Source: an uncultured bacterium
GTDB taxonomy: Bacteria > Patescibacteriota > Minisyncoccia > Phycocordibacterales > PALSA-1337
Direction: 5' to 3'
Assembly: GCA_963848635.1 (NCBI GenBank)
Contig: CAWKEA010000002.1
Span: 13,464 to 77,463, forward strand
DNA: 64,000 nt
Shown: one piece after another, positions 1 to 64,000 of the stretch
How the letters are laid out: every line of letters begins with the position of its first letter
How positions within the stretch are numbered: position 1 is the first letter of the stretch
Notes under the pieces: generated by a model
Seen by the model: the letters and a program-made list of their open reading frames with translations, nothing else
What the model was told of the DNA's origin: nothing
Database searches by the model: none
Made by a program: the position numbers and the translations under genes

Positions 1-1030
1 TTCCCATTCTCTACCATCAAAATTTCCTTTTATACTTTTAATTTTACCGACAACTTTAAGTTTCTTGATAAATTTATAGTAACTATGCAATAAAGCCTCC
101 CAACCGATTAGTTTTAATTCGATCTCGTCTCCTTTTATCTCTATGGACTCCAAAATAGAGCTTAATGTATAAACCTTTTCTCCAACTTTAAATCTATAAG
201 CGGGGTCAAATTCAGGAATTTCTTTCTCAATAACATTAATAATTAAATGAAGGTTACTTTTTGCCTCATCCTTATCTTTCTTTGATTTCCATTGGGGTTT
301 AGTAATTTTAACAACTAACTCATTATGAACATAAGATATAAACTTACCAACCATATTCATACAGTTCTCTAAGTATTCATCAGAAACGTCTAACCCTTTT
401 TCCTTCGTTCCATATCTTGCTCTATACTGTTCATCAGTCTTTGCCAAAATCCTTACACCATCTTCTGCCATACCGAGTGAATGAATAAAAAGATGCCTCC
501 TGTCGTAAAATTCCTTTATGCTATGATAATTAATTCCGAAATTATTAAAATCAACATCAAAAACATTATTATAGTATTTTTCAGTCTCAGATAGCCCACC
601 ACTCGTTAGACTGCGTCTATCTCTGGCTAATAATTTATTGAAAAGCTCGTCTAATGAATCATATGAGAGTATCTCACCAACAGAAAATTCAATTTTTGAA
701 TCACGATTTTTAAATGGTTCAGAAGTATATATGAACACGTCGCGAATAGTATCAATAAAAAAAGCTTCGAGTGCAGAAATAATTCTTATGAAGATCAGCT
801 CCCTGAGATATTCTGACGAATATTTTGACAAGTAACCCCTGACTTCATCTGCAGTTTCTTTAAAAGCAAATCTCCTAAACATAAGTGGTTTATCACCGAT
901 AATTTTTTTCTGTTCAATTTGAAACCCAAGATAACTTTCTGTATTAGAAAAAGTAAAAGAACCAATCTTGTGTAATTTCCTCAGCTGTTCTAATTCTCTG
1001 TTGAACTGTTGGAATGAATTCAGTTCCATG
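1..1030 (-). CDS. Hypothetical protein, C-terminus beyond window start (at least 343 aa, start ATG at 1030-1028). AT-rich gene with a possible HEPN-like Rx5H motif (YDRRHLFIH).
   Basis: I translated the minus strand by hand from ATG 1030 to position 1 and found no stop. The ORF track omits it because the stop lies outside the window. GC is much lower than in the adjacent gyrA. The motif is inferred from sequence only. Confidence 0.5.
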
Positions 1031-1050
1031 AATAATTTTTAATCATATTC

Positions 1051-3561
1051 TTACAAACAAATCATGCTCGCGAGCGAATCGCCTTCACGCAGCTTCATGA
1101 CGCGAACGCCTTGTGTGGCGCGAGACAATGTCGGAATCTCTTTCAAATCGGTGCGAATGACCTGCGAGGCCTTCGACATGACCACGATCTCGATGTCGTC
1201 GTCAGTGACGACTTTGGCGGCCATGAGAGAGCCGGTCTTTGGCGTGACGTTCATAGTCAGGATGCCGGAGCCGCCTCGATTCTGGACTTTGTATTCGGAA
1301 AGCTTTGTCTTCTTGCCATAGCCGTTCGCGCCGAGGACGAAAAGCGCCGGGTTCTTGGCGTCTTTCGAGACGACATCGGCGGAGATGACGTGGTCGGCGG
1401 CGATCTTTTTCTTTGCATCTTCTTCGGCAAGCTTGATCACGCGGACGCCGGCGGCGCTACGGCCCATCTCGCGCACATCTGATTCCTTGAAATGGATCGA
1501 CTGTCCTTCCTGCGTTGCGATGACGATATCATCGTTCTTTGATACGAAATTGACCGAAATGAGCTCATCACCGGCGTCCAATGTGATAGCGATCAAACCC
1601 GAACGTCGAACGTCTTTGAAATTTGAGGCGGACGTCTTCTTGCCCGTGCCGTTCTTGGTCACCATGATGAGCGACAGACCATCGGCCGCTTTCTTGTCCT
1701 TTGGCATAGGTAGGATAGAAGTGACCTTTTCGCCGTCAGAGAGCGACAGGAAGTTCATGATCGACTTGCCTTTTGTGGCGCGCTTGCCTTCAGGAATATC
1801 ATACATCTTGATCTGATATGCCTTACCCATATCAGTAAAGAAAAGCAGATCGTTGTGCGTCGTGCCGGTGACGAGGTGCGTGATGAAATCCTCCTCTTTT
1901 GTGTCGAGGTCGACGACGCCGACGCCGCCGCGCTTTTGCTTGCGATATTCGTCAGGATTCGTCCTCTTTATATAGCCGCCTTTTGTCAGAACGAGAACGG
2001 ACTCCTCGTCCGGTATGAGGTCCTCGGCGTTGAATGCTTTGACGCCGTGCTTGATTATCTTTGTCCTCCTCGGATTGTCGTATTTGGCCTTGATCTCGTT
2101 GAGCTCGTCCTTTATGATGCCGCGCACTTTTTTCTCACTGCTCAATATCTCCTTCAATTTGCCGATAATCTCCTGGATTTCCTTCAATTCATCCAAAATC
2201 TTCTTCCTCTCGAGACCAGCCAGCTTTTGCAAGCGCATGTCCAAAATCGCCTGCGCCTGGAGGTCGCTGAATTTGAACTTCTTCATGAGGCCTGCCTTTG
2301 CGTCGGCGACGTCACTCGATGCGCGGATGAGCGTGATGATCTCGTCGATATGGTCGAGAGCTTTTTTCAAGCCGAGCAAGATGTGCTCGCGCGCCTCGGC
2401 TGTGTCGAGGTCGAATTTCGTCCTGCGGCGGATGACTTCTATCCTGTGGACGATGAATTCTTCGAGGATCGTCTTGAGCGAAAGCGTCTGCGGCACGCCG
2501 TGAACGAGAGCGACGGTGTTTATATGGAAAGTATCCTCGAGCTGGGTGTGTTTGTACAAGAAATTCAAGACTTTTTCAGGATAGGCGCCCTGCTTGAGAT
2601 CGATGACGATGCGAAGGTCCTTGTCTGATTCGTCGCGCAAGCCGCGTATGCCGTCGATCGATTTGTCTCGCACAAGATCAGCGATCTTGACGATAAGATC
2701 GCTCTTGTTCACGCGAAATGGGATCGAGGTGATGATGATCTGAAACTGGCCTTTCTTGTCCTCGATTATCTCTGCCTCGCCGCGGACGACGATGCCGCCC
2801 CTGCCGGTCGAGTATGCATGCCTGATATCGTTTTCGCCATACATTATAGCGCCCGTCGGGAAATCGGGGCCTTTGATGAATTGCATAAGGTCGTCGGTCG
2901 TGGCGTCCTTGTTCTCGATCAGATGCGTCGTAGCATCGACGACTTCGCCCAGATTGTGCGGAGCGATGTTCGTGGCCATACCGACAGCGATGCCGAGCGT
3001 GCCGTTCAAGAGCAGGTTCGGGACAGCGGCCGGCAGTACTGTCGGCTCCTTGCGCGTGCCGTCATAGTTCGGACGAAAATCGACGGTGTTCTTCTCGATA
3101 TCGCGAAGAAGCTCTGACGAGATGCGCGACATCTTTGCCTCGGTGTAACGCATGGCTGCAGCTGGGTCGCCGTCGATGTTGCCAAAGTTTCCTTGGCCTT
3201 GGACAAGCGGAGAGCGCATGCGGAAATCCTGCGCCATGCCGACGAGCGTGTCGTACACGGCGACGTCGCCATGCGGGTGATAGTTTCCGAGCACGTCACC
3301 GACGACGACAGCCGACTTGCGGAATTTCGCGGTCGATGTCAGGCCTTTTTCGTGCATGGCGTAGAGGATGCGGCGGTGCACCGGTTTCAATCCGTCGCGC
3401 ACGTCCGGCAGAGCGCGAGCTGTGATGACCGACATGGCATAGTCGAGATACGACGTGCGCATCTCGGTCGTGATAGGAGCATCGATGAGGCCCAAGGCAG
3501 GGTCGCGCGGGACTTCGGCAGCAGCATCCGTATCTCTGTTTTTGTCGCTCTTTTTTGGCAT
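1051..3561 (-). CDS. gyrA: DNA gyrase subunit A
   Basis: 836-aa ORF with a canonical GyrA N-terminus ([38 protein letters not shown]), an active-site region and a C-terminal beta-pinwheel repeat region. Confidence 0.95.
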
Positions 3562-3705
3562 AAAAACGAAAAAGCACGAAGCTTTTAAGTACGTGTATTA
3601 TACCAAAAAGAACAGAAAAAGCGAGAGACGCGGAAACCGTATGTCAAGATGACATCTCGATCACTCGTGCTTTCAAAAACCTCCATTTCGAGCTACAATA
3701 TCCGC

Positions 3706-4992
3706 ATGTCAGAAAAGCCAGAAAAATCAAATAAGCTCTCGACAGAACCATACAAAGGCGTGCGCGACTTTTATCCTGCCGACATGGCCGTGCAGAAATA
3801 TATCTTTGAAAAGTGGAAGAAGACCGCGGAGAGCTTCGGCTATGAGGAATACGGCGCCTCCGTGCTCGAGCCGGCGGACATGTATCGGGCAAAATCAGGC
3901 GAAGAGATCGTCAACGAGCAGACATACACTTTCACTGATCGCGGCGAGCGCGAGGTCACGTTGCGGCCGGAGATGACGCCGACGGTCGCTCGCATGGTCT
4001 CGGCCAGGAAACGCGAGCTTGTCTTCCCCTTGCGCTGGTATTCGATACCGAATCTTTTCCGCTACGAACAGCCCCAGCGCGGCCGCGTGCGAGAGCATTG
4101 GCAACTGAACGTCGACCTCTTTGGCGTGGACTCGATCGAGGCGGACATCGAGGTCATTTCCCTTGCCTACCAAGTGATGAGGAATTTCGGCGCAAAGGAC
4201 AGCGATTTTGAGATACGGGTGAATGATCGTGGATTAATGAACTCAATTGTTCAAGAAATATTGGAAATCAACGATAAAGTGATAATAACAAAACTCTTTA
4301 AAATAATCGATCGAAAAGAAAAAATGCCTCAGCGAGATTTCGAAATTGCGACTGGACTTTTAATTGATGAAAAATCAATCCTCTTAACGAAATTATTGAA
4401 TTGCAAAAATATTGAAGAATTAACCACTATTATTTCTCAGAATAATAAGAAGGTTAGTAACGTAGTAGAAATAGCAAGTTTTATCGAACAACTTAAAGGG
4501 TTGGGAATCAAGAATATTCGCTTTGATCAAAGTCTCATGCGCGGTTTCGACTATTACACCGGCATGGTCTTCGAGATCTACGACACGAGCCCCGAGAACA
4601 AGCGCGCGCTCTTTGGCGGCGGCCGATATGACGATCTGGCCTCCCTTTTCGGCGGCGACAAGATCCCTGCGGTCGGCTTTGGCATGGGCGACGTGACGAT
4701 CAGAGACTTTCTCGAGACCCACAGTCTCCTCCCAAGCACAAAAGGCCCGGCTGATTATTACATCTGCGTCATGAGCGAGGCAGAAGCGGCTTTTGCCGAA
4801 AAGAAAGCAAAAGAGCTCCGCGACAAAGGCTCCCGCGTCGCCGTCGACTTTACCTATAAAAAGATCGGTGAGCAGATAAAATCCGCCGATAAGCGAGGCA
4901 TACCGAGCGTCATCGTCATCGGTCCCGAAGAAGCAAAGAGCGGCAAAGCAAAGGTAAAAGATTTGAAGACAGGAGAAGAAAAAGAATTGTAA
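3706..4992 (+). CDS. hisS: Histidine--tRNA ligase
   Basis: Class II aaRS motifs typical of HisRS (YKGVRDFYP, TFTDRGEREVTLRPEMTPTVARM, YEQPQRGRVREHWQLNVDLFG, GGGRYDDL). The ORF opens at 3649, and the likely start is M at 3706. It has an AT-rich insertion-domain segment at 4200-4530. Confidence 0.9.
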   Translation: MSEKPEKSNKLSTEPYKGVRDFYPADMAVQKYIFEKWKKTAESFGYEEYGASVLEPADMYRAKSGEEIVNEQTYTFTDRGEREVTLRPEMTPTVARMVSARKRELVFPLRWYSIPNLFRYEQPQRGRVREHWQLNVDLFGVDSIEADIEVISLAYQVMRNFGAKDSDFEIRVNDRGLMNSIVQEILEINDKVIITKLFKIIDRKEKMPQRDFEIATGLLIDEKSILLTKLLNCKNIEELTTIISQNNKKVSNVVEIASFIEQLKGLGIKNIRFDQSLMRGFDYYTGMVFEIYDTSPENKRALFGGGRYDDLASLFGGDKIPAVGFGMGDVTIRDFLETHSLLPSTKGPADYYICVMSEAEAAFAEKKAKELRDKGSRVAVDFTYKKIGEQIKSADKRGIPSVIVIGPEEAKSGKAKVKDLKTGEEKEL

Positions 4993-5043
4993 GAACGGAC
5001 TTTACAAGCTTTACGGACTTTTTAACTTTATAAACTCACTTTC

Positions 5044-5619
5044 ATGCGCGTCATCACCTTTGATATAGAGACAAAGAACTTATTTCAGGATGTCGGCTCC
5101 TCAGATCCGGCGGCTTTGGATGTGTCCGTCGTCGGCGTGCACGATTCCGAGTCGGGCGAATACACCGGCTTTCTTGAAAAAGATTTTTTAAAGATGTGGC
5201 CATTGTTCGAAGCGGCTGATGCCATCGTCAGCTTCAACGGAGACCATTTCGACATTCCAATCTTGAACAAGTATTACCACGGCAACCTGTCGAACATTAA
5301 AAGCATCGATCTCATGCTCGAGGTGCAGAAAGTCCTCGGACGAAGGATCAAGCTCGATACTCTGGCCGAAGCGACGCTCGGCAAGAAAAAGTCGGGAAAC
5401 GGCCTCGAAGCGGTGACATGGTGGAGAAACGGAGAAGTCGAAAAAGTGATGAAGTACTGCCTCGATGACGTGCGCGTGACCCGCGAGCTCTATGAATATA
5501 TGCGAGACAACGGATCGGTCAAATATCGCGAACAGGGCATCATAAAAGAATTAAAGATAGACACCGCCGGATGGGACAAAGCGCCGCAAGCGGCCATGAA
5601 TTTTTCATTGCCGTTCTGA
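5044..5619 (+). CDS. RNase H-like 3'-5' exonuclease (YprB / PolB-exo-like stand-alone domain)
   Basis: Has an N-terminal FDIET exo-I-like motif and a C-terminal YxxxD-like motif (YCLDDVRVTRELYEY). 191 aa. Confidence 0.55.
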   Translation: MRVITFDIETKNLFQDVGSSDPAALDVSVVGVHDSESGEYTGFLEKDFLKMWPLFEAADAIVSFNGDHFDIPILNKYYHGNLSNIKSIDLMLEVQKVLGRRIKLDTLAEATLGKKKSGNGLEAVTWWRNGEVEKVMKYCLDDVRVTRELYEYMRDNGSVKYREQGIIKELKIDTAGWDKAPQAAMNFSLPF

Positions 5620-5715
5620 TGCAGGAATGGGAGGCATCGAAACCAGTCTGAGCGCCCATATCGCGCTTTTACATTATGATATACTTAATTTACAGCAAAT
5701 TAATCATATATAATC

Positions 5716-6519
5716 ATGGAACCAAACCAAGAGACTAGACCCCAGCAGATACTTACGATACCGATGGCGATCGTTTTGGCTGCCGTCATCATAGCCGGAG
5801 TTCTGCTGTATATGTATCGTCCGACTGCTTCTATCCAGCCAGCGGCAAATAGCCAAACTGCACCATCAGCAACAGTTCCCGACACCAGCTCTCTGCCGCC
5901 CGTCACTGCGAGCGACCACATCCTCGGCAACCCAAACGCTCCGATAAAGATCGTCGAGTATTCCGATCCGTCATGCCCATATTGCAAGATGTTCCAGACG
6001 ACCATGCTTGAGATCATGCAAAAATACGGCGCTTCCGGACAGGTTGCTTGGATATATCGCGATTTTCCTCTCGACAAACCCGATCAGAACGGCAGTGTGC
6101 TCCATCCGAATGCAGGCACGCAGTCAAACGCTTTCGAATGCGCAGCCTCCGTCGGTGGCGATGCTGGTTTCTGGTCCTATGAAAAAGACTGGTTCACTAC
6201 GTTTCCTTCCGACGGCGCGGACGAATCGTCGAGCGTCGACAATCAACAGATAACGCAAACAGCCATCGATACCGGCCTCGATACGACAGCGTTCAAGGAT
6301 TGCGTCGCGAGCGGCAAGCTCTCTAAAGCAGTCGATAGCGAATATGCCGCCGGTCTTGCCCTCGGCATCGAAGGCACGCCGACCAGCTATCTCGTAACAT
6401 CAACGAGCCAGCCGATCGCCATTCAGGGAGCACAATCATATGCGGCGCTTTCGGCGGCTATCGATGCGATCCTTGCGAACAACGAACAAGGCGCCGCTTC
6501 TACGACATCGGCGCAATAG
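5716..6519 (+). CDS. Membrane-anchored DsbA-like thiol:disulfide oxidoreductase (thioredoxin fold, CPYC)
   Basis: An N-terminal TM helix, a CPYC active site preceded by IVEYSDPS, and a C-terminal GTPT cis-Pro region. Confidence 0.7.
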   Translation: MEPNQETRPQQILTIPMAIVLAAVIIAGVLLYMYRPTASIQPAANSQTAPSATVPDTSSLPPVTASDHILGNPNAPIKIVEYSDPSCPYCKMFQTTMLEIMQKYGASGQVAWIYRDFPLDKPDQNGSVLHPNAGTQSNAFECAASVGGDAGFWSYEKDWFTTFPSDGADESSSVDNQQITQTAIDTGLDTTAFKDCVASGKLSKAVDSEYAAGLALGIEGTPTSYLVTSTSQPIAIQGAQSYAALSAAIDAILANNEQGAASTTSAQ

Positions 6520-6729
6520 TTACGAGTGTGCGATAGTTACGACTGTATTATATTTACTGGTCACTACGTAACTGATTACCAAATATTAGCCCATTGTTGA
6601 GCCACAGTTTCCGCTAAGTGGATCTGCAGGCACCAACAACGCATGTATTGTTCAAGAAATAAAAGTTAAAAAATAGAAAAAATGCCACGGTAATTGGGTA
6701 GTATGCCTCTTATTTTCCATTTTCGAGTA

Positions 6730-6803
6730 ATTGCAAATCATTCGCAATTAAGCTTGATTTAATGGCTTACTTTCGTTATTCAATTGCAAACCATTCGCAA
6801 TTA
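6730..6803. repeat. Two copies of a 22-bp imperfectly palindromic motif (AATTGCAAAtCATTCGCAATTA) about 50 bp apart, in the convergent intergenic region
   Basis: Direct sequence comparison of 6730-6751 and 6781-6803. Confidence 0.5.
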
Positions 6804-6925
6804 GACGTCTGTATAAAAAGATCGGACAAGGAGAGATCGCCTCCGGCCGCGTTTTTATTTTTTCAGTTTTTCTTTTTTCAGTTCCTTCTTTTGTCTTTTC
6901 ATGTTTAATCATTCCTCCCCCCCTA

Positions 6926-9900
6926 TCAAAGACTGGCTCTTGTCAATCCGCACCATTCGCAGTCAGGGTCATCGCATCTGCTTTTAACAAGCTCGCCTGA
7001 CCAGACGCTATCGATGAGGCTTTGGATCTGCCGCTGTACGTCTGCTATGTCGTCAAGGCTTATCGGCAAAGAAACGATCGGGCAACGGCCTTTTTTGTCT
7101 GGCGAGAGGAAAACAAGCGCAGGTGTCACCTTCTTGCCCTTCCAACGCGGCTCATCGGCGAGCAAGATGCGATAAAAGACAAGCTGACGAAAATAATCGC
7201 CGTTTGAATTCTTGGTCTTGCCTTGTATCTCATTCATCGACATCCCTTCGCGGGTCTTATAGTCGAATACATAGAGCTCGGCGCCCGTGTCGACGATGGC
7301 ATCGAGCTTGCCGTGGAGAGGGATCGATATTTTTCCGCTGTCAGAGATAGCATCTCGATCTGTACGAGATGACATCTCGTACACGGTCTTGGCCCAACGT
7401 TCGGTGAATACCGTGGCCTGCGCAGGAACAGCGAAATGCGGCTCAAGCGCCTTTGCCACAGCTGGTGCATCATCAAACAGCTCTTTCTTGACCGATTCCT
7501 TCTCCAAAGCGGCGAGAAAAGAAGTATCCAGGTATTCGGCTGTTTTTTCCAAGATAGCATCTCGGATATGATCAGCTGTGCGATCCGCTTCTTTCCATAT
7601 CGAGGAGATAGCATAATGCATCGCGGTGCCTTTTTCCGCCGCAGGCGAAGGCGCTTGCGGCAATTTCAAGATGCTCAAGAATAAGAATTTATTCGGGCAC
7701 TCGAGAAAATGGTTCAGAGCAGTGACGGAAAGGCCATTTTCAAGAAGGACATGCTTGGCGATAGCTGTCATCGCAAGATGGGCAGAGGTGCTCCCTTGGA
7801 TTTGTACAAGGTCCGACCTTGTACTCGGCAATTCCGCTTCGACTCGCGGAACAAGGGTTGTCGCGACGCTTTTGGGGTCAAGCTCGGCTATGAATCGGAG
7901 CGGCGTCAGGGATTTGCCGTCGCCTTCTTCGAGAGCGGTCAAAATGACGGCGTGCTTCTTGGCTCTGGTCAAAGCGACATAGAAAAGCCTGCGCGTATCA
8001 CGGATATCATTGCCGCTCGTGCTCTTTTCCGGCAGAACGAAAGAAGCCCCGCGAGCCTTTCCTATCCATGCTTCTTCTGTGGCGTACGGGATAAAGACAT
8101 AGTCGAATTCAAGGCCTTTCGAGCCATGGGCTGTCATGGCGGAGATAGGCAGATCAGGAGCGCCGACGGACACTTTGACCGTCTTCGACTCAGCCGATCG
8201 GCGATAATCGAGCATGGCTTTCATCAGTTCAAGAGGGCTTTGGACATTCCCTTCCCGTGCCAGCGATTCGGCCAACGTCATGACGCCCCGCCAGACATGG
8301 ATGGCCGCGGGAACACGGCTGGCGATAGAGGAGAACCCGGAGATCTCTGCGGCATGCACAAGGAAAGCGACGGCGCCGTCTTCTTGCATCTTTTTTTGCA
8401 AGTGAACGAGAGCCGGAATCTTTTGTTCCAAGGCAATTCCATGACTGGATTCCGGCACAGAGATCCGGCTTTGCAACTGTCCGCTTCTCAGAGATCTGAT
8501 CAAGAGGATCGACTCGCTGATCGGGATATTCCACATACCGATCGCTATGGTCTTGGCCAAGCTGTCTGTTCGTGCGGGATCAGAGAGGAATTCGATCAGG
8601 TCAAAGAAGACTGCCCCTATTGGATGATGGAATATGTCGACGCTCCTCTCCGAAGACACGGGAATATGGTTTGATTCGAGGAGACGTATGACGCGCTCAA
8701 GATCGCGATTGCGCCGCGTGATGATGGCGATAGTGGCCGTTGGCTCATCTCTCGATATCGTTTGAAGCTCTTGGACAAGGTATTTTTCGATCGCTGAGAC
8801 ATTTTCGCCGGTGATGATGTCGAGCAGTCGAGGCGTTTCTTCATCTTCATTTTTTTGATGCGAGCCTTCAATAAACCGTTCCGCATTCCTTTTTTTATTT
8901 TTAGATGCATCTACGCTTTTTCTCGCCGCCGTAAGCTTTACGCGCAGATTTTTATGATCGTCGCCTTCATAATTGTTCTCTATCATGGCAAAAGACGCGT
9001 CCAAGATGCCTTGGTGCGAGCGATAGTTCGAATCGAGAGAGATGACTTGCATAGCCGGCCAGCGTTTCTGCAAGGTCAGAAAATTCTCGACGGAAGCCCC
9101 TTGGAATCGATAAATGGCTTGCTTCTCATCGCCGACGATGAACAGATTCGGCGTCTCAAAGAATTCGGCGATGACAGCGACGATGAAATTCTGGGCATCG
9201 TTCGTGTCCTGATGCTCGTCGACAAGCAGGTATAGGAACCGTTCCTGAACGAGCCTGAGAAAAAGCTCGTCATTGCGCAGAGCGACCAGGATCTCGATGA
9301 TGAGGTCATTATAGTCCATCTTCATGTTTTCTCGCTTATCTTTCTCGTATCTTTCATAGACTCGCGAAAAAATCTCGGTTCGCTCGCATTTTTCTATGCG
9401 TTCTTGCGCTTCCGCTTTCAACATGCCTTTTGTCGCGCCGCGGGTCGATATCGAACTCTCGTCATTCTGGATTCGTTCGATTTCTTTTTCGGCGAACTCG
9501 CGCACCATCTCTGGCGTTAAGGCATCCCTCTTCGCATCGTCGATGGCGCGCATGATGGCTGAGATATAGGCGTCAGGCTTGCCCGTCGGCCGGAGATCGC
9601 GGAACGCGGGCTCGGCGAGAATCGACCGTATGAGCGATTCTTGTTCGACATCGCCCATATGAGAAAGCCCCTCGAGATGAAGGAAATGATCCGGATATTC
9701 CGCGATCATCGCCGCGGCAAAGCTATGGAATGTATGCAAAGCTATCTCGTGCGCACGGTTGCCGATTATGCCTTGCAATTTTGAGCGCATCGCCTTGACG
9801 CCCGCATCGGTATACGTGATAGCCAAAATGCCCGATGGCGGCGTGTCCGTGCGTTTCAATATATTAGCTATGCGCAAGGTGAGTATCGTCGTCTTGCCCG

Positions 9901-10024
9901 TGCCCGGACCGGCGATGACCATGACCGGCCCGTCAATGGCATCGACCGCTCTTTTCTGGGCAGGATTGAGAGATCCGTATTTTTCTTCAAAAGCTTCGGA
10001 ATTCATGGGATGTACTAGTATCAT
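6926..10024 (-). CDS. UvrD/PcrA-family helicase fused to a C-terminal PD-(D/E)XK (RecB/AddA-like) nuclease with a 4-Cys cluster
   Basis: Walker A (AGPGTGKTT) and UvrD helicase motifs. The C-terminus has D..D/EYK..QL.Y nuclease motifs and RCDDPDCEWCG cysteines. 1032 aa. Confidence 0.85.
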   Translation of the reverse strand: MILVHPMNSEAFEEKYGSLNPAQKRAVDAIDGPVMVIAGPGTGKTTILTLRIANILKRTDTPPSGILAITYTDAGVKAMRSKLQGIIGNRAHEIALHTFHSFAAAMIAEYPDHFLHLEGLSHMGDVEQESLIRSILAEPAFRDLRPTGKPDAYISAIMRAIDDAKRDALTPEMVREFAEKEIERIQNDESSISTRGATKGMLKAEAQERIEKCERTEIFSRVYERYEKDKRENMKMDYNDLIIEILVALRNDELFLRLVQERFLYLLVDEHQDTNDAQNFIVAVIAEFFETPNLFIVGDEKQAIYRFQGASVENFLTLQKRWPAMQVISLDSNYRSHQGILDASFAMIENNYEGDDHKNLRVKLTAARKSVDASKNKKRNAERFIEGSHQKNEDEETPRLLDIITGENVSAIEKYLVQELQTISRDEPTATIAIITRRNRDLERVIRLLESNHIPVSSERSVDIFHHPIGAVFFDLIEFLSDPARTDSLAKTIAIGMWNIPISESILLIRSLRSGQLQSRISVPESSHGIALEQKIPALVHLQKKMQEDGAVAFLVHAAEISGFSSIASRVPAAIHVWRGVMTLAESLAREGNVQSPLELMKAMLDYRRSAESKTVKVSVGAPDLPISAMTAHGSKGLEFDYVFIPYATEEAWIGKARGASFVLPEKSTSGNDIRDTRRLFYVALTRAKKHAVILTALEEGDGKSLTPLRFIAELDPKSVATTLVPRVEAELPSTRSDLVQIQGSTSAHLAMTAIAKHVLLENGLSVTALNHFLECPNKFLFLSILKLPQAPSPAAEKGTAMHYAISSIWKEADRTADHIRDAILEKTAEYLDTSFLAALEKESVKKELFDDAPAVAKALEPHFAVPAQATVFTERWAKTVYEMSSRTDRDAISDSGKISIPLHGKLDAIVDTGAELYVFDYKTREGMSMNEIQGKTKNSNGDYFRQLVFYRILLADEPRWKGKKVTPALVFLSPDKKGRCPIVSLPISLDDIADVQRQIQSLIDSVWSGELVKSRCDDPDCEWCGLTRASL

Positions 10025-10171
10025 ATCAGAATAATCGCGTGCGATGAGATTCCTCTGATCTTCTGTAATAAACTACCTCACAGCAAGCTGTAGTAGCCGG
10101 AATAAAAAAGACCGCATATTGCTATGCAGTCTTGTGAGAAACGCTATCTGGCCGAAACATACCGATGGCCA

Positions 10172-10756
10172 CTAAACGTAAACGGTTTTGCGACTCAAAA
10201 TTACCAGGCCGAGCATTCCAGCGCTCAATAACATGGCGGTGGAACCGCCGTCAGGAAGCATGATTACAGTCGCCGTTCCATCGACATTCGGATTGCCCCA
10301 TCCGAACCCGGGCGAATTGCCATAACCATTGAGATTTGGCACGTTGCCATTGGATTGATCTGCGGACAGATAGATGCCCGCCCCGGACGAATGGCCGCCG
10401 ATGTCGGGAGCCGTCAGGAATAACAGCCCGTACTCGTCGACGAAATAGGTGGCATGAACGTCCACCAGATTGTCGACAAGCGGCAAGTTATCGCCATTGT
10501 TGTTTGAAACGACGACGCCCAGATTGGGAGGAGTCGACGGGTTGACGGGCGCCAAATAGTCGTAGTCGACCGTGACTAAACCGTAAGTGACATCGAGATA
10601 TCCGCCGGTCGCAAGACCGGAGGTGACATCGACCTGCCCGACTGCGCTCCATCCACCGCCGTTAAAGGCGATATTATAGGGCGTCGCCCATGCGCTCATA
10701 CTCACACCCGCGGCGCAAACCGCCGCCAATAAACCAAGCATTATTTTTTTCTTCAC
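10172..10756 (-). CDS. Secreted protein with a signal peptide and a C-terminal sorting-signal-like tail (LPDGG + TM + RK)
   Basis: N-terminal MKKKIMLGLLAAVCAAGVSMSAWA, a Gly/Asn-rich body, and the C-terminus LPDGGSTAMLLSAGMLGLVILSRK. Confidence 0.6.
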   Translation of the reverse strand: MKKKIMLGLLAAVCAAGVSMSAWATPYNIAFNGGGWSAVGQVDVTSGLATGGYLDVTYGLVTVDYDYLAPVNPSTPPNLGVVVSNNNGDNLPLVDNLVDVHATYFVDEYGLLFLTAPDIGGHSSGAGIYLSADQSNGNVPNLNGYGNSPGFGWGNPNVDGTATVIMLPDGGSTAMLLSAGMLGLVILSRKTVYV

Positions 10757-10876
10757 TTTGTCTCTTCCTTTCCTTGTTGTTTGTTTTGTTGTATGACTCC
10801 TCGAGTTTTCACACGAAGACTGTCAAAGATCCCGCACCGATCGTTCAACGGTATCTGCCCGCGATTGTAACATATT

Positions 10877-10905
10877 TATATAAAAAAACAAGCCCTTAAG
10901 CTTGT
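10877..10905 (-). terminator. Rho-independent terminator downstream of rpoD
   Basis: Minus-strand hairpin CAAGC-CCTTAA-GCTTG followed by a T7 run. Confidence 0.55.
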
Positions 10906-10927
10906 CTTCGTTGATGCGGCCTTTGCT

Positions 10928-12154
10928 TCAATAATTCCTCAATCTCCCGGCTTTTTCGTGCTGTCGTATCTTTTCATGGGCTTTTGCCTCGATCTGGCGG
11001 ATGCGCTCGCGGGTGACCTCGAACTCCTTGCCGACCTCTTCGAGGGTATGCTGGACGCCGTCCATCAATCCACAGCGCATCTCCAGGATCTTTCGCTCTT
11101 TTTCCGACAATTCATTCAGGATCTCGCGCACCTGGTCAGCCAATATGCGGCGGGAGCTTTCCTGATCCGGCGATAGGATCTTGTCGTCTGCGATAAAGTC
11201 GCCGAGAGTCGATTTATCCTCGCCTTCGTCGCCGACCGGCATCTCGAGCGAGCCGACCGGTTGGTCGATCTTTTCTATCTGATATATCTTGTCGACCTCG
11301 ATTCCCATCTCGGTGGCGATCTCTTCTGGCAATGGGTCGCGGCCGAGGTCCTGGGTCAGACGGCGGACGACTTGCTTGTATTTGGCGATCGTCTCGACCA
11401 TGTGAACCGGCACGCGTATGGTGCGGCTTTGGTCGGCCAATGCGCGAGTGATGGCCTGGCGTATCCACCACGTGGCATACGTCGAGAACTTATACCCTTT
11501 TGTCCAGTCGAACTTGTCGACTGCCTTGAACAATCCGAGGTTGCCTTCCTGAATGAGGTCGAGCAGGGTCAAGTCAGGAGAACGGCCGACGTATTTTTTT
11601 GCGATAGAGACGACGAGGCGCAGGTTCGCTTTGGCCAAAAGGCCCTTAGCCTCGTTGTCGCCGGCGGCAATGTGCCGTGCCAGCTCTTTTTCGCGCGCAG
11701 CGGAGATGAGCGGATACTGGCCTATCTCGCGCAGATACATCTGTATGGAATCATAAGCGGAATCTCCCGAACGCGATCCATATGAATATTTTTTGGATGC
11801 TGGAGCGGCGTCCTTCTCAACACTGAGAAGACCCCCTCCTTCGAGGATGTCGATGCCGGAGGCGGCGAACTTGCTGTACAAGTCATCGAGAAAAGAAATG
11901 TCGGATTCGACGGTCGGAAATTCCCTGAGTATCTCGTCATATGTCACGAAGCCGCGCTCCTTGCCCTTGACCATGAGCTTGCCAGCCTTTGTGTCGGATA
12001 TCTTCTGAGCGTCCTTCTGTTTTTTTGACTGTTGCGATTTCTTTGATTCCTTCGGTTTTGCCGCCGAGGCCGGCTTCTTGTGTATTGAAATGGGCTTTTT
12101 TGAAGCCTTTGTTGTGCTCTTCGTATTTATTTTTTTTGACGTGCTTTTTGCCAT
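10928..12154 (-). CDS. rpoD: RNA polymerase sigma-70 factor RpoD
   Basis: Regions 1.2 through 4, including [32 protein letters not shown], and region 4 [21 protein letters not shown]. Confidence 0.9.
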
Positions 12155-12279
12155 TATGGCTCTATAAGGACCAGGTTGACAATTCTAAAGCAAAACGAAT
12201 AAAGGCGCAACGTTGACATGTGGACAAGTGGGTGGTAGGGTTCGGAGAGACAACAATAAAACAAATACGGAGGTACTTT

Positions 12280-12771
12280 ATGTTTGATGAAAACACTTTG
12301 AATGTTCACGATCTCTGTCACGCATTCTTTACTGGGATGCTCAATGGATATGCCGGAAATTCCAAAACGAGCTTGATTCCCGAATTGGCCGCCAAGATTA
12401 TGACTTGGAAAGAAGGCCATTACGCCTTGGTCGACCATTGGCAAACGACAAAGCTCAGCCGAAAAAGCTTTGGAACAACCATGATCTCCTTTGACGATGA
12501 CATCGTCTGGGAGATGCAATACTGGGGTGAGTACAAGGATGAAGTGATTCCGTTTCTGAAGGAAGCTTTAGCGGCCGCTTATGGGGATAGATTGTTCTGC
12601 GGCGGAAGAGGGGCATATCGTTTCGAAAAGAGCGGCCTGCTGTATGTTAATGTTCCATCTTCAAACGACTTTGAAGATTTCAGCGGCAAGGAAATGGTGA
12701 TAAACGGAGCAGGCCATGTCCAAGGATGGCACAAATACCGCGGCATGCAGACTTGGCGCAATGGAAAGTAA
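12280..12771 (+). CDS. Conserved hypothetical protein
   Basis: ORF 12220-12771, with the likely start at MFDENTLNV. Followed by the terminator at 12803-12832. Confidence 0.45.
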   Translation: MFDENTLNVHDLCHAFFTGMLNGYAGNSKTSLIPELAAKIMTWKEGHYALVDHWQTTKLSRKSFGTTMISFDDDIVWEMQYWGEYKDEVIPFLKEALAAAYGDRLFCGGRGAYRFEKSGLLYVNVPSSNDFEDFSGKEMVINGAGHVQGWHKYRGMQTWRNGK

Positions 12772-12802
12772 AAACTGATCGACTTCCCTTTCGATCTTCA
12801 AG

Positions 12803-12832
12803 CCCTGCGCAACCTGCGGGGCTTTTTTATTG
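12803..12832 (+). terminator. Rho-independent terminator
   Basis: GC hairpin (AGCCCTGCG..CTGCGGGGCT) followed by TTTTTTAT. Confidence 0.55.
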
Positions 12833-12862
12833 CAAAAGTCAGCCTTTCACAAAATGAGATTA

Positions 12863-12897
12863 AGAAATCTTTACAAATTTTTTAACTTTTCTTAATG
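12863..12897 (+). promoter_or_regulatory. Recurrent 35-bp promoter-like motif, copy A (AAGAAATCTTTAcAAaTtTTTTAACTTTTCTTAATG), with a TATAAT box 12 bp downstream
   Basis: Near-identical to copy C at 20404-20439 and similar to copy B at 15915-15950. Confidence 0.5.
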
Positions 12898-12919
12898 ATC
12901 ATTATATATAATTTGCGAT

Positions 12920-13318
12920 ATGAATGAAGAATATGTAAAGGAATTCGATCTTTGGAATACCAGGAAAAAAGAGATCGAGAAATCAGTTGTCGAACGTCTA
13001 TGCCACGAACGAGAAGTCTGGTGGTGTGCGCTTGGCGTCAATATTGGCTTGGAACAAGATGGTAAAAATGAATTATTTGAAAGACCGGTTCTAATCCTAA
13101 AGAGATACAACAAAAACTTGGTTCTCATTTTACCCGTTACAAGCACAGAAAAAGACAATGCATATTATGTGAAGATAAAGAGTGCCATGGCTTCAAGCGT
13201 CATTTTGTCGCAAATCAGATCAATAGACAGTAAAAGGCTCTTAAGAAAGGCGGGAATGATTTCCATGAAAGAATATCTTTTCATATTCTTTAGCCTTCTT
13301 AGAACATTGCTACCATAA
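12920..13318 (+). CDS. PemK/MazF-family endoribonuclease toxin-like protein with no adjacent antitoxin ORF
   Basis: GLEQDGKNELFERPVLILK ... LILPVTST ... SVILSQIRSIDSKR matches the MazF/Kid fold signature. Confidence 0.65.
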   Translation: MNEEYVKEFDLWNTRKKEIEKSVVERLCHEREVWWCALGVNIGLEQDGKNELFERPVLILKRYNKNLVLILPVTSTEKDNAYYVKIKSAMASSVILSQIRSIDSKRLLRKAGMISMKEYLFIFFSLLRTLLP

Positions 13319-13445
13319 AAGACGAAACCCCGCCAAAAATATGAATTTAAGGCGGGGAATCTCGGAGGCCGAAGCCATTGTACTGATATTTTAGCAAACC
13401 TACCTCCTTTGTCAACCAATGCTTGTAAAATGTTGTAAAAAAGAA

Positions 13446-15260
13446 TCACTCCTTCCTCCTTTTCCTCACGTCTTCCAACTTTCTTGAGAGCTCATGGCAC
13501 AGCTTGCCTGCGGCGTTCGATTTGTCGATATCCTTCTCCCGTTCGGCGGCGGCGAGGTCGGCCATGGCCTCCGCAAGCCTCCCCTTTAATATATCTTCCT
13601 CGAAATTGATCATGAGCTCGTCGAGCTCTTTTTTGATGTCGCGGCCTTCACCGTAGGTGATCTCTGCCTCAAGGACGAGCTCGTCGCGAAATGGAGCGAT
13701 ATCGGCGATCATCTTGTCATATCCGTCGCCGACGATCTCTCGGAGATGATCAAAGTAGCCTTTTGGCGCGATAGATGATTTTTCAGGGCTCTTTTCGATT
13801 GAAGTAAGGATGCCGAAGAGCTTGCGCGCGACCATGTCGAGGCGTGCCGGCGAGGCAGGCTTTGGAGCTGTGGCATTATCCCTCGCCGTTGCGAGCGCGG
13901 CCCGAGATTCCGAAGCGGCTTCGGCAGATTTCTTTTCAAGGACGGACTTGAGGTCATCGCGAACCGCTTCTTCGGACAGGCCGGTTTTGGTGTGGATCAT
14001 CTTGATCCAGTGCGAGCGCTCCATACTGCCCTTGACCTCGGCGATGAAGGGCAAGACCTTTTCTCGGATGGCTGTCGGGAGCTTCCGCGGATCGAGCTTG
14101 GCTTTGCCGTCGGACGAAACAGTTTCCTTCATGATGCCGTCGAGGACGAATTCGACGATCGGCTTTGCGTGGCGCAGAGTTTCCTTCCAATTCTCGGGAT
14201 TTGCAAGGACAAGATCGGCGGGATCCTTCCCCCCTTCTATATCGGCGATTTTGACATCCATGCCGAGATTGAGGGCGATGCGAGCGGCGCGGAGAGCTGC
14301 GTTGTGACCCGCTTTGTCTGAATCAAAAGCAATGAGCAAGATTCGGCGACAAGCGGCGGATGATGCCGAGATTGTTCGTCACCTGCTCGCGTGAGATGGT
14401 ATCGTCAGCGAGCGCGTGCCCGAGGCCGCGACGGTATTCTTTATTCCCGCCTGATGCGACATGATGAGGTCCATCTGGCCTTCAACCAGAATCGTATAAT
14501 CCTTTTTGCGGATCTCGCTTTTCGCCTTGTCGATGCCGTAGAGAACGGCTGATTTATCGTAGAGCGGCGTGTCCGGCGTGTTTATATACTTGCCCTCGCC
14601 TTCCTTTTCATGAAGCAAACGGCCGGAAAATGCGATAACGCGGCCGGATGAATCCATGATCGGAAACATGACGCGGTCGCGGAAACGGTCGTAATAATTG
14701 CCGGATCCGTCTTTCCTTCTTGACCAGGCCCGCCTTCTCCATATCGGCTGTCCGCTCACGATCCTCTTTTTGGACGAGGGCGTCGTCGCGAGATGCCGCC
14801 AACCCTCAGGAACAAAGCCGATGCGGAATTCCTTGATCGTCTCGTCTGTGACTCCCCTTTTCTTCAGATATTCTTTCGCTTCGCCGGAAAGCTGCGACTG
14901 GTAGAAAATCGCGGCGGCCTCCATGACTGAATAGCAGCACGCTCGCGCTCGGTTTTTCTTTTCCCGATTTTCAAAAGCGATAGGAATGCCCGCGCGCTCT
15001 GCCAACAATTTCAAGGCGCCCATGAAATCGAGCCCTTCGAACTGCTCGACAAACGTGAAGATGTCGCCCTTCGCCCCGCAACCGAAGCAATAGAACGAGC
15101 CGCGATCAGGCGACACAAAGAACGACGCTGTCTTTTCATTATGGAACGGACAGCGGCCTTTGAAGTTCTTGCCCGCCTTTTCCAGCTTCATATACGACGA
15201 AATGACCTCCTCGACGCCGAGGCGCTCTTTTATCAAATCGACTGTGGAGCGGTCTCTCAT
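13446..15260 (-). CDS. dnaG: DNA primase DnaG, interrupted by two compensating single-nucleotide frameshifts within about 14340-14400 (ORF fragments 14379..15260 and 13446..14339)
   Basis: The upstream fragment has the zinc-finger CPFHNEKTASF, the RNA-polymerase domain and the start of TOPRIM (ILVEGQMDLIMSHQAGIKNTVAASGT). The downstream fragment continues TOPRIM (LIAFDSDKAGHNAALRA). The intervening 27 codons read in a third frame as ALADDTISREQVTNNLGIIRRLS. Confidence 0.8.
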
Positions 15261-15355
15261 GCGCGTATTGTACGCTTTTTACACGTTATACTCAAACCAT
15301 GGTCGGAAATAAAAAAGCGCCACTGTGAAGCGAGCGCTTGTGACACCAATCCGGA

Positions 15356-15889
15356 TTAATGTTTGACAGCATCTTTCCAATAACGGAACGTGCTTTTCTC
15401 GATCGAACCTGGGTACTGTTCCTCAACTTCCTGCAAAGCCGCCAAAAATGCTCGCGACTCTTCTCGGAGACCAAGCATGGTTAGACACTTCAGGATGCGT
15501 GTAATCCGGAGCAAATTATGGTTTTGAGGTGTAAGCCAATGCTCCGCTTGTCGCCGGAAAACGACTCGTGTGTTGCCGATGACGACTTTTCCTTGAACGG
15601 ACCCCATCGTAAAACCATAGAATTTAAGCATCCGTGCAAATGATCTCAGAAGATTACTGCGGAGTTTTGCAACAGACAGAAAGGCTTGGATATCCTCTGC
15701 GGTGAGCACAGGCGCATCAGAATTGAATCGGCTTGGTTCAGGCCACTGAATGTAATCGTGGACAGTCTCGAGCCTGTTGTCGTTCCACGAAAGGATCTCA
15801 CTGAGAGTCCGGCCATTAGCATCGAATCCTCTTCCAGAATAGAAACGTGTAAAAACGGTTGTGGTTTTCATCTGACTGCAGATAACCAC
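15356..15889 (-). CDS. OGFr-conserved-region-like domain protein (hypothetical)
   Basis: 177 aa, resembling the bacterial OGFr N-terminal conserved region (HDYIQWPEP ... NHNLLRITRILKCL). Confidence 0.45.
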   Translation of the reverse strand: MVICSQMKTTTVFTRFYSGRGFDANGRTLSEILSWNDNRLETVHDYIQWPEPSRFNSDAPVLTAEDIQAFLSVAKLRSNLLRSFARMLKFYGFTMGSVQGKVVIGNTRVVFRRQAEHWLTPQNHNLLRITRILKCLTMLGLREESRAFLAALQEVEEQYPGSIEKSTFRYWKDAVKH

Positions 15890-15914
15890 GATTCACCGAT
15901 CTTTGCAAGTCAAA

Positions 15915-15950
15915 ATTTTCTTTATAAAAAATTTAACCTTTCTTAATAAC
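15915..15950 (+). promoter_or_regulatory. Recurrent promoter-like motif, copy B (TTTTCTTTATAAAAAATTTAACCTTTCTTAATAACC), plus a TATAAT box at 15959-15964
   Basis: Shares TCTTTATAA..TTTAAC(C/T)TTTCTTAAT with copies A and C and drives the structured RNA downstream. Confidence 0.5.
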
Positions 15951-15970
15951 CAATTTTATATAATTGCATT

Positions 15971-16272
15971 CGAATGATCATTTTGACCTGTGGGGGTACC
16001 AGTGGTTGGGAGTTCCTCCTTGCTAGTTGGAGCTCGGGGGTTCGACTCCCCCTACCTCCACAGGGCAAAGTGATTATTGGCGATGTAGAGTGAGAGAAAT
16101 ACAAGAGTAATCTTTCGTAGTTCCGGACCGAGAAGCTATGAAAGTAAACTTAATTCACAGCATTCACTTGCATTTACTTACAAATTAGCTTATACTTTCC
16201 TTACAACTAGCAAGGAGGAGCCAATCAATGGTGAGTCCAACATAAATCCGCTTCGGCGGGTTTTGTGTTTTT
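15971..16272 (+). ncRNA. Structured RNA with a 5' tRNA-like domain and a long-range 16-bp helix; tmRNA-like (ssrA?) candidate of unusual topology
   Basis: The tRNA-like domain spans 15992-16060. It has a 5' acceptor strand GGGGGUA, a GG-containing D-analog, a T-arm GGGGG-UUCGACU-CCCCC, and a 3' acceptor strand UACCUCC+A forming a 7-bp stem with G3:U70. The 16-nt segment 16014-16029 is perfectly complementary to 16204-16219. The transcript ends at a hairpin plus U-tract at 16248-16272. No canonical ...LAA tag ORF was found. Confidence 0.4.
16248..16272 (+). terminator. Rho-independent terminator (CCGC-TTCG-GCGG + GTTTTGTGTTTTT), convergent with the mnmA stop
   Basis: A tetraloop hairpin followed by a T-rich tract. 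Confidence 0.6.
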
Positions 16273-17464
16273 ATAGAATCACTCCTCCTCCCAAGCAAAT
16301 TTCCCCCTCATACACGACGAGCGACTGCCCTCCCGTCAGAGCGTTCTGCGGCTTGTCGAATTCGATCGTGGCGGTTCCCTGCCTGCCGGCAGGCATGGTT
16401 TCCTTTTCATTAATTGAAGTAAAGACAAGCGATTCGAGCGGCTGGCGGTAGCGCGCGCGACCGGAATATTTTTTGCCAACTACCGGAGTTCCGCTCATCC
16501 AATTCGTCTTTTCGAGCTTGACCGACGTCTTCGCCTCTGCCAAAAGCCCATGCTTGTCCTTGTTCGAGACAGTGATCGTATTCTTGTCGAGATCTTTTGC
16601 CACAATGTAATACGGCTCGTCATGCGGCGTTTTCTTGTCGATGACAAATCCATGCCTCTCGCCGATCGTCAGAAAGAACGCGCCGTCGTGGCGGCCGATC
16701 GCGTTTCCTGCTTCATCCAAAACTTCCCCAGCTTTCGGCTCCATATAATGAGAAAGGAATTCCTTTATATCGACTTTACCAATAAAACAAAGGCCTTGGC
16801 TGTCTTTCTTTTCAGCATTCGGCAATTTGAATTTACGTGCCAGCTTGCGTACATCCGGCTTTTCGATGTCGCCTATCGGAAAAAGTATATGGGGCAGCTG
16901 TTCCGTGCGGATGTTCCAGAGAAAGTATGACTGGTCCTTGTTCGGATCGGAGCCAGCCAAAAGTTTCAAGTTGCAAGTTGCAAGTTGCAAGTTATTTTTT
17001 TCTTCACTTGTCACTTGTAACTTATCACTTGTAACTATTTTCGCATAATGCCCGGTCGCCACGAAATCAGCGCCTTGACCGATCGCCCAATCGTAGAACG
17101 CGCCGAATTTGACGCTCTTGTTGCACATGACGTCCGGATTCGGAGTACGGCCCGCCCGATATTCGGCGATCATATAGTCGACGACGTAGCGCTTGTATTC
17201 CTTTTCGAGATCGAGCGTCAAAAATGGTATGTCCAAAACAGCGGCGACGCGCATAGCATCCAGCCGGTCCTGCCGCCAATTGCAGTCCATCCAATCCGGT
17301 TGCCAGACTTTTATGAAGACGCCCATGACGTCATATCCTGCCGCCTTCAAAAGCGCCGCCGAAACCGAGCTATCGACGCCGCCGGACATGCCGACAAAAA
17401 CGCGTTTGGCGTGATTTTTGATTTTTGTGCTTTTAGTTTTCCCTTGACCTTTCATTCTTGGCAT
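16271..17464 (-). CDS. mnmA: tRNA-specific 2-thiouridylase MnmA
   Basis: PP-loop FVGMSGGVDSSVSAALL, the catalytic Cys region, and a C-terminal beta-barrel. The likely start is MPRMKG at 17464. Contains the in-frame repeat insertion at 16961-17037. Confidence 0.85.
   Translation of the reverse strand: MPRMKGQGKTKSTKIKNHAKRVFVGMSGGVDSSVSAALLKAAGYDVMGVFIKVWQPDWMDCNWRQDRLDAMRVAAVLDIPFLTLDLEKEYKRYVVDYMIAEYRAGRTPNPDVMCNKSVKFGAFYDWAIGQGADFVATGHYAKIVTSDKLQVTSEEKNNLQLATCNLKLLAGSDPNKDQSYFLWNIRTEQLPHILFPIGDIEKPDVRKLARKFKLPNAEKKDSQGLCFIGKVDIKEFLSHYMEPKAGEVLDEAGNAIGRHDGAFFLTIGERHGFVIDKKTPHDEPYYIVAKDLDKNTITVSNKDKHGLLAEAKTSVKLEKTNWMSGTPVVGKKYSGRARYRQPLESLVFTSINEKETMPAGRQGTATIEFDKPQNALTGGQSLVVYEGEICLGGGVIL
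16961..17037. repeat. Tandem heptamer (GCAAGTT, 4-5 copies) and its inverted partner (CACTTGTAAC-like, 3 copies), forming an imperfect hairpin inside the mnmA coding sequence
   Basis: The run aagtttcaagttgcaagttgcaagttgcaagtt ... cacttgtcacttgtaacttatcacttgtaac. It is in frame and encodes ...KLQVTSEEKNNLQLATCNLKLL... Confidence 0.6.
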
Positions 17465-17506
17465 GATATCAAAATAAGCAGAAACGAACAAGAAGAAAGA
17501 ACTTTT

Positions 17507-17872
17507 ATGAAAATATTGTTGATCGACCCCAATGCAAAGAGGCGTCGTTTGCTCTTGCGGCAACTCGAAGATGCTGGCCATAGTGTCGTGACAACCGACA
17601 GTACGGAAAAAGCAGAGAGCTACATGCGGCACTGGAAACCAGATGTACTGGTCAGCGCCGACGAAAAAATCACGGGGACCGATATTTATGAAGATACTAA
17701 GGCTGTCAACGAGCCATTTGTGCAGGAACCTCCATCTGTAACCATTACAGCACTGTGCCCCGAATCGAAAAGAACGTCAGGACGGCAAATCGACGACCCA
17801 AGCGTTTACCTCAAAACGTTGTTTGAATCAGGGATACTCAAAGATCCGGACGGTCGTAAGCGTCACAATTAG
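17507..17872 (+). CDS. Stand-alone response-regulator receiver (CheY-like) domain protein
   Basis: MKILLIDPNAKRRRLLLRQLEDAGHSVVTTD...PDVLVSADEKITG. The ORF-track entry 17048-17872 extends upstream antisense into mnmA, and that portion is rejected. Confidence 0.5.
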   Translation: MKILLIDPNAKRRRLLLRQLEDAGHSVVTTDSTEKAESYMRHWKPDVLVSADEKITGTDIYEDTKAVNEPFVQEPPSVTITALCPESKRTSGRQIDDPSVYLKTLFESGILKDPDGRKRHN

Positions 17873-17932
17873 AAGCCGGGCAATCCTCGGCTTCTTTTTT
17901 TATTGAGCATAAAGGCCATACCCGCTCGACTG

Positions 17933-19033
17933 CTACAGATATTTCGACTCATTCGCTATCTGGCCGTCATAGGTATCCGAATAATGGATGTTCCCCTTTG
18001 AATCAGATAGATAATACCAGTAGGTAGTGCTCGCCGGAGAAAGAGCGTCCTCGATGGCCGAAAGGCCAGGATTGCCGATCGGCGATGGCGGCAAGCCGCG
18101 ATTTCTATATGTGTTAAAGGGGGAATCAGTGGCCAGATCGCCGGACGTGAGCTTTGTCCCATTCTTGTCGAGAGCATAGGCAAGGACGGCATCGACTTCG
18201 AGAGGCATCTTATCATCGAGGCGCTTCCAGAGTATGCCCGCGATGATGCGGCGATCAGACGACGACGTCGCTTCGCGTTCGAGGATAGAGGCCATGATGA
18301 CGATGGATGAGGTCGCATGGCCTGAAACAGCGACACCAGCGCTCTCTCCAACGACCTTCTTGTTAAAAAGGTCCTGCATAGCCTGTATCGCATCGTCAGG
18401 CGATGTTTTTATGTTGAAAAAATATGTGTCAGGGAAAAGATATCCTTCAAGAGGTTTTGCTTCGGCTAGAAACGTCGAAGTCGCAAAGCCGGGAATATCC
18501 TTGCCAAGGATCCCCGAGATCTGTTCTGCGTCGAATCCCTCGGGGATGGTCACTTTTATCGGCATCAATCCCTGCTCTCCGTGAACAAGCCTCCATGCGA
18601 TCTCTATCACGGATTCCTTCGAAGCAAAGAGGTAATCGCCTGCTTTTATACCTCTTTGACCAGACAAAATGACGACCAACGATTTGAAAAGGGCTTCAGA
18701 TTTTATCAAATGGTCGACATAAAGTCCGCTTGTTACCTGGCCGAGCGACGAATTTCCTTCGATATGGAATGTGGTCTCCGCTGGAAAATCAGATGGGGGG
18801 ATCGTCGCGAAGACCGCCATGACAAAAACTACTGCCACACAAAAGATTCCCGCGGCTATAATGGACTTCTTTTGAAAGACGGGCGCTTTCGACAGCAGTG
18901 GCGGCAAAGCGTCTGAACGATCCATCGGCACGCCATATTTCATGTCCGCCGGCGCTAAAGAAGGCGGCTTTTCAGTCGCGTTATCCGCATCGCTTTCATA
19001 TTTCAGAGGCTTGAGATTGTCTGATAGTTCCAT
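17933..19033 (-). CDS. mltG: Endolytic murein transglycosylase MltG (YceG family)
   Basis: An N-terminal TM helix plus the YceG domain (GYLFPDTYFF ... ASILEREA ... NTYRNRGLPPSPIGNPG). Confidence 0.85.
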   Translation of the reverse strand: MELSDNLKPLKYESDADNATEKPPSLAPADMKYGVPMDRSDALPPLLSKAPVFQKKSIIAAGIFCVAVVFVMAVFATIPPSDFPAETTFHIEGNSSLGQVTSGLYVDHLIKSEALFKSLVVILSGQRGIKAGDYLFASKESVIEIAWRLVHGEQGLMPIKVTIPEGFDAEQISGILGKDIPGFATSTFLAEAKPLEGYLFPDTYFFNIKTSPDDAIQAMQDLFNKKVVGESAGVAVSGHATSSIVIMASILEREATSSSDRRIIAGILWKRLDDKMPLEVDAVLAYALDKNGTKLTSGDLATDSPFNTYRNRGLPPSPIGNPGLSAIEDALSPASTTYWYYLSDSKGNIHYSDTYDGQIANESKYL

Positions 19034-19043
19034 AGGATTCCGA

Positions 19044-20312
19044 TCACATCGGTATATTGGCTGGCGCTTCGCCCTTCTTTGACGGCACGCGGGTAAGCGT
19101 CGGGGTCGCCACGACTTGGCCCGGGAAATGATAGATGGTCGCGAGAGATTCCGAGCTCATGATCATAGGCTTGCCTTTATGCGGCGCATAAAAATACGAT
19201 CGTCGCTTGTACATAGCAAGCGAGCCTTCGGAATGGCCCTCTTTTTTCTTGCCACGAATATCCTGCCAAGGATAGCTTATACTTCCGTGCCATGCAGAGG
19301 CCGGCTTGAAGCCGTTCATGTGCTCGTTATTGAATTGCTTCCAGCTCCCGAGCATTCCGGCGATATTGGTCGGATTGAAATTGTCTTTTTGAGCCACATA
19401 CACGAGGCGTATGCCGACATCGAACCCGAGCTTTGAGATATTTCGCTCGATAGCAGCAATGATCTCCTCTTCGCCTTCGGTGAGATCGACTTTTTCCGCC
19501 TTATCTGCGCCTTCCTTTTTCTTCGTAGATTTGGTCTTCTCATCGCGATTCATCGTGTCATTGATTATCTTCTTTGCTTCCTCGCGCCATTTGTCATGCG
19601 ATTTCCAGATATGACCAGGCTTCGTATGATCGTCCTTTTTATACGCGCGGACGAGAATCTGTATCCAAGCTTGTTGATTCGCCCCGATCGATCCCAGAAA
19701 TTCAATGAGCGGCGCCATCGGATCGATCTTGAATTCTTCCTTTGGATCCTTGTTCAAGCCGTAATCGACATAGCTTTTTATGGGATACGAACTCTCCATC
19801 TTGCCGTCTTTATCCTTTGTAAAAGTAAGCTCTTCCGCCCAAACACTAACCGTGTCCTTGTCAAAATGCACCGACTGAGCATAATCTTCCACGTCATGGA
19901 CCTCGATGCCGGGAAACTGGGCGTAGAGCGAGGTCGAGATGAAATTCTTGAACGATTTCCTCATCCAGATAAAAAAATGTATCTGGCCTTCGATCGACAC
20001 GAGCTCGAGCGAGAACCATGGCCGCGTCTTGCCGAGCCAATATTTCGAATACCAGTCGCCTTCGCCTCCGGTCTGGTGGAGGGCTGTGAGAAATAGCTCC
20101 ATGGACGCCGGCGATTTCATGATCACTTTGGGCAATTTTATTTCGATCATAGCGTAGCTTTCCTTGAAAAAGAACTTCGCCCGGATGTATTCGACCCATT
20201 TATTGGCAAAGACAAGGAGCAAAACGAACATGACTGCCAAAGGCAGTAAAGCTATGACGATAACCTCTATTTGCTGAACCTGTACAGCTGACAAGCTTAT
20301 ATACTCGCTCAT
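19044..20312 (-). CDS. Hypothetical membrane-anchored protein (422 aa)
   Basis: An N-terminal TM helix and a large Lys-rich soluble domain. I recognise no family. Confidence 0.45.
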   Translation of the reverse strand: MSEYISLSAVQVQQIEVIVIALLPLAVMFVLLLVFANKWVEYIRAKFFFKESYAMIEIKLPKVIMKSPASMELFLTALHQTGGEGDWYSKYWLGKTRPWFSLELVSIEGQIHFFIWMRKSFKNFISTSLYAQFPGIEVHDVEDYAQSVHFDKDTVSVWAEELTFTKDKDGKMESSYPIKSYVDYGLNKDPKEEFKIDPMAPLIEFLGSIGANQQAWIQILVRAYKKDDHTKPGHIWKSHDKWREEAKKIINDTMNRDEKTKSTKKKEGADKAEKVDLTEGEEEIIAAIERNISKLGFDVGIRLVYVAQKDNFNPTNIAGMLGSWKQFNNEHMNGFKPASAWHGSISYPWQDIRGKKKEGHSEGSLAMYKRRSYFYAPHKGKPMIMSSESLATIYHFPGQVVATPTLTRVPSKKGEAPANIPM

Positions 20313-20403
20313 ATAACAATCATACCATATACGATACAGACGTTAGTCACAGATTCCTTGCAATGCAAGATCGGATCTCTACGCATAGATCGGATCTTGT
20401 ATA

Positions 20404-20439
20404 AAGAAATCTTTATAATTATTTTAACTTTTCTTAATG
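20404..20439 (+). promoter_or_regulatory. Recurrent promoter-like motif, copy C (AAGAAATCTTTATAATTATTTTAACTTTTCTTAATGG)
   Basis: 33 of 35 identical to copy A. It lies upstream of the peptidase gene. Confidence 0.5.
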
Positions 20440-20484
20440 GCTGTCTTTTATACTGTAGGAATTACTAGGTAAAAAATAAAAAAC

Positions 20485-21687
20485 ATGAGAAATAATGCGC
20501 AACGCGCGATCGGTGCAGTGGTTTTATTGATGATTGGTTTTATGGTGACGGAGAGCACTCCCTGCTTTGATTATTTCAACAAGCCTATTTTTGTCCATGC
20601 AAGCGTCATCCCTTCGCTCGACACTTTCACTGCGCGACCGCCGATACACATCTTCGCTGGCGCAACGGCAGGACCATCAGGCTTATCCCCTTCTCTTGTA
20701 AAAAAGGCGTACGGTTTGCCATCGACAGGCGGCGGAGGCACTATCGCTATCATTGCCGCCTTCAATCATCCGAATATCGCGAGCGATTTGGCGGCTTTTG
20801 TGAAAGAATTCTCATTGAGCTCGTGCACCTCCACAAACAAATGTCTCGAGATCCATCCGATGAATCCAGCGGCAAAAGACGACTCTGGCTGGTCAATGGA
20901 AACGGCTCTCGACACGGAATGGTCGCACGCCATAGCCCCCTCGGCAAAGATCCTCGTAGTCGAAGCGGCATCCGACAGCGGCACAAACCTCATGAGAGCA
21001 GTCGATTACGCCCGCACGAGAAGCGATGTCGTCGCCGTATCTATGAGCTGGGGCGGGAACGAATTCATTGGCGAGACGGATCTCGACAAGCATTTCGGAG
21101 CAAGCACTTCGATGGCATTCTTTGCATCGTCCGGTGACGACGGCGCCGGGGCCAGTTGGCCGGCGGCTTCGCCAAATGTCATATCAGTCGGAGGCACTTC
21201 CCTTATGCTCAGCATAAAAGGCGTCCTATCATCTGAAAAGGCATGGGCTGGATCAGGCGGCGGAACAAGCGCTTACGAAAGCGAGCCTGCATATCAAAGC
21301 GCTTATTCCATCCCGCGCGCAGGCGGCAAGCGCGCCATCCCTGACGTCGCATTTGCGGCAGATCCACGATATGGATTCTCTGTCTATCATGCGCCCGACT
21401 CTTCATCTTTGATCGCTTCTTCAAAGTCGTCTGTAAAGAATTGGTATGTCGTAGGCGGAACCTCGGCCGGTGCGCCGCAATGGGCCGCCATCGCCGCGCT
21501 CGCTTTTGCGGCAAAAGACCCTATTTCCCTATCAAAGCTTTACCAGGATAAAGCGGCCTCGTCATATGCAAAATTCTTCCGTGACATCACGAGCGGCGGC
21601 AACGGCGATTGTGCCTATTTTTGCACGGCACGCAAACATTACGACTATGTGACGGGATTAGGCTCGCCGGTGACGGATAAGTTTTGA
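20485..21687 (+). CDS. Subtilase-superfamily serine peptidase (S8/S53, sedolisin-like), secreted
   Basis: A signal-anchor N-terminus, an Asp region IAIIAAFNHP, and a Ser motif GGTSAGAPQWAAIAAL. Confidence 0.65.
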   Translation: MRNNAQRAIGAVVLLMIGFMVTESTPCFDYFNKPIFVHASVIPSLDTFTARPPIHIFAGATAGPSGLSPSLVKKAYGLPSTGGGGTIAIIAAFNHPNIASDLAAFVKEFSLSSCTSTNKCLEIHPMNPAAKDDSGWSMETALDTEWSHAIAPSAKILVVEAASDSGTNLMRAVDYARTRSDVVAVSMSWGGNEFIGETDLDKHFGASTSMAFFASSGDDGAGASWPAASPNVISVGGTSLMLSIKGVLSSEKAWAGSGGGTSAYESEPAYQSAYSIPRAGGKRAIPDVAFAADPRYGFSVYHAPDSSSLIASSKSSVKNWYVVGGTSAGAPQWAAIAALAFAAKDPISLSKLYQDKAASSYAKFFRDITSGGNGDCAYFCTARKHYDYVTGLGSPVTDKF

Positions 21688-21688
21688 C

Positions 21689-22618
21689 TCATTCCATCTC
21701 CCTCAAGATCCTTATCCTCTCTTCCGTCGGCGGATGCGTCATGAAAAGCTTGGCGATGCCGCGCGAGGCGCCTTTGCCGAAAGGGTTCGAGATATACAGG
21801 TGCGCCGTCGCGTTATTTGCGGTCGCCATGGGCCGGCCATAGCCTTCGATCTTTTCGAGGGCTGAGGCGAGGCCTTCGGGATAGCGGGTCAAGAGAGCGC
21901 CATCTGCGTCAGCGAGAAACTCGCGCTTTCTGGAAATCGCCAACTGGATGAGCTGGGCGACAATCGGCGAAAGAATGACGAAGACAATGCCGACAACAGC
22001 TAAAATAGCCCCGAATTGGCCGCCATTGCTGTTATTGTTGCGCCGATTTCCTCCGAAAAACATGCTCCTCGTAAAGATATTCGCGAGTATGGCTATGAAA
22101 CCGACGAGGACAACGACGACAGTCTGGAGCAATGTGTCGCGATTACCGATATGCGAGAGCTCATGAGCGATGACGCCGGACAACTCATTCTTGTCCATCA
22201 TACCGAGCAGTCCCTGCGTCACTGCCACGGCCGCATGATCCTTGTCGCGGCCTGTCGCGAATGCGTTTGGCGCCGCATCGGGAATTATGTAGATCCGCGG
22301 CATAGGCAGGCCGGCGGTGATAGCAAGATTCTCCACGACTTGAAACAATTGGATATTGTCTTCACTTTTCGCGGGAACCGCATGGGCAAGCGAAAGCGAT
22401 ATCTTGTCTGAATACCAATAGCTTCCGATATTCATCGCGAGAGCTATGGCTATAGCGATATAAAGGAAAGCGGGGCTCTCCCAATACCAGCTTATGAAAT
22501 AGCCCAGAGCAACCACAATGACCAAAAATACGGTCATCAAAAACCATGTTCGGCGGACGTTCTTATCTTGTTGAGTGTAGAGGGTCGCCATGATATAAAC
22601 GCAAAAATCAAAATGCAA
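21689..22618 (-). CDS. htpX: Zinc metalloprotease HtpX (M48 family)
   Basis: HEXXH as VIAHELSHIGNRD, four TM segments, and the C-terminal motif MTHPPTEERI. Confidence 0.85.
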   Translation of the reverse strand: MHFDFCVYIMATLYTQQDKNVRRTWFLMTVFLVIVVALGYFISWYWESPAFLYIAIAIALAMNIGSYWYSDKISLSLAHAVPAKSEDNIQLFQVVENLAITAGLPMPRIYIIPDAAPNAFATGRDKDHAAVAVTQGLLGMMDKNELSGVIAHELSHIGNRDTLLQTVVVVLVGFIAILANIFTRSMFFGGNRRNNNSNGGQFGAILAVVGIVFVILSPIVAQLIQLAISRKREFLADADGALLTRYPEGLASALEKIEGYGRPMATANNATAHLYISNPFGKGASRGIAKLFMTHPPTEERIRILREME

Positions 22619-22712
22619 AAATCAAAATTGAAATGCAAAATCTCTTTATTAATTGATTCAACAATTTTTTGATACAGTTTTGAATTTTGAACTTTGAGTT
22701 TTGATTTATTTT

Positions 22713-23273
22713 CTAGAACTTCACCTGCACCGGCTCCTTTGCGGCCGCATCGCTTGCATCAAGCTGGAAGAAATCCATTCCCTTGAAACCAAAGGTCGAA
22801 GCGATCATACTACCTGGAAATACTTGGATAGAAGTATTGAAGTCGCGAACATTGCCGTTGTAGAATCGTCGAGCGGCCTGGATCTTGTCTTCCGTGTCGG
22901 TCAATTCCGATTGGAGCGAGAGGAAATTCTGGTTGGCTTTCAAATCCGGATATGCCTCGGAGACGGCAAAGAGCGACTTGAGCGCGCCAGCCAACTGATT
23001 TTCGGCAACGCCTTTGTCGGCGAGGCCAGTAGCGCCCATGGCGGCAGTTCGAGCATTCGTCACATCTTCAAAGACCGTCTTCTCGTGCGCGGCATAGCCC
23101 TTGACCGTTTCCACAAGGTTCGGGATGAGATCATAGCGGCGCTTGAGCTGAACATCGATGTCGGCCCATGATTCCTGAGCTCGATTCCGAGAGCGGACCA
23201 GGCCGTTGAAAGCGATGATCGCCCAGAGGACCAAAATTACGATTATAGCGAGAATGATATATGTGATGATCAT
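22713..23273 (-). CDS. lemA: LemA family protein
   Basis: An N-terminal TM helix plus LemA signatures (RYDLIPNLVETVKGYAAHEK ... QLAGAL ... AYPDLKANQNF). Confidence 0.85.
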   Translation of the reverse strand: MIITYIILAIIVILVLWAIIAFNGLVRSRNRAQESWADIDVQLKRRYDLIPNLVETVKGYAAHEKTVFEDVTNARTAAMGATGLADKGVAENQLAGALKSLFAVSEAYPDLKANQNFLSLQSELTDTEDKIQAARRFYNGNVRDFNTSIQVFPGSMIASTFGFKGMDFFQLDASDAAAKEPVQVKF

Positions 23274-23331
23274 GACTTTTGGGGGGTTATTTGATAATTA
23301 AGATTCCAAATTCGAAGCGCCGAGTTGGTGC

Positions 23332-24033
23332 TTATTTTCCCGTGCTCGTCGATGTCGGATGGTAGCTCGTTTCAGGCTGTCCTGTAGGCAGTGTCAAGAA
23401 AGCGAACGATTGGACGACTGATTTGAAAGCGGCGTCGGCATCGTTGACCTGGCTTTGGCTGTTGGCGTTGATCTTTGAAACATCAGAAGTCGAAAAGCCT
23501 TTCGTCGTCGGATCGAGAGTCACTGATTCAAAGGTGAACATATAGCAGACATTGCCCTTTTGTAGAGAATAGAGCTGATCGAAATAACCGCGGCCGTCGA
23601 CTGAGTTCTGCATCGAGACGGTATCGAACGAGAGGCTTCCGACCGAGAGGGTGCTCTTGTCTTTGATGGTCACAACAGGAGGAAAAGCGCAGTTGCCCGA
23701 GAGAACCTGTACTGAGGCATCGAGAGTACCGATGGCTGTTTGCGGAAATTGGTCAGGGATAATGAATGTCACGCCCGCTGGAGCGCTCTCCGTCTGCCAA
23801 CTGGTAGGGTAGTTGACAGAAAAGCCGAGTTCCTGGTTCTCGAACTGTGACAAGGACGCCGAGAGCTTGTTATCCTGGACAGGGCTGACTGATCCAGACA
23901 AGCTCGAACCGGAAGACAAAGTGTTTCCGCCACCTGGGCCCATTTCATAGTTCTGATATAAATGGACGACGAGAATGACTACAGCAATTATAATGATTAC
24001 TACGGCGGTCCATATGATTGATTGTTTTTTCAT
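23332..24033 (-). CDS. Hypothetical membrane-anchored exported protein (paralog of 24062-24781)
   Basis: An N-terminal TM helix, a Ser/Gly-rich linker, and a beta-rich domain (NYPTSWQTE...). Confidence 0.5.
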   Translation of the reverse strand: MKKQSIIWTAVVIIIIAVVILVVHLYQNYEMGPGGGNTLSSGSSLSGSVSPVQDNKLSASLSQFENQELGFSVNYPTSWQTESAPAGVTFIIPDQFPQTAIGTLDASVQVLSGNCAFPPVVTIKDKSTLSVGSLSFDTVSMQNSVDGRGYFDQLYSLQKGNVCYMFTFESVTLDPTTKGFSTSDVSKINANSQSQVNDADAAFKSVVQSFAFLTLPTGQPETSYHPTSTSTGK

Positions 24034-24061
24034 AGTTTCTCAAGTATATCAAAATAGACGC

Positions 24062-24781
24062 TTATTGTGAAGCGCCCGAGGAAAAAGTCCCGACCATCGC
24101 CCCGATTATGGCTTCAACCTTGGACAACTCGGCGCTGTGGATATCGTCTGCAGTTTTGATCGCGGCAGGATCAGACAGGTAGAGGCCCGCCCCGTTCGCG
24201 CCATGGTCGAACAGCGTTATCCTATAGCATAGTCCATTGGCTAAAGTATCATACGTGATCGTCAGATATCTATTGCCGGCCCCGACATCGCTGACCTGGT
24301 TCTCGATGAATGCCATGCCATTCTCGTTGAAAGCCTGGGGGGCATTGTCGATAGGCCCAGGTGCAACAGCCAAACATGTCGAGCTCGCGGTCACGATGAC
24401 ATACGCCTCATCAGCAAGGACAGTCGTGAAATAAATGCTCTTTGGAAATTGAAGGGCAAGAAGATACGGCCCATCGATAGTCGGGATGACGCTCGTGCTC
24501 ACCGTAAGATCGGCGGGATATCGTATGCTGAATGGTGTTTGCGCGTCTGAAAATGTTTTCCAAGACGAAGTATCGATAGAAGAAATAGGCGAAGTTGAAG
24601 AAGACTGTCCTGTAGTTTGAGTCGAGGAGGCCTGCAATCGATCGTTTAATGAGCTTGACGTCGTTACCCCAACGCCTGTCGATTGGTCTACAAGGTCAAA
24701 GATGAGAAAAACCACGGCTACGATTATCACGAAGACGAGGATCGCTAAAGCTATTTTTGATGATTTTTTTGACGAGTTCAT
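24062..24781 (-). CDS. Hypothetical membrane-anchored exported protein (paralog of 23332-24033)
   Basis: Same architecture: TM helix, S/T-rich linker, domain with FSIRYPADL. Likely start is MNSSKK at 24781. Confidence 0.5.
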   Translation of the reverse strand: MNSSKKSSKIALAILVFVIIVAVVFLIFDLVDQSTGVGVTTSSSLNDRLQASSTQTTGQSSSTSPISSIDTSSWKTFSDAQTPFSIRYPADLTVSTSVIPTIDGPYLLALQFPKSIYFTTVLADEAYVIVTASSTCLAVAPGPIDNAPQAFNENGMAFIENQVSDVGAGNRYLTITYDTLANGLCYRITLFDHGANGAGLYLSDPAAIKTADDIHSAELSKVEAIIGAMVGTFSSGASQ

Positions 24782-24961
24782 GGGATCATTATACAACAGA
24801 ATTGCGATCAATAAAAGACGGCTTCCCCTCGCCACGAGTTCCGAACAAAATCGTCCCGGTATGTCTCAGGACTGGATCCATCATTCTTACAACAAGCTAT
24901 GATTGCAATTGCTCTTCAATCCGATATAGTAAAGGCGGAGAACTTTTACAGCACACTAAGT

Positions 24962-26329
24962 ATGAATACTAACTACCCTCAGCATTACTGCGGCGTCTTT
25001 GGAATAAAAGACATGCCGCAAGCGTCGAACTACGCATTCAACGGATTGTTCGCTCTGCAACACCGCGGCCAGGAAAGTGCCGGGATCATCAGCACTGACG
25101 GAAAGGAGTTCCATAAGCATATCGCTATGGGGCTCGTGCGGGAAGTCTTCATAGACCCTATATTGACAAGTCTCAAAGGCACGATGGCGATCGGCCACAA
25201 CCGATACGCTACGACCGGCGAATCGAGGGTCGGCAATGCACAGCCACTGTCTGTTGCGTGCAAGCTGGGCAAGATCGCTCTCGCCCATAACGGCAACCTG
25301 ACGAACACCGCCGCTCTCCGGACCGATATGGAAAACAGAGGCGCGGCATTCCAAACGAGCACGGACAGCGAAGTGATGCTGTTCCTCCTCGCGCAATCGG
25401 ATGGCCCGCTCGAGCTTGCCATACGAGACATGATGGCAAAAGTGGAAGGCGCATATTCCCTCGTCATCATGACGGAGGATTCGCTCGTCGCGGTGCGCGA
25501 TCCGCATGGGTTTCGACCGCTCTCTATCGGCACGCTCGACGGCAATCCGGTCATCGCGAGCGAGACGTGCGCATTCGATATGATCGGTGCGCGCTTCGAA
25601 CGCGATGTCGAACCGGGTGAAATAGTCATATTCAAAGAAAACACTGTCCGCTCCTTGCAGGCAGATGATCGTCCGTCGACAAGTTTCTGCGCGTTCGAAA
25701 AGATATATTTTGCCCGGCCCGACAGCAATATGGGAGGTAAAAGCATCTACGACCTCCGTGTCGAAATGGGAAAAAGGCTCGCCCTCGAATACCCTATCGA
25801 AGCAGATGCCGTCGTGCCGATTCTCGATGGCGGATATCATGCCGCGCATGGATATGCACAGGCTCGAGGGATAGAGCTCGTCGAAGCCTTCGTCCGCAAT
25901 CATTATGCGCTCAGGAGTTTCATAAAGCCTACCCAAGCTGGACGCGACCTTACGGTCAACTTCAAGCTGAACCTCATACCAAGTCTGGTGAAGGGCAAGC
26001 GCGTAGTCATCGTAGACGATTCCATTGTCCGCGGTACGACATGCCGTGCCAGAGTAAAAAAAGTCCGCCAGGCTGGCGCTCGCGAAGTGCACCTCCTCGT
26101 CAGCTGTCCGCCGCACATGCATCCCTGCTATTACGGCATCGACTTCCCTGACCCGAGCAAGCTCATCGCGGCAAATCACACCCGAGAACAGATACGAGTC
26201 GACCTCGGCCTCGACTCTCTCGGCTATCTGTCCGAAGGAGGGCTCATAGAAGTCCTTGGCCCGGGCCATTGCCTCGCCTGTTGGAACGGCAAGTATCCCA
26301 CAGCGCACGAAGACGCCGTTCACCTTTGA
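24962..26329 (+). CDS. purF: Amidophosphoribosyltransferase PurF
   Basis: N-terminal nucleophile CGVFGI, GHNRYATTG, a PRPP-binding loop VVIVDDSIVRGTT, and Fe-S cysteines C..C(PPHMHPCYYG). Confidence 0.85.
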   Translation: MNTNYPQHYCGVFGIKDMPQASNYAFNGLFALQHRGQESAGIISTDGKEFHKHIAMGLVREVFIDPILTSLKGTMAIGHNRYATTGESRVGNAQPLSVACKLGKIALAHNGNLTNTAALRTDMENRGAAFQTSTDSEVMLFLLAQSDGPLELAIRDMMAKVEGAYSLVIMTEDSLVAVRDPHGFRPLSIGTLDGNPVIASETCAFDMIGARFERDVEPGEIVIFKENTVRSLQADDRPSTSFCAFEKIYFARPDSNMGGKSIYDLRVEMGKRLALEYPIEADAVVPILDGGYHAAHGYAQARGIELVEAFVRNHYALRSFIKPTQAGRDLTVNFKLNLIPSLVKGKRVVIVDDSIVRGTTCRARVKKVRQAGAREVHLLVSCPPHMHPCYYGIDFPDPSKLIAANHTREQIRVDLGLDSLGYLSEGGLIEVLGPGHCLACWNGKYPTAHEDAVHL

Positions 26330-26492
26330 ACTGATCTATGATACATACCACCCACCCGGAGCGATTCGGGTGGTTTTTTCTTCTTTAGCGATTTTACTGG
26401 CAATCATTTCTTGTAAAATTTTTATATATAAAAAATACAGATCCCGGAAAATTTATCCCCATGAAAGATCGATGCGCGACGAGCAGCTACCC

Positions 26493-28268
26493 TCAATTCA
26501 TGCCAGCCATATTTTTAATATCTGAAGAATCTTCCAGATGCTTCCGCGAGCGGCGGGCAAAAACAGTCAGGACGACGATCATGGCGATCGATAGCGCGAC
26601 GATGGCTGATTCGCCGATGCCGAGACCGGCAGTGGCGGAAGTCGCGGCAGTTGCCGCATCAGGAATCATCCACTCTGCATAATAAGCCTGAATATACGTG
26701 ATAGCGCATATGATGAGCACAAGGCCGATGCTGTGCAAAATAGTGAATCGAAACAGCCGCCCTTCTTGTCCAGTCAGTCTTGTTGAAGCTGTCGCTACTG
26801 CAATGCTTTGAGGTGATATCATTTTCGCGGCCACCCCGCCGCTTGAATTGGCGGCGACGGTCAAGACAGGGTTGAGACCGAGGGAACGGGCAGTCTGGGA
26901 TTGGATTGTGCTAAAAAGAGCATTGGAAGACGTATCGCTACCTGTAATGAAGACACCGAACCAGCCGAGGAGAGGCGCGAGAAACGGAAAGAATCTTCCC
27001 GTTCCAGTCAGGGCATCGCCAATGGCGATCGACATACCAGAATAGTTTGCGACGTAGGCAAATCCGACGATCGAACCGATAGTGATGAGAGGTTTATACA
27101 ATTCCTTTATCGTCAAGAGCGCCGTAAGCCAAAAATCTTTCCACGAGACACGGAGAAGTATCGCGGTAAGGATCGCGGCAAAAAGTATAGCCGTCCCCGC
27201 GGCGCCGAGCCAAGCAAAAGAATAGCTTATCTGAAGGAATGCCCCATTGCTCATTATCGAGCCATTGAGCATTCCAAAAGGAACGACCAAGGTTGCCTTT
27301 CCAAGGATAGTCTGAATGCCTGGGATTCCCCAGTTGCCGACGAATATGACGAGCAGAAGAAACGGCGTCCACGCGCGCACAAGCTCGCCAAAGCTATGAT
27401 GCGGACGAAGCGGATGCGAAACGCCTTCTAACCTCTCTTTTGGGAAACGCCAGATTTCAGCAGGATGCCAAAAACGAAGAAGAAGGATCAAACAGAGGAT
27501 CGAAACGATCGCTGATAGGACATCTGGTAGCGTCGGCCCAAAATAGCTCGCTGTGAAAAACATCGTTACCGCATATGAACCTCCTACAGTGAGTATCGCG
27601 GGCCAGATCGCCTTAGCCCCTTTCCACCCAGCAACAATGATCACGAGCCACAGCGGAACGATGAGAGCTATGATCGGTAGCTGGTGAGCGATCATCTTGC
27701 TCAAGATATTCGGATCGATGTTGGTCAGATGTCCCGCGGTTATGACTGCGATGCCAATACCGCCAAAAGCCACAGGGGCTGTATTAGCTATGAGGCAAAC
27801 GCCAGCCGCATAAAGAGAATCAAAGCCAAGACCCACCAACATACCGGCAGTGATAGCGACAGGCGCACCGAAACCAGCCGATCCTTCAAGGAAGGCGCCA
27901 AAACAAAAGGCTATAAGAAGCGCCTGAATGCGCCGGTCGGCGGTGACTGATTCGATGCTGTCGCGCACGATAGCAAAGCTTCCGCTCTTGACGCTTATGT
28001 TATACAAGAAAACCGCTGAGAGCACGATCCAACCGATCGGAAACAGGCCATTAAGTACGCCATAGAATCCTGCCATCCCAGCCAATCCGACAGGCATCGC
28101 ATATACAGTGACTGCGATCACAAGCCCGGTAAGCAAAGTCAATAGAGTCGCAATATGGCCGGCGACCTTACGGCTCAAGAGTAAAATGAACAAAAAGACT
28201 ATAGGAATCGTGGCCACACCCGCGGAAAGAATCACATTATGGAGAGGATCTATTGCTTGTTGCCACAT
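26493..28268 (-). CDS. lctP: L-lactate permease (LctP family)
   Basis: MWQQAIDPLHNVILSAGVATIPIVF... matches the LctP N-terminus. About 14 TM segments, 591 aa. Confidence 0.75.
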   Translation of the reverse strand: MWQQAIDPLHNVILSAGVATIPIVFLFILLLSRKVAGHIATLLTLLTGLVIAVTVYAMPVGLAGMAGFYGVLNGLFPIGWIVLSAVFLYNISVKSGSFAIVRDSIESVTADRRIQALLIAFCFGAFLEGSAGFGAPVAITAGMLVGLGFDSLYAAGVCLIANTAPVAFGGIGIAVITAGHLTNIDPNILSKMIAHQLPIIALIVPLWLVIIVAGWKGAKAIWPAILTVGGSYAVTMFFTASYFGPTLPDVLSAIVSILCLILLLRFWHPAEIWRFPKERLEGVSHPLRPHHSFGELVRAWTPFLLLVIFVGNWGIPGIQTILGKATLVVPFGMLNGSIMSNGAFLQISYSFAWLGAAGTAILFAAILTAILLRVSWKDFWLTALLTIKELYKPLITIGSIVGFAYVANYSGMSIAIGDALTGTGRFFPFLAPLLGWFGVFITGSDTSSNALFSTIQSQTARSLGLNPVLTVAANSSGGVAAKMISPQSIAVATASTRLTGQEGRLFRFTILHSIGLVLIICAITYIQAYYAEWMIPDAATAATSATAGLGIGESAIVALSIAMIVVLTVFARRSRKHLEDSSDIKNMAGMN

Positions 28269-28379
28269 ATTTGTGTTAGCTTCATTTTATGAAGATAATC
28301 ATATCACAATGGCCGCTCGCGATATGCACCATATTTCACGCTGTAAGCGTATATAAAGTGAAAGCAACCACTAACTACG

Positions 28380-29423
28380 ATGACTAAGTCACCCCAAAGC
28401 TTATTTTTCGCGCCTATTTGTTGTGCCGCCGTTATCGGAGCGACGCTGGCCTTGTGCGCGCATGCCGCAGTGACGCCGACATTAGTTTTGAACAATCTCG
28501 GCAATAATCAGGTACAGGTAACTGTCACTGGCGATCCTAATCAGCCAATAAGCCTTTACTATTACACCCAATACCCTACCCTTGCGACAAATGCAGGAAC
28601 AATCGGCTACACGGCGAGCAATGAGTATTTTTCCACCAACCTTTTGTCTGGACAATACAATATCCCGTCAAACGCTTATGTCTATGTCATGGTAGATGGC
28701 GCGGTATCATCGCCTATCGAATGGCCTTACAATAGCACTATTTATTCAAGCACAAACCAAGTCACCTTCAGCCAAAATAACATCTCGATCGCTCCGAACC
28801 AGACGATGCAGATCATAGTATACGGCGGCTCTGGCGCGTATTATGTTTCCCAAAATTCTTCTTTGGTCAGCGCCGCTTTAAATGGCGATACTCTGACTCT
28901 TTCCGGTAACGAGAACGAGAGTGGATCAGGTTCGCTCGTCATTTGCTCCAGCAGTAGTTCATGCGGCACTTTATATTTGAACATAACTGCCCCGACATAC
29001 ACGTATCAATATCCGACTGCATATCAAACACTCACACCGATATCCCTGAGTCAAAGCGCGATCAGTCTCCGCGCAGGCCAACAAGAATATATAAATATAT
29101 ACGGCAATGGAAGCTATTATCTTTACAGCAATTCGAATCAATACTCAGTCACAAGCGGCATAAGCGGCAGTACGCTTTGGATAAACGGCCTTGAGCCTGG
29201 AATATCTTATGTCGTGGTCTGCGGAAGCCTCGGCTCTTCATGTGCGACGCTCTATGTTGACGTAGGGGCGCCTCTCGCATACACTGCTCCGCCTGCCTAT
29301 TATTCGGAGCCTCAGCAAATCTATTATCCGCAACCTGTCATCCAACAAGGCTTCCGACCGATCACGTATATGTTCCAACCGGTAGCGCGGTATCTCTCGT
29401 ATCTGTACCCAAGGAATTGGTAA
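28380..29423 (+). CDS. Secreted N/S/T/Y-rich cell-surface protein with three roughly 90-aa repeats, each ending in a Cys pair (C..SSC(G/A)TLY(L/V)(N/D)(I/V))
   Basis: A signal peptide, and internal repeats seen directly: ...LVICSSSSSCGTLYLNI / ...YVVVCGSLGSSCATLYVDV. Confidence 0.55.
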   Translation: MTKSPQSLFFAPICCAAVIGATLALCAHAAVTPTLVLNNLGNNQVQVTVTGDPNQPISLYYYTQYPTLATNAGTIGYTASNEYFSTNLLSGQYNIPSNAYVYVMVDGAVSSPIEWPYNSTIYSSTNQVTFSQNNISIAPNQTMQIIVYGGSGAYYVSQNSSLVSAALNGDTLTLSGNENESGSGSLVICSSSSSCGTLYLNITAPTYTYQYPTAYQTLTPISLSQSAISLRAGQQEYINIYGNGSYYLYSNSNQYSVTSGISGSTLWINGLEPGISYVVVCGSLGSSCATLYVDVGAPLAYTAPPAYYSEPQQIYYPQPVIQQGFRPITYMFQPVARYLSYLYPRNW

Positions 29424-29454
29424 TAAGTGGTATTATTCTTTCATCATTAATTCG

Positions 29455-30257
29455 ATGACGAGAAAAAATATCGCGTATTTCATCCTTGTGCTCATAATTG
29501 TCATCTCGACAGCAACCGTCATCTATTTCAAATGCAACAGCCAGCCTCCGACAGCGCTATCGAATGGAAAGATCGAGAATGTCCTCTTTATCGGCAATAG
29601 TCTGACTTATACAAATAATTTGCCGAAAGTTTTATCTGACATTGCCCAGTCGATGGGAGATATCGTCGACTATGATATGTATGCCCCGGCGGCTATACTT
29701 TGGCACAAGACACAAAGGATCAGAGCGCTTTGGACAAGATCAAATCAAAACCTTGGGATTTCGTAGTAGTGCAGGAGCAAAGCGAGCTCCCTGCCCTCAA
29801 AGATGCTCTCGTAGACAGCGAGGTCATGCCATATGCGATTCAATTGAACAGCGAAATTCACAATTCATGGCCAAAGGCCACGACCGTCCTTTTTGAAACA
29901 TGGGGGTACGAGAATGGCGACAAACAATATTGCCCGACGAACCCGACACTTTGCAGTTATTCGCTCATGCAAGACCAGATATCGAGATCATATGGCCTCA
30001 TGGCGCAAAGCACGGGCGCACTTTTAGCTCCGGTCGGTGAAGCATGGAGAATCGTGCGCACTACCCATCCCGAAATCAACCTTTACCAAGATGATAGACA
30101 CCCATCTATGAGCGGAACATATCTAGCCGCCGCTGTCCTGTATATGGCTATATTCAAGAAAGACGTCCTTGGCGCGTCGCCTTTGAGCTTGGACAACAAA
30201 ACCGCGGATATAGTGCAAGAGGCCGCAGAGCAAGCAATGACACCGCGTTCAGAATAA
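29455..30257 (+). CDS. SGNH/GDSL-like hydrolase (DUF4886-like), split by a 1-nt frameshift at about 29690
   Basis: VLFIGNSLTYTNN (the SGNH Ser block) in ORF 29455-29766 continues in ORF 29700-30257 (QDTKDQSALDKIKSKPWDFVVVQEQS ... DDRHPS). Restoring one G in CCGG(G)CGG gives a continuous YAPGGYTLAQDTK. Confidence 0.6.
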
Positions 30258-30318
30258 GAGGCTCCTTCATGGATAAACGGCGGTATTGATGATGAGTGAG
30301 CACAATCCCGGTTCCAGA

Positions 30319-30903
30319 TCACTTTTTCTTTTTAAAAAGAAAAACCGAGAGAACTATAGCGACAATCACGCCGAGGATGATGTAGTCCGTTATATTGAAA
30401 AGACCGGTGAAATCTTGCCAATGAATGCCAAGAAAATAACCCACATAGAGAAGACTGCCGTCAGAAACCAGGTTGCCTATGCAATCAAAGAAAAGAAAAA
30501 CAGTCACAGAAACACCGCTGAAGCCGCAGAGAAGATTCGTCAGTATATCCGTAGTTCCGGCGAACCTCGTCAAGAATATAGCCGATCCCGGATGCTTGTG
30601 CAAAAAAGCCTCAAGGCGCTCCATCCATGCGGGCACATGGATATGCATGATGCCGAAGGCCTTGCGCCCATATCTTTTTGCTATGAGATAGCCCGTATAA
30701 TCGCCGAGCATATTCGCTCCAACGATGACAGCGAGAGAGACGAAGAAATTGAAATAGCCCTGGCTCCCAAAAGCGCCGGTCGCCAAAAGAACCGTGCTTG
30801 TCGGCACCGGCAGGATGAGGCCTGAAAAGAAAAATACGGCGACGAGCGCCCAGTATTTGTACAGGAGGAGAGACGAAAGCAGGAATGATACGATCGTGCT
30901 CAT
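30319..30903 (-). CDS. DedA/TVP38 family membrane protein
   Basis: The VTT-domain motif LPVPTSTVLLATGAF ... GR. Confidence 0.8.
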   Translation of the reverse strand: MSTIVSFLLSSLLLYKYWALVAVFFFSGLILPVPTSTVLLATGAFGSQGYFNFFVSLAVIVGANMLGDYTGYLIAKRYGRKAFGIMHIHVPAWMERLEAFLHKHPGSAIFLTRFAGTTDILTNLLCGFSGVSVTVFLFFDCIGNLVSDGSLLYVGYFLGIHWQDFTGLFNITDYIILGVIVAIVLSVFLFKKKK

Positions 30904-31307
30904 TATTCGGCTTTTGGATAGTTGGCAATCGCCGCCTGCACTTTTATGAGAGCATCGTTCAAAGGCAATCCGACATCCTTTGCATATTCGATCACGGTCA
31001 AATTAGGATAGCGATTGTCGGTTATGCCAAGAACCGTCTCGAGATACGCCGTCGGCAACAAAAAGGCTCTGTTCATATAGCTGAACGTCATCCAGCTTTC
31101 TGTCGAACTGGCATCAGCGGCCGTGAGCGGACCAGAGCCGTGGAGCGATCTAAAGAACGACTGACGATGTGTTGAGATATAATCGAGGCGCTGGATGTGC
31201 CGATACTCTTGTATGAACAAAGCCGAGAGTATGATCACCAAAAGAACAGCGACCGCGAGAGCGATCTTGATCGCGAGATGATGTCTACGATGAGAAGGTG
31301 TGTTCAT
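30903..31307 (-). CDS. Hypothetical membrane protein
   Basis: 134-aa ORF with an N-terminal TM helix. The repeat element R0 lies about 100 bp upstream. Confidence 0.4.
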   Translation of the reverse strand: MNTPSHRRHHLAIKIALAVAVLLVIILSALFIQEYRHIQRLDYISTHRQSFFRSLHGSGPLTAADASSTESWMTFSYMNRAFLLPTAYLETVLGITDNRYPNLTVIEYAKDVGLPLNDALIKVQAAIANYPKAE

Positions 31308-31412
31308 CTTTGTACATCTATTAGAATACCATCTGACCGTATTTTTTGCTCGATTGGAGTCTTCTTTTTACCATCCGAGAGCAAAACTTGATTTTGTATT
31401 TCTACCAAGTTG

Positions 31413-31444
31413 GCTGGCTGTGTGGGATTATCCGAACTAATTTA
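31413..31444. repeat. Intergenic repeat copy R0 (GCTGGCtGTgTGGGAttATCCGAACtaATTTA), diverged
   Basis: Aligns with R1-R3 (see 33155, 34206, 35047). Confidence 0.55.
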
Positions 31445-31467
31445 AACCACTAAATAAACAACAACCC

Positions 31468-31497
31468 CCCTAAGCCGAATTGCTTAAGGGGGGGTGG
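31468..31497 (-). terminator. Strong hairpin terminator (CCCCCCTAAG-ccgaattg-CTTAAGGGGGGG) downstream of the minus-strand gene 31506-31880
   Basis: A 10-bp GC-rich stem. A T-rich tract follows on the minus strand. Confidence 0.6.
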
Positions 31498-31505
31498 AAC
31501 CGAGT

Positions 31506-31880
31506 TCAGTATCTTGCATCAACGGAGCTAAGTACGCCATCTTCAAACATGACCTGCCATGCGAACAAAACTTTGGAGCCTTTGTATATGAATATGTCCA
31601 CAGCAGGAGTACATTGTCCCAAACACATGATGGACACTGTCATGCGTTGACCATGGCTAAGCGCCGCAAGTAAGGAAACAGCCGCATATTGGTGATAATC
31701 GAAATATTCACTCATTGACTTGTACTGGGTGTACTTTTCCAAAACCTCCGGGTCGCTCATGGCGTACTTTATCAAGTCGGTTGGGAATTGAATGATGGGC
31801 ACGAACTGCGCTGCTGAATCCTTCTGTTCCATCAACTCGCGTGCCTCAGCACTTATCGTCTGACTAATTCTCTTTATCAT
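31506..31880 (-). CDS. Hypothetical protein (124 aa)
   Basis: ORF only. Confidence 0.4.
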   Translation of the reverse strand: MIKRISQTISAEARELMEQKDSAAQFVPIIQFPTDLIKYAMSDPEVLEKYTQYKSMSEYFDYHQYAAVSLLAALSHGQRMTVSIMCLGQCTPAVDIFIYKGSKVLFAWQVMFEDGVLSSVDARY

Positions 31881-31917
31881 ATCGTGATTTTCCTTTCAGG
31901 TTTGGCTCACTACGGCC

Positions 31918-33119
31918 GATTTTTTGTTTTAATAGAGCAACTCACACAAGGGCAACTAGAACTTAAGTTTTAATAATTCTCGAGGAATATTTTGATATAA
32001 TTTGCACATGAAAAAAAGAAACAAAAAAGACTCACAAATTGTGACCGTCATGAGATTCATATATTAATCAGAAAGGGATATACTCAAAGTGAGATTGCTG
32101 ACAGAATTGGAGTAACACAAGGTGCGATCTCATATGAAATCAATCAGAAGACAAGAGATGATCGTTTGTACGATTCAGAATACTCAAGACACGTCACATA
32201 CGTTCGTAAGCATCACAAACGTACTCGTGGCAATACGATTGCAGAACACCCAGATCTTCGAAAGACAGTAACCGAATATCTAATGGACGACCAATCACCA
32301 GAACTGCTCTCTGGAAGGCTTAGAAAGCTTCATGCAGATATTCCATACGTATCAGGCAGAACGATCCGTAAATTCATCAAAAGTCCATATGGAAGAAGAA
32401 TCGAAGCAAAGAGAAACAAAATCCACAGAAGAAGAGGTAAAAGAAGGTTGAAATTTGAAATCACTAACAAACGTATGATCGACAAAAGACCAAAGTATAT
32501 CAAGGACAGAAAGAGAATCGGTGATACCGAGGGTGACTTCATTGCTTCAGGTAAAACTGGTCTGGGTATGCTTCTAGTTGTAACTGACAGAAAGAGTCGT
32601 GCACCATTCCTTGAGAAGATATGTCCTGTATCAATCAGGACGATGGAAAATGGTTTCAGAAGAATCAAAAGACGTTTTCCTGAGTTAAAAACAGTAACTC
32701 TCGACAATGATATCTTGTTCATCCACCACAAAGAGCTCGAGAGGAAATTCCATATCAAAATCTACTTCTGTCACAAGCACTCACCTTGGGAAAAACCACT
32801 AGTGGAGAACAGAAACAAACTGATTAGAAGATACATTCCTAAAGGATCTGACATTTCAAGATATACACGCTATTACATTCAAAAATTGGAAGCAAAATTG
32901 CAGAGACGCATCATGAAATGTTTAGACTACAAATTACCCAAGGAAATACTCGAAGAACATCGTAAACGAAAAAAGAAGCCCTAATCGCTTCCTTTCTGTT
33001 AGATTTTCCTTCTTAGAAAAATATTAAAACGTGGGGTGTGGGTGCCAAGATACTCTATTTTTATTATATACAATATATAGTATTTAGTCAAATTTTATAT
33101 TTTTAACAAAAGAAATCGA
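31918..33119 (+). mobile_element. IS30-family insertion sequence (about 1.2 kb) with imperfect terminal inverted repeats (CGATTTTTTGTTTTAATAG / CGATTTCTTTTGTTAAAAAT)
   Basis: Contains an IS30 DDE transposase. The candidate TIRs lie at 31918-31937 and 33099-33119. The boundaries are approximate. Confidence 0.6.
31996..32984 (+). CDS. IS30-family DDE transposase, with an N-terminal frameshift in an A-run at about 32010-32020
   Basis: An HTH (LIRKGYTQSEIADRIGVTQGAISYEIN) and a DDE domain (GDTEGDF ... LDND ... HSPWEKPLVENRNKLIRRYIPKGSDIS). MKKRNKK at 31996 is in the +1 frame relative to the rest. Confidence 0.75.
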
Positions 33120-33154
33120 TGTACCGTGTCCACTTTATGGGGTACAGATCATTG

Positions 33155-33188
33155 GCTGGCCGTCTGGGACAATATCCGAACGGATTTA
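33155..33188. repeat. Intergenic repeat copy R1 (GCTGGCCGTCTGGGACAATATCCGAACGGATTTA), now separated from any downstream gene by the IS30
   Basis: Identical core to R2. Contains the 12-bp palindrome ATCCGAACGGAT. Confidence 0.6.
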
Positions 33189-33200
33189 TGTTGTTAAAGA

Positions 33201-34187
33201 CTAACTAGCGCTCTTTTCGCCCATTTCCCTGAACGAACCTTTGCCGTAGGTCTTTTCAATCAAACGTGCTACCGGCAACAGTCCACCGTTCATTGTTGCT
33301 GATACGAAAAGATCAAAGATCTCTTCTTTTGATTTAAATTCAGATCTGTTTTTTTCGAACAGATCATCGACAAGCGACCAGAGCTGTTTTCGAGCTCCAC
33401 GATAACCATAGCTGATCAAGTCACTGCTCAACGAGTCTGCATTCTTTCTCACAGTTCCGATTTCTTTTTTGAGCTCTTCTATTGGGATATTATCGCGATT
33501 AGATAGATGCAAGATTGCTTCATCACTCTCTTTTATCTCTTTGGCGAGCTCTGGCCACTCAGAAAAATAGGCGTGCTCAAAACGAATCATAAGTTCGGTT
33601 ATGATTGCCTCGTTGATCTCATTGAAGAATAATTTCTTTTCATCCATAGCTCTGATCGAAAAGCCGCTTCTACGAGGGGCAAGTCCGGCTTTCTCGTCAT
33701 CCTTTATTAAACCTATCTCAGCGTCCTCGGCCGAAGTCTTTTGAAAAGAGTTAAAGCTTTCCATATGGAGCATCTCGTGGACAAGAGTTTGTATCATCAA
33801 TAGCTTGTTGCCATCCTCATAATCCCTAAATAAAACGATGCCCTGCTGATTAGGCATATATAAGCCTGGGTTATTTTTATATAGTTCCTCGAATTTTTTC
33901 TTTTGCTCGGCGTCAAGCTTTGATTTGTCCAACATGTGGACGTTCGGTGGAGGTATCTCTATCGATGTGACTCCATATTGTTCAAGGAAATCAGCCATCT
34001 TATCATTAATGCGAACAATGAGATTTTCCAGTTCAGTCGGTTTCTCTTTTTCATGAGCGTCAACTTGATTATGTTCGAATATGTCTTTGAAATAATCAAG
34101 GAGCTTCTGTTCATCCTTCTCATCAAAACCGACCACACGAGACACAGCAGATTCTCTTTGATCCATTGGTATTTTTTCCATGTTCAT
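33201..34187 (-). CDS. Hypothetical protein with an HEXXH motif (QTLVHEMLHMESF); possible metallopeptidase-like
   Basis: 328 aa, AT-rich gene. The motif was seen directly. No family assigned. Confidence 0.45.
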   Translation of the reverse strand: MNMEKIPMDQRESAVSRVVGFDEKDEQKLLDYFKDIFEHNQVDAHEKEKPTELENLIVRINDKMADFLEQYGVTSIEIPPPNVHMLDKSKLDAEQKKKFEELYKNNPGLYMPNQQGIVLFRDYEDGNKLLMIQTLVHEMLHMESFNSFQKTSAEDAEIGLIKDDEKAGLAPRRSGFSIRAMDEKKLFFNEINEAIITELMIRFEHAYFSEWPELAKEIKESDEAILHLSNRDNIPIEELKKEIGTVRKNADSLSSDLISYGYRGARKQLWSLVDDLFEKNRSEFKSKEEIFDLFVSATMNGGLLPVARLIEKTYGKGSFREMGEKSAS

Positions 34188-34205
34188 ATTGTACCAAAAT
34201 TACGA

Positions 34206-34239
34206 GCTGGCCGTCTGGGACAATATCCGAACGGATTTA
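34206..34239. repeat. Intergenic repeat copy R2, 15-25 bp upstream of the start of gene 33201-34187 with a TGgTACAAT extended -10-like box in between
   Basis: GCTGGCCGTCTGGGACAATATCCGAACGGATTTA. Confidence 0.6.
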
Positions 34240-34275
34240 AGCCATTAATAATGACGTGGATCGAAGTTAAAACCA

Positions 34276-35022
34276 TCAAAGACCGAACAAAAGCTTAACA
34301 CCAAGTACTCCTCCGATGACAGCAAACATTATTTTTATAAATTTATTGCCTTTATATTTACCATATCGAGAACCCAAGTATCCGCCTAGAACTGACCCGA
34401 TGACAGTTGGAATCATCACCACCCAACTAAAGTAGCCTTTTGAAAGAAATATAACCACAGCAAATATTTCCCAAATAAAAGCAATGGAGTAGTAATAGCC
34501 TAGGGCATCGATAAAGTCGAATCCTTTTGTTTGAAAGGTTACGATCGAAAATAATATGCCATTACCTGAGCCGAAAAAACTTTCGTAGAATCCGAGAACT
34601 AACGCGAATATATATGAGACTGACTGTCTGAATTTTGAATATACCTTTTTCTCGACTATTCCGACATCCCTTTTAATAAGAACGTAAGCGACCAAACACA
34701 ATATCAGTATACCAATGATTACTCCTGCAACTCTTTGATGTATCGCAAATACAACAAGAGTTCCGATATATACGCCGACAAGCCCGATCATGCCAAACAA
34801 GATGAGAAATCTCCAATCAACTTTTCTGCCTTTAAGGTAATTACGAGATGCTGGCAAAACCCAGAACATAGAGCTTACTTTTTGAGCGGCGGTTGCAAGA
34901 GGAAATGAGATGCCAAGAGCCAGCATCACAGGAATGTTTATCACTGATGCCCCACCACCAGACATGGAGCTTAATGCTGTAGCAATAAATGAAGTAACGA
35001 GGATAATGATAAAATTCAACAT
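34276..35022 (-). CDS. Sulfite exporter TauE/SafE family membrane protein
   Basis: An 8-TM duplicated-4TM architecture with GGG..S and GxGGG motifs typical of TauE/SafE. Confidence 0.75.
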   Translation of the reverse strand: MLNFIIILVTSFIATALSSMSGGGASVINIPVMLALGISFPLATAAQKVSSMFWVLPASRNYLKGRKVDWRFLILFGMIGLVGVYIGTLVVFAIHQRVAGVIIGILILCLVAYVLIKRDVGIVEKKVYSKFRQSVSYIFALVLGFYESFFGSGNGILFSIVTFQTKGFDFIDALGYYYSIAFIWEIFAVVIFLSKGYFSWVVMIPTVIGSVLGGYLGSRYGKYKGNKFIKIMFAVIGGVLGVKLLFGL

Positions 35023-35040
35023 AAATGAATTATAGCAAAA

Positions 35041-35712
35041 TTACGTGCTGGCCGGATGGGACAGTATCCGAACAGTTTTACGCCCATTTATCATATGATA
35101 TGATGTTAGAATGAATATTCTAACGAAGGATGTCAAATTTCTTACGAAATCTGTCGATGACCTACAAAAGGATAATTGGCTTCTGATACAAAAAGACCAA
35201 AGCTTCGATCTTAAATCAAAAGACGGTTTACTCGGCACGATGTTTATTAAAAAAGAAGGCGGTTCGACCATTTCGAAACCACGCACAACCTCGTGCAACG
35301 ATTTAAACTTATTTCTATTGAGACTATGTCCGCCGGTGTTTTCTTGAGCAAGGTACATTTTAATTCTTTTATCTTTGTCAGAGACGCCTTTGTTAATAAG
35401 GGTTAGATTAGTCAATTTGTTTAGATCTTTGTGATATTCTAATCTCTTAAAATTTTCTTTGACCGGCTCAAAGGCATATACTTTGCCTCTCTTTGCCATA
35501 CTTGCGGCATACGCAGAGAACACCCCGACCTGTGCACCGATATCTATAATGACATCGTTTTCTTTCAGGGAAAAATCTTGTTCCTTATTTATTTTAGGAA
35601 AGTAGTTTTTAGAAAAAAACACTTCATTTAAAATTATTTTTTCCTCAAAGGAACTCAATCTAAAGTTAAGAGTCTTACCTTTTTCGTTTTCTACTTTTAT
35701 TGATTTAAACAT
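35041..35712 (-). CDS. FkbM-family SAM-dependent methyltransferase
   Basis: VIIDIGAQVGVFSAYAA ... KVYAFEP ... LINKGVSDKDKRIKMYL. The C-terminal approximately 40 aa read through repeat R3 and may be an ORF-track extension artefact. Confidence 0.65.
   Translation of the reverse strand: MFKSIKVENEKGKTLNFRLSSFEEKIILNEVFFSKNYFPKINKEQDFSLKENDVIIDIGAQVGVFSAYAASMAKRGKVYAFEPVKENFKRLEYHKDLNKLTNLTLINKGVSDKDKRIKMYLAQENTGGHSLNRNKFKSLHEVVRGFEMVEPPSFLINIVPSKPSFDLRSKLWSFCIRSQLSFCRSSTDFVRNLTSFVRIFILTSYHMINGRKTVRILSHPAST
35047..35080. repeat. Intergenic repeat copy R3 (GCTGGCCGgaTGGGACAgTATCCGAACaGtTTTA), upstream of the TauE gene with a TGcTATAAT box
   Basis: Aligns with R0-R2. Confidence 0.6.
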
Positions 35713-35888
35713 GATGTATATTCTCGATGCATCTTGAGCGACGCTTTGGCTAACCTCCTTGAGCTAGAACCGTGCTCGGCCAAGCCCTGCAAAGCGGTTT
35801 TGATAGATTTCATGATACCACAACGACGCGACTTGAGCGCTTCAAAAAGTGACAAAAGTGACACAGGATGAGGTATAAAAGTTACACG

Positions 35889-36863
35889 CTACTGTCCCAT
35901 TTTCTTGACTTCCGATTTAAGTTTTTCCGCATTGCCATAACCCAATAAACCAAGATATGACTGCACTATTTCCGGCTTACCATGATCCAGTTCCAGTCTT
36001 TTGAACATTCTCTTTTTCGTAACTGTCCTTAGCACGTCATGAACAGGAAAATGTACCCAACCCAAGAAGTCCACTCCTGAAGCAAGTGTCCGAATACTGA
36101 TTTTATTCGGGTGAAGCTCTAATGCTAATTTTTCATGTAGGAAATTTCCAACCTTGACCAAGATCTGTTCTAGCCATGCTTTATCTCTGCTCATGATCAC
36201 GAAATCATCTGCATAGCGGATATAATGTTCCGCCTTTAGATCGTGCTTCATGAACTGGTCGAACTCATTCATATAGACGTTAACCAAGAGTTGCGAGGTT
36301 AGATTACCCAATGGCAATCCTTTGCCTATTGCAGTACTGCTAAAACTGTCAGTCACTCGCCTGATAAGATCAATAACGTCGACATCAGTAATGTATTTTT
36401 TCAGGATTTCTGAAAGAATTTTTTGGCCTATAGAGGCAAAGAATTTCCGTACATCGCATTTCAGGATCCACAATGTCTTAGTATTGTTTTTACTCGCAAT
36501 ATTGGCAAACTCCCTAAAGCGCTTTAACGCACGATGGGTGCCGCGCAATTTTCTACAGGAATATGAATCGTGAATAAAATGAATGTCGAAAAGCGGATAG
36601 AGCTTTCGATAGAGGGCATGGTGAAGAAGCCTGTCGCGCACGGTCGCTTTGTGGATATTCCTCGGCTTCGGGTCGGAAATATTGAAAGCATGATATCCAC
36701 CGTGAGCATAGGTTTTATTTTTGAGATCGGAATGCAGAGCAAAGATGTTGTCAGAAAGCTTGTACTGGAATTCCTGCACGTCTTTCTTGCCTCGTTTTCC
36801 TTTTAGAAATTCTTTCCAAGCTTCAAGCAAATTTTCTAAAGAAATGATATGGTTGTACATCAT
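35889..36863 (-). CDS. Diversity-generating retroelement (DGR) reverse transcriptase
   Basis: RT motifs 1-7 with YADDFVI, plus the DGR-characteristic motif 4 GLPLGNLTSQLLVNVYMNEFD (SQ in place of SP). About 325 aa with no maturase or endonuclease domain. The ORF extends to 36941 across a (CT)n run; the likely start is MMYNH at 36863. Confidence 0.8.
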   Translation of the reverse strand: MMYNHIISLENLLEAWKEFLKGKRGKKDVQEFQYKLSDNIFALHSDLKNKTYAHGGYHAFNISDPKPRNIHKATVRDRLLHHALYRKLYPLFDIHFIHDSYSCRKLRGTHRALKRFREFANIASKNNTKTLWILKCDVRKFFASIGQKILSEILKKYITDVDVIDLIRRVTDSFSSTAIGKGLPLGNLTSQLLVNVYMNEFDQFMKHDLKAEHYIRYADDFVIMSRDKAWLEQILVKVGNFLHEKLALELHPNKISIRTLASGVDFLGWVHFPVHDVLRTVTKKRMFKRLELDHGKPEIVQSYLGLLGYGNAEKLKSEVKKMGQ

Positions 36864-36898
36864 GAATAATTTAAAAACAGAAATAACCGTGGAGCGGA

Positions 36899-37324
36899 AT
36901 GATGGAGAAAAGAGAGAGAGAGAGAGAGAGAGGAAAAACACAGCCGATTAGACTGATTCCCGTCGTACTGAAGTTAAAGGACGCCTACAATATCTGGCAA
37001 AACTACCTTTCAAGTTTTCCGAAAGCTAACCGCTATACGATCGGGTCAAAGATAGACATCCTCTTTCTTGAAGCAATTGAATACGCCTTTCAGGCGAGCT
37101 ATACCCATACTGAGGAAAAGCGGTTGTTGTTGAACAAGAGCATATCCAAAGTTGACCTCGTTAAATTACTCCTGCAACTGTCATGGGAAATCAAAGCTAT
37201 GGACAACAAGAAATACGCTCACTTGGCTGAACGCTTTGCTGAGATTGGTAAGATGCTGGGCGGTTGGAAACGACAGCTTCAAAACAAAACTCCTCCGACG
37301 GAATCAGAGGAGAAACAGCAATAG
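36899..37324 (+). CDS. avd: Avd-like accessory variability determinant (four-helix-bundle / 23S-rRNA-IVS protein family), divergent from the RT
   Basis: 141 aa. The C-terminal half, LVKLLLQLSWEIKAMDNKKYAHLAERFAEIGKMLGGWKR, matches the IVS/Avd helical pattern. The N-terminus carries a poly(ER) stretch from a (GA)9 repeat. Confidence 0.6.
   Translation: MMEKRERERERGKTQPIRLIPVVLKLKDAYNIWQNYLSSFPKANRYTIGSKIDILFLEAIEYAFQASYTHTEEKRLLLNKSISKVDLVKLLLQLSWEIKAMDNKKYAHLAERFAEIGKMLGGWKRQLQNKTPPTESEEKQQ
36911..36930. repeat. (GA)9-10 dinucleotide microsatellite at the divergent RT/avd start region
   Basis: gagagagagagagagagag, seen directly. Confidence 0.8.
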
Positions 37325-37326
37325 TG

Positions 37327-37455
37327 GCGAACACCGAGGAAACGGTAGTTGGCATTCCAGTCATTGTCCCACCAATTGAGGTTCAGGTTGCGCTTGGAAT
37401 CGTTCCTGTTGAGGTACGGAACGTTGCGGTTGCCGTTGACCTTGCCAACGGAGCC
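37327..37455 (-). repeat. DGR template repeat (TR), 129 bp
   Basis: Aligns base-for-base with VR at 37822-37950. All 24 mismatches are positions where TR carries A on the minus strand (T on the plus strand). The TR reading frame is rich in AAC/AAT (Asn) codons. Confidence 0.8.
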
Positions 37456-37800
37456 TTGTGTGAGAAGCCACCCATGCCACTGCCCGCCGATAGCTTCGCG
37501 CAGGCTGTATCGAATCCGTGATCTCATTCACCGATATCATTTACCGGTTGAACATCACTTAGCTTCTCACACCAACTGTCTCTGATTTTTTGGAGAACAC
37601 CCTGCGGCACCCTTCGAAAAGCCATGGCCGTTCAAACTCTCGTCGCAGGGGTTGCGGACAAATTACCTAAAGCCTTGACCTTAGATCTTTCACTTGTCTC
37701 CGACATTATACATTAAAAACTGACATGCAGAAACGGCGTGTGAATTTCTTCACACGCCGTGGACCAAGAGCCCAAGATTCCAAGGGACAAACCCGAGGGA

Positions 37801-38496
37801 TCAAGAAACCAAGGTCTGAGAGACCTTTTTGCGAACACCGAGGAAACGGCAGCAGGCACGCCAGCCAAAGCCCCACCAATAGAGGCGCAGGCCGCGCTCG
37901 GAACCGTCCCCGTCGAGGAACGGAACGTAGCGGTCGCCGTCGACCTCGCCAACGGAGCCCAGACCGACGATCGGGAATTTCCGCTGCTCTTCGGGGTAAT
38001 TGGCCCCAAAGGAGAGGACGTGCTCGATCTTGCCGACTTCGTAACCGGCTTCTTCGATCTGCTTCTTGGCATCCTCGGACGAAATGTCCTTGTCGAAGTG
38101 GAACAGGACGGCTTCGAATTCAACCGTGCCTTTTCCTTCGATCGGGAACCGCTTGGCGGTGATGTCGTCGTTCTTCCAGTCGTAGCGACCGGCGGCGATC
38201 ATCTGCTCGAGCGTCTGACCGTAGTCAACGATGAGCACGATCGGTTCGGACGGAAGCGGGCCGAGGCCGAGAGCCTGCCGGACGGCGAAGCGATTGGTGA
38301 GCGTTGCCTTTTCTTCAAAGACGTCGCTCAGGATTCCGCTGCCGAGAACTGTCTGGAAACGTTCGGGCGTCATGCCCTTCTGTTCCATAAGTTCGATGAG
38401 TTTCTTCGACTGCGCTGATGTATGTGTATTCATGTGGAATATCTCCAGTATGAATGCTGTCTCTTTCGAGGAGCATGTTGTTTTTGTTTCGGACAT
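37801..38496 (-). CDS. DGR target (variable) protein; the C-terminal approximately 43 codons are encoded by VR, a likely C-type-lectin/FGE-like variable fold
   Basis: VR lies 19 bp upstream of the stop. The C-terminus is GEVDGDRYVPFLDGDGSERGLRLYWWGFGWRACCRFLGVRKK, whereas the TR-encoded version is N-rich (NRNVPYLNRNDSKRNLNLNWWDNDWNANYRFLG). The possible true start is M at 38433. Confidence 0.75.
   Translation of the reverse strand: MSETKTTCSSKETAFILEIFHMNTHTSAQSKKLIELMEQKGMTPERFQTVLGSGILSDVFEEKATLTNRFAVRQALGLGPLPSEPIVLIVDYGQTLEQMIAAGRYDWKNDDITAKRFPIEGKGTVEFEAVLFHFDKDISSEDAKKQIEEAGYEVGKIEHVLSFGANYPEEQRKFPIVGLGSVGEVDGDRYVPFLDGDGSERGLRLYWWGFGWRACCRFLGVRKKVSQTLVS
37822..37950 (-). repeat. DGR variable repeat (VR), 129 bp
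   Basis: See TR. 105 of 129 identical, and the differences are confined to TR-adenine positions. The shared 3' segment CCGTTTCCTCGGTGTTCGC (minus sense) is followed by divergent sequence, so it is a candidate IMH. Confidence 0.8.
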
Positions 38497-38684
38497 GCTA
38501 GAGGGCTACCTTATCGCCATAGCGGAGAATGGCCCACTCTGGTGAGCCGCTTTCTGCTATGGCGATGTTCGCAAATAGGTTGGAAATGAGCTGTCGTTTA
38601 TCTGTATGTATTATATCATATACACTATATATGTCAATATATATTACCCCACGAGTGCCTCTTGACACTCGTGCTATCTCGTGT

Positions 38685-38758
38685 TGGCTACGGGACTAGG
38701 ATTCGAACCTAGATACACGGATTCAGAGTCCGTGGTCCTACCATTAGACGATCCCGTA
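38685..38758 (-). tRNA. tRNA-Gln (anticodon CUG), CCA encoded
   Basis: A hand-folded cloverleaf: acceptor TACGGGA/TCCCGTA, D-stem GTCT/GGAC, anticodon stem ACGGA/TCCGT with loop CTCTGAA, and T-arm CTAGG-TTCGAAT-CCTAG, ending G-CCA. Confidence 0.75.
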
Positions 38759-38768
38759 AAGAAGACAA

Positions 38769-39152
38769 ATGCCTTTCGGCAAGTTGCAGAATAGCGCAAA
38801 AAAGGCTATAAAACAAGCAGAAGAAAGGAAAATAAATATGAACATTATGGCAAAAGAAACCGAACCCCGCACAAATAGCATGCTTGATGACTTGGTCGAC
38901 TTGAGCAGAAGAGGAAAGCTTTGGATGGCGGGATGCAATCCAGGCCACGAATGCGACAAGCAGCCGATAAGCGGCAAAGGATTAGCTGTGGTCAAAGCGC
39001 TCGTCGGCTTGTGTCTGAAACACGGTGTGGCGCCTTTCTGTTGTGTGAGCGGTCAAGACGGATCGTGCACGACCGATGGTATAATTTCGCTCAGTCCGGC
39101 GGAATGCGATGATCTCGTGGAAAAGGCCGCCCCCTTCATTGCGCGAAACTGA
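38769..39152 (+). CDS. Hypothetical small Cys-rich protein
   Basis: 127-aa ORF followed by a strong terminator. Confidence 0.4.
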   Translation: MPFGKLQNSAKKAIKQAEERKINMNIMAKETEPRTNSMLDDLVDLSRRGKLWMAGCNPGHECDKQPISGKGLAVVKALVGLCLKHGVAPFCCVSGQDGSCTTDGIISLSPAECDDLVEKAAPFIARN

Positions 39153-39164
39153 CGACGAACTGAA

Positions 39165-39207
39165 AAGCAGAATCCCGCTCTCGAGCAACCGCGAGCGGGA
39201 TTTTTTC
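39165..39207. terminator. Bidirectional hairpin terminator (ATCCCGCTCTCGAG..CGCGAGCGGGAT + TTTTTTC) between convergent genes
   Basis: A 12-bp stem followed by a T-tract. Confidence 0.55.
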
Positions 39208-39222
39208 TTTGCCTGGTTGTGG

Positions 39223-41035
39223 CTACTTTTCTACGCTAACATGCTTGGCCGATTCAGCAGAATCCTGCTTGGCCGCGGCTTTATCCTTTTCCTTGGCCGC
39301 TTTCATGAATTCAGTGAACAAGGGATGCGGCATGAGAGGTCTGGCGAGGAATTCGGGATGGAATTGTGTGCCGAGGAAGAACGGGTGCACTGCTCGCGGC
39401 AGTTCGGCGATCTCCATGAGAGTGCCATCGGGAGATTTGCCAGAAAACACGAGGCCGCCTTTCTCGAGCCTTTCGATGTATTTCGGATTGACCTCGTACC
39501 GATGGCGGTGGCGCTCCTTGATCATGACAGTCGCCTTGGGCAGTCTCTTTCCCTGAAAATACGAGTACGACTCCTCTGCGATAGTCCCCTTGCCGAGCCT
39601 GGTCGGATAGAGGCCGAGGCGCATCGAGCCGCCGTAATTCTTGTCTTCCATCTTTTTCTTTTGATCCGGCAATATGTCGATAACGGGGTTCTTTGTCGTT
39701 GCGTCTATCTCAGTCGTGTTGGCATCCGAGAGGCCGAGCTTGTGCCGCGCGTATTCGATGGTCAAAAGCTGCATGCCATAGCAGAGGCCGAAATACGGGA
39801 TCTTGTGCTCGCGGGCATAGCGGATGACATTGAGCTTGCCTTCTATGCCGGTCGAGCCAAAGCCGCCTGGCACGATGATGCCGTCGAAAGTGTTGAGATT
39901 GGAATAATCGATGATGACTGCGTTTTCCTTTCTTGCCCTCTTCTTCGAAATCCGTCGCATTGATCGCCTCGATGACCGCCTTGACTCCTACTGACCGGGC
40001 GGAAAATTTTATAGCTTCAAGCACCGAGAGATATGCATCCGTCAGGACAAAGTCGCCTGTGGAGAAATATTTGCCGACTATGGCTATCCTGACCGGCCGG
40101 TCGTCATGATCTTTTATCTCCTTGGCCATTTTCTTCCATTCGTTCAAATCGACAAAGCCGGCTGTGTTCGCATTTTTTTTGCTGTTAGTCTTTTTTTCGA
40201 GCTTCAACGAATCAAAGATTATCTGGCCAAGCCCTCCATGATCAAAATTGACCGGTACGTCATAGATGCTCTCGATATCCGGAGCCGATAGGACATGATC
40301 AGGGAATATATTGCATGCGATAGCGATCTTCTCCTTGCGGCGCTTATCCAGAGGCGATTCGGCGCGAGCGATGATGATATCAGTATTCACTCCGTATGAA
40401 GCCAGCTGATGGGCAGCATGCTGTGTCGGGCGTGTCTTCATCTCGCCGAGATTCGAAGGCACTGGCAAATATGAGACCAATATGAAAAGACAGTCATCGG
40501 GATGGTGAATCTTCAAGAACCGGGCGGCCTCGATGAACATGATGTTCTGATAATCTCCGACGGTGCCCCCGATCTCGATTATCGAGATATCGGACTTGCT
40601 CGCTTTTGCGGCATGCTCAAAGCGACGGACGATCTCATCTCGGATATGCGGCACTGCCTCAACGCATTTGCCGCCATAGCCTAAACTGCGCTCGCGGTCG
40701 ATGACAGCTTTGTAGATCATGCCGCTCGTCATATAATCGGCTTCGCTCGCGTCGCGATTGAGGAACCGCTCATAATTGCCCATATCCTGATCGGTCTCAA
40801 GGCCGCTGTTCAGAACAAAGACCTCGCCGTGCTCGGTTGGGTTCATGGTGCCTGCGTCAACATTCAGATATGGGTCAACCTTTACTAGATTGACGGTGAA
40901 TCCTTGAGACGAAAGCAGAGTGCCTATAGAAGAAGTAGCGACGCCCTTGCCGACTCCCGACATCACTCCGCCGATAACGAAGATATATTTATGATGGTTG
41001 GCTGGTCCGTGTGGCTTGGCGGGTCTGTGTTTCAT
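39223..41035 (-). CDS. pyrG: CTP synthase PyrG, split by a single frameshift at about 39955 between the synthetase and glutamine-amidotransferase domains
   Basis: ORF 39710-41035 holds the synthetase domain (KYIFVIGGVMSGVGKG ...). ORF 39223-39960 holds the GATase domain (DGIIVPGGFG ... GLCYGMQ ... HPEF). The junction is in a homopolymer-rich stretch (gaagaagagggcaagaaaggaaaacgc). Confidence 0.85.
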
Positions 41036-41133
41036 GGGCCAATTGTAGTCAAAGGATAAAGCAGTTGCAAGCGGTCAGCGCAAGCGGCAAGTTAATTCGA
41101 AATCGGTCAAATGAGCTCAGAGAGAATTCGCCC

Positions 41134-42088
41134 CTAGACTTTTAGATATCGCCTCACGGCCAGATAGCTCGATACAGCGCCGAGGACTATGCCTGTTCCC
41201 ATGATTATGACGAATATTTCCCCGAAGTGGACCAAAAAATATGTAGAGAATATGGAAATAATGGAAGAAAGATCGGAAGCAACCTCGGCACCGGCAAAAT
41301 GGGCAATCAATGCCCCGCTCCAAAAGACGAGTCCCGCGAGAATGATGAGCGTGAGAATGCCGGAAACAATGCCGCACATGATCCCTGAGACTACGAACGG
41401 GCCGCGGACATACGTATTCGACGCGCCCACAAGCCGCATGACGGAGATCTCGTCGCGAGAAGTATAGATGATGAGGCGTACAGTATTGAATATGATGATG
41501 ATAGCGACGATGACGAGCAATAAGTACCAGCGCAAGCCCCGCCTCTTCGACATCAGGTATGAGACGTCCGAGCCTGTCGATGACAGCCTGGTTTTCGCCG
41601 TAATTGACGCTATCGACGATCGGCGTGCCAGAAGCCGTCATAGCCCCAGAACCAGTGAGGAAATCCGATATGCCCGCATATTCGGACGGATCATTGGCCT
41701 TTATTATAAGGGCGGCGGGAAATGGATTAGTGCCGATCTCATTGATGCTCTGCAATATGAGCGAATTGCCCTGCCATTGGCTCTGAAAATTTGCCAAAGC
41801 TTGATCGCTCGATATATACGTCGTCGAAGCGACTTCCGGCAATTTTTCGACTGTCTTTTGCAAGGCGAGGATGTCATCCAGAGCGGCGTCCTGATTGAAA
41901 TAGGCCGTGACGTCGATCTTGTCCTTGACCTCCGCTATCATCGCTCGGCCAAAGACATCGCCGAACATGACGGCACCGAATGAGACGAGGCATAGAGTGA
42001 TGACGACGATTGCCGCGAACGACAAAAAGCCGTTACGCCAGAAATTGACGAAACCTGTTTTCACGATGCGCTTGAGATTTATGAACAT
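41134..42088 (-). CDS. ftsX: Cell-division permease FtsX, split by a frameshift at about 41550
   Basis: ORF 41117-42178 has the N-terminal periplasmic domain, and ORF 41134-41553 has the C-terminal 3-TM permease domain. The gene starts 10 bp downstream of the ftsE stop. Confidence 0.8.
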
Positions 42089-42098
42089 GAGGTTATAT

Positions 42099-42785
42099 TT
42101 ATAGAATATATTTCCCTTTTTTGTCGTCGCGCGTGACTTTTCCCTTTTCCATAGTGATGACGCGGCCGCCGATGGCATCGACGACGCCTTTGTTGTGAGT
42201 GGTCAAGAAAACCGTCGTGCCGATCTCGTTTATCTTTTGGAGGATGCGGATGATGTCGTAGGTATTCTCCGGATCGAGATTGCCGGTAGGCTCGTCGGCT
42301 ACGATGATATCCGGTTGGTTGACGATGGCCCGCGCGATCGCCACACGCTGACGCTCTCCGCCTGAGAGCTGATGGGGAAAATTCCACATTTTGTCGGCGA
42401 GGTCGACGAGCTCGAGCACATGCGGCACGTCCGCCGCCACTTCGTTCGATGTGCGCCCTGCCGCTTCCATGGCAAAAGCGATATTCTCGTAGGCAGTCTT
42501 GTTCGGTATGAGCCGATAGTCTTGGAAAACCATGCCGATGCGCCGTCGATAGCGCGTCATGTCGTGCTTTCTCAGCTTGTGGATATTGGCCGATTCAAAA
42601 AAGACCGTGCCGGACGTCGGGCGATCTTCGGCGATGAGCATCTTCATGAGCGTCGTCTTGCCCGCTCCTGAATGCCCCACGATGGTTATAAATTCTTTCG
42701 GTTCGACGCCAAAGCTGACTTCATCGAGCGCTTTCGATCCGTCTGGGTAGATTTTTGTGACTTTATCGTAGTAGATCATTGGCAT
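42099..42785 (-). CDS. ftsE: Cell-division ATP-binding protein FtsE
   Basis: An ABC ATPase with Walker A GHSGAGKTT, the signature LSGGERQRVAIARA, and Walker B IIVADEPTGNLD. Confidence 0.9.
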   Translation of the reverse strand: MPMIYYDKVTKIYPDGSKALDEVSFGVEPKEFITIVGHSGAGKTTLMKMLIAEDRPTSGTVFFESANIHKLRKHDMTRYRRRIGMVFQDYRLIPNKTAYENIAFAMEAAGRTSNEVAADVPHVLELVDLADKMWNFPHQLSGGERQRVAIARAIVNQPDIIVADEPTGNLDPENTYDIIRILQKINEIGTTVFLTTHNKGVVDAIGGRVITMEKGKVTRDDKKGKYIL

Positions 42786-42934
42786 TCATTATAGCACTAC
42801 TGGATTTTTTTCTCAGCTTTTTTACAAGACAAGAAAGAGAACAGCCACGTTCAAAATCCAGCCGAGCGACAAGCCGTTTCTAGGACTGCATCAACCGAGC
42901 ACCAGGCGTATGGCCGCGCGGCATATGTCGGAGA

Positions 42935-43165
42935 CTAACCTGTTACAAGCTTGTTATTGTCTTCTATGCGGACTTTCGTATTGTTCTTTGGAAAATAGAT
43001 ATATTCGCCATCGATCCTGGCGATTTTCTTGCCATTCTCGTCAAAAGCCTCGGTAGAAGAAAAGTAGGCGAGTTTTTTCCCGGTATGATCGAAGATATGG
43101 TCGTTTTGGATGTAGCCGACCCTGATGCCGTCACGCATTATTTCGTTTTTTACTATTTTGATCAT
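42935..43165 (-). CDS. Hypothetical small protein (76 aa), AT-rich
   Basis: ORF only. Adjacent to the repeat/tRNA-Pro region. Confidence 0.35.
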   Translation of the reverse strand: MIKIVKNEIMRDGIRVGYIQNDHIFDHTGKKLAYFSSTEAFDENGKKIARIDGEYIYFPKNNTKVRIEDNNKLVTG

Positions 43166-43238
43166 GTGAATAGTATACTATAAAAAGCACCAAAAAGATG
43201 CAGGAGACTGCTTATATTTTAGCCTGTGGCGTCGCCTT

Positions 43239-43345
43239 CGCAAAGCTACGGCGACATCCTACAAAATTATAGTCGCTTCGCTCCTTAATTTTGTGGACCT
43301 ACGCAAAGCTGCGGCGACATCCTACAAAATTATAGTCGCTTAGTC
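43239..43345. repeat. 63-bp direct repeat, two copies (CGCAAAGCT(A/G)CGGCGACATCCTACAAAATTATAGTCGCTT), followed by a tRNA-like 5'-half fragment
   Basis: Copies at 43239 and 43302. The downstream segment 43345-43400 folds (minus strand) like acceptor, D and anticodon arms, but lacks a T-loop. Confidence 0.5.
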
Positions 43346-43411
43346 CTAATCGGACTCGGGTCTCGGCAATGCGAATGCCGCGTCGTACCACTAGACCATA
43401 GGCCCTCAATC

Positions 43412-43752
43412 GTCAAACTTTCCTTGTCGGGGTGCCGGGAATCGGTCACGGATAATTTCCTCGCCGTCGCTCGAAAATTTCCGCGACCCCGCCTCGCAGT
43501 CTCGCCATGCTCGGCTCGACTAGCTCCGGCTTTCGATTCCCTTTCGCCGCAAGCTTTGCTTGCTAACTTCAACTGTCAAACTTTCCTTGTCGGGGTGCCG
43601 GGAATCGGTCACGGATAATTTCCTCGCCGTCGCTCGAAAATTTCCGCGACCCCGCCTCGCAGTCTCGCCATGCTCGGCTCGACTAGCTCCGGCTTTCGAT
43701 TCCCTTTCGCCGCAAGCTTTGCTTGCTAACTTCAACTGTCAAACTTTCCTTG
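43412..43752. repeat. Tandem repeat of about 162 bp, two full copies plus a third that merges into tRNA-Pro. Each copy ends with a duplicated tRNA-Pro 3' fragment, about 26 nt in minus sense (CGATTCCCGGCACCCCGA).
   Basis: Units start at 43412, 43574 and about 43736. The ORF-track peptides MKLASKACGE... and MLTSTVKLSL... in this region are repeat artefacts. Confidence 0.7.
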
Positions 43753-43823
43753 TCGGGGTGCCGGGAATCGAACCCGGACCTCACACTCCCGAAGCGTGTA
43801 TACTACCACTATACTACACCCCG
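43753..43823 (-). tRNA. tRNA-Pro (anticodon CGG)
   Basis: Acceptor CGGGGTG/CACCCCG+A, as in typical tRNA-Pro; T-arm CCGGG-TTCGATT-CCCGG; anticodon loop TTCGGGA. The D-arm fold by hand is imperfect. Confidence 0.7.
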
Positions 43824-43932
43824 ATCACAAAAGACTACCAATAATCTTGTGATTAGTCCACTGTTTAGCCGACCATTTGACGCGGGATGCGCCTGCCGCG
43901 AGCAGAGCAGAAGATTGTGCTATACTTTTTCC

Positions 43933-45618
43933 ATGCAATCCCCCTTCGACTCTCTCAAGCCGGCCTTCAAAGGCGACATCGATACGACCGACGCGGTCCG
44001 CACAGCCTATAGCCATGACGCAAGCCTCTTCGAGATAAAGCCGCAAGCCGTGATTTTTCCAAAAGACTCCGCCGACGTGCAGACAGTCGTTAGATGGGTG
44101 AATGAACAGAACGCCAAATACCAGCACCAACAAGATGACATCTTGACACGTTATTCCATCACCGCCCGCTCTGCCGGCACGGATATGTCGGGTGGGGCGA
44201 TCGGCGGGAGCATCATCATCGACTTTACGAGATACATGAATAAAATAATCGAAGTAAAAGGCGATGAAGGAACGGTTCAACCCGGCTGTTACTATCGCGA
44301 TTTTGAAAAAGAGACGATGAAGACCGGCTATATCGTCCCGACGTATCCTGCCAGCCGCGAGATATGCGCCGTTGGCGGCATGGTGGCGAACAATGGCGGC
44401 GGCGAGAAGAGCATAAAGTACGGAAAAACAGGCGACCACCTTGCTGGGCTCAAAGTAATCTTCACTGATGGGAAAGAGTACGAGGTCCGACCTATGTCGC
44501 AGGCTGAATTGGAAAAGAAAATCTCCTCAACTGATTCAAAAGACGCCTTCGAATCTTCCTTGTACAAAAAAATGTGGGCTCTTATTCAAGCGAATTATGA
44601 CGCCATCATGGCCGCAAAGCCGGATGTGTCAAAGAATTCAGCCGGCTATTATCTCTGGAACGTCTATGACAAGAAAGCCGGGACATTCGACCTCTGCCGC
44701 ATCATCGCCGGCTCGCAAGGCACGCTCGGCATCATCACCGAGATCACCTTCAAGCTCATCAAAGCGCCGACTCATTCGAATATTCTGACGGTTTTCTTGC
44801 CAGACCTTTCCCATACGAGCCAGCTCGTCAATGAACTGCTTCCCTTCAAACCGGAAAGCCTCGAGACATATGACGACTACAGCATGAAGCTCGCCGTCAA
44901 ATTCTTCTTTGACTTTTACAAGCAGGTGGGCGCGTGGGGGCTCGTCAAGCTCGGCTGGCAATTCCTGCCCGAGGTGCGGATGATGGCGATGGGTGGGCTT
45001 CCGAAGCTCATCTTGATGGCTGAGTTCACGGGAGCATCAGCGGAAGAAGTGAATAAGACCATGATCGCCGCTGAGGAACACATCAAATACTTTGGCTACA
45101 AGACGCATATAGCGCACAGCGAAGCCGAGGCACAGAAATATTGGAAGATACGCCGCGAGAGCTTCAACCTCTTGCGCCACCATGTCAAAGGCGAGCGCAC
45201 GGCGCCTTTTATAGACGACATCATCGTTAAACCTGAATTTCTGCCTGAATTCATGCCGAAACTGCAGAAAATAATGGCACAATACAATCTGGTCTATACG
45301 GTCGCCGGCCACCTCGGCAACGGTAATTTTCATATCATCCCTCTCATGGATTTCAAGGACCCGCATTCGGCCGACGTCGTCCTCGAGCTCGGGAAGAAAG
45401 TCTACGATCTGGTCGTTTCATATCACGGCTCGATCACTGCCGAGCACAATGATGGCATCGTCCGCACTCCATATCTGCCGCTCATGTTCGGCCCGCATAT
45501 CTACGATCTCTTTGTCGAGACGAAAAAGATATTCGATCCCGGCAACATCCTCAACCCCGGCAAGAAAGTCGGCGGCACCTTCGACGACATGAGGCGCGAG
45601 ATGGTCAAGACAAGCTAG
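43933..45618 (+). CDS. FAD-linked oxidase (PCMH-type FAD-binding; D-lactate/glycolate dehydrogenase-like)
   Basis: An N-terminal FAD-binding domain (ARSAGTDMSGGAIGG) and a C-terminal FAD-oxidase domain. Start at ATG 43933; the upstream part of ORF 43723-45618 is repeat sequence. Confidence 0.75.
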   Translation: MQSPFDSLKPAFKGDIDTTDAVRTAYSHDASLFEIKPQAVIFPKDSADVQTVVRWVNEQNAKYQHQQDDILTRYSITARSAGTDMSGGAIGGSIIIDFTRYMNKIIEVKGDEGTVQPGCYYRDFEKETMKTGYIVPTYPASREICAVGGMVANNGGGEKSIKYGKTGDHLAGLKVIFTDGKEYEVRPMSQAELEKKISSTDSKDAFESSLYKKMWALIQANYDAIMAAKPDVSKNSAGYYLWNVYDKKAGTFDLCRIIAGSQGTLGIITEITFKLIKAPTHSNILTVFLPDLSHTSQLVNELLPFKPESLETYDDYSMKLAVKFFFDFYKQVGAWGLVKLGWQFLPEVRMMAMGGLPKLILMAEFTGASAEEVNKTMIAAEEHIKYFGYKTHIAHSEAEAQKYWKIRRESFNLLRHHVKGERTAPFIDDIIVKPEFLPEFMPKLQKIMAQYNLVYTVAGHLGNGNFHIIPLMDFKDPHSADVVLELGKKVYDLVVSYHGSITAEHNDGIVRTPYLPLMFGPHIYDLFVETKKIFDPGNILNPGKKVGGTFDDMRREMVKTS

Positions 45619-45672
45619 GTCAAGATGACATCTCGTACAGAAAAACAAATATATCATCTAGCCGATTTTGTT

Positions 45673-46218
45673 TTATCTATCATCTTTTGTCTCCTTCCAC
45701 TTCCAGACGCAATAGACGAGCATGAGAACGACTGAAATGACATAAGGAACGCCGACTTGAAGATCTAATTTTGCCTCTCTTTTCTCGACTTCACGGAGTG
45801 ATCGTGCGGCGAGGACATAGCCGTTTTTGTAAGGAGCGACGACAGCGGCAAAACGCAGGCCGGATGGCATCTGCCATGTGACTCGGTCTTCGCCATGTGC
45901 TTTGACATCTGAAAAGACACCGGCAGATATCGTCGGCAGAGCGCCATTGATCAGACCCGAAGCTGTGATAGGAGTGCCCGATGCGCTATATATGACCATG
46001 AACGGGGAGAGACTCGCGCCCGCATCGATCTGATTCGACGCATTCCACTGCGGGGTGAGGCCGCCATCGAGAGCGACGACGGCGTCTTCGACAAGCTGTA
46101 TCTGCGGATCATTGGCCGATTGGCGATAGTCCTGTTGCACAGCAACGTCGATCGACCCGAAAATAGCCGTCACCATGACGAAAAGGCAGAGATACTTGAA
46201 CAAGCGGAGTTTTGACAT
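45673..46218 (-). CDS. Hypothetical membrane-anchored protein
   Basis: ORF with TM helices at the N- and C-termini. Confidence 0.4.
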   Translation of the reverse strand: MSKLRLFKYLCLFVMVTAIFGSIDVAVQQDYRQSANDPQIQLVEDAVVALDGGLTPQWNASNQIDAGASLSPFMVIYSASGTPITASGLINGALPTISAGVFSDVKAHGEDRVTWQMPSGLRFAAVVAPYKNGYVLAARSLREVEKREAKLDLQVGVPYVISVVLMLVYCVWKWKETKDDR

Positions 46219-46264
46219 TATTTTTTTGGTTGAAGATAAAGGCGACAGCCCTGGGATCAAACGA

Positions 46265-46765
46265 CTATGGGAATCGATTCGCGACACAGCCTGCATACGT
46301 CGTCGTGCCGTTCTCGGTCACGAACGCAGTGATGCCCTTTGTCCAAAAAACAAAGCTCTCGGTCGGGTTCGTATAGCGCGCTCCATCGGCAGACAGAGCA
46401 TGAGCCAGGATGAGGTGCCTGCTATCGGACAGATTGACGTTGACGAAATCGTCTTTCGGCAGATGGAACGTCGCTGTGATGGATCTGTCGCCATCGCAAG
46501 AATAAGAATATGTCTGTGTCGAAGTAGCAGAGCTCTCATCTGTGTCCGCTGAGACGCTCGTCGAAGCGATGCTCGCCATAGTATCGGTTTCCTGCGGTGC
46601 CGCAGGCGACGGAGCATTTGCATAATGATGTGTTCCGATCAAGACGATCGCGGCGATCACGATGACAGCCCCGATGATGGTCCAGAAACGACGGTCATTT
46701 TGGTTCATCGCCTTGTCCTGCTCTTTGCCATTGCTCTTCTCTTCGTATGTAGGTTTTTGGTTCAT
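46265..46765 (-). CDS. MliC-family (membrane-bound lysozyme inhibitor of C-type lysozyme) protein
   Basis: YSCDGDRSITATF ... LSADGARYTNPTESFVFWTKG ... YAGC matches the MliC pattern. It has an N-terminal TM/lipobox-like region. Confidence 0.6.
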   Translation of the reverse strand: MNQKPTYEEKSNGKEQDKAMNQNDRRFWTIIGAVIVIAAIVLIGTHHYANAPSPAAPQETDTMASIASTSVSADTDESSATSTQTYSYSCDGDRSITATFHLPKDDFVNVNLSDSRHLILAHALSADGARYTNPTESFVFWTKGITAFVTENGTTTYAGCVANRFP

Positions 46766-46778
46766 GAGGATATCCTGA

Positions 46779-47135
46779 TTAAAAGACCATTAAAACTGCG
46801 GCAAAAAGAGCGACATTCTTCCAAAATGCGGTTCTTTGGGACATGCGGGCCATCGGATCGGTTTCTTTCCAAAAATCATGCATGAATATGGTCGTCGGCA
46901 CCAAAAAGAGGATCACGAGAAAAAGAGACACGGTCATATGATAAGCGAATGTTATGCCAAGACCACCGACAAGCAATAAAAGGCCCGTGCCGTAGACCGC
47001 AAGCTTTGGCATAGGGACTTTTTTGGAAGCCGCATAACCGACGAGGCTTTTGCCGTTTTTCAAATGGTTGAAGCCCGAATAAGCGAAATAAAGCCCGAAT
47101 ATGACGCGACCGACGATATTGATAGTGGGATACAT
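46779..47135 (-). CDS. DoxX family membrane protein
   Basis: 118 aa with 3-4 TM segments and a DoxX-like N-terminus (GRVIFGLYFAYSGFNHL). Confidence 0.7.
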   Translation of the reverse strand: MYPTINIVGRVIFGLYFAYSGFNHLKNGKSLVGYAASKKVPMPKLAVYGTGLLLLVGGLGITFAYHMTVSLFLVILFLVPTTIFMHDFWKETDPMARMSQRTAFWKNVALFAAVLMVF

Positions 47136-47225
47136 AATGATAAATATGGTTAAAGTTGTAATTCTAAGACCAAGTATAGCACAAAAACAAAATATCCAAT
47201 GATCAGAAATGATTGCTTTTGATCA

Positions 47226-48131
47226 TTGAAAATCGGTCATTATGCTATAATGGCACTCATGTTAACGTATATTCAGGCTATAGTTCTCGGAGCTGTTCAA
47301 GGCGTTAGCGAGCTCTTCCCGGTCTCAAGCCTCGGCCACAGCATCATCCTGCCAGCGCTTTTTGGCTGGAAAATCGATCAAGGCGCTGATTTTTTTCTGA
47401 CATTCCTCGTAGCCACGCATTTTGCTACGGCTCTCGTTCTCTTCGTCTATTTTTGGAAAGACTGGAAAAGGATCATATGGGGCCTTCTGCGTTCGATCAA
47501 ACGCATTACTATCGTCGGCGACCCCGATGCTCGCCTCGGCTGGCTCCTTGTTCTCGGCACTGTGCCTGCCGGCCTCATCGGGCTTATCTTCCAAAGCAAG
47601 CTCCAGGCTCTATTTGCTTCGCCGAAATATGTTTCGATATTCCTAATCTGCAATGGTCTTGTTCTTTTTGGGGCCGAATATCTAACAAAAAGAAAAGAGA
47701 CAAAAAAAATAACCAACGATCAAAATTCTATCACCAAGGATGAAAGGATCGAGCATCTGTCATGGGCTAGCAGTTTTAAAATCGGCATGGCCCAAGCGCT
47801 CGCCCTTATTCCTGGATTTTCGAGGACAGGATCCGCTCTTGGCGGCGGACTGCTTGTCGGCCTTGACCACGAAGAAGCAGCTCGCTTTGCTTTTCTCCTG
47901 GCCACTCCCATCATCGGTGCGGCGGCGGCTCTCAAACTGCCGCATTTTCTGTTGCACATCCACTCATACCCAGCAGGGCCGATCTTTGTCGGCGCATTAG
48001 CCGCGGGCGTAGGCGCATATCTTTCCGTCAGATTCCTCTTGAAATATTTCAAGACAAAGACCCTGACGCCCTTCGCTATATATTGCGTTCTTGTCGGGCT
48101 CGGATGCGCCGCGTTCTTTTGGTTTGTATGA
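47226..48131 (+). CDS. uppP: Undecaprenyl-diphosphate phosphatase UppP (BacA)
   Basis: GAVQGVSELFPVSSLGHSI and the C-terminal RTGSALGGGL motifs. Confidence 0.85.
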   Translation: MKIGHYAIMALMLTYIQAIVLGAVQGVSELFPVSSLGHSIILPALFGWKIDQGADFFLTFLVATHFATALVLFVYFWKDWKRIIWGLLRSIKRITIVGDPDARLGWLLVLGTVPAGLIGLIFQSKLQALFASPKYVSIFLICNGLVLFGAEYLTKRKETKKITNDQNSITKDERIEHLSWASSFKIGMAQALALIPGFSRTGSALGGGLLVGLDHEEAARFAFLLATPIIGAAAALKLPHFLLHIHSYPAGPIFVGALAAGVGAYLSVRFLLKYFKTKTLTPFAIYCVLVGLGCAAFFWFV

Positions 48132-48283
48132 ACCGATATATCATATGCGCTTCACTGCTCTGTCTCTGATTCTCATTTAGAGCACCTTTGCAGAATAAAT
48201 CATTATAATAAATGAGATTTTTTGAATTCAAAAAGCCCTTTGAGGGCTTTTTTTGGCTTATATTATTGATTTTAACGTTGAGC

Positions 48284-49003
48284 TTACTGAATATTCGCGC
48301 TCGCGCCGGCGTTCACGCTAGCATTATCGCCTTGTCCGTCTAATTGGACGGCGCCTTGAGCTGGTATCATCGGGCCTCCGGGATTTATACCCCGTGGATC
48401 GCCCGCTCTTTGCATTGGACCGCCGGGATTGATGCGAGGAGAACCAGGAGTCGGATGTCGCATGCCTGGGGTCGAGCTAGCTCCATTGTTCCATCTCATC
48501 ATGGTCGAGCTCGCAATGCCATGGCCGTAATAACCCATAGTGCTCGATGCGCTCATATTGCCTCGCATGTCTCCTGCTGTCATCGGGATCCTGCCATCGA
48601 TAATAGTGACGGCAACGATAGAATCATCGCTTGCGACTGGGCCCGACACGGCGACATGATCGCCTACGGAGATATCAGAGATCGAAGCTGTGCTCGTGCC
48701 TGTGGCAGAGCCTTTTATTATCTTTGCATTCGAAGCATCGACGCTATAGGTCGTCGTCGCCGTAGAAGTCCCTTGGCGGCCATCGACAGTGATTGTCGAG
48801 CCGTCAATGGCTGTCACAATGCCAAAGACGCCGTTCCTCATCATGGGCATCATACCCATGCCATGCATAGCAGTCGTTGAAGCTACCCAAGCAGAATTCG
48901 GCGCAGGATGCGCGATCGTATTCATAGTGGCATGGCCGCCGCCGAATATGCCGCTGAAGAAAGCTCCAAAACCCGTAAAAATCGATGCGAATAAATTGGA
49001 CAT
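48284..49003 (-). CDS. Secreted Gly/Met/Pro-rich hypothetical protein
   Basis: Signal-like N-terminus, two beta-rich repeats (ITVDG...ATTTYSVD / GDHVAVSG...VAVTIIDG), and a low-complexity C-terminus. Confidence 0.45.
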   Translation of the reverse strand: MSNLFASIFTGFGAFFSGIFGGGHATMNTIAHPAPNSAWVASTTAMHGMGMMPMMRNGVFGIVTAIDGSTITVDGRQGTSTATTTYSVDASNAKIIKGSATGTSTASISDISVGDHVAVSGPVASDDSIVAVTIIDGRIPMTAGDMRGNMSASSTMGYYGHGIASSTMMRWNNGASSTPGMRHPTPGSPRINPGGPMQRAGDPRGINPGGPMIPAQGAVQLDGQGDNASVNAGASANIQ

Positions 49004-49092
49004 AATTGTTGTTTTAATGATTAAAAGCCTGTTAAGGCTTCGTGTACATACTACGTTTTTTTGGTTAAAGAGGGTGCGAACGGCAGAAGGGC

Positions 49093-50379
49093 TTATTCTA
49101 TGAACGTCAGCGCTTTGCCTTTTTTGCCTGCACGGCCGGTGCGACCGATACGATGAACGTAATCCTCATAGGTCGAAGGCAAGTCATAATTGATCACATG
49201 GCTTATATCAGAGACATCTATGCCTCGAGCGGCTACGTCAGTCGCCACGAGAACCTGCAAATGATTGGTTTTGAAGAGATCGAGCGCCCTTTGCCGCTTG
49301 TTCTGATTCTTATTGCCATGAATCGATTCCGCGCTCACGCCGCGCTTGACGAGCTCATCTTTGAGGCGCTCGACGCCGTGCTTTGTGCGCCCGAAGATAA
49401 GGACGCGCGAAAAATCGGCTTGGCCGAGAAGCTCATGGAGGACATCAAGCTTGTTCCGCACGCCGACGCGCACTATGTCCTGATTGATGCTCTTCGCGGT
49501 ATCGCCCGTTTTCACCGATATCGACACTGGCTCGCGAAGGAAATCCTTTATAAGAGCGCTGACTTCCGGCGACATCGTAGCGGAAAAGAAAAGCGTCTGG
49601 CGCATCGCCGGCATCTTTGACATCATGAAACGCATATCATGGATGAATCCCATATCGAGCATGCGGTCTGCTTCATCCAGGACGACAGTCTTGAATTCAG
49701 CCAGATTGATCGCTCTGCGTTCGACGAGGTCTTTGAGCCTACCGGGAGTCCCGATAATGAAATTGTTCATCCGGCGCAGATTGCTCATCTGGCGGACGAT
49801 AGGCGCGCCACCGACGCAACACACGGAAAAAACCGAGAGCATCGACGCAAAATCTTTCAGCTCATCGTCGATCTGTGTGGCCAATTCGCGCGTCGGCACC
49901 ATGATGAGGATCTTTTCCTTGCGATTCTTCAAAACCTTGTCGATGAGAGGTATGAGAAAAGCGGCCGTCTTTCCAGTGCCAGTATTGGCGATACCGACTA
50001 CGTCCTGCCCGACAAGGATATGAGGGACAGCGCGATCTTGGATCGGCGTCGGATTTGTATAGCCTTTTTTCAAGATGTTCCCTTTGAGGCTTTCCTCTAT
50101 CTTGAAATCGAGAAACGAATGCTCGGGTTTGAAATTCGGTATTTCTTCGGTGACAACAGCCTTGTTGATGAATTTCGATATATCCTTGAATTGCTTGGCC
50201 GCGCCTCCCCTGCCGCCAGATCTAAAACCACCGCGTTGGCCGCCTCGATAGCCGCCGGATGAAGATGAAGGCCTTCCATGATATGGCTGTCGCTGTGCCG
50301 GAGAACGTCTGTCTGAATGGATCCCATAGCTGACTCTAGACCTGCTTCCTTGCCCTTGTGTAGATTGTTTGTTGTACAT
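49093..50379 (-). CDS. DEAD-box ATP-dependent RNA helicase with an N-terminal RGG-rich tail
   Basis: Q-motif, AxTGTGKT, PTRELA, DEAD (VLDEAD), SAT, and HRIGRTGRAG. Confidence 0.85.
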   Translation of the reverse strand: MYNKQSTQGQGSRSRVSYGIHSDRRSPAQRQPYHGRPSSSSGGYRGGQRGGFRSGGRGGAAKQFKDISKFINKAVVTEEIPNFKPEHSFLDFKIEESLKGNILKKGYTNPTPIQDRAVPHILVGQDVVGIANTGTGKTAAFLIPLIDKVLKNRKEKILIMVPTRELATQIDDELKDFASMLSVFSVCCVGGAPIVRQMSNLRRMNNFIIGTPGRLKDLVERRAINLAEFKTVVLDEADRMLDMGFIHDMRFMMSKMPAMRQTLFFSATMSPEVSALIKDFLREPVSISVKTGDTAKSINQDIVRVGVRNKLDVLHELLGQADFSRVLIFGRTKHGVERLKDELVKRGVSAESIHGNKNQNKRQRALDLFKTNHLQVLVATDVAARGIDVSDISHVINYDLPSTYEDYVHRIGRTGRAGKKGKALTFIE

Positions 50380-50458
50380 AGTGCTTGATAATACATTATC
50401 AAGATAAAATTGTCAAATTACATCGTGTCTCGCATATGATTCATCCGGCTCCCTCCCT

Positions 50459-51544
50459 TTATTCTTCGACATCAGGCCTCTCCAAAGCGATCATATCAGC
50501 GCCGATGCCGGGAGCTGTGCCGGCGATGCGCAGGACGTCCTTGTCTATCTTTTTGAATTCCTTGCCCGAGTTGTTGTAATGATTGACGACGGTCGAAAGC
50601 GACGTGCCGAGCTTGGCATGATATTCCTCATATTTTTTCAGATGGACGCCGAGCTGACCGACATGCTTGACGATATCCTTGGCAGTCTCTTCTATCTGCA
50701 TGGCCTTGAGCCCTTGCAAGACAGTCTGCAAGTAAGCCAAGAAAGACGTCGGCGAGACGATGATAACCTTGTACTTGCTTGCCGCTCTCTGGATCAGATT
50801 GTCCCCCTCTTCAACCGCTCCGCCTATCTTGTTCACCAAAAGATCATAATAGATAGCTTCGTGCGGTATGAACATGAAAGCAAAATCCATGGTCTTTTCA
50901 TCAGGACGCACGTATTTCGATGTCTCTTGGATGCGCAGTTTAAGGTCGTTCACAAAAGATCTTTCGAGCCGTTCTTTCTCTGCTGGGTTCTTTTCTTCGA
51001 CCATCCTGTTGTAATTTTCAAGCGAGAACTTCGAGTCGATCGGTATTATCTTGTCCTTGACAAAGACAACCGCGTCGACGATGACCTTTCCGCCTTTCTC
51101 ATCCGGTGCTCGGAATTCATATTGCATCTGGTATTGGCCGGGCGGTAAAACATTTTTCAGCAACGTTTCAAGATAATATTCGCCGAGGATGCCGCGCTGT
51201 TTCGGGTTCTTCAAGATGTCCTCCAGCTCGCGGAGCTGGTCTTGCACGGACAGAGATTGCTTGCCGATCTCTTTGACCTGGACAAGCTCGCTCGTGATGT
51301 CGCGGATCAATTTCTGCGATTCGCTGAACTGGCGATGCAAAGCGCTGTTGACTTCTTTCGCATTCTCGCCGAGCTTCATGTCGAGGGTATGCCGCAGATC
51401 GTTGACCTGATTGAGGATGAGCTTGAGGCCTTCGCCGCCGGTTTCTTCGACGGGCTTGTCTTCCTTGCGCCTAAAAAACGCGATCGCCAATACGATATTG
51501 GCCGCAACAGCGATGATGACGAGAATGCCGAGGATTATCTCCAT
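50459..51544 (-). CDS. rmuC: DNA recombination protein RmuC
   Basis: N-terminal TM helix and coiled coil, then the RmuC domain (FMFIPHEAIYYDLL ... VSPTSFLAYLQTV). Confidence 0.8.
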   Translation of the reverse strand: MEIILGILVIIAVAANIVLAIAFFRRKEDKPVEETGGEGLKLILNQVNDLRHTLDMKLGENAKEVNSALHRQFSESQKLIRDITSELVQVKEIGKQSLSVQDQLRELEDILKNPKQRGILGEYYLETLLKNVLPPGQYQMQYEFRAPDEKGGKVIVDAVVFVKDKIIPIDSKFSLENYNRMVEEKNPAEKERLERSFVNDLKLRIQETSKYVRPDEKTMDFAFMFIPHEAIYYDLLVNKIGGAVEEGDNLIQRAASKYKVIIVSPTSFLAYLQTVLQGLKAMQIEETAKDIVKHVGQLGVHLKKYEEYHAKLGTSLSTVVNHYNNSGKEFKKIDKDVLRIAGTAPGIGADMIALERPDVEE

Positions 51545-51621
51545 TGCCTCAAGTATACCTCATTATATTTTTCCATACACCCCAAAATGTCATTTCGTGT
51601 TATCATCTCTGCATTAGGATT

Positions 51622-52695
51622 ATGCGAATCAAAACGATCGGCATACTGTACCTCGCGGCTGTATTGATGTCTTTCGCAATGCCTTCTCTCGCTTCCGCGC
51701 ACGAAGTCTATGTTCTGACCCCTGCACAGGTAACCCAAGCCATCGGCACGCCTTCATTCGATATGGTGGCCACGGCAGAGCAGAATATCGGACAATTCGT
51801 GTTTTGGGCGTTCATCGGCATCCTTCTCGTGTTTGGAATCTTTTGGATATCGATTCTGCGATTTCTCGAGCAATGGCTCGATCCTACATTGTCTCAGCTC
51901 CGAAAATACACGCCGTTCATCGCTCGATTCACCATCGGCATCTCGTTTTTGGCCGGCGCATATTACCAGGCGACATATGGTCCGGAACTTCCTATCTCAA
52001 ATTTTGGAGCATGGGCTGGCTTTGTCACGGCAGTTCTCGTCATCGTCGGCACGCTCACTGTGATAGGCCTCTACACGCGCATCGCCGCTTTCGTCGCGCT
52101 TGCTCTGTATTGCGTGGCTGTATATTTCCACGGTTGGTATATGTTGACGTATGTAAATTATCTCGGCGAGATTATCGTTCTCCTCGTCCTCGGCGCGCAT
52201 AGCTTTAGCTTGGATAATTATTTTGCAAGAAGAAAAAATGCCGTCAAAAAAACGTCCTCTGCTTTTATCATCTGGATACACAAAATCCAGGAATATCTGG
52301 CGCCGCGGAGCTTTATGATATTGCGGATCCTTTTCGGGATCGCTTTGATATTCGCGTCTGCATATGCGAAGATCGTCCACAATAATCTGGCGCTCTTCAC
52401 CGTGGAAAAATATCATCTCGACCATATTCTCGGATTCGAGCCGCATTTTCTTGTCCTCGGCGCGGCCATCGTCGAGCTTCTCATCGGAACGTTCTTCATC
52501 CTCGGCATCGAATTGCGTTTCACCTCGCTCTTCTTCCTCTTTTGGCTGACCCTTTCCCTCATTTTTTTCGGCGAAGTCGTCTGGCCGCATCTCATGCTGA
52601 TCGGCATCCCGATCGCCTATATCTGCTATGGCTATGATCAATACTCGCTCGAAGGTTGGTTGTTCAGGAAAAAGAAATACGAGCCGGTGCTGTGA
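51622..52695 (+). CDS. Polytopic membrane protein (DoxX-like core), signal peptide
   Basis: Start MRIKTIG at 51622. Multiple TM segments; a DoxX-like segment GLYTRIAAFVALALYCVAVYFHGW. Confidence 0.5.
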   Translation: MRIKTIGILYLAAVLMSFAMPSLASAHEVYVLTPAQVTQAIGTPSFDMVATAEQNIGQFVFWAFIGILLVFGIFWISILRFLEQWLDPTLSQLRKYTPFIARFTIGISFLAGAYYQATYGPELPISNFGAWAGFVTAVLVIVGTLTVIGLYTRIAAFVALALYCVAVYFHGWYMLTYVNYLGEIIVLLVLGAHSFSLDNYFARRKNAVKKTSSAFIIWIHKIQEYLAPRSFMILRILFGIALIFASAYAKIVHNNLALFTVEKYHLDHILGFEPHFLVLGAAIVELLIGTFFILGIELRFTSLFFLFWLTLSLIFFGEVVWPHLMLIGIPIAYICYGYDQYSLEGWLFRKKKYEPVL

Positions 52696-52700
52696 TTTTT

Positions 52701-53264
52701 TTACTTAACATAAACAGCAAAGGGTGCTTTGAGCCTTGCCCATCCGACTATAGTTCTTTGATGTGATTTCATGCCGATAGAAGGATTTTTTTGACAACAT
52801 GCAGTTGAAGCGCCTAGCCGAAATCTCATCGGAGCGCCATTGGTCTCTGAATAATTCCAAAGATCTATTTGAAGCAGATCGGTAAGTGTCTCTAACCTGT
52901 CAAAGACGAGGACTGTTGCAGCTTTATCAATTTTTCCCGTAACTTTTAATCCTTCATCGAGCTTTCTCCATTCGATGCCATCCGCAGACACACAGCTCGC
53001 CTGAGAATCATGCAATGTCCTTCGAGCTCCGTTTTTTGTCGATGCATTTATAAAAAGACAATATACGTCCTCACCTTCTGTGTGGGCCTGCTTACAAAAA
53101 TCTTGAACCTGAGAGACCTTTGCTTTTGGGGAATGAGCCAGCCAATATGTTTTTCCATGCTGTCCGATCTCATTTTTCTTCCAAGAAAAGATATCCGATA
53201 TCTCCTTACCGGCATGCATGCCGACGATCGTCATGACGACATATTTTTTGTCTAGAGGATCCAT
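52701..53264 (-). CDS. Hypothetical protein (187 aa)
   Basis: ORF only. Confidence 0.4.
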   Translation of the reverse strand: MDPLDKKYVVMTIVGMHAGKEISDIFSWKKNEIGQHGKTYWLAHSPKAKVSQVQDFCKQAHTEGEDVYCLFINASTKNGARRTLHDSQASCVSADGIEWRKLDEGLKVTGKIDKAATVLVFDRLETLTDLLQIDLWNYSETNGAPMRFRLGASTACCQKNPSIGMKSHQRTIVGWARLKAPFAVYVK

Positions 53265-53278
53265 AAATTGAGATATTC

Positions 53279-53899
53279 CTAAAACGGACCAACCACGAGC
53301 GTCTGCGTCTCCTGTATATTCCGCCCATTCGCCGAAAAGACGCTGTGATCGTTCGCGTTCAAAGAGACAGTGATCGTATGTCTGCCAGGCGGTAAGATAC
53401 TGCTGTTAATGTGATACCAAGGACCGAGAAGAACCGTCAGAGCGCCGTCGATATAGAGATGCGCGTGGCCCTCATCTGCGATGGGCGCTTGATTTATATA
53501 CTGCGGCGTCCACGTAAAGTCTGTCGTCACGACGTGCAGATCCCAGCCATCGAGAGCATCTTTGGTTATAGTGAAGCTGACAGTCGGTATCGGGGCGGTC
53601 GTGCTCGCAAGTATGCCCGACGGCACGACGGAGGTCGTTGCGGTATTCATATTCATCCCATTCTCCATATTCATATCCATCATCGCGGTATCAGTCGCCA
53701 CAGCCTGCAGAGGGCCGACATAAAAAGCCTTCATGACCATTCCCGGCGGCATGTCGGTTTGCTCCGCTGTGGAAACCTTGTTTACGAGATATGGCGCGAT
53801 CAAAATCGCCATAAGCACGATCACAAGCAGTGCGAGCGCCTTGATCAAGGTATCCTTATCCATGCCTATATTCATTTTCATACGTTTCAATGATATCAT
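53279..53899 (-). CDS. Secreted Met/Asn-rich hypothetical protein
   Basis: Signal-anchor, an M/N-rich linker (MNMENGMNMN), and a beta-rich domain with HAHLYIDG. Confidence 0.45.
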   Translation of the reverse strand: MISLKRMKMNIGMDKDTLIKALALLVIVLMAILIAPYLVNKVSTAEQTDMPPGMVMKAFYVGPLQAVATDTAMMDMNMENGMNMNTATTSVVPSGILASTTAPIPTVSFTITKDALDGWDLHVVTTDFTWTPQYINQAPIADEGHAHLYIDGALTVLLGPWYHINSSILPPGRHTITVSLNANDHSVFSANGRNIQETQTLVVGPF

Positions 53900-53906
53900 T
53901 TACGGC

Positions 53907-54080
53907 ATGTCGCGCAAAACACTTGTTTGGATAGGCCTCGGCGTCGGCTCTACGGTCGGCTCGTTCATTCCCGGCTTGTGGGGTGGAAACGTGCTCATCT
54001 CGATCTCGTCGATATTCTTTTCTGGAGTCGGCGGCATCGTCGGCATCTGGGCCGGTTGGAAAGTGGCGAATTACTTTTGA
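53907..54080 (+). CDS. Small Gly-zipper membrane protein (57 aa)
   Basis: MSRKTLVWIGLGVGSTVGSFIPGLWGG...GGIVGIWAGW. Confidence 0.4.
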   Translation: MSRKTLVWIGLGVGSTVGSFIPGLWGGNVLISISSIFFSGVGGIVGIWAGWKVANYF

Positions 54081-54484
54081 TCTTCTTTGTTTTCTCCTGC
54101 GGCAAGGTCGAGGCAGATCGAATTGAGGCAGTAGTGTTTGCCAGTCGCTTCGTTTTCATCTTCAAAAACATGCCCGAGATGCGAGCCGCAATTGGCACAG
54201 ACGACTTCGGTGCGATGCATGCCATGGCTATCGTCAGGAATCTCTTGTATCGCGCCGGGAATCGCCTGATCAAAGGAGGGCCATCCCGCCAACGAAGCCG
54301 GGCCTTTTTTTGGATCAAGCTTTGCTGTCGAAGGAAACAGCGCCGCGCCGCAGACCTTGCACATATATGTGCCTGCCTGTCTTTCATTCAAAAACTTTCC
54401 GCTCAACGGCGCTTCAGTCCCCTTTTCGCGTAGGACGCGATATTCTTCTGGCGTCAGTTTCTTTTTAAGGTCTTCTTCGTTCAT
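54071..54484 (-). CDS. msrB: Peptide methionine-(R)-S-oxide reductase MsrB
   Basis: Zinc cysteines CKVCGAAL / CANCGSHLGHVF and the catalytic RTEV. Confidence 0.85.
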   Translation of the reverse strand: MNEEDLKKKLTPEEYRVLREKGTEAPLSGKFLNERQAGTYMCKVCGAALFPSTAKLDPKKGPASLAGWPSFDQAIPGAIQEIPDDSHGMHRTEVVCANCGSHLGHVFEDENEATGKHYCLNSICLDLAAGENKEDQK

Positions 54485-55047
54485 GATAAAATATTGATTA
54501 TATTAGGATATACGCGACGATAAGGAAATCAAGTGCATGAAAATATCAAATAACTATCGTTATAGAAAAAGCAGCCTTGAAAAGTAGCCAAAAAAATTGC
54601 TTAACGGATGAAATTTAGTTCGAGGAATGAAGTTAGTCTAAAGAAGCGATTTGATTTAAAGAAACGAATTAGTTCAATAAAGCAGATGAGCGCGATCATT
54701 CATTCGCACGGTTGGGGGGGTAGCGATATACATCTTCAAAAAGAGCATATTATAAATCGTATAATCCTACGACTTGTTTAAAATTTCAACGAGATTGAGC
54801 CATGAATTTGGTACCAAACACGAAGTTACCGTAAAATCCGTATAATCCTACGCCTCAAAATTACCACTTTTTAAGAAGAATAGACTTCCCCTCGCCGTGA
54901 GTTCACTAGTATGTCCATCACATTTCCGCTCGACCATTATCTGAATCAAACTCCAATTATCAAAATTCCACTCCAAGTTCATAGGCATAGCACGCATCAC
55001 CATTTTCCACTTCGCTTTTCGAGATGCGAACAATAAATTAAAATATC

Positions 55048-55371
55048 ATGCAAAAAATTACTTCATATTTAAAGTTAAGCACTAGCAGTTTTTTAGAGTT
55101 TTTTGTGCTCAAAATGATCTCAAGAAGATCGCATTCAATCCAGGAGATCTATGACGAGTTAAGGTCGATCGGCTTTCGAACTCCAAAGGGCAGCTTGTAT
55201 CCACTTTTGAGTTCCTTCCGCAAAAGAGGGCTCGTCGAGAGCGGCTTTGAAGAATTCGATGATGGTACAGTACAAAAGTCATATTGCCTCACAGACAGCG
55301 GCCGCCAGTATCTTCTCGAACTGAAGCGCGATTGGAAACATTTGAATTCACGGTTATCAGTCTCTAACTAA
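55048..55371 (+). CDS. PadR-family transcriptional regulator
   Basis: A winged-helix with PKGSLYPLLSSFRKRGLVES. Confidence 0.6.
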   Translation: MQKITSYLKLSTSSFLEFFVLKMISRRSHSIQEIYDELRSIGFRTPKGSLYPLLSSFRKRGLVESGFEEFDDGTVQKSYCLTDSGRQYLLELKRDWKHLNSRLSVSN

Positions 55372-55393
55372 CCCCGCCAAACAAAGCTGCTAT

Positions 55394-55936
55394 TTACTTC
55401 AAAAGCTCCGCGAACCTCTTTTGCATCTTTTCAACTTTTGGCGCAATGACGAGCTGGCAGTAGGGCGCGCTCGAGTTGTTCTTGTAATAGTCATGGTGAT
55501 AGTCCTCTGCCTCGTAGAATTTTGATAGAGGCCGGACCTCAGTCACAACTGGCTTTTCATAAGCTTTTGCGTCATTCAATTCCTTGACCAAAGCTTCGGC
55601 CTTTTGTTTTTGCTCATCGTCCGCATAAAAGATGGCCGAGCGATATTGCGTGCCGACGTCATTGCCTTGCCTATTCAACGTGGTCGGATCGTGCGTATTG
55701 AAAAAGACCGCGAGCAAGTCGTCATAGGAGACAATTGATGGATCATAGGTGATTTCAATGGCTTCTGCGTGGCCAGTGTTGCCATTGCTTACTTGCTCAT
55801 AAGTTGGATCTGAAGTGACACCGCCGGCGTATCCCGGCACTACTTTTTGAACCCCTTTTACCATAGAGAATACGGCTTCTGTGCACCAGAAACAGCCGTT
55901 CGCAAAGACCGCTGTTTTGAGATTTTCTTCAATCAC
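55394..55936 (-). CDS. msrA: Peptide methionine-(S)-S-oxide reductase MsrA
   Basis: Active site AVFANGCFWCTEAVF, then GYAGG and GHAEAIEITYDP. Confidence 0.85.
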   Translation of the reverse strand: MIEENLKTAVFANGCFWCTEAVFSMVKGVQKVVPGYAGGVTSDPTYEQVSNGNTGHAEAIEITYDPSIVSYDDLLAVFFNTHDPTTLNRQGNDVGTQYRSAIFYADDEQKQKAEALVKELNDAKAYEKPVVTEVRPLSKFYEAEDYHHDYYKNNSSAPYCQLVIAPKVEKMQKRFAELLK

Positions 55937-56360
55937 GCTATTATTATATCAGAGATATGATCCTACTATGAAAATAAAACTGAACTTTTTAGTGCGGTTC
56001 TTGGCAAAAGTCCGTTTCAAACATAAGGTACGAGCCTATGTCAGCAGAAACGGCTGCCATCCCGGACACCGCGCGCGACAGCTCTTGCGCGCCTTTTCAA
56101 ACAGGAAGTTTTTTGCCAGATAAGATATTCCACAAAATCAAAGCTCGCCTTTCCCAGGCGAGCTCTTTTTTTAGCCTTTATGCCAGATTATCAAAAAACT
56201 ATTTATGCTTCTTTGTCTGCGCGGCTTTGCGGGCGTATTTCACTGCGAGGCGCTTCTTGGTCTTCTTTGACCTTGAACTATGTAGTTGCGATGATGCTCG
56301 TTTTGGCATGTGGTTGTGATTACTTGTAAGTGGGTATAGTGTACATTAAATAATACGAGT

Positions 56361-56570
56361 CTACAAATAATTAGGCTTTGGCGTGTTCACTAGATAGAGT
56401 TCGAGAGCTTCGACAAGGTTTTTCACCGCTTCTCGGCGCGTTTTACCAAAGCTCGATACATCAATGTTGAGAGCTTGCGAAACATAATATTTCCCCTCCT
56501 TCCAAACGAGATTTTTAAAAGATATCTTCTTCATGCTTCTATTGTACCATACAAAAGAAAAACCCGCCAA
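56361..56570 (-). CDS. HicB-like (UPF0150) antitoxin-family small protein with no adjacent HicA
   Basis: KYYVSQALNIDVSSFGKTRREAVKNLVEALELYL matches the HicB N-domain pattern. Confidence 0.45.
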   Translation of the reverse strand: MAGFSFVWYNRSMKKISFKNLVWKEGKYYVSQALNIDVSSFGKTRREAVKNLVEALELYLVNTPKPNYL

Positions 56571-56611
56571 ACTGCCGTCTCATTATAAAAGCATCGGCTT
56601 CCCTTCAGTAA

Positions 56612-58393
56612 TCACCCAAACGTAAACGTATACGCCTGTGCTCCAGACTGGTGGAATATAATGTCGATGCGATGCTGACCCATGACAGGGTTTGAATACA
56701 GGCCATAGAGCCGCGAGCCGGTGATGGTGAGGATGCCGTTCTTGACATCGCTTCCCTCGAGCGAAGCTGGTATTGGCTTGCCGTCGATCAAGACTGTCGC
56801 TGTGACTGGCTGGCCATCCGCCGTAGCCGCCACGATGTACATTTTGCTCGCGTCAAAGACATATGAAATTGAAGTAGTTGCCGACGCTGCTTGAGCATAT
56901 TCCTGCTCTATATCCCACGTGCCGCCAAGATAGAACGAATTTGGAGAAAGCTGAGCAGACGCGAGCGGCGTGGTGAACGTCTCTGTGCCAGCGCTCCCTT
57001 GCGCACCATTGCCGAAATATTCATTCCTCATCGCTCCGAAATACGTCTCTGGGCTGGCGACGTTGATAGGAACTGTGCTCGACAGTGATGTCGTTGCCTC
57101 CGTGACAGGCAGTTCGCCTAGCTTTTGGTGCAAGATGTCGAGCTGTTTGACGATCTCCGCCTCTGTATCAGAATACCCGCCTTCGCCGATGTGGTCATAG
57201 ACGATATTTCCGCTCGCGTCGATGATGTACTTGTGCGGCCAGTACTCGTTCTGGTACGCGCTCCATGTTTGATAGTTGTTGTCGAGGACGATAGGAAAAG
57301 TGAGACCGAATTGCTTTGCCGCGGCAGTGACGTTGTTAATGTCTTTTTCAAAAGCGAATTCGGGCGTATGGATAGCGATGACTTCGAGGCCTTGATTCTG
57401 ATAGTTCTGCCACCAGTCCTCCAAATACGGGAACGTACGCTCGCAATTGATACAAGAATAGTCGATGAAATCGATGAGAACGACTTTTTTGCCTATGAAT
57501 TGGCCGATCGTTATAGGCGCGCCGCCGGGCGTATTCACATAGCCTGACAGACCGGATAATTCGATATATTTGCCCTCGTTTCGCTCGTCAGGGATCGGTG
57601 CGCCATTGCCGCCGCCAAAGATATTCTGCGGGCCTACCCTGCCTTGCAGAGTCTCCGTTATGGCCTGTTCCACCTGTGTCACGTCAAAAAAGCCGCTGTT
57701 CAAAATGTCCGCTTCGGCTTTCTTGTCCCAACCAAATAGTATCGCTACGGCAATAAGCATAAAAAGGATACCGAGCGTCTTGCGGAACCAACCATACGGA
57801 TTGGCGGCCCATCCGAGCTTGTCCACGAGCTTTTGGCCGATCCATGCAATGAAAAGGAGCGCGAGCGCGAGGCCGATGATGTACGCCGCGAGGTCGATCA
57901 AACCTTGCGCCAGCGATTGAGGCAAGACTGTCGCCAGAATGACGAAGAACGTCGGCGAACATGTCGTGAATACCGGTCCGAGAGCGGCGCCGACAGCGAT
58001 GTCTGCCCACCAATGTCCCCGCGACTGATAGCCTTTTGAGAGCCATTTGTCTGGATTGGCGTGCCCAGGCATCTTGAGCATCATTTTCGTCCATATATCT
58101 GGAAAGACGAGGGTCAAGCCGAAAAAGACCAGGATCGCCGCCGACGCATAGCTCCAAAAAGACGGCGACGTCGTGATGAGCGCCGTAGAACCCTTGAGGA
58201 TGAGGGTAAAGATGAAAACAGAGACGCAGAGAGCGCCGATAATGATGAACGGACGCCTCTTGTTCCCTGCTTCTGCCACGGAGGAACCGAGCACTACCGG
58301 CAAAAGCGGCAGGATGCATGGGGCCAATATGGTCAGAACCCCGGCAATGAAGGAAATGATGAAAAATGTCATATCGCTATAGATTTTGTGCAA
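56612..58393 (-). CDS. CcdA/DsbD-type transmembrane thiol-disulfide transporter fused to a periplasmic thioredoxin-like (TlpA/ResA, CxxC) domain and a C-terminal beta domain
   Basis: An N-terminal 6-TM core with paired Cys (APCILPLL ... TTCSPTFF), then KKVVLIDFIDYSCINCERTFP (a redoxin CxxC). 593 aa. Confidence 0.75.
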   Translation of the reverse strand: MHKIYSDMTFFIISFIAGVLTILAPCILPLLPVVLGSSVAEAGNKRRPFIIIGALCVSVFIFTLILKGSTALITTSPSFWSYASAAILVFFGLTLVFPDIWTKMMLKMPGHANPDKWLSKGYQSRGHWWADIAVGAALGPVFTTCSPTFFVILATVLPQSLAQGLIDLAAYIIGLALALLFIAWIGQKLVDKLGWAANPYGWFRKTLGILFMLIAVAILFGWDKKAEADILNSGFFDVTQVEQAITETLQGRVGPQNIFGGGNGAPIPDERNEGKYIELSGLSGYVNTPGGAPITIGQFIGKKVVLIDFIDYSCINCERTFPYLEDWWQNYQNQGLEVIAIHTPEFAFEKDINNVTAAAKQFGLTFPIVLDNNYQTWSAYQNEYWPHKYIIDASGNIVYDHIGEGGYSDTEAEIVKQLDILHQKLGELPVTEATTSLSSTVPINVASPETYFGAMRNEYFGNGAQGSAGTETFTTPLASAQLSPNSFYLGGTWDIEQEYAQAASATTSISYVFDASKMYIVAATADGQPVTATVLIDGKPIPASLEGSDVKNGILTITGSRLYGLYSNPVMGQHRIDIIFHQSGAQAYTFTFG

Positions 58394-58461
58394 AAAGCTC
58401 TATTTGTCTCGAGCATCTATATATACGCACAACATGACGTTTATGTTTCATCAGCTTGTTT

Positions 58462-59481
58462 TTACTGGCTGGAGATAAGCCCGAGGACTTTACCGACGAG
58501 TATGCTCGAATCGATCTGTCGATCATCTTGGTTGGAATGAAGGACAACGATAGCGATCGGATTATCGACACCGCTGATGGGAAGATTGAACATAGAAAGC
58601 ATAGTCTCACCTGCTTGATCGCTCCGGCCCGTCTTGCCGCCGATGTAATGCGGATCATAGGCGAATGGATCGATGTTAACGAAATCATGGCCATCATGGA
58701 GAGTCGTTGTGGCCACATCGAATTGCGGCATCTTGGTTATTGCAAGGATGCCCGGATCATCGCTATAGAGATATCGCGCCAGTTTGAAGAGGTCGTTCGC
58801 CGACGAGACGTTGTTCGGCGAGAGACCAGATGGATCTTTGAACGAAGTCTGCGACATGCCGAGCGATCGGGCAGTCGAATTCATGAGCGATATAAAGGCC
58901 GTATAGCCGAAATTATTCGCAAAAGCCAGCGCGGCGTCATTGGAAGAGATGAGAAGCATCCCAGTGAGCAGATCATGCGCGGAAAAAGTCTCGCCAGGAT
59001 GGATGTCGTCCGTCTGCTCATATCCAGTGACAGATGAAGATGATATCCCTATCTGCCTATCCGGATCCATATTCTCGTCGATGACGAGAGCAGTGACAAG
59101 CTTCGATATTGAAGCTATCGGGCGGACGACAGCTGGGCTTTTTTCAAGATAGATCCGGCCTGTGGCTAGATTGCCGACTAGATACGAATCTGCGGTTATT
59201 ATATCGGGCTGAACGGGGTTTTGCGCCTTCCGGCTTGACAAGGATTGCGAATCGGGCACAGATGACGAATGTCGCGCGGCGGAAGGATGATCCGATGGCG
59301 CGCTTGAGTTGAAGAAAGAAGAATCTATAGCGTGTCGATCGGTGGAAGCCGTCGTCGACGCTAGGCTCCCGGCCGTGACAGCTCTGCTTTTCATCTGTGC
59401 CGTGTCGATGAAACCGATCACGAGCACTAATACCGAGACACTGATGATCGTTTTGAGATGTATGTCATTTTGCATGGACAC
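58462..59481 (-). CDS. D-alanyl-D-alanine carboxypeptidase (serine-type, S11, PBP5-like)
   Basis: SxxK (ASISKL), SxN (SSN) and KTG (GGKTG) motifs, with a signal peptide. Confidence 0.8.
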   Translation of the reverse strand: MSMQNDIHLKTIISVSVLVLVIGFIDTAQMKSRAVTAGSLASTTASTDRHAIDSSFFNSSAPSDHPSAARHSSSVPDSQSLSSRKAQNPVQPDIITADSYLVGNLATGRIYLEKSPAVVRPIASISKLVTALVIDENMDPDRQIGISSSSVTGYEQTDDIHPGETFSAHDLLTGMLLISSNDAALAFANNFGYTAFISLMNSTARSLGMSQTSFKDPSGLSPNNVSSANDLFKLARYLYSDDPGILAITKMPQFDVATTTLHDGHDFVNIDPFAYDPHYIGGKTGRSDQAGETMLSMFNLPISGVDNPIAIVVLHSNQDDRQIDSSILVGKVLGLISSQ

Positions 59482-59590
59482 CTAGTATACCAGAATGCCG
59501 TTGATAAAAATGCGGCCAAAAGAGATACAGAAGCAGTCGCGATCATCTTGATATATCAAAAATTCTGCTATAATCAGGCACAAATAAACC

Positions 59591-60775
59591 ATGCGTCACC
59601 AGGAACCTATTGCCCGCTTTAAAAAGATCATATATTCGATCGGCCTGATCAATTTCATCTTTACGCTCCACTTGGCCATACCTGCGTATATCGATTCTTC
59701 ATATCTGAGCCTGTTTGCCAGCGAGAATTTTGTCGGCGTCGTCTACATGGCGGCGGCGGGCATGACTGTTCTCGCCTTTTTCCTCATATACCGTGTCTTG
59801 AAAAGATACGGCGACTACGCCACGGCTATCGGGCTCATCGCCCTTGATGCCATAACCATGGTCGGCATCATCTGGGGGCAATCGCCTGTCATAATCGAGA
59901 TTTCCTTCGTCCTCAACATGGCGATCTTGGCCCTTGTCGGATTCACCAACGACGTCTTCCTCGAGACGTATACGGAAGTTTCGCACACAGGCCAAGTCCG
60001 CGGCTGGTTTTTGGCTTTGGAAAACAGCGCGTGGATACTTTCACCGTTGATCGCGGGCATACTGATAACAGACCATGTCTATACTCGAGTCTTCATCGCT
60101 TCCCTTTCCCTGCTCGTGCCAGTCGCCTATCTTGTCCATAAAAATCTCCATAGATTCGCCGACTCTCCTTACGAATCGCCATCGGTGGGGGTAACGATCC
60201 GCGAGATCGCCGGTTTCCCGGACATTTGGAAGCTCTTCATGATCAATATATTCCTCCAGACTTTTTACTGCTGGATGGTCATCTACACGCCGCTGTACCT
60301 TTTGAACGTCGTCGGCTTCGATTGGTCGTCGATCGGCATCATTTTGACCGTCATGCTCGTGCCGTTCGTGCTCATACAAGCGCCCTTCGGACGCATCGCC
60401 GACCGAGGCTGGGGAGAAAAGCGCCTCATGGCTCTCGGTTTCATCGTCATGGGAGCGACCACTATCGCTCTATCGTTCATCCACTCGCCGTCGATCATAA
60501 TCTGGGCAAGCGCGCTTTTTGCCACGCGCATCGGCGCGGCCCTGGCGGAAGTCATGATAGAGACCTATTTCTTCAAGAAAGTGAAGCCGCGAAATTCGAA
60601 CATCCTTTCGCTCTTTCGCACGACCCGCCAGATCCCTTATTTCATCGCCCCGATCATAACAGGTGTCGGCCTTATGTTCACGGATTCGACCGGCTTGTTC
60701 ACCATTCTCGGCGTCATCTGCTTCCTGCCGCTATTCCTCATCGCTTTCATACATGATACTGACCGGATCATATAG
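59591..60775 (+). CDS. MFS transporter
   Basis: 12 predicted TM segments; the MFS loop motif GRIADRGWGEKR. Confidence 0.7.
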   Translation: MRHQEPIARFKKIIYSIGLINFIFTLHLAIPAYIDSSYLSLFASENFVGVVYMAAAGMTVLAFFLIYRVLKRYGDYATAIGLIALDAITMVGIIWGQSPVIIEISFVLNMAILALVGFTNDVFLETYTEVSHTGQVRGWFLALENSAWILSPLIAGILITDHVYTRVFIASLSLLVPVAYLVHKNLHRFADSPYESPSVGVTIREIAGFPDIWKLFMINIFLQTFYCWMVIYTPLYLLNVVGFDWSSIGIILTVMLVPFVLIQAPFGRIADRGWGEKRLMALGFIVMGATTIALSFIHSPSIIIWASALFATRIGAALAEVMIETYFFKKVKPRNSNILSLFRTTRQIPYFIAPIITGVGLMFTDSTGLFTILGVICFLPLFLIAFIHDTDRII

Positions 60776-60896
60776 ACCATCAGAAATGACGATCAAAAGC
60801 AGAAAAGACCGGATTGCCTGTCATTCTATATAAAAAGTACACGATAAAGGAAAACTAATTCCTTTAAAAGTTTCTCTCTTTTTTCAATATTTTTCT

Positions 60897-61706
60897 TTAC
60901 ATCTTCACCGCCTCCAAGTAAAGGAAAAGGGGTATCTCGTGACGGGTGCGGTCTTCTTCGGCGCCGCGAGGGCCGCCATTGCTTTTCTTGGTCGAAACCC
61001 ATTCTTCGAGGCGCGTCACCGCGAGGCCTGCCTTGCCGAGAGCTTTGAAATAGCTCTGAAGCGGGCGATGGAATGACACGGTCGCTTTCTTTGATCGTGC
61101 GGCTGTCGACCCGGGGTTCATATCGATCTCAATTTTCGTTTCGGACATATAGGCGTCGATGCGGCGATATTGCCGTGCTGATTCAGCATCCCATCCCCAG
61201 GCCGAGCTCTTCGGAACGCGGAAAGCAGGATGATTAAGGACAAGAAAAAGCTTGCCGCCCTTTTTGAGCGCGCGAGCCGCTTCGGCCAACGTCCCGCCCA
61301 GATTCTCGATATTTTGAAGGGCAAGGACGATGATGGCCTTGTCAAAAGAGGCGTCTACTGCGAACTCGAGCTTGTCTGCGGGAGCGACATTGAATGACGC
61401 GTTCTTCTCTGGATGTTCACGGGCAAGACTGACGAGCTCAACCGAGATATCGGCTCCGACGACTAACGCGCCTTTTTGAGCGAAGGCTCGGGAAAAGAAT
61501 CCTTGGCCGCAGGCGATGTCCAAGATCCGTTCCTTGTCGTCCGGTGCGACGAGGCGCAAGAGATTCGGCAGGATGAGATCAGCCTGATATGTGCCCTTCT
61601 TCTCTTCGACCAAAGCATCATACCAATCCGCCACGATTCCCCATGAAGTTTCCTTTGGCTGGGCGGCTTTATCTTTTTCTGATTTTTTCATAGCAACTTT
61701 TTTCAC
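60897..61706 (-). CDS. Class I SAM-dependent methyltransferase
   Basis: Motif I ILDIACGQGFF and the post-I acidic region VVGADIS. Confidence 0.75.
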   Translation of the reverse strand: MKKVAMKKSEKDKAAQPKETSWGIVADWYDALVEEKKGTYQADLILPNLLRLVAPDDKERILDIACGQGFFSRAFAQKGALVVGADISVELVSLAREHPEKNASFNVAPADKLEFAVDASFDKAIIVLALQNIENLGGTLAEAARALKKGGKLFLVLNHPAFRVPKSSAWGWDAESARQYRRIDAYMSETKIEIDMNPGSTAARSKKATVSFHRPLQSYFKALGKAGLAVTRLEEWVSTKKSNGGPRGAEEDRTRHEIPLFLYLEAVKM

Positions 61707-61851
61707 AGGATGAGTGTATCATACATGGAATAAGGCACAATCACTGCGTCAAATGTCCCAATTATCAGTCATTTTAATGCATCAAAAAAATAAATGAAAC
61801 CAAGAGCGTCGATCGCTCTTTTTGTTCCGCAGATGAAGCCTCCCGATTCCT

Positions 61852-63150
61852 TTATTTTTTTCTGAAGTCCTTGATCGCCTCCCATATCAATCCGCCATAC
61901 CTCACGCTGAGTATCATGGCCGTCGTCCAGAATATGCCGGCCGAATAGCCAGCGATGATGTCAGAGAGCCAGTGCACCCCAAGAACGAGCCTGCTCCCGC
62001 CGACAAACAGCGTGATGATCACGAGACCGATGACAAAGAACCAGCGCCACTGCTTTGATCGTATCTTTGGAGCAAAGAAATAAACGAGCAAGATCAAGGC
62101 TCCCGCTATAGCCGTGGCATGGCCCGAAGGAAAGCTGAAATCCGAAAGACTGATGAGCGCGTCGACCGGACGCGGACTGCCGATCGCATTTTTAAGGAAC
62201 TCGGTCAAAAGATATCCTCCGACAAGAGATGAAAGGACGATATAAAAATGACGCCATCGCTTTTGTATGAAAAAATAGACCGACAGGCAGACGGCGACGA
62301 CCGCCAAGGTAGCTGGACCAAAACAAGCGCTTATGACGATGGACGCGGATACGAGCCATGGCGCCATAGCCGCCAGATTGCTGAACCAAACATTCGCCGC
62401 AACATCGGGTAGAAGCATGAAATGATGCCAACCAGAGATGCCTTGGAGCATGGCGGCAAAGCCGCACAACGCCAAAACGTTCAATATGAGGGCAAAAAGC
62501 TCGTATTTTGCGAATATATGGAATCGCTTGCTGATGAAATAATAAGCGACGGCGATGAGCACAGCAACGATAAGGCCAATGAGAATGACGCGACCGAAAT
62601 AGACTGACGCGACGGCATAGCTTGCCCCAAACACGTAGCCGACGACAAATGCCAGCGCCGTCCACGATACGTTTGCAAGAACGTCGATCAGAATAAAACG
62701 GCCGAAAGAGACCTTGCTTGACCCTACTGTGAATGGAACGAGCGAGCGAGTCAAGGGATTGAATTTACCGATGAATATCGCCTTGCTCAAATGTCCTGAA
62801 ATAAGATTTTTGATCTTCTCGACAGATTCTGTTTTGATCGAGAATAGCTTGCCGACACGAATCAGGAACGAATAGCCGTATTTCTTGCCCAAGAAATAGC
62901 CGGCAATGTCTCCAAGGATCATTCCAGAGAGCGATGCCGCTATGACAGCATCGAATCTCAAAGCTCCGATCTTTGCGAGGAACATGGCAAAAAAAACGAC
63001 GGTGTGGCTCGGAGAAAGAAAGCCGATCGGAGGTATGCCTTCGATAAAAGTGACCGCGAAGACGACTGCCGGCCCTCCAGTGGAAAGCCATGATTCTATC
63101 CAAGGCTGGATCTGTGACAGATGGAGAAAGAAGGGATGAAGGTGATGCAT
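61852..63150 (-). CDS. DedA (VTT domain) fused to a PAP2 phosphatase (PgpB/BcrC-like)
   Basis: The N-terminal DedA motif (FIEGIPPIGFLSPSHTVVFFAMF ... GKKYG) and C-terminal PAP2 motifs (KNAIGSPRP ... SFPSGHAT ... GSRLVLGVHWLSD). Confidence 0.75.
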   Translation of the reverse strand: MHHLHPFFLHLSQIQPWIESWLSTGGPAVVFAVTFIEGIPPIGFLSPSHTVVFFAMFLAKIGALRFDAVIAASLSGMILGDIAGYFLGKKYGYSFLIRVGKLFSIKTESVEKIKNLISGHLSKAIFIGKFNPLTRSLVPFTVGSSKVSFGRFILIDVLANVSWTALAFVVGYVFGASYAVASVYFGRVILIGLIVAVLIAVAYYFISKRFHIFAKYELFALILNVLALCGFAAMLQGISGWHHFMLLPDVAANVWFSNLAAMAPWLVSASIVISACFGPATLAVVAVCLSVYFFIQKRWRHFYIVLSSLVGGYLLTEFLKNAIGSPRPVDALISLSDFSFPSGHATAIAGALILLVYFFAPKIRSKQWRWFFVIGLVIITLFVGGSRLVLGVHWLSDIIAGYSAGIFWTTAMILSVRYGGLIWEAIKDFRKK

Positions 63151-63333
63151 GAGGATGCGCTAAGGCTGGGGATAGTGGGGATAATTGTAACATATAAACG
63201 CATAAAGATGTTGTATACTAGTACTGTTCGTTCAAATGCAATAATATAGATATAAAGAGCTCCCCGCGTCGAGGATATACTATCTCTATTCCGACCTGGC
63301 GCTCGAAATGAGAGATTTCATAAATTTACTCCC

Positions 63334-64000
63334 ATGAAAATACTTTTTGTAGACGACGACGCGGAGCTCCGCGATATAATGACAGACAATCTGCAGTCAG
63401 AGTCGTATACCGTCGACACCGCCCCCGATGGCAAAAAAGGCTCATACATGGCCCGCACGAACCGCTATGATCTCGTTATACTTGATTATTCGATGCCTGA
63501 AAAGAACGGCCAAGTAGTGGTGCAAGAGATCAGAGGAGCCGGCTTGACTATGCCGATAGTGCTCCTTTCGGTCATCGATGACATCGAGAAGAAAGTGGCG
63601 ATCTTGGAAAGCGGAGCCGATGATTATGTCGAGAAGCCTTTTGCTTATACCGAACTCTCGGCCCGAATAAAAGCCATATTGCGCAGGCCACCACAGATCA
63701 AGCAGGAGATAATGGCCGTAGGCGATATCGTACTCGACCTTGGAAGCAATACTGTCACCCTAGCCGGATCGCCTTTGTATCTTACGCGAAAAGAATTCAA
63801 TCTTTTGCAGTATCTCGTCAGCAACAAAAATACCGTGCTGTCGCGAAGCATGATCATGGAGCATGTTTGGAATGCCGATAGCGACCCTTTTTCGAATACG
63901 ATCGAGGCTCATATCACAAATCTGCGCAAAAAGATACGTCGGAAAAATTGCGATTATATACGAAATGTGCCGGGCCGCGGCTACATGATCACGGATGGAA
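63334..64000 (+). CDS. OmpR-family two-component response regulator, 3' end beyond the window
   Basis: A receiver domain (MKILFVDDDAELRD ... DLVILDYSMPEKNG ... phospho-Asp) and a winged-helix (LTRKEFNLLQYLVSNKNTVLSRSMIMEHVW). No stop before position 64000. Confidence 0.8.
   Translation, partial: MKILFVDDDAELRDIMTDNLQSESYTVDTAPDGKKGSYMARTNRYDLVILDYSMPEKNGQVVVQEIRGAGLTMPIVLLSVIDDIEKKVAILESGADDYVEKPFAYTELSARIKAILRRPPQIKQEIMAVGDIVLDLGSNTVTLAGSPLYLTRKEFNLLQYLVSNKNTVLSRSMIMEHVWNADSDPFSNTIEAHITNLRKKIRRKNCDYIRNVPGRGYMITDG

What the first reader, a model, noticed from the sequence alone, without database searches (positions are those of the whole stretch)
12863..20439. Near-identical 35-bp promoter-like motif upstream of three unrelated genes (MazF-like toxin, the tmRNA-like RNA, the S8/S53 peptidase)
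Copies A (12863-12897) and C (20404-20439) are identical at 33 of 35 positions: AAGAAATCTTTA(C/T)AA(A/T)T(T/A)TTTTAACTTTTCTTAATG. Copy B (15915-15950) shares TCTTTATAA...TTTAAC(C/T)TTTCTTAAT. In A and B a TATAAT box follows 10-12 bp downstream.

This level of conservation in non-coding DNA points to a dedicated strong promoter with a UP-element or -35 variant, or to a binding site for one regulator. In either case the three outputs would be co-controlled, and one of them is a toxin-like endoribonuclease.
Basis: seen in the sequence. Interest (0 to 1): 0.55.

Follow-up and report, generated by a model that had tools for sequence, protein, structure and literature searches.

The report
Conserved regulon promoter in Saccharibacteria
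A nearly invariant promoter module of about 50 bases precedes three unrelated genes here and, in sister genomes of this uncultured Saccharibacteria clade, the DNA-uptake and recombination genes, so it probably marks one co-regulated, competence-like gene set whose regulator is unknown.

Summary
Three + strand copies of TCTTTAYAA-N4-TTTAACYTTTCTTAAT lie at 12868-12896, 15919-15947 and 20410-20438; none is expected by chance. Nothing else in the 64 kb scores even a third as well.

It is the upstream half of a promoter. A TAnnnT -10 box follows at exactly 10 nt (43/47) or 11 nt (4/47) in 47 non-redundant copies from related Saccharibacteria. In about 20 of them the start codon lies 6-8 nt after the -10, which implies leaderless mRNA.

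It is not the ordinary promoter. gyrA, hisS, rpoD, dnaG, pyrG, ftsX, uppP and two tRNAs in the window lack it. Ordinary promoters here are TTGACA/TGn-TATAAT types.

In a syntenic sister genome (CAZMFR01), copies with at most one mismatch precede:
- comM, dprA-topA, comF and a comGA-like pilus operon
- rpsF-ssb and a recA operon
- MazF-like and S8-peptidase genes homologous to the window's, the MazF-like one syntenic

The best reading is the cis-element of a competence/recombination-type regulon, read by an unidentified factor. Its architecture is two 22-bp direct repeats ending 10 nt before the -10, with no -35. This resembles PhoB pho-box and PafBC hybrid promoters.

Only the "tmRNA-like" label fails.

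The parts
12859..12897 (+). Motif copy A (invariant core 12868-12896), about -51 to -23 relative to the inferred start
12907..12912 (+). -10 box TATAAT of copy A, 10 nt after the motif and 7 nt before the ATG
12920..13318 (+). PemK/MazF-like ORF (132 aa). No Shine-Dalgarno sequence, so probably a leaderless mRNA. No antitoxin gene upstream.
15910..15948 (+). Motif copy B (core 15919-15947, TTTAACC variant)
15959..15964 (+). -10 box TATAAT of copy B, 11 nt after the motif
15992..16060 (+). tRNA-like domain of the RNA driven by copy B. It has a 7-bp acceptor stem with G3:U70, a T-arm at 16036-16052, and an arm at 16015-16029 complementary to 16204-16218.
16168..16272 (+). Internal canonical promoter-like site (TTGCAT-17 nt-TATACT, 16168-16196), a short RNA segment and the conserved terminator (16244-16272) of the same RNA locus
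20401..20439 (+). Motif copy C (core 20410-20438). Here the upstream flank forms the near-palindrome TATAAAGAAATCTTTATA.
20449..20454 (+). -10 box TATACT of copy C, 10 nt after the motif
20485..21687 (+). S8 (subtilase) peptidase ORF of 400 aa with a signal-peptide-like N-terminus and an A-rich leader of about 24 nt without a Shine-Dalgarno sequence

Best explanation
The 29-nt motif is the upstream recognition module of a special promoter class in one clade of Saccharibacteria (Patescibacteria).

**Architecture.** The full element has four parts:
1. Two copies of a 22-bp unit (ATTTTAACTTT-TCTTWATAACT). In some genomes, including the window's copies A and C, the distal half is inverted.
2. A variable stretch of 10 nt.
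3. A sigma-70-type -10 box (TATAAT or TATACT).
4. A start 6-8 nt further on, which is often the A of the ATG, giving a leaderless mRNA.

**Mechanism.** There is no usable -35 hexamer, and a TG extension is rare. I infer that a dedicated sequence-specific factor occupies about -60 to -23 and recruits RNA polymerase carrying the housekeeping sigma to the -10. The most likely factor is an activator that binds tandem direct repeats, as OmpR/PhoB-family regulators do at pho boxes or PafBC does at its -26 element. Less likely, region 4 of an alternative sigma reads it.

**Regulon.** All genes carrying the element would then be switched together. In the sister genome CAZMFR01 that set is dominated by DNA-uptake and recombination genes: comM, dprA, comF, a comGA-like pilus operon, ssb and recA. 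The regulon is therefore most likely a competence or DNA-recombination programme.

The three window targets are recurrent accessory members of that programme: an orphan MazF-like RNase, a tRNA-like RNA and a secreted S8 peptidase.

**Shown:** the element, its fixed geometry relative to the -10 box and start codon, its conservation above coding sequence, and its gene set.

**Inferred:** co-regulation, the identity and sign of the factor, and the physiological label.
For: **Promoter geometry.** The -10 box lies at 10 nt in 43/47 non-redundant copies and at 11 nt in 4/47; 25 are perfect TATAAT. About 20 copies have ATG or GTG 6-8 nt after the -10.

**Discrete class.** The window scores are 42-49 bits for the three copies and below 14 for everything else. 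The distribution is also bimodal over 421 kb of loci.

**Distinct from ordinary promoters.**
- dnaG has TTGAGT-17-TACAAT and another window gene has TTGACA-17-TATTAT; several window genes have TGnTATAAT.
- Only 6/47 motif promoters have a TG extension, and the -35 position reads AACTTT.
- None of the identifiable housekeeping genes (about 20) or the 2 tRNAs in the window carries the motif.

**Selection on the motif.**
- It is identical upstream of comM genes whose coding DNA has diverged (L036, L030, L051).
- It is also identical upstream of MazF-like genes with about 40% protein identity.
- Orthologue-based look-ups, which are unbiased, show graded decay. MazF-linked copies in L064 and L061 have 1 and 2 mismatches. 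The comM-linked copy in L069 keeps TTTTAACTTTTCTTAAT-N10-TATACT. In L067 only TTTCTTAAT remains.

**Gene set.**
- The 7 exact copies in MAG CAZMFR01 precede comM (TIGR00368, 535 bits), dprA (TIGR00732, 201 bits), a ComF-family gene, a GspE/PilB/ComGA-like ATPase followed by platform and pilin genes, rpsF-ssb, a coiled-coil gene plus recA, and an IS200/RAYT gene.
- The same genome has one-mismatch copies at its MazF-like gene, which is syntenic with the window (L064).
- It also has a one-mismatch copy at its S8 peptidase. L014 is 99.97% identical to CAZMFR contig 1.

**Repeat architecture.** A 22-bp duplication ends 10 nt before the -10. At the same position, a more distant comM promoter (L068) has three 11-bp direct repeats: TTGTYAT-N4, then N10, then TACTGT.

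**Published context.**
- Natural competence that depends on ComEC has been shown for Saccharibacteria; the same paper notes DprA and ComFC as conserved com components (PMC10633639).
- A toxin-antitoxin pair is a competence-regulon member in H. influenzae (PMC6957337).
Against: - There are no transcript data. Start sites and co-regulation are inferred from sequence only.
- The core com genes with the motif were seen in sister genomes, not in the window's own genome, of which only 64 kb could be read.
- The set also contains genes with no obvious link to competence: IS200/RAYT transposases, a family of 117-143 aa proteins, YafQ, NYN, Bro-N and LCAT-like secreted proteins. rpsF is a housekeeping gene.
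- One 20-kb island (L061) holds 6 copies. This could indicate spread by duplication rather than one physiological programme.
- No candidate factor is tied to the motif. The OmpR-family regulator gene at 63334-64000 is only circumstantial.
- Many ordinary promoters here also lack a good -35, so the lack of a -35 does not prove dependence on an activator. A repressor would fit the position equally well.
- The 47 copies were collected by exact match, which overstates how invariant the motif is.
Confidence: 0.6

Rival explanations
1. Constitutive strong-promoter module. The T-rich, phased sequence acts like an extended UP element or curved DNA that boosts a -10-only promoter through RNA polymerase itself (alpha C-terminal domain or sigma), with no dedicated regulator. 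The genes share it only because they need high expression, or because the cassette was copied.
For: - The sequence is A/T-rich with T-tracts in helical phase.
- The -10 boxes are very good.
- The targets include typically abundant products: a pilin, the rpsF operon and small RNAs.
- Six copies lie in one 20-kb island.
Against: - UP elements tolerate much variation. Here the C positions are fixed and conservation runs down to -23, well inside the spacer.
- The score distribution is bimodal rather than graded.
- No gyrA, rpoD, hisS, pyrG, tRNA, L31, RF-1, L11 or nusG promoter in 64 + 20 + 20 kb carries a copy scoring 25 bits or more; the only weak matches near such genes are 16-22 bits upstream of nusG in L065/L066, where the motif is degenerate anyway.
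- The enrichment for transformation genes in one genome is hard to explain by expression level.
Confidence: 0.2
2. Promoter of an alternative sigma factor. TTTAAC (or the whole proximal block) would be the -35 element, and TATAAT the -10 element, of a competence- or stress-specific sigma, analogous to ComX/SigH in Firmicutes.
For: - The spacing between the motif and the -10 box is rigid.
- The sites form a discrete class.
- The gene set parallels the late competence genes driven by ComX/SigH; that comparison rests on my own knowledge.
Against: - The -10 box is the housekeeping consensus.
- The TTTAAC-to-TATAAT spacer would be 19 nt, long for sigma-70-family factors.
- The conserved stretch is about 40-50 nt with an internal 22-bp duplication, far more than a -35 hexamer.
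- In L065 the degenerate motif lies about one helical turn further from the -10 box, which fits a DNA-binding protein better than sigma region 4.
- The only sigma gene seen is rpoD.
Confidence: 0.12
3. Operator of a repressor. In an SOS-like logic, the motif would overlap the place where sigma region 4 sits, and a bound repressor would keep otherwise active -10-only promoters off until a signal arrives.
For: - The motif spans -51 to -23.
- The -10 boxes are near-consensus, and many promoters here work without a -35.
- recA, ssb and toxin genes are classic SOS members; that comparison rests on my own knowledge.
- In the window's lineage the distal half forms a near-palindrome, TATAAAGAAATCTTTATA.
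Against: - The conserved organisation is a direct repeat, not a palindrome, in most genomes.
- The motif never overlaps the -10 box or the start.
- No LexA-type box is present.
Confidence: 0.08

Closest known systems
Pho boxes and other OmpR/PhoB-family activator sites (E. coli PhoB, B. subtilis/Streptomyces PhoP)
   Same: - Tandem direct repeats in helical phase replace the -35 element.
- They end about 10 bp upstream of a sigma-70-type -10 box.
- Several repeat units span about -60 to -20.

The 11-nt direct repeat units are described in PMC2275107. The positional details come from my own knowledge.
   Different: - The repeat sequence is unrelated to CTGTCAT or TTAACA-type boxes.
- The true period here is 22 bp, with two unlike 11-bp halves.
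- No pst/phoU-type gene was seen downstream.
- No cognate regulator is linked. An OmpR-family gene at 63334-64000 is only a candidate.
PafBC-dependent hybrid promoters (RecA-NDp) of mycobacteria, read by 'sigma adaptation'
   Same: - A canonical -10 box is combined with a factor-specific upstream element separated by N10, with no -35: tGTCgg(N10)tA(N3)T (PMC8635444).
- The regulon is centred on recA and DNA metabolism.
- The host organism has many leaderless genes.
   Different: - The element sequence differs. It is far longer here (about 40 nt against 6 nt) and duplicated.
- No WYL-domain protein was found in the window.
- Pilus and uptake genes are included.
Competence regulons: ComX cin-box (streptococci), ComK box (B. 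subtilis), Sxy/CRP-S sites (H. influenzae)
   Same: - One shared cis-signal lies upstream of the pilus ATPase operon, comF, dprA, ssb, recA and comM.
- A toxin gene is a regulon member, as in H. influenzae (PMC6957337).
- Saccharibacteria are naturally competent (PMC10633639).
   Different: None of the known signals is present: cin-box TACGAATA, AAAA-N5-TTTT, or the 22-bp CRP-S palindrome. No comX, comK or sxy homologue was identified. Competence induction has not been tested.
UP elements of strong sigma-70 promoters
   Same: The motif is an A/T-rich module upstream of the core promoter.
   Different: The motif is nearly invariant with fixed C positions, extends to -23, and is absent from housekeeping genes.

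Membership tests
Bacterial sigma-70-type promoter | -10 hexamer TAnnnT at a fixed distance from the conserved upstream element | tested here: met
   47/47 copies have it at 10-11 nt, and 25 are TATAAT. The -10 box was not part of the search pattern.
Bacterial sigma-70-type promoter | -35 hexamer TTGACA-like, 16-18 nt upstream of the -10 box | tested here: not met
   That position reads AACTTT or TAACTT. Canonical promoters in the same DNA do have TTGACA-type hexamers.
Bacterial sigma-70-type promoter | Mapped transcription start downstream of the -10 box | not testable with these tools
   The only support is indirect: the start codon lies 6-8 nt after the -10 box in about 20 copies.
UP element | Degenerate A/T-tract consensus confined to about -40 to -60 | tested here: not met
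   The invariant block extends to -23 with fixed C positions, and scores are bimodal.
OmpR/PhoB-type activator site (pho-box architecture) | Tandem direct repeats in helical register that replace the -35 and end about 10 bp before the -10 box | tested here: met
   There is a 22-bp duplication, equivalent to four 11-bp units of two kinds, ending 10 nt before the -10 box. A distant comM promoter has 3 x 11-bp repeats at the same place.
OmpR/PhoB-type activator site (pho-box architecture) | Cognate winged-helix response regulator that binds the repeats | tested here: inconclusive
   An OmpR-family regulator gene exists at 63334-64000 (31% identity to PhoB). Nothing links it to the motif.
OmpR/PhoB-type activator site (pho-box architecture) | Phosphate-starvation genes (pst, phoU, phosphatases) among the targets | tested here: not met
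   None appears among the annotated downstream genes of the 47 exact copies and about a dozen further non-exact copies; several downstream products remain unidentified.
PafBC-type hybrid promoter | Factor element, N10, canonical -10 box, no -35 | tested here: met
   The comparison is with tGTCgg(N10)tA(N3)T in PMC8635444.
PafBC-type hybrid promoter | tGTCgg element and a WYL-domain activator | tested here: not met
   The sequence differs, and no WYL protein is present in the window. The rest of the genome was not searched.
Competence regulon | One shared cis-signal upstream of DNA-uptake and DNA-processing genes | tested here: met
   The targets in CAZMFR01 and relatives are comM, dprA, comF, a comGA-like operon, a pilin, ssb and recA. 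This could not be shown for the window's own genome.
Competence regulon | Known signal (cin-box, ComK box, CRP-S) or known master regulator | tested here: not met
   The motif matches none of these consensus sequences, as read directly.
Competence regulon | Induction together with transformability | not testable with these tools
   This needs culture or metatranscriptome data.
MITE/REP-type mobile repeat | Terminal inverted repeats or hairpins, either orientation, no fixed relation to genes | tested here: not met
   Every copy is co-oriented with a downstream gene or RNA and in register with the -10 box and start codon. There were no viral-contig hits.
tmRNA (for the RNA downstream of copy B) | Rfam/ARAGORN recognition and a tag reading frame | tested here: not met
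   Rfam gives 16.9 bits against a gathering score of 47, ARAGORN is silent, and no frame is conserved between the window and L027b.

The most novel reading that the evidence does not exclude
The motif may be the first cis-regulatory code deciphered for a Patescibacteria (candidate phyla radiation) lineage. On this reading, a single promoter module of about 50 bp, read by an unknown master regulator, switches on a competence-like state of Saccharibacteria.

That state would couple several functions:
- the DNA-uptake pilus and ComF/DprA/ComM/SSB/RecA
- orphan MazF-like RNases, for growth arrest or RNA remodelling
- secreted S8 proteases and lipase-like proteins, possibly for host or prey lysis that releases DNA
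- a previously undescribed tRNA-like RNA that pairs with a companion RNA segment
Probability: 0.4. Interest if true: 0.75.

Novelty: new member of a known kind. Interest (0 to 1): 0.55.

Why it matters
Saccharibacteria and other Patescibacteria are mostly uncultured, and almost nothing is known about how they regulate genes. My literature searches found no described promoter motif or regulon for them. Natural competence has been shown and is the basis of their only genetic system (PMC10633639), but its control is unknown.

A sharply defined promoter signal has three practical uses:
- It predicts a regulon directly from metagenomes.
- It gives a handle to find the regulator, by phyletic profiling or DNA-affinity methods.
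- It supplies candidate inducible promoter parts for the new genetic tools.

It also attaches testable functions to otherwise opaque genes: orphan MazF-like RNases, a tRNA-like RNA, secreted proteases and a family of 117-143 aa proteins.

Tried and rejected
- **Hairpin or terminator.** The inverted repeat TTAAGAAA...TTTCTTAA in copy A suggested one. I rejected it because the upstream arm is replaced by TTTTAACTTT in about half of the copies.
- **Generic housekeeping promoter.** Rejected, because identified housekeeping genes and tRNAs lack the motif and ordinary promoters look canonical.
- **MITE or mobile repeat, or phage promoter.** Rejected on orientation and register and on zero hits in viral contigs with two patterns.
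- **DNA uptake sequence.** Rejected. There are only about 3 copies per 64 kb, always at promoters and always in one orientation.
- **tmRNA for the RNA after copy B.** Not supported. No reading frame is conserved.
- **Look-ups of window proteins by exact sequence.** These failed for mnmA, gyrA and the 432-aa ORF, probably because of start-codon choice. I therefore could not extend the window's own genome.
- **Rfam on 18 loci carrying RNA-like leaders.** Nothing was found beyond one tRNA.
- **Search for TTGTCAT-N4-TTGTCAT.** Only the single L068 comM site was found, so no second regulon could be defined.
- **PhoB-like regulators in all fetched DNA.** Only the window gene at 63334 and one receiver-only protein were found.


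Full report
**Observation**

The three copies exist as described, all on the + strand and all intergenic: A at 12859-12897, B at 15910-15948 and C at 20401-20439. The degenerate 29-mer TCTTTAYAAWTWTTTTAACTTTTCTTAAT matches them with 0, 3 and 0 mismatches, and had no match in 100 shuffles.

A weight matrix gives 42-49 bits for the three copies and nothing else at or above 14 bits in the 64 kb.

A -10-like hexamer follows at 10, 11 and 10 nt: TATAAT 12907-12912, TATAAT 15959-15964 and TATACT 20449-20454.

- Downstream of A is a PemK/MazF-like ORF whose ATG lies 7 nt after the -10 box.
- Downstream of C is an S8 peptidase ORF behind an A-rich leader of about 24 nt.
- Downstream of B is a structured RNA.

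**Organism and wider occurrence**

One scan of 185,579 species-representative genomes with TCTTTAYAANNNNTTTAACYTTTCTTAAT found 7 exact copies. All were in a single genome, the uncultured Saccharibacteria MAG CAZMFR01.

The metagenome scan found 51 stretches, mostly from related JGI soil or peat-type samples. Two of them are the window organism itself. No viral contig matched.

After removing duplicates there are 47 distinct copies. CAZMFR01 is syntenic with the window: rpoD, the MazF-like gene, dnaG, mnmA, mltG and the M48 peptidase follow in the same order. Its MazF-like protein is 77% identical to the window's.

**It is a promoter module**

The -10 hexamer was not part of the search pattern. 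Even so, a TAnnnT box lies exactly 10 nt (43/47) or 11 nt (4/47) after the motif, and 25 of these are TATAAT.

In about 20 copies an ATG or GTG that opens a long ORF lies 6-8 nt after the -10 box. That is the geometry of a leaderless mRNA. Others begin cATTATTA... and continue with an A-rich leader or a structured RNA. Every copy is co-oriented with what follows.

**It is a special class, not the ordinary promoter**

About 20 window genes look leaderless. Their promoters are canonical:
- TTGAGT-17-TACAAT at dnaG
- TTGACA-17-TATTAT at the DEAD-box helicase gene
- TGnTATAAT at several others

In the motif promoters the -35 position reads AACTTT, and only 6/47 have a TG extension.

Pfam annotation of the window identifies gyrA, hisS, an AddA-like helicase, rpoD, dnaG, mnmA, mltG, purF-like, pyrG, ftsX, uppP, a DEAD-box helicase and RmuC, plus two tRNAs. 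None of them carries the motif.

Over 421 kb of fetched DNA the score distribution is bimodal.

**Conservation**

The motif is identical upstream of comM genes whose coding DNA has clearly diverged (L036, L030, L051). It is also identical upstream of MazF-like genes with only about 40% protein identity.

Look-ups made through protein homologues are not biased by the DNA pattern. They show graded decay:
- MazF-linked copies have 1 mismatch in L064 and 2 in L061.
- The 59%-identical homologue (L065) has only a degenerate remnant, displaced about 11 nt from its -10 box.
- The comM-linked copy at 82% identity (L069) keeps TTTTAACTTTTCTTAAT-N10-TATACT-N6-ATG.
- At 75% identity (L067) only TTTCTTAAT remains.
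- At 63% identity (L068) the same position holds three 11-bp direct repeats of TTGTYAT, then N10, TACTGT, N6 and the ATG.

**Internal structure**

In about half the copies the element is a 22-bp direct duplication, ATTTTAACTTT-TCTTTATAACT / ATTTTAACTTT-TCTTAATAACT, followed by 10 variable nt and the -10 box.

In the window's lineage the distal quarter is inverted. This gives the near-palindrome TATAAAGAAATCTTTATA in copy C.

In CAZMFR01-like genomes a 12-bp palindrome, ACCTCGCGAGGT, lies a further 20 nt or so upstream.

**Gene set**

The 7 exact copies in CAZMFR01 precede:
- comM/yifB (TIGR00368, 535 bits)
- dprA (TIGR00732, 201 bits), followed by topA
- a ComF-family gene
- a GspE/PilB/ComGA-like ATPase, followed by platform and prepilin-like genes
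- rpsF-ssb
- a coiled-coil gene followed directly by recA; this pair also occurs in L061, L039 and L018
- an IS200/RAYT gene

The same genome has one-mismatch copies at its MazF-like gene (L064) and at its S8 peptidase gene (L014 is 99.97% identical to CAZMFR contig 1). So homologues of two of the window's three targets sit in one genome under the same signal as the DNA-uptake and recombination genes, the MazF-like gene in the same syntenic position.

Across all genomes the recurrent members are:

| Member | Occurrence |
|---|---|
| MazF-like genes | at least 10 loci, plus a degenerate copy in L065 |
| tRNA-like RNA | 6 loci |
| S8 peptidase | 4 genomes |
| comM | 3 genomes with exact copies, plus partial copies in L069 and L067 |
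| rpsF-ssb | 3 |
| Coiled-coil gene plus recA | 4 with recA seen, plus L012 where the contig ends first |
| IS200/RAYT | 4 |
| Family of 117-143 aa proteins | at least 8 |

Single or double occurrences are a pilin, YraN, YafQ, NYN, a DUF3800-like gene, Bro-N and two LCAT-like secreted proteins.

As a rough estimate, perhaps a dozen of several hundred transcription units in a genome of about 0.9 Mb serve transformation. Six of seven exact sites falling on such units is therefore very unlikely by chance. This is my inference, not a computed test.

**Mechanism**

Three things are shown:
- A long, nearly invariant element abuts a housekeeping-type -10 box with rigid spacing.
- The element lies where a -35 hexamer should be.
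- It sits in front of a recurrent gene set.

I infer that a dedicated factor reads it and that the genes are co-regulated. Tandem direct repeats ending 10 bp before the -10 box, with the -35 missing, is the architecture of pho-box promoters activated by OmpR/PhoB-family regulators. The 11-nt repeat units are described in PMC2275107; the positional details come from my own knowledge. It is also the architecture of PafBC hybrid promoters, tGTCgg(N10)tA(N3)T, in which the factor inserts between sigma and the DNA (PMC8635444).

The window does encode an OmpR-family regulator at 63334-64000, but nothing ties it to the motif. The rivals still open are an alternative sigma factor, a repressor and a regulator-free UP-like module.

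The label "competence-like" rests on two things: the gene set, and the published demonstration of ComEC-dependent transformation in Saccharibacteria (PMC10633639). A toxin-antitoxin pair inside a competence regulon has a precedent in H. influenzae (PMC6957337).

**Limits**

- There are no transcript data.
- The window organism's own com genes were not seen.
- Collecting copies by exact match inflates the apparent invariance.
- Several members have no evident link to DNA uptake.

**Verdict**

This is a real promoter-associated element that defines a regulon in one Saccharibacteria clade. It is a new member of a known kind, a factor-dependent hybrid promoter, and apparently has not been described.

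Noticed in passing
window 15965-16272; also L024, L027 (two loci), L054, L058: An unannotated, conserved RNA locus lies downstream of copy B. Its parts, in order:
- a short leader hairpin
- a tRNA-like domain of about 70 nt, with G3:U70 in the acceptor stem and the T-arm GGGGGTTCGACTCCCCC
- a variable spacer
- an internal canonical promoter-like site, TTGCAT-17-TATACT (16168-16196)
- a short RNA
- a strongly conserved terminator, TCCGCTTCGGCGGGTTTTGTGTTTTT

The arm at 16015-16029 is perfectly complementary to 16204-16218. In the orthologue L027b both sequences differ but stay complementary (ACCCTCGCCAG / CTGGCGAGGGT), which is covariation. Neither Rfam nor ARAGORN recognises the locus.
   Followed up: partly
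window 13446-15260 (- strand), stop codon at 14379-14381: dnaG is split by a TGA codon inside a stretch of about 75 nt. That stretch is out of frame relative to the intact 599-aa orthologue in L064. The cause is probably a pair of assembly indels, or a damaged gene.
   Followed up: partly
window 33137-33192, 34188-34243, 35029-35084: A second family of promoter-proximal repeats has three copies of ...GCTGGCCGTCTGGGACAATATCCGAACGGATTT.... On the - strand, at least two of the three copies (34188-34243 and 35029-35084) lie directly upstream of TACAAT/TATAAT boxes and leaderless-type starts of consecutive genes; the third was not checked. They sit in a low-GC island (38-39% GC) next to a reverse-transcriptase gene (35889-36941).
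   Followed up: no
window 43406-43823: Tandem 163-nt repeats (99% identical) each end with a copy of the 3' part of tRNA-Pro. They lie next to the intact tRNA-Pro at 43752-43823 and look like repeated integration scars.
   Followed up: no
window 63334-64000: An OmpR/PhoB-family response-regulator gene (31% identity to E. coli PhoB over 223 aa) runs off the end of the window. It is a circumstantial candidate for the factor that reads the direct-repeat motif.
   Followed up: partly
window, about 20 genes (for example 15260, 50379, 41035, 35022, 34181 on the - strand; 47259 on the +): Leaderless-type starts, with a -10 box 5-8 nt before the ATG or GTG, are common in this organism. Many of these promoters have a TGn extension or a TTGACA-like -35.
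   Followed up: partly
L003-L009, L017, L024, L047, L049: A perfect 12-bp palindrome, ACCTCGCGAGGT, lies about 20 nt upstream of the motif in several related genomes but not in the window. It may be a second binding site. Three CAZMFR01 copies share about 110 nt of upstream sequence.
   Followed up: no
L068 9950-9978: In a more distant Patescibacteria genome, the comM promoter carries three 11-bp direct repeats: TTGTTATtttt, TTGTCATaact and TTGTCAT. These are followed by N10, TACTGT, N6 and the ATG. This is a pho-box-like or PafBC-like arrangement at the position the motif occupies in this clade.
   Followed up: partly
L006/L019, L020, L046, L012, L044, L049: IS200/RAYT-type transposase genes carry the motif. 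Conserved REP-like hairpins lie nearby, for example GTCCAAGGGCTACCCTTGGAC and GCGGCGTGGCTATGTATAGCCATGACGT.
   Followed up: no
L061 15700-20200: One 20-kb locus of an 858-kb Saccharibacteria contig holds six motif copies, five of them within about 10 kb. Three of them precede paralogues of an uncharacterised 120-130 aa family (conserved GFxHLxxKG...R...Q..R..LL). One precedes a NYN-domain gene.
   Followed up: partly

What the first reader, a model, noticed from the sequence alone, without database searches (positions are those of the whole stretch)
15915..16272. About 300-nt structured RNA with a 5' tRNA-like domain and a 16-bp long-range helix: tmRNA-like, but the topology does not match standard or known permuted ssrA
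Downstream of a conserved promoter motif and a TATAAT box sits a 69-nt tRNA-like element at 15992-16060. Its elements are:
- an acceptor stem GGGGGUA/UACCUCC with G3:U70, the tRNA-Ala/tmRNA identity pair;
- a GG-containing D-analog;
- a canonical T-arm GGGGG-UUCGACU-CCCCC;
- a discriminator A.
In place of an anticodon arm there is a 16-nt single strand (16014-16029). It is perfectly complementary to 16204-16219, about 175 nt downstream and just before a tetraloop terminator at 16248-16272.

This resembles a tmRNA tRNA-like domain plus a P2 helix. The order, however, is acceptor 5' strand, D, strand, T-arm, acceptor 3' strand, then about 140 nt, then the partner strand. That is neither the one-piece nor the classical two-piece permutation.

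If 3' processing occurs after the discriminator, the product would be an acceptor mini-RNA held to a tail RNA in trans. I could not find a canonical tag ORF of the ...ALAA* kind. No smpB is adjacent.
Basis: seen in the sequence. Interest (0 to 1): 0.75.

Follow-up and report, generated by a model that had tools for sequence, protein, structure and literature searches.

The report
Mini-tmRNA gene with antisense partner RNA
A candidate-phyla (Paceibacteria) bacterium carries a ~70-nt alanine-type tRNA-like RNA that looks like the tRNA half of tmRNA without its message. Next to it sits a small RNA gene whose first 16 bases pair perfectly with it, a conserved two-RNA module that seems not to have been described and may control or replace ribosome rescue.

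Summary
15992-16060 is a cloverleaf-like RNA with the G3:U70 pair, discriminator A73 and a canonical T arm. 16014-16029 is perfectly complementary to 16204-16219.

Three homologous loci in other Paceibacteria (L005, L033, L034) keep every helix through compensatory changes:
- The long-range helix is paired in 66 of 67 cells, and 16 of 18 pairs changed on both sides.
- G3:U70 and A73 never vary.

Rfam's tmRNA model matches 15992-16063 end to end with its body deleted (33.5 bits, E 9e-10). That is below the gathering score of 47. ARAGORN finds nothing, and no tag ORF is conserved.

The element is therefore a tRNA-like-domain-only "mini-tmRNA". That kind is known from phage DS6A and a few CDS-less tmRNAs.

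New here: the partner strand lies 7 nt downstream of a conserved -35/-10 promoter in all four loci. It is therefore most likely the 5' end of a separate ~66-nt small RNA (sRNA) with a shared terminator.

I read the pair as a mini-tmRNA plus a dedicated antisense regulator. A split, tag-less tmRNA is the main rival. Whether a canonical ssrA and smpB coexist in the same genome could not be tested.

The parts
15912..15949 (+). AT-rich upstream block AAAATTTTCTTTATAAAAAATTTAACCTTTCTTAATAA. Possibly an UP element or regulator site for the first promoter.
   Evidence: Identical at 37 of 38 positions in L005, although the neighbouring MnmA proteins are only 75% identical. It is unique in the window. 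A similar TTTCTTTATCAAAATTTT is present in L034.
15959..15964 (+). -10 box (TATAAT) of promoter 1, which drives the tRNA-like RNA.
   Evidence: TATAAT in the window, TACAAT in L005 and L034, TAAAAT in L033. In each locus it lies about 7 nt upstream of the leader hairpin. No clear -35 box; not flagged by the consensus scan.
15970..15991 (+). 5' leader, presumably removed by RNase P, ending in U(-1). It is a hairpin in the homologues. In the window it pairs with the trailer instead.
   Evidence: Leader hairpin energies are -11.7 (L005), -8.1 (L034), -5.6 (L033) and -1.6 kcal/mol (window). The window leader/trailer inverted repeat is 15973-15998 with 16053-16078 (I1). U precedes G1 in all four loci.
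15992..16060 (+). tRNA-like domain (mini-tmRNA).
- Acceptor 5' strand: 15992-15998
- D-like arm: 15999-16009
- Anticodon-like / P2-stub hairpin: 16010-16035
- T arm: 16036-16052
- Acceptor 3' strand: 16053-16059
- A73: 16060

CCA is not encoded.
   Evidence: RF00023 matches 15992-16063 at 33.5 bits, E 8.9e-10, with model ends 1-374 and the body deleted. The cloverleaf appears in the minimum-free-energy fold. Covariation: acceptor 26/28 cells paired with 4/7 pairs compensatory; D arm 16/16; T arm 20/20; G3:U70 invariant.
16012..16029 (+). Strand X. It comprises the 5' strand of the anticodon-like stem, its 12-nt loop, and the first base of the 3' strand. It is the target of the small RNA. The perfect core is 16014-16029.
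   Evidence: I2. 66 of 67 cells are paired across four loci, and 16 of 18 pairs changed on both sides. Register-shift controls give 36-49% pairing.
16061..16167 (+). Variable spacer, a window-specific insertion of about 100 nt. It contains no terminator, so promoter-1 transcripts probably read through.
   Evidence: The spacer is 37 nt in L005 and similarly short, about 25 nt, in L033 and L034, against 117 nt here. It is unconserved. The only terminator-like site in 15850-16350 is at 16244-16263.
16168..16196 (+). Promoter 2 for the small RNA: TTGCAT (16168-16173), 17-nt spacer, TATACT (16191-16196).
   Evidence: The same architecture is at the same place in every locus:
- L005: TTGCAT-17-TATCAT
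- L033: TTAACT-18-TATACT, 9 of 12 matches
- L034: TTGACT-18-TATACT, 10 of 12 matches

The window scores 8 of 12, below the scan threshold. The -10 box ends exactly 7 nt before strand X' in all four loci.
16203..16272 (+). Small RNA of about 66 nt.
- Predicted start: A16203
- Strand X': 16204-16221 (perfect core 16204-16219)
- Single-stranded A-rich tail with UCCAACAUAAA
- Terminator hairpin and U tract: 16244-16272
   Evidence: Terminator. The 27-nt terminator block is identical in L005. Cofolding with the tRNA-like RNA gains -19.2 kcal/mol over the separate folds. The tail has extra complementarity to the D arm and acceptor 5' strand (p about 0.015). Solo small RNAs with the same start and terminator occur in L035 and L036.

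Best explanation
This is a two-gene RNA module.

Gene 1 (promoter near 15959; mature RNA 15992-16060 plus an added CCA) makes a tRNA-like-domain-only mini-tmRNA. It has an acceptor stem carrying the alanine identity set (G3:U70, A73), a small D arm with a GG loop, a T arm, and a short hairpin where tmRNA has helix P2. It has no message.

Gene 2 (promoter 16168-16196; RNA about 16203-16270) makes a small RNA. Its 5' 16-18 nt are antisense to the 5' strand and loop of that hairpin.

Proposed mechanism:
1. The mini-tmRNA is matured by RNase P and 3' trimming, charged by AlaRS, and binds SmpB and EF-Tu.
2. Lacking a resume codon and stop codon, it either titrates SmpB and so blocks normal trans-translation, or gives only tag-less peptide transfer.
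3. The small RNA nucleates on the exposed loop and invades the stem. In some members it also invades the D arm.
4. The resulting 16-21 bp duplex unfolds the tRNA-like core and offers an RNase III substrate. This neutralises or tunes the mini-tmRNA. The pair would thus work like an RNA-RNA regulator or antitoxin-toxin pair.

Shown here: the anatomy, conservation, covariation, similarity to the tmRNA model, promoter and terminator signals, and pairing energetics.

Inferred: processing, alanylation, SmpB binding, separate transcription, and the inhibitory direction of the interaction.
For: Homology and covariation:
- Homologues at four unrelated genomic contexts keep all helices by covariation, while G3:U70 and A73 stay fixed.
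- The tmRNA covariance model is the best Rfam match, with both termini aligned. Scores are E 8.9e-10 in the window, 1.9e-6 in L005 and 1e-4 in L034.
- X:X' is paired in 66 of 67 cells, with 16 of 18 pairs changed on both sides. Non-cognate combinations pair poorly: window against L005 gives 13/18 and 9/17.
- All four non-Watson-Crick positions are U(X)-G(X'). These are wobble pairs only on the + strand RNA.

Separate small RNA:
- A -35/-10 promoter lies at a fixed 7 nt before X' in all four loci.
- Solo small RNAs with the same scaffold occur in L035 and L036.

Antisense character:
- The local hairpin is also kept by compensatory change. The free RNA therefore has its own fold, with which the small RNA competes.
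- Pairing runs on into the D arm in L033 and L034.
- The small-RNA tail is complementary to the D arm and acceptor 5' strand in the window and L034 (p 0.015 and 0.02).
- The cofolding gain is -14 to -29 kcal/mol.

Missing message:
- There is no conserved tag ORF. A 1-nt indel between L033 and L034 breaks the frames, and the only shared frame runs through the terminator.

Distribution:
- The module is absent from the same site in 9 of 11 mnmA relatives examined.
- L033 carries two acceptor mismatches.
- Both observations fit an accessory element.

Literature:
- A tRNA-like-domain-only tmRNA exists in phage DS6A, and such molecules inhibit tmRNA, perhaps by titrating SmpB (PMC4131195, PMC11915505).
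- Standard tmRNAs are found in Patescibacteria at the usual rate for phyla known mainly from metagenome-assembled genomes (5252 in 6765 genomes; PMC11915505, Supplementary Table 2).
Against: - There are no expression data. The small-RNA promoter in the window and L005 scores only 8 of 12. Pairing in cis within a read-through transcript is not excluded.
- Extended antisense complementarity beyond the core is absent in L005 (p 0.63) and marginal in L033.
- The local hairpin is weak in three members (-1.5 to -5.4 kcal/mol). X may therefore be mostly single-stranded, and the intermolecular helix could be the functional, constructive structure.
- Only four members were found. Two of them (L033, L034) are close relatives.
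- I could not check whether these genomes also carry a canonical ssrA or smpB.
- The D region does not resemble the tmRNA D-loop analogue (GGAUUCGAC), so SmpB binding is an assumption.
- Toxicity or inhibition is extrapolated from E. coli experiments with other constructs.
Confidence: 0.45

Rival explanations
1. Split, tag-less (or minimal-tag) tmRNA. The tRNA-like RNA and the small RNA would assemble through X:X', used as a trans version of helix P2. The complex, with SmpB, would be this lineage's working ribosome-rescue RNA. The small RNA's single-stranded stretch would supply at most a few codons or just a stop codon.
For: - The tmRNA-type tRNA-like domain has an invariant alanine identity set.
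- A purely structural helix that drifts freely in sequence while staying paired is how P2 behaves in tmRNAs.
- Stop codons lie 0-10 nt after the helix in all four small RNAs: AAC-UAA in L033 and L034, GUU-UAG in L005, UGG-UGA in the window.
- CDS-less tmRNAs and 2-aa tags exist. One Patescibacteria species is reported as possibly lacking a tag frame, with 3 'Standard NoCDS' entries (PMC11915505).
- The local hairpin is weak in three members.
- About 22% of Patescibacteria genomes have no detected tmRNA (same table). ARAGORN and Rfam thresholds miss this RNA.
Against: - No resume codon or frame is conserved, and spacing from helix to stop is inconsistent.
- The small RNA's pairing invades the D arm in L033 and L034, and in the window it is complementary to the acceptor 5' strand. 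That would destroy rather than build the tRNA-like core.
- X is tethered to the core at both ends, unlike P2.
- The distribution is sporadic, and L033 has a degenerate acceptor.
- Orphan small RNAs occur without a tRNA-like gene (L035, L036).
- No smpB lies nearby in any locus.
Confidence: 0.22
2. The regulatory direction is reversed. The small RNA is a trans-acting regulator of mRNAs, and the tRNA-like RNA is its sponge or decoy. Known bacterial examples of this arrangement are tRNA spacer-derived sponges such as 3'ETS-leuZ.
For: - The small-RNA scaffold (TATACT-N7 start, variable 5' seed, A-rich stretch, identical terminator) also occurs alone with other seeds in L035 and L036.
- The 5' seed position is typical of trans-acting small RNAs.
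- L033 and L034 share the first 9 seed nucleotides.
Against: - No other site complementary to any seed was found in the 330 kb of DNA held, at 3 or fewer mismatches.
- Seeds differ completely between the window, L005 and L033/L034. This would be unexpected if conserved mRNAs were the targets.
- It does not explain why the decoy keeps an intact alanine identity set, A73, a U(-1) RNase P context and a T loop.
Confidence: 0.12
3. One reading: one ~300-nt cis-folded RNA. It would be a new one-piece tmRNA topology in which X:X' forms within a single transcript and the acceptor end is not released.
For: - No terminator lies between the tRNA-like domain and X', so read-through transcripts containing both strands must exist.
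- The whole 301-nt region folds with z = -5.65.
- The window's leader and trailer pair (I1).
Against: - Spacer length and sequence are not conserved (37-117 nt).
- Leader-trailer pairing is absent in the homologues.
- The conserved promoter lies at a fixed distance from X'.
- An unreleased acceptor end makes the invariant G3:U70 and A73 pointless.
- Solo small RNAs exist.
Confidence: 0.1
4. A DNA-level element or decay product. Either it is an invertible promoter segment flanked by 16-bp inverted repeats, or it is a degenerate tRNA or tmRNA fragment with a chance repeat.
For: - Promoter 2 lies between the two repeat arms, as in invertons.
- With relaxed thresholds ARAGORN forces tRNA calls in two members.
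Against: - Repeat sequences differ completely between loci, while the flanks are conserved.
- All four imperfect positions are G-U wobbles on the + strand only.
- No recombinase is among the neighbours examined in the four contexts; L005's upstream neighbour was not examined.
- Acceptor, D and T stems covary. A decaying gene or a recombination site would not show this.
- The relaxed ARAGORN calls have mismatched stems and inconsistent anticodons, and they are absent in L033 and L034.
Confidence: 0.03

Closest known systems
tRNA-like-domain-only (CDS-less) tmRNAs: mycobacteriophage DS6A ssrA, the ~65-bp plastid forms, and the 'Standard, no CDS' entries of the tmRNA database, including a Patescibacteria species (PMC4131195, PMC11915505)
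   Same: - A molecule of about 70 nt made of an acceptor stem with G3:U70, a reduced D region, a stub in place of P2, and a T arm.
- No tag reading frame.
- Closer to the tmRNA model than to the tRNA model.
   Different: - This one is chromosomal in Paceibacteria and has its own promoter and leader hairpin.
- It has a real D stem.
- Above all, it is coupled to a cognate small RNA whose 5' end covaries with the stub. No such partner is described for the known forms.
- I could not obtain the database sequences to test identity with the three Patescibacteria entries.
Standard one-piece tmRNA (Rfam RF00023) with SmpB
   Same: - Acceptor and T arm sequence, including CUCCAC at the 3' end.
- The alanine identity set.
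- A helix that starts right after the D region and varies freely in sequence, as P2 does.
   Different: - No pseudoknots and no message.
- The score is below the gathering threshold (33.5 against 47).
- ARAGORN is negative.
- The P2-like helix is made with a separate downstream strand that is not joined to the T arm.
Permuted two-piece tmRNA of Alphaproteobacteria, Betaproteobacteria and Cyanobacteria (RF04321, RF01849-51)
   Same: Two RNA pieces held together by base pairing, encoded in tandem on one strand, with the T arm and 3' acceptor strand in the upstream piece.
   Different: - In those, the acceptor stem itself is split between the pieces, and the downstream piece starts with the 5' acceptor strand and carries the tag ORF.
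- Here both acceptor strands are in the upstream piece.
- The downstream piece has its own promoter and no ORF.
- The RF04321 score is 13.7 against a gathering score of 47.
Antisense RNA control pairs and RNA-RNA toxin-antitoxin systems (the loop-initiated pairing of ColE1 RNA I/RNA II and of CopA/CopT; type I and type VIII TA such as SdsR/RyeA and CreT/CreA). This comparison is from my own knowledge.
   Same: - A structured target RNA presents a loop.
- A small RNA with an unstructured complementary end nucleates there and extends to a long duplex.
- The specificity region diverges between homologues while the scaffold is conserved.
- The genomic distribution is sporadic, and orphan regulators occur.
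   Different: - The regulator is encoded downstream on the same strand, not opposite its target.
- The target is a tRNA-like, probably aminoacylatable RNA, rather than an mRNA or replication primer.
- Toxicity is not shown.

Membership tests
tmRNA (standard, RF00023) | tRNA-like domain: 7-bp acceptor stem with G3:U70, discriminator A, and a T arm with a GGUUCGA-type loop | tested here: met
   Sequence. The model aligns both termini. G3:U70 and A73 are invariant in four loci.
tmRNA (standard, RF00023) | Reaches the curated Rfam gathering score, or is called by ARAGORN | tested here: not met
   33.5 bits or 25 bits against a gathering score of 47. There was no match at the gathering threshold. 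ARAGORN in default and tmRNA-only modes finds nothing in four loci.
tmRNA (standard, RF00023) | mRNA-like domain: a resume codon followed by a conserved tag reading frame that ends in a stop codon | tested here: not met
   No frame is shared by the four small RNAs or spacers. A 1-nt indel between L033 and L034 breaks the frames. The only shared frame runs through the terminator and has no stop before the expected 3' end (sequences).
tmRNA (standard, RF00023) | Helix P2 formed by the strand after the D region and the strand joined to the T arm, enclosing pseudoknots | tested here: not met
   The model's P2 and body are deleted in the alignment. The only equivalents are a 4-7 bp local hairpin and an intermolecular or long-range helix with a strand not joined to the T arm.
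tmRNA (standard, RF00023) | Works with SmpB and is charged with alanine | not testable with these tools
   No smpB in the window or in any fetched locus (tblastn). The rest of the genomes could not be fetched. Charging needs biochemistry.
Permuted two-piece tmRNA (RF04321) | Gene order: T arm and 3' acceptor strand, then an intervening segment, then the 5' acceptor strand, D region, P2a and tag ORF | tested here: not met
   Both acceptor strands lie in the upstream 69-nt unit. RF04321 scores 13.7 bits, a truncated match, against a gathering score of 47.
tRNA-like-domain-only / CDS-less tmRNA (DS6A type) | [quoted passage not shown] | tested here: met
   It is 69-72 nt in four loci. RF00023 outscores RF00005 in the clan competition. 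There is no CDS.
tRNA-like-domain-only / CDS-less tmRNA (DS6A type) | Interferes with or substitutes for trans-translation through SmpB | not testable with these tools
   Known only from E. coli experiments cited in PMC4131195 and PMC11915505.
Canonical tRNA (RF00005) | 7-nt anticodon loop with U33, a standard D arm with linkers 8, 9 and 26, and detection by tRNA finders | tested here: not met
   The loop is 11-13 nt. There are no linker nucleotides, and the D loop is 4-5 nt. ARAGORN in default mode is negative. Relaxed calls are inconsistent (Pyl-CUA, Gly-ACC, none, none) and have mismatched stems.
Antisense small RNA - target RNA pair | Extended complementarity maintained by compensatory change | tested here: met
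   66 of 67 cells paired, 16 of 18 pairs changed on both sides, and shift controls at 36-49%. The cofolding gain is -14 to -29 kcal/mol.
Antisense small RNA - target RNA pair | The regulator is an independent transcript | tested here: inconclusive
   Consensus promoters lie at a fixed 7 nt before X'. They are flagged in L034 and L033 but fall below threshold in the window. Solo small RNAs occur in L035 and L036. No transcript data are available.
Invertible promoter (inverton) | Inverted repeats recognised by a nearby site-specific recombinase, with repeat sequence conserved among homologous systems | tested here: not met
   No recombinase is among the neighbouring genes examined. The repeats are unrelated in sequence between loci. 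The mismatches are wobble pairs on the + strand only.

The most novel reading that the evidence does not exclude
These Paceibacteria may have no conventional ssrA. Ribosome rescue would then be done by a two-gene tmRNA. An alanine-charged tRNA-like RNA and a separately transcribed small RNA would dock through a freely covarying 16-19 bp helix. That would be a third architecture of tmRNA, after one-piece and permuted two-piece, and it would be tag-less or nearly so.
Probability: 0.2. Interest if true: 0.9.

Novelty: new variant of a known kind. Interest (0 to 1): 0.68.

Why it matters
tmRNA-SmpB is the near-universal bacterial ribosome-rescue system. Its known gene forms are few: standard, intron-containing, and permuted. 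tRNA-like-domain-only forms have so far been curiosities, seen in one phage, a few plastids and a few reduced genomes, with no known regulation.

A conserved chromosomal mini-tmRNA with its own matched small RNA suggests one of two things. It may be a previously unseen way of switching trans-translation off and on, an RNA-only inhibitor and anti-inhibitor pair. Or it may be a new split architecture of the rescue RNA in candidate-phyla bacteria, whose translation apparatus is already unusual.

There is also a practical point. The standard finders tried here (ARAGORN and the Rfam thresholds) missed it, so genome surveys that report a missing tmRNA in such lineages may be incomplete. The covarying guide-target pair on a fixed scaffold is a compact natural example of programmable RNA-RNA recognition.

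Tried and rejected
Collection scans:
- Genome contigs with the AT-rich upstream block gave 26 chance hits in unrelated AT-rich genomes and no Paceibacteria.
- Three viral-contig scans (small-RNA promoter plus terminator, terminator alone, upstream block plus T loop) gave nothing.
- BLAST of the locus against phages gave no match.

Synteny walking from MnmA homologues (12 homologues tried):
- Only L005 carries the module.
- Nine further relatives have no room for it or lack it: L001/L002, L003, L004, L006, L037, L038/L039, L040.
- One contig had no DNA available, and the window's own protein was not on record.

Readings rejected:
- Shine-Dalgarno sequestration or a small ORF (AAGGAGGA followed by ATG, giving MVSPT*). 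This sequence is window-specific, and the other members have unrelated sequences in the helix.
- A suppressor or decoding tRNA. The relaxed ARAGORN call of tRNA-Pyl(CUA) has G at position 33 and a mismatched stem, and it is not reproduced in the homologues.
- A tag ORF of the ASAGFVF type. It runs through the terminator and has no stop codon inside the RNA.
- An associated protein gene. The neighbours differ in every locus: OGFr_N and MnmA; a methyltransferase and GyrA; MreB (read by eye) and MurA.

Technical failures:
- MAFFT could not reproduce my structural alignment, even with N padding. I therefore counted pairs with a script instead of the count of structure pairs, and built no covariance model.
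- Literature searches found no description of a tmRNA-like RNA with a partner small RNA in CPR bacteria.
Full report
**Observation.**
The sequence is as described.
- The acceptor strands are GGGGGUA (15992-15998) and UACCUCC (16053-16059). They give G3:U70, and A73 is at 16060.
- CCA-GUGGU-UGG (15999-16009) is a small D-like arm.
- GGGGG-UUCGACU-CCCCC (16036-16052) is a canonical T arm.
- 16014-16029 (UCCUCCUUGCUAGUUG) is perfectly complementary to 16204-16219 (I2). The 16-mer has no other near match in the window.
- A CCGC-UUCG-GCGG terminator follows at 16244-16272.

- 16010-16035 can fold locally into a 7-bp hairpin with a 12-nt loop. The 16-nt strand is the 5' side of that stem, its loop, and the first base of the 3' side.
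- The window's leader pairs with its trailer (I1).

ARAGORN calls only tRNA-Gln and tRNA-Pro in the window. Rfam at gathering thresholds finds only those two.

**Organism and context.**
- The flanking genes are a bacterial OGFr_N-domain protein, MnmA, MltG/YceG, DnaG and RpoD.
- The closest MnmA homologues are from Paceibacteria/Parcubacteria metagenome-assembled genomes.
- This is therefore a chromosomal housekeeping region of a candidate-phyla-radiation bacterium.

**Homologues.**
Walking through MnmA relatives found one syntenic homologue, L005. It comes from GCA_031291935.1, and its MnmA is 75% identical.

A metagenome scan with the terminator block found two more, L033 and L034. It also found two loci, L035 and L036, that have only a small RNA with the same start and terminator.

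The four full loci sit in different contexts:
- window: OGFr_N and mnmA
- L005: mnmA on one side; the other neighbour was not identified
- L033: a methyltransferase and gyrA
- L034: mreB and murA (mreB read by eye from the sequence)

No protein gene travels with the RNA. The module is absent downstream of mnmA in nine other relatives.

**Anatomy shared by all four loci.**
1. A -10 box lies about 7 nt before a 5' leader, which is a hairpin in three loci. U is at position -1.
2. A 69-72-nt cloverleaf follows:
   - a 7-bp acceptor stem
   - a D stem that follows directly, with a 4-5-nt loop containing GG
   - an anticodon-like hairpin with a 4-7-bp stem and an 11-13-nt loop
   - a 0-4-nt linker
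   - a T arm with the loop UUCGACU
   - A73, followed by CA; CCA is not encoded
   - The window's tRNA-Pro gene also lacks an encoded CCA.
3. An unconserved spacer of 37-117 nt follows, with no terminator.
4. Next comes a sigma-70-type promoter:
   - L034: TTGACT-18-TATACT, 10 of 12 matches
   - L033: TTAACT-18-TATACT, 9 of 12
   - window and L005: TTGCAT-17-TATACT and TTGCAT-17-TATCAT, 8 of 12, below the scan threshold
   - Its -10 box ends exactly 7 nt before the partner strand.
5. The partner strand X', an A-rich single-stranded stretch ending in CAAC(A)AAAUCC, and a terminator close the module.

The fixed promoter distance, the variable spacer and the solo small RNAs argue that X' is the 5' end of a separate small RNA of about 66 nt (window about 16203-16270). 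Read-through transcripts from the first promoter must also exist.

**Covariation.**
I aligned the four loci by structure and counted pairs.

| Helix | Cells paired | Pairs changed on both sides |
|---|---|---|
| Acceptor | 26 of 28 | 4 of 7 |
| D arm | 16 of 16 | 4 of 5 |
| T arm | 20 of 20 | 2 of 5 |
| X:X' | 66 of 67 | 16 of 18 |

- In the acceptor stem, G1:C72 and G3:U70 are invariant.
- Sliding the X' partner by 1-3 columns gives 36-49% pairing.
- Non-cognate X and X' combinations pair poorly, except between the close relatives L033 and L034.
- The helix sequences are unrelated between the window, L005 and L033/L034.
- All four non-Watson-Crick positions are U in X opposite G in X'. These are wobble pairs only in the + strand RNA. 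This argues for selection on RNA rather than on a DNA inverted repeat.
- The local hairpin is also present in all four with different sequences. It is thermodynamically weak in three of them.

**What the tRNA-like part is.**
- With E-value reporting, the tmRNA model RF00023 matches 15992-16063 from model position 1 to 374 with the body deleted. The score is 33.5 bits, E 8.9e-10. The alignment shows the acceptor, the UGG of the D analogue, the T arm and CUCCAC.
- The same model matches L005 (25.1 bits) and L034 (20.9 bits).
- It outcompetes the tRNA model within the clan but stays below the gathering score of 47.
- Relaxed ARAGORN runs force inconsistent tRNA calls in two loci and none in the other two. 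There is no common anticodon, so this is not a decoding tRNA.
- No reading frame is conserved in the small RNA or the spacer.
- The RNA is therefore a tmRNA tRNA-like domain without a message.

That kind is known. Phage DS6A carries one, and a similar molecule inhibits tmRNA in E. coli, perhaps by titrating SmpB (PMC4131195). The 2025 tmRNA database lists CDS-less forms, including three 'Standard NoCDS' entries in Patescibacteria. It also reports standard tmRNAs in Patescibacteria at 0.78 per genome, which is normal for phyla known mainly from metagenome-assembled genomes (PMC11915505, Supplementary Table 2).

**How it most likely works.**
The invariant G3:U70, A73 and U(-1) and the T loop imply maturation by RNase P and 3' trimming. 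They also imply charging by AlaRS. These steps are inferred.

Without a message, the RNA can only titrate SmpB and EF-Tu, or accept a peptide without providing a stop codon.

The small RNA pairs strongly with the tRNA-like RNA:
- Cofolding gains -14 to -29 kcal/mol over the separate folds.
- It competes with the local hairpin.
- In L033 and L034 the pairing continues into the D arm.
- In the window and L034 the small-RNA tail is further complementary to the D arm and acceptor 5' strand (p about 0.015 and 0.02). This is marginal in L033 (0.07) and absent in L005 (0.63).

That pattern, together with the sporadic distribution, two acceptor mismatches in L033 and the orphan small RNAs, fits an antisense regulator that unfolds or destroys the mini-tmRNA better than it fits a structural partner. 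I put this at about 0.45.

**Rivals.**
- Split, tag-less tmRNA, about 0.22. It is favoured by the P2-like behaviour of the helix, by stop codons soon after the helix, and by the weak local hairpins. Against it are D-arm invasion, the lack of any conserved frame, and the distribution.
- Reversed direction, with the tRNA-like RNA as sponge for a trans-acting small RNA, about 0.12. No other targets were found in the DNA held.
- One cis-folded ~300-nt RNA, about 0.10.
- An inverton or a decaying fragment, about 0.03.

**Limits.**
- Only four members were found, and two are close relatives.
- There are no expression data.
- No smpB is present in any held sequence.
- I had no means to fetch the rest of these genomes, so coexistence with a canonical ssrA is untested.

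**Verdict.**
This is a real, conserved element in a known kind (tRNA-like-domain-only tmRNA). It carries a new feature that I found described nowhere: a dedicated, covarying partner small RNA.

Noticed in passing
window 14379-14381 (minus strand), within dnaG 13446-15260: dnaG is split by an in-frame TGA. The local translation (GTRSLTIPSHASR*RTISASSAACRRILLIAFDSDKAG) looks off-frame relative to normal Toprim sequence. Relatives have a single 600-640-aa DnaG. It could be a pseudogene, compensating frameshifts or an assembly error.
   Followed up: partly
L036 about 4960-5050 (minus) and L035 about 2095-2160 (minus): These are solo small RNA genes with the same TATACT-N7 start and the identical 24-nt terminator block, but with other 5' seeds and no tRNA-like gene upstream. 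L036's seed (CCCAGAUGGUAAGCUGG) shares 11 nt with L005's partner strand. They may be orphan regulators, or their partners may be encoded elsewhere.
   Followed up: partly
window 16061-16167: This is a window-specific insertion of about 100 nt between the tRNA-like RNA and the small-RNA promoter. Its start (16061-16078) pairs with the 5' leader and extends the acceptor stem to about 26 bp (I1). The homologues have neither the insertion nor the leader-trailer pairing.
   Followed up: partly
window 15912-15949: A 38-nt AT-rich block upstream of the tRNA-like gene is almost identical in L005, although the genomes are diverged. It is partly palindromic (AAAATTTT, TTTATAAA). It may be an UP element or a regulator binding site. 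A 20-mer from it gave only chance hits in genome contigs.
   Followed up: partly
window 15356-15889 (minus): A bacterial protein with an opioid-growth-factor-receptor N-terminal domain (PF04664, E 5e-22) lies between mnmA and dnaG. It is conserved at this position in at least one relative (L003).
   Followed up: no
L033 5065-6816 and 12097-12741: Two T4SS pilin-like genes (PF18895) and an IS200-type transposase lie within a few kb of the RNA module in L033.
   Followed up: no
L006 2772-2860: In one relative that lacks the module, the short mnmA-dnaG spacer contains a direct repeat of GTACAAGGGTAGCCC.
   Followed up: no

Follow-up and report, generated by a model that had tools for sequence, protein, structure and literature searches.

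An intact Patescibacteria-type DGR with a candidate reading-frame switch in avd and a putative stand-alone template-repeat RNA

A locus in the 64-kb stretch of DNA that was analysed as a whole (hereafter the window) is, with high confidence, best explained as an intact DGR of the Patescibacteria (CPR) type, with Architecture B3 and an RT of clade 2. All its components except avd (accessory variability determinant) lie on the minus strand. The preliminary description had recognised a complete DGR, comprising an RT, avd on the opposite strand, a TR/VR pair with adenine-only mismatches and a small target whose C-terminus resembles C-type lectin (CLec) folds, and every component that could be tested was supported. 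As a DGR the locus adds nothing new, being one among thousands of CPR-type elements and encoding an RT protein that is already public. Its most interesting feature is a simple-sequence tract in avd, a candidate slipped-strand switch of the avd reading frame. We tentatively propose, at slightly less than even confidence, that avd of Patescibacteria DGRs is a contingency locus with a reversible tract switch and that these elements produce a stand-alone RNA of ~420 nt, a combination of which we found no earlier description.

The identification is carried by the repeat pair. The template repeat (TR, 37327-37455, minus strand), whose original placement and length were borne out by pairwise alignment, comprises 129 nt with 32 adenines, none of them at codon position 3, and contains 11 AAC/AAT codons. 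The variable repeat (VR), first placed at 37822-37950, in fact spans 37831-37959 on the minus strand, at an offset of 504 from TR. Pairwise comparison of this 129-nt direct repeat revealed 24 mismatches, every one of them, as had been claimed, at a T on the plus strand of TR, i.e. an A on the minus strand, and all 97 non-adenine positions were identical (97/97). The restriction of mismatches to TR adenines corresponds to a hypergeometric P = 1.4e-19. VR is in frame with the ORF 37801-38496(-), in which it forms codons 180-222 of 231 rather than the last 43 codons, with nine codons following it. The changes in VR are confined to codon positions 1 or 2 (24/24) and recode 19 residues. Equal similarity in the flanks would have pointed to a plain duplication, which can be rejected because on either side the likeness of TR and VR breaks off no more than 1-2 nt from the repeat. 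A candidate IMH is provided by the final 19 nt of VR (CCGTTTCCTCGGTGTTCGC), which are the same in TR and free of adenine; directly after them, TR and VR diverge. Full-length and 40-nt-window searches with TR adenines masked detected no further VR copies in the 64-kb window. In the sister lineage P0016, two VR alleles were found on contigs with identical TR and flanks, and all 23 columns at which they differ correspond to TR adenines (23/23), indicating from this one lineage that the DGR family is active in nature.

The RT (35889-36863, minus strand, 324 aa, MMYNHIISLENLL...) matched Pfam RVT_1 (1.2e-24) and contains the YADD and LGNLTSQ motifs in its translation, confirming the earlier reading of YADD and a DGR-typical motif 4. 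Thousands of RT relatives come from Patescibacteria, and hundreds of Patescibacteria RTs are 60-84% identical to the window RT. NCBI/ENA holds a protein that is 100% identical (P0001), and an exact-protein look-up with the window RT found no contig. The best solved relative was 8ub7_A (328 aa, named 'Reverse transcriptase', 149 bits), which we take to be the Bordetella bRT, compared to at most 83 bits for retron-type and group II RTs in the same comparison. No maturase or endonuclease domain was found in the RT.

The target gene (37801-38433, minus strand) encodes 210 aa starting with MNTHTSAQ in an ORF that is open back to 38496 (231 aa). It belongs to no Pfam or NCBIfam family, and its profile gave no significant match in the PDB (best E = 0.1). 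Only fold comparison was informative for this protein: modelling gave its C-terminus a C-type lectin fold, supporting the likeness to CLec variable regions suggested earlier. The lack of a signal peptide had been listed as unusual, but targets in which no membrane or conserved domain can be recognised are reported to be typical of clade 2 of the CPR DGRs (Roux et al. 2021, PMC8144416). The target gene is preceded by a predicted sigma-70 promoter (38610-38637, minus strand; TTGACA-16-TATAAT with extended TG), which matches the consensus at 12/12 positions. At ~70 nt beyond VR on its 3' side, 41 nt past the target stop codon, is a hairpin with a perfect stem of 12 bp and a GAAA loop (37733-37760, minus strand; DNA fold z = -4.0). 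Its sequence, with a stem of 11-12 bp, is shared with L003 and L004 only, and it may be either the terminator of the target gene or the DGR target-site hairpin. A smaller hairpin of 7 bp (37811-37827, minus strand) sits 3 nt past the end of VR in the last target codons. Perfect hairpins with a stem of at least 7 bp occur 3' of VR in just 17 of 59 relatives, so that a hairpin at this site was rejected as a conserved DGR element.

Translated from a proximal ATG-ATG, avd (36899-37324, plus strand, opposite to RT, TR and target) encodes 141 aa. That an Avd-like gene lies between TR and RT was confirmed with Pfam bAvd (48.2 bits for a cut-off of 40); the NCBIfam model DivGenRetAVD gave 59.9 bits, which is under its cut-off of 80. 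An alternative distal ATG (36862-36864, plus strand) is out of frame in the window allele and overlaps the RT start codon (36863-36861) by 2 nt. The preliminary description had the starts of RT and avd diverging across a (GA)9 repeat at 36911-36930, but the repeat is (AG)11, spans 36911-36932 and sits within avd, and the start codons overlap instead. It was right about the opposite strand of avd, which however is not unusual: avd was in this place and orientation in each of the genome (74/74) and metagenome (71/71) relatives, and 90% of CPR DGRs have Architecture B3, TR-(avd)-RT with avd reversed (Wu et al. 2017, PMC5758913). The window has this layout, and the records of its relatives bear names such as Paceibacterota and Patescibacteria. 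A geometry-anchored, adenine-masked search identified the TR/VR pairs of the relatives; at 59 loci, TR is directly adjacent to the avd stop, with VR ~450-590 nt upstream of it and on its strand. The AT-rich surroundings and the proximity of tRNA-Gln and IS30 were likewise confirmed, with a low-GC stretch at 32-37 kb of the window, tRNA-Gln at 38685-38758 and an IS30 transposase at 32166-32984. Genes near the DGR may carry frameshifts.

Two readings of the locus compete with an intact DGR. The best named NCBIfam match of the RT was a group II intron RT/maturase model (142 bits, cut-off 300) and relatives of the RT carry the JGI label 'retron-type', which could suggest a retron, group II intron or defence RT next to an ordinary duplication. 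The chance of this is negligible and we regard it as refuted, given that the TR/VR similarity is confined to 129 nt, that mismatches are adenine-only (P = 1.4e-19), that an Avd gene adjoins the RT, that 8ub7 scored 149 bits against at most 83 for retron-type and group II RTs, and that Rfam found no intron or msr/msd RNA to go with an RT devoid of maturase and endonuclease domains. Alternatively, the DGR could be a fossil with TR/VR differences from past activity and a target that is no longer diversified in this organism. The position of the RT-avd segment in a low-GC stretch near IS30, possible frameshifts in neighbouring genes and the out-of-frame avd of many relatives would fit this idea. 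We nevertheless consider it improbable, as no part of the window element is damaged: the RT and avd ORFs are open, avd is in frame, and TR has kept its 32 adenines, all of them at codon positions 1 and 2. Identity between TR and VR is 100% outside the adenines and would be expected to decay fast without ongoing homing, and a sister lineage possesses two adenine-restricted VR alleles.

Within the intact DGR, the (AG)11 microsatellite (plus strand) encodes (Arg-Glu)n in avd codons 5-11, counted from the ATG at 36899. Relative to the RT on the other strand, it lies 48 nt ahead of the start, and it is the sole such repeat in the 64-kb window. Nothing is 'off' in the window allele, in which avd is in frame. 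When tract lengths were simulated for the window, (AG)11 was ON from the proximal ATG, (AG)9 and (AG)12 were ON from the distal ATG, and (AG)10 and (AG)13 were OFF; with start codons in two frames, two of the three tract states are thus productive in the window clade. Three sister lineages show length variation of the homologous tract, with zero substitutions in its flanks: 18/20/22 nt in P0016, 18/24/26 nt in P0007 and 25/27 nt in P0005. In P0016, the 18-nt allele leaves an Avd of 149 aa intact, and tracts of 20 nt were present in 8 contigs and of 22 nt in 1 (truncated). In P0007, 18 and 24 nt are OFF and 26 nt is ON, and in P0005, 25 nt yields 139/140 aa from the proximal ATGs and 27 nt yields 153 aa from the distal ATG. 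AG alleles that are 2 nt apart truncate Avd at 17-28 aa. Three tract lengths occurred within one P0016 VR allele, indicating that the tract changes quickly. Most relatives contain poly-C at the tract position in place of AG, and SSRs are concentrated in avd 5' zones (61, compared to 4 in the other ~673 kb of the relatives). The ORF of the Avd body was intact in all 54 genome and 58 metagenome tract loci, and an in-frame ATG was present in 11/54 tract-bearing genome loci (poly-C and AG) and 18/58 poly-C metagenome loci, i.e. ~20-31%. Poly-C length did not vary within four lineages (15 contigs); two P0002 contigs terminate within the tract and were uninformative. Because of this constancy within lineages, the idea of a poly-C switch derives solely from cross-species frame statistics. 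Some other roles of the tract could be dismissed. As poly-G, it does not act as Shine-Dalgarno sequence of the RT, since ~13 nt separate the end of the tract from the ATG and an AGGAG-like motif distinct from it is nearer; the (UC)n of the window cannot be a Shine-Dalgarno sequence at all. A programmed frameshift of fixed direction was ruled out by the occurrence of both +1 and +2 offsets among relatives.

Instead of a regulatory switch, the tract could be a tolerated low-complexity N-terminal tail that drifts in length, or an element of the other strand that acts as poly-G or (UC)n in the RT 5' leader, with 'off' alleles still being expressed via transcriptional or ribosomal slippage. We consider this possible, if on balance doubtful. 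It would account for the constancy of poly-C within four lineages and for an in-frame fraction of 20-31%, which is near the random 1/3 that would also be expected if upstream ATGs were irrelevant or if expression used such slippage. A C homopolymer reads Pro-Pro-Pro in all three frames, so that re-pairing is free of cost, in-frame 12-nt repeats, which are unable to shift the frame, occupy this spot in some relatives, and in many loci the tract is merely ~13 nt from the RT start. However, poly-C, AG and 12-mers share their position and yet differ as RNA motifs on either strand, and a close relative with an 84% identical RT has poly-C where the window has AG. A mere proline tail would also not call for perfect C7-C13 runs instead of mixed Pro codons, which points to selection at the nucleotide level. 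Likewise, AG alleles 2 nt apart cut Avd down to 17-28 aa, and the window clade has gained a second avd ATG in another frame, which would be senseless unless the frame matters. Through a switch of the avd frame, tract changes may regulate DGR activity.

The second part of our proposal concerns the RNA that contains TR. TR is preceded by a structured 5' domain of ~235-240 nt (37456-37698, minus strand), for which RNAalifold predicted, on 27 relatives, 38 pairs, 32 of them with compensatory changes. The helices, all on the minus strand, are P1 (37682-37677/37674-37667), P2 (37644-37642/37608-37606), P3 (37636-37628/37621-37613), the long-range P4 (37572-37561/37469-37458), P5 (37557-37554/37522-37519) and P6 (37505-37503/37484-37482). 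Of the cells examined for this domain, 97.2% were paired compared to 40-48% in slid controls, and the covariation score was 0.79 compared to ~0.14, with 0/500 shuffles as high. Rfam at E ≤ 1 over 35000-39500 returned only the tRNA and a chance PK-repBA match, and none for the 5' domain, which may serve as binding scaffold for RT and Avd. On the 3' side, the terminator scan identified a terminator-like hairpin (CUCCUCUGAU-UCC-GUCGGAGGAG followed by UUUUGUUUUG; 37280-37312, minus strand) that begins 15 nt 3' of TR, antisense within the last avd codons. With a 10-bp stem and the U-run UUUUGUUUUG, it has the features of a predicted rho-independent terminator. It was found in almost all relatives and covaries, with 69 doubly-changed cells compared to 20 ± 6.6 in shuffles (0/500 as high) and a score of 0.52 compared to at most 0.22 in slid controls. 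As candidate promoter of the TR RNA, an extended -10 box (TGTATAAT, 37705-37712, minus strand) was read from the sequence; having no good -35, it was not picked up by the promoter scan. At least 31 of 59 relatives have a TA[TAC]AAT hexamer 220-260 nt ahead of TR. In view of the conserved terminator-like hairpin after TR, the TR RNA is probably a transcript of its own. The hairpin with U-run 15 nt past TR and the upstream -10 box at a conserved distance weaken the earlier assumption of a TR-RT transcript that has to run across antisense avd. If termination at the hairpin is efficient, the source of the RT mRNA is left without explanation, as the promoter scan found no promoter-like site between TR and the RT start. 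The ends given for the TR RNA, and any account of how the RT is transcribed, are inferences.

Putting these parts together, the target gene (37801-38433) would be transcribed from the consensus promoter, and a separate RNA of ~420 nt would begin at the extended -10 box, ~90 nt past the target stop. This RNA would run from the structured 5' domain (240 nt) through TR (129 nt) to the hairpin with U-run, which probably ends most transcripts ahead of antisense avd. RT and Avd would turn the TR RNA into cDNA, with miscopying of template adenines, and the cDNA would replace VR, recoding up to 21 codons. Avd itself would be read from the opposite strand, from a start overlapping that of the RT. As (AG)11 is expected to be slippage-prone, the change of one unit would put the Avd body out of frame or onto the second upstream ATG, and Avd supply, hence mutagenesis, could switch heritably yet reversibly. 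Across the clade, poly-C in most lineages or (AG)n in the window clade would switch Avd and thereby the targeted hypermutation of the lectin-fold target, so that one mutational switch would gate another mutator. The RNA, with a covarying 5' scaffold, TR and a terminator hairpin, would be the reverse of the Bordetella arrangement of TR followed by a 3' spacer.

To our knowledge, the regulation of DGR activity is largely unknown, and we know of no CPR bacteria that can be genetically manipulated. A length-variable repeat that sets the avd frame would provide a sequence-readable proxy for DGR on/off states in any metagenome, and would make it possible to test from existing read data how VR turnover relates to the supply of Avd. 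Together, the 5' RNA domain and the post-TR hairpin outline the RNA that is likely functional in the most abundant DGR clade, which is what in vitro reconstitution of a CPR DGR or an annotation covariance model needs. We found no prior description of the avd SSR switch, the covarying 5' RNA domain or the post-TR hairpin, and a search of the DGR literature for SSRs, phase variation or structured RNA returned nothing relevant; Paul et al. 2017, which was outside this search, may have them.

Compared to the CPR B3 / clade 2 DGRs (PMC5758913, PMC8144416), the window element is an ordinary member without structural difference. It shares with them gene order and strands, the location of TR at the avd stop, VR ~500 nt upstream in the C-terminal end of a small target, and the lack of a recognisable domain in this target. 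Hairpins 3' of VR occur in a minority of CPR DGRs, in 34% of the published elements and in 17/59 here. The avd tract, the covarying 5' RNA domain and the post-TR hairpin are traits of the whole clade and not peculiarities of the window.

With the DGR of Bordetella phage BPP-1 (mtd-avd-TR-brt, Architecture B1), the window shares the signature of adenine-specific mutagenesis, an AAC-rich TR, the pair of Avd and RT, a variable domain with predicted CLec fold and a GC-rich hairpin with a 4-nt loop downstream of VR; 8ub7 (149 bits), taken here to be the BPP-1 RT, is the closest solved relative of the window RT. The avd gene of BPP-1 precedes TR and points in the same direction, whereas the window avd is on the opposite strand. 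The core RNA of BPP-1 comprises 20 nt of avd, TR and a 140-nt 3' spacer that binds Avd, with priming from A56 (PMC7826257). In contrast, the window has a large structured domain 5' of TR and on the 3' side just a short hairpin with U-run, suggesting that priming and Avd-binding sites are arranged otherwise than in BPP-1. Further differences are that the candidate IMH equals IMH* over the last 19 nt in the window and that the window target is no phage tail fibre.

The avd tract resembles the SSR contingency loci of Neisseria, Haemophilus and Campylobacter in that a homopolymer or dinucleotide tract is located in the first codons, that tract length is the sole polymorphism in otherwise identical sequences, as seen in the sister lineages, and that the ORF is in or out of frame depending on this length. 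It differs in its hosts, which are Patescibacteria, and in the two start codons in different frames in the window clade. Whereas the known loci switch a surface antigen or a restriction system, the putative switch described here would act on an accessory factor of targeted hypermutation.

The 129-nt template repeat (TR, 37327–37455) and variable repeat (VR, 37831–37959), direct repeats on the minus strand offset by 504 nt, carry the signature of a diversity-generating retroelement (DGR). They differ at 24 positions, each of which is a T on the plus strand of TR, i.e. an A on the minus strand, while the 97 non-adenine positions of TR are all identical in VR (97/97). With adenines at 32 of the 129 TR positions, the probability that all 24 mismatches fall on adenines is 1.4e-19. 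VR is read in frame 0 of the minus-strand ORF at 37801–38496, and the changes fall on first (14) and second (10) codon positions, none on third positions. TR itself contains no third-position adenines and 11 AAC/AAT codons, and 19 residues are recoded in VR. The likeness between the repeats ends within 1–2 bases of both borders instead of running on into the flanks; together with the adenine-only mismatches, these sharp ends rule out a plain duplication. The last 19 nt of TR and VR are identical and adenine-free, so that IMH and IMH*, the 3' ends of VR and TR, are indistinguishable inside the repeat. No further VR copies were found in the 64-kb window.

The reverse transcriptase (RT) is encoded at 35889–36863 on the minus strand (324 aa; Pfam RVT_1, 1.2e-24), and both YADD and LGNLTSQ are readable in its translation. 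Its closest solved relative is the 328-aa reverse transcriptase 8ub7_A (149 bits), which we take to be the Bordetella phage bRT, whereas retron-type and group II RTs reach at most 83 bits. A public protein, P0001, is 100% identical to it, and relatives from Patescibacteria number in the thousands. Between TR and the RT gene, avd (36899–37324, plus strand; 141 aa) matches Pfam bAvd with 48.2 bits (cut-off 40), and NCBIfam DivGenRetAVD with 59.9 bits, which is under the cut-off of 80 for that model. The adenine-only repeat pair, the RT and the adjacent Avd bear out the complete DGR that the preliminary description had called, including its YADD-containing RT and Avd-like gene; its errors of position were small, VR having been placed 9 nt too low at 37822–37950.

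On the target side, a perfect consensus promoter (38637–38610, minus strand) lies upstream of the target gene. Between this promoter and the gene start lies an inverted repeat (38513–38566) with two 25-nt arms that are 80% complementary and stand 4 nt apart. It may control the DGR target, as an operator or as a structure in the 5' UTR. The hairpin sought 3' of VR turned out to be two: a small one with a 7-bp stem that starts 3 nt after VR, and a strong one at 37733–37760 with a 12-bp stem and a GAAA loop. The latter is shared only with two relatives' loci, L003 and L004, and may be either a terminator or a homing element. Perfect hairpins 3' of VR occur in 17/59 relatives, a frequency similar to the published 34% (Wu et al., 2017; PMC5758913).

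The feature of greatest potential consequence lies at the start of avd. What had been described as an intergenic (GA)9 at 36911–36930 is an (AG)11 tract at 36911–36932 on the plus strand, inside avd, where it forms codons 5–11 counted from the proximal ATG at 36899. It is the sole such repeat in the 64-kb window. A second, distal ATG (36862–36864, plus strand) does not share the reading frame of the Avd body in the window allele and overlaps the RT start codon (36863–36861, minus strand) by 2 nt within CATCATG. In P0016, P0011 and P0026 (lineages with related RTs) and at locus L006, the divergent starts of RT and avd likewise stand back to back in CAT(N)ATG-type sequences. With starts overlapping or abutting in this way, the promoter of each gene must sit within the other gene.

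Relatives carry repeats at the same site. In the clade of the window these are (AG)n tracts of 14–35 nt, and in most lineages outside it perfect runs of C7–C13. Across 74 relatives, 61 tracts fall in the 280-nt 5' zones of avd and only 4 in the remaining ~673 kb. A third kind of repeat at this site, a 12-nt unit that occurs three times in frame and encodes TNER, TNQP or ASQP, is present in L048, L064, L073 and L074 and is unable to shift the frame. Loci L118–L120, with an RT 84% identical to that of the window, carry poly-C in place of the window's (AG)11, indicating that the repeat type was exchanged recently. The tract seems to be a breaking point for assemblers, as two of these three contigs end exactly in it.

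Tract lengths and avd frames were compared for RT proteins present on several independent contigs. Among ten contigs of P0016 (RT 79% identical), Avd is intact with 149 aa on the single contig with an 18-nt tract, stops after 22 aa on eight contigs with 20 nt and stops after 28 aa on one with 22 nt; the flanks show 0 differences in 53 nt before and 420 nt after the tract. In P0007, tracts of 18 nt (three contigs) and 24 nt (three) truncate Avd, and one of 26 nt leaves it intact with 146 aa. In P0005, the 5' region of which is identical to that of the window, a 25-nt tract gives 139/140 aa from proximal ATGs and a 27-nt tract 153 aa from the distal ATG. Tract flanks are identical between alleles in P0007 and P0005 as well. 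When tract length was varied in the window sequence by simulation, (AG)11 was productive from the proximal ATG, (AG)9 and (AG)12 were productive from the distal ATG, and (AG)10 and (AG)13 were unproductive.

P0016 also bears witness to DGR activity. Its contigs agree fully in TR and in the flanks but carry two VR alleles, and all 23 differing columns are at TR adenines (23/23); such adenine-restricted allelism is the population signature that the preliminary description had proposed to look for, here in a close relative. Since the (AG)n tract occurs at three lengths within one of these VR alleles, its rate of change is no lower than that of VR.

For poly-C tracts, no length variation within a lineage was seen in 15 contigs from four lineages. 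Of 54 genome loci with a tract (poly-C or AG), only 11 have an in-frame ATG, as do only 18 of the 58 poly-C metagenome loci, yet the Avd body is an intact ORF at all 54 and all 58. Slippage during expression, instead of switching by changes of the tract, is a live alternative. Because of this alternative, and because the evidence from poly-C is indirect, we place the reading that a hypervariable repeat sets the avd frame as a functional regulation of the DGR just short of probable. If functional, the frame-setting repeat would represent a new regulatory principle for DGRs. We found no description of it in the DGR literature searched, which covered the papers on CPR DGRs incompletely.

The RNA containing TR appears to have an elaborate structure. 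A candidate extended -10 box, TGTATAAT, was recognized by sequence match at 37712–37705 on the minus strand, and at least 31 of 59 loci have a comparable -10 hexamer 220–260 nt upstream of TR. From this box to TR, the leader has a conserved multi-helix fold that includes a 12-bp long-range helix closing 3 nt before TR. Of its 38 pairs, 32 show compensatory changes; 97.2% of cells are paired versus 40–48% with partners slid, and the covariation score is 0.79 versus ~0.14, a value reached in 0/500 shuffles. Frequent G-U pairs indicate that the structure is specific to the TR-sense strand. Rfam contains no match to it. On the other side, 15 nt past TR, a hairpin at 37312–37280 (minus strand; 10-bp stem followed by UUUUGUUUUG) lies antisense to the end of avd, within its final codons. 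An equivalent is present in almost all relatives, with a conserved stem base, covarying inner pairs and a GUUUU tail (mostly GAGUUUU). Doubly changed cells number 69 versus 20 +/- 6.6 after shuffling (0/500 shuffles reach that), and slid controls score below half of the true pairing. Judged by sequence, this hairpin is conserved and terminator-like. No promoter-like site was found between TR and the RT start. We infer that the TR RNA is probably a stand-alone transcript of ~420 nt, the 5' domain of which may act as scaffold for RT and Avd.

The surroundings of the element agree with the preliminary description: a tRNA-Gln is present, and GC is low (0.37–0.41 versus ~0.50) at 32000–37000, a stretch that carries an IS30 transposase (32166–32984), an unknown 328-aa ORF, a TauE exporter, an FkbM-like methyltransferase, the RT and avd. 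RT and avd have GC contents of 0.41 and 0.44, versus 0.58 for the target gene and 0.55 for TR; the target may not share the history of the RT-avd module. Copies of a 56-nt direct repeat (34188–34243 and 35029–35084, 84% identical) stand directly upstream of two successive minus-strand genes, the 328-aa ORF and the TauE-family ORF, and may give both genes a common promoter or leader element. Near the DGR, two minus-strand genes of housekeeping type, identified by eye from their translations, each seem to be broken up into a pair of ORFs in overlapping frames, one CTP-synthase-like (39710–41035 and 39223–39960) and one FtsX-like (41117–42178 and 41134–41553); these pairs suggest frameshifts or assembly indels. 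In the P0016 lineage (L081–L087), an RNase H gene (PF00075; locus coordinates 3010–3507) follows the DGR RT at a distance of ~550 nt, with two small ORFs in between; the window has no counterpart at the matching position.

Compared with known systems, the element is an ordinary member of a well-described clade, and as such of modest interest. The opposite-strand avd, previously regarded as unusual, corresponds to Architecture B3, the order TR-(avd)-RT with a reverse-strand avd, which comprises 90% of the CPR set of Wu et al. (2017; PMC5758913). We found the same divergent arrangement at all 74 genome loci with enough upstream DNA (80 were collected) and at 71/71 metagenome loci; at 59 loci, TR ends ~0–24 nt from the avd stop and VR lies 450–590 nt upstream on the same strand. 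Loci L081–L090 and L125–L193 stem from groundwater sets of Rifle and Hainich. Nor is a target without signal peptide exceptional, since targets of CPR DGRs, which are placed in clade 2, as a rule have no transmembrane or other recognisable domain (Roux et al., 2021; PMC8144416). For three clade-wide features, the avd frame-setting repeat, the covarying 5' RNA domain and the post-TR terminator-like hairpin, we did not find a description in the incompletely covered literature searched. In Bordetella, the core RNA consists of 20 nt of avd, TR and a 3' spacer of 140 nt, which binds Avd and primes from A56 (PMC7826257). Given the position of this large Avd-binding spacer 3' of TR, the CPR arrangement is reversed: its large domain precedes TR, and what follows TR is a short hairpin.
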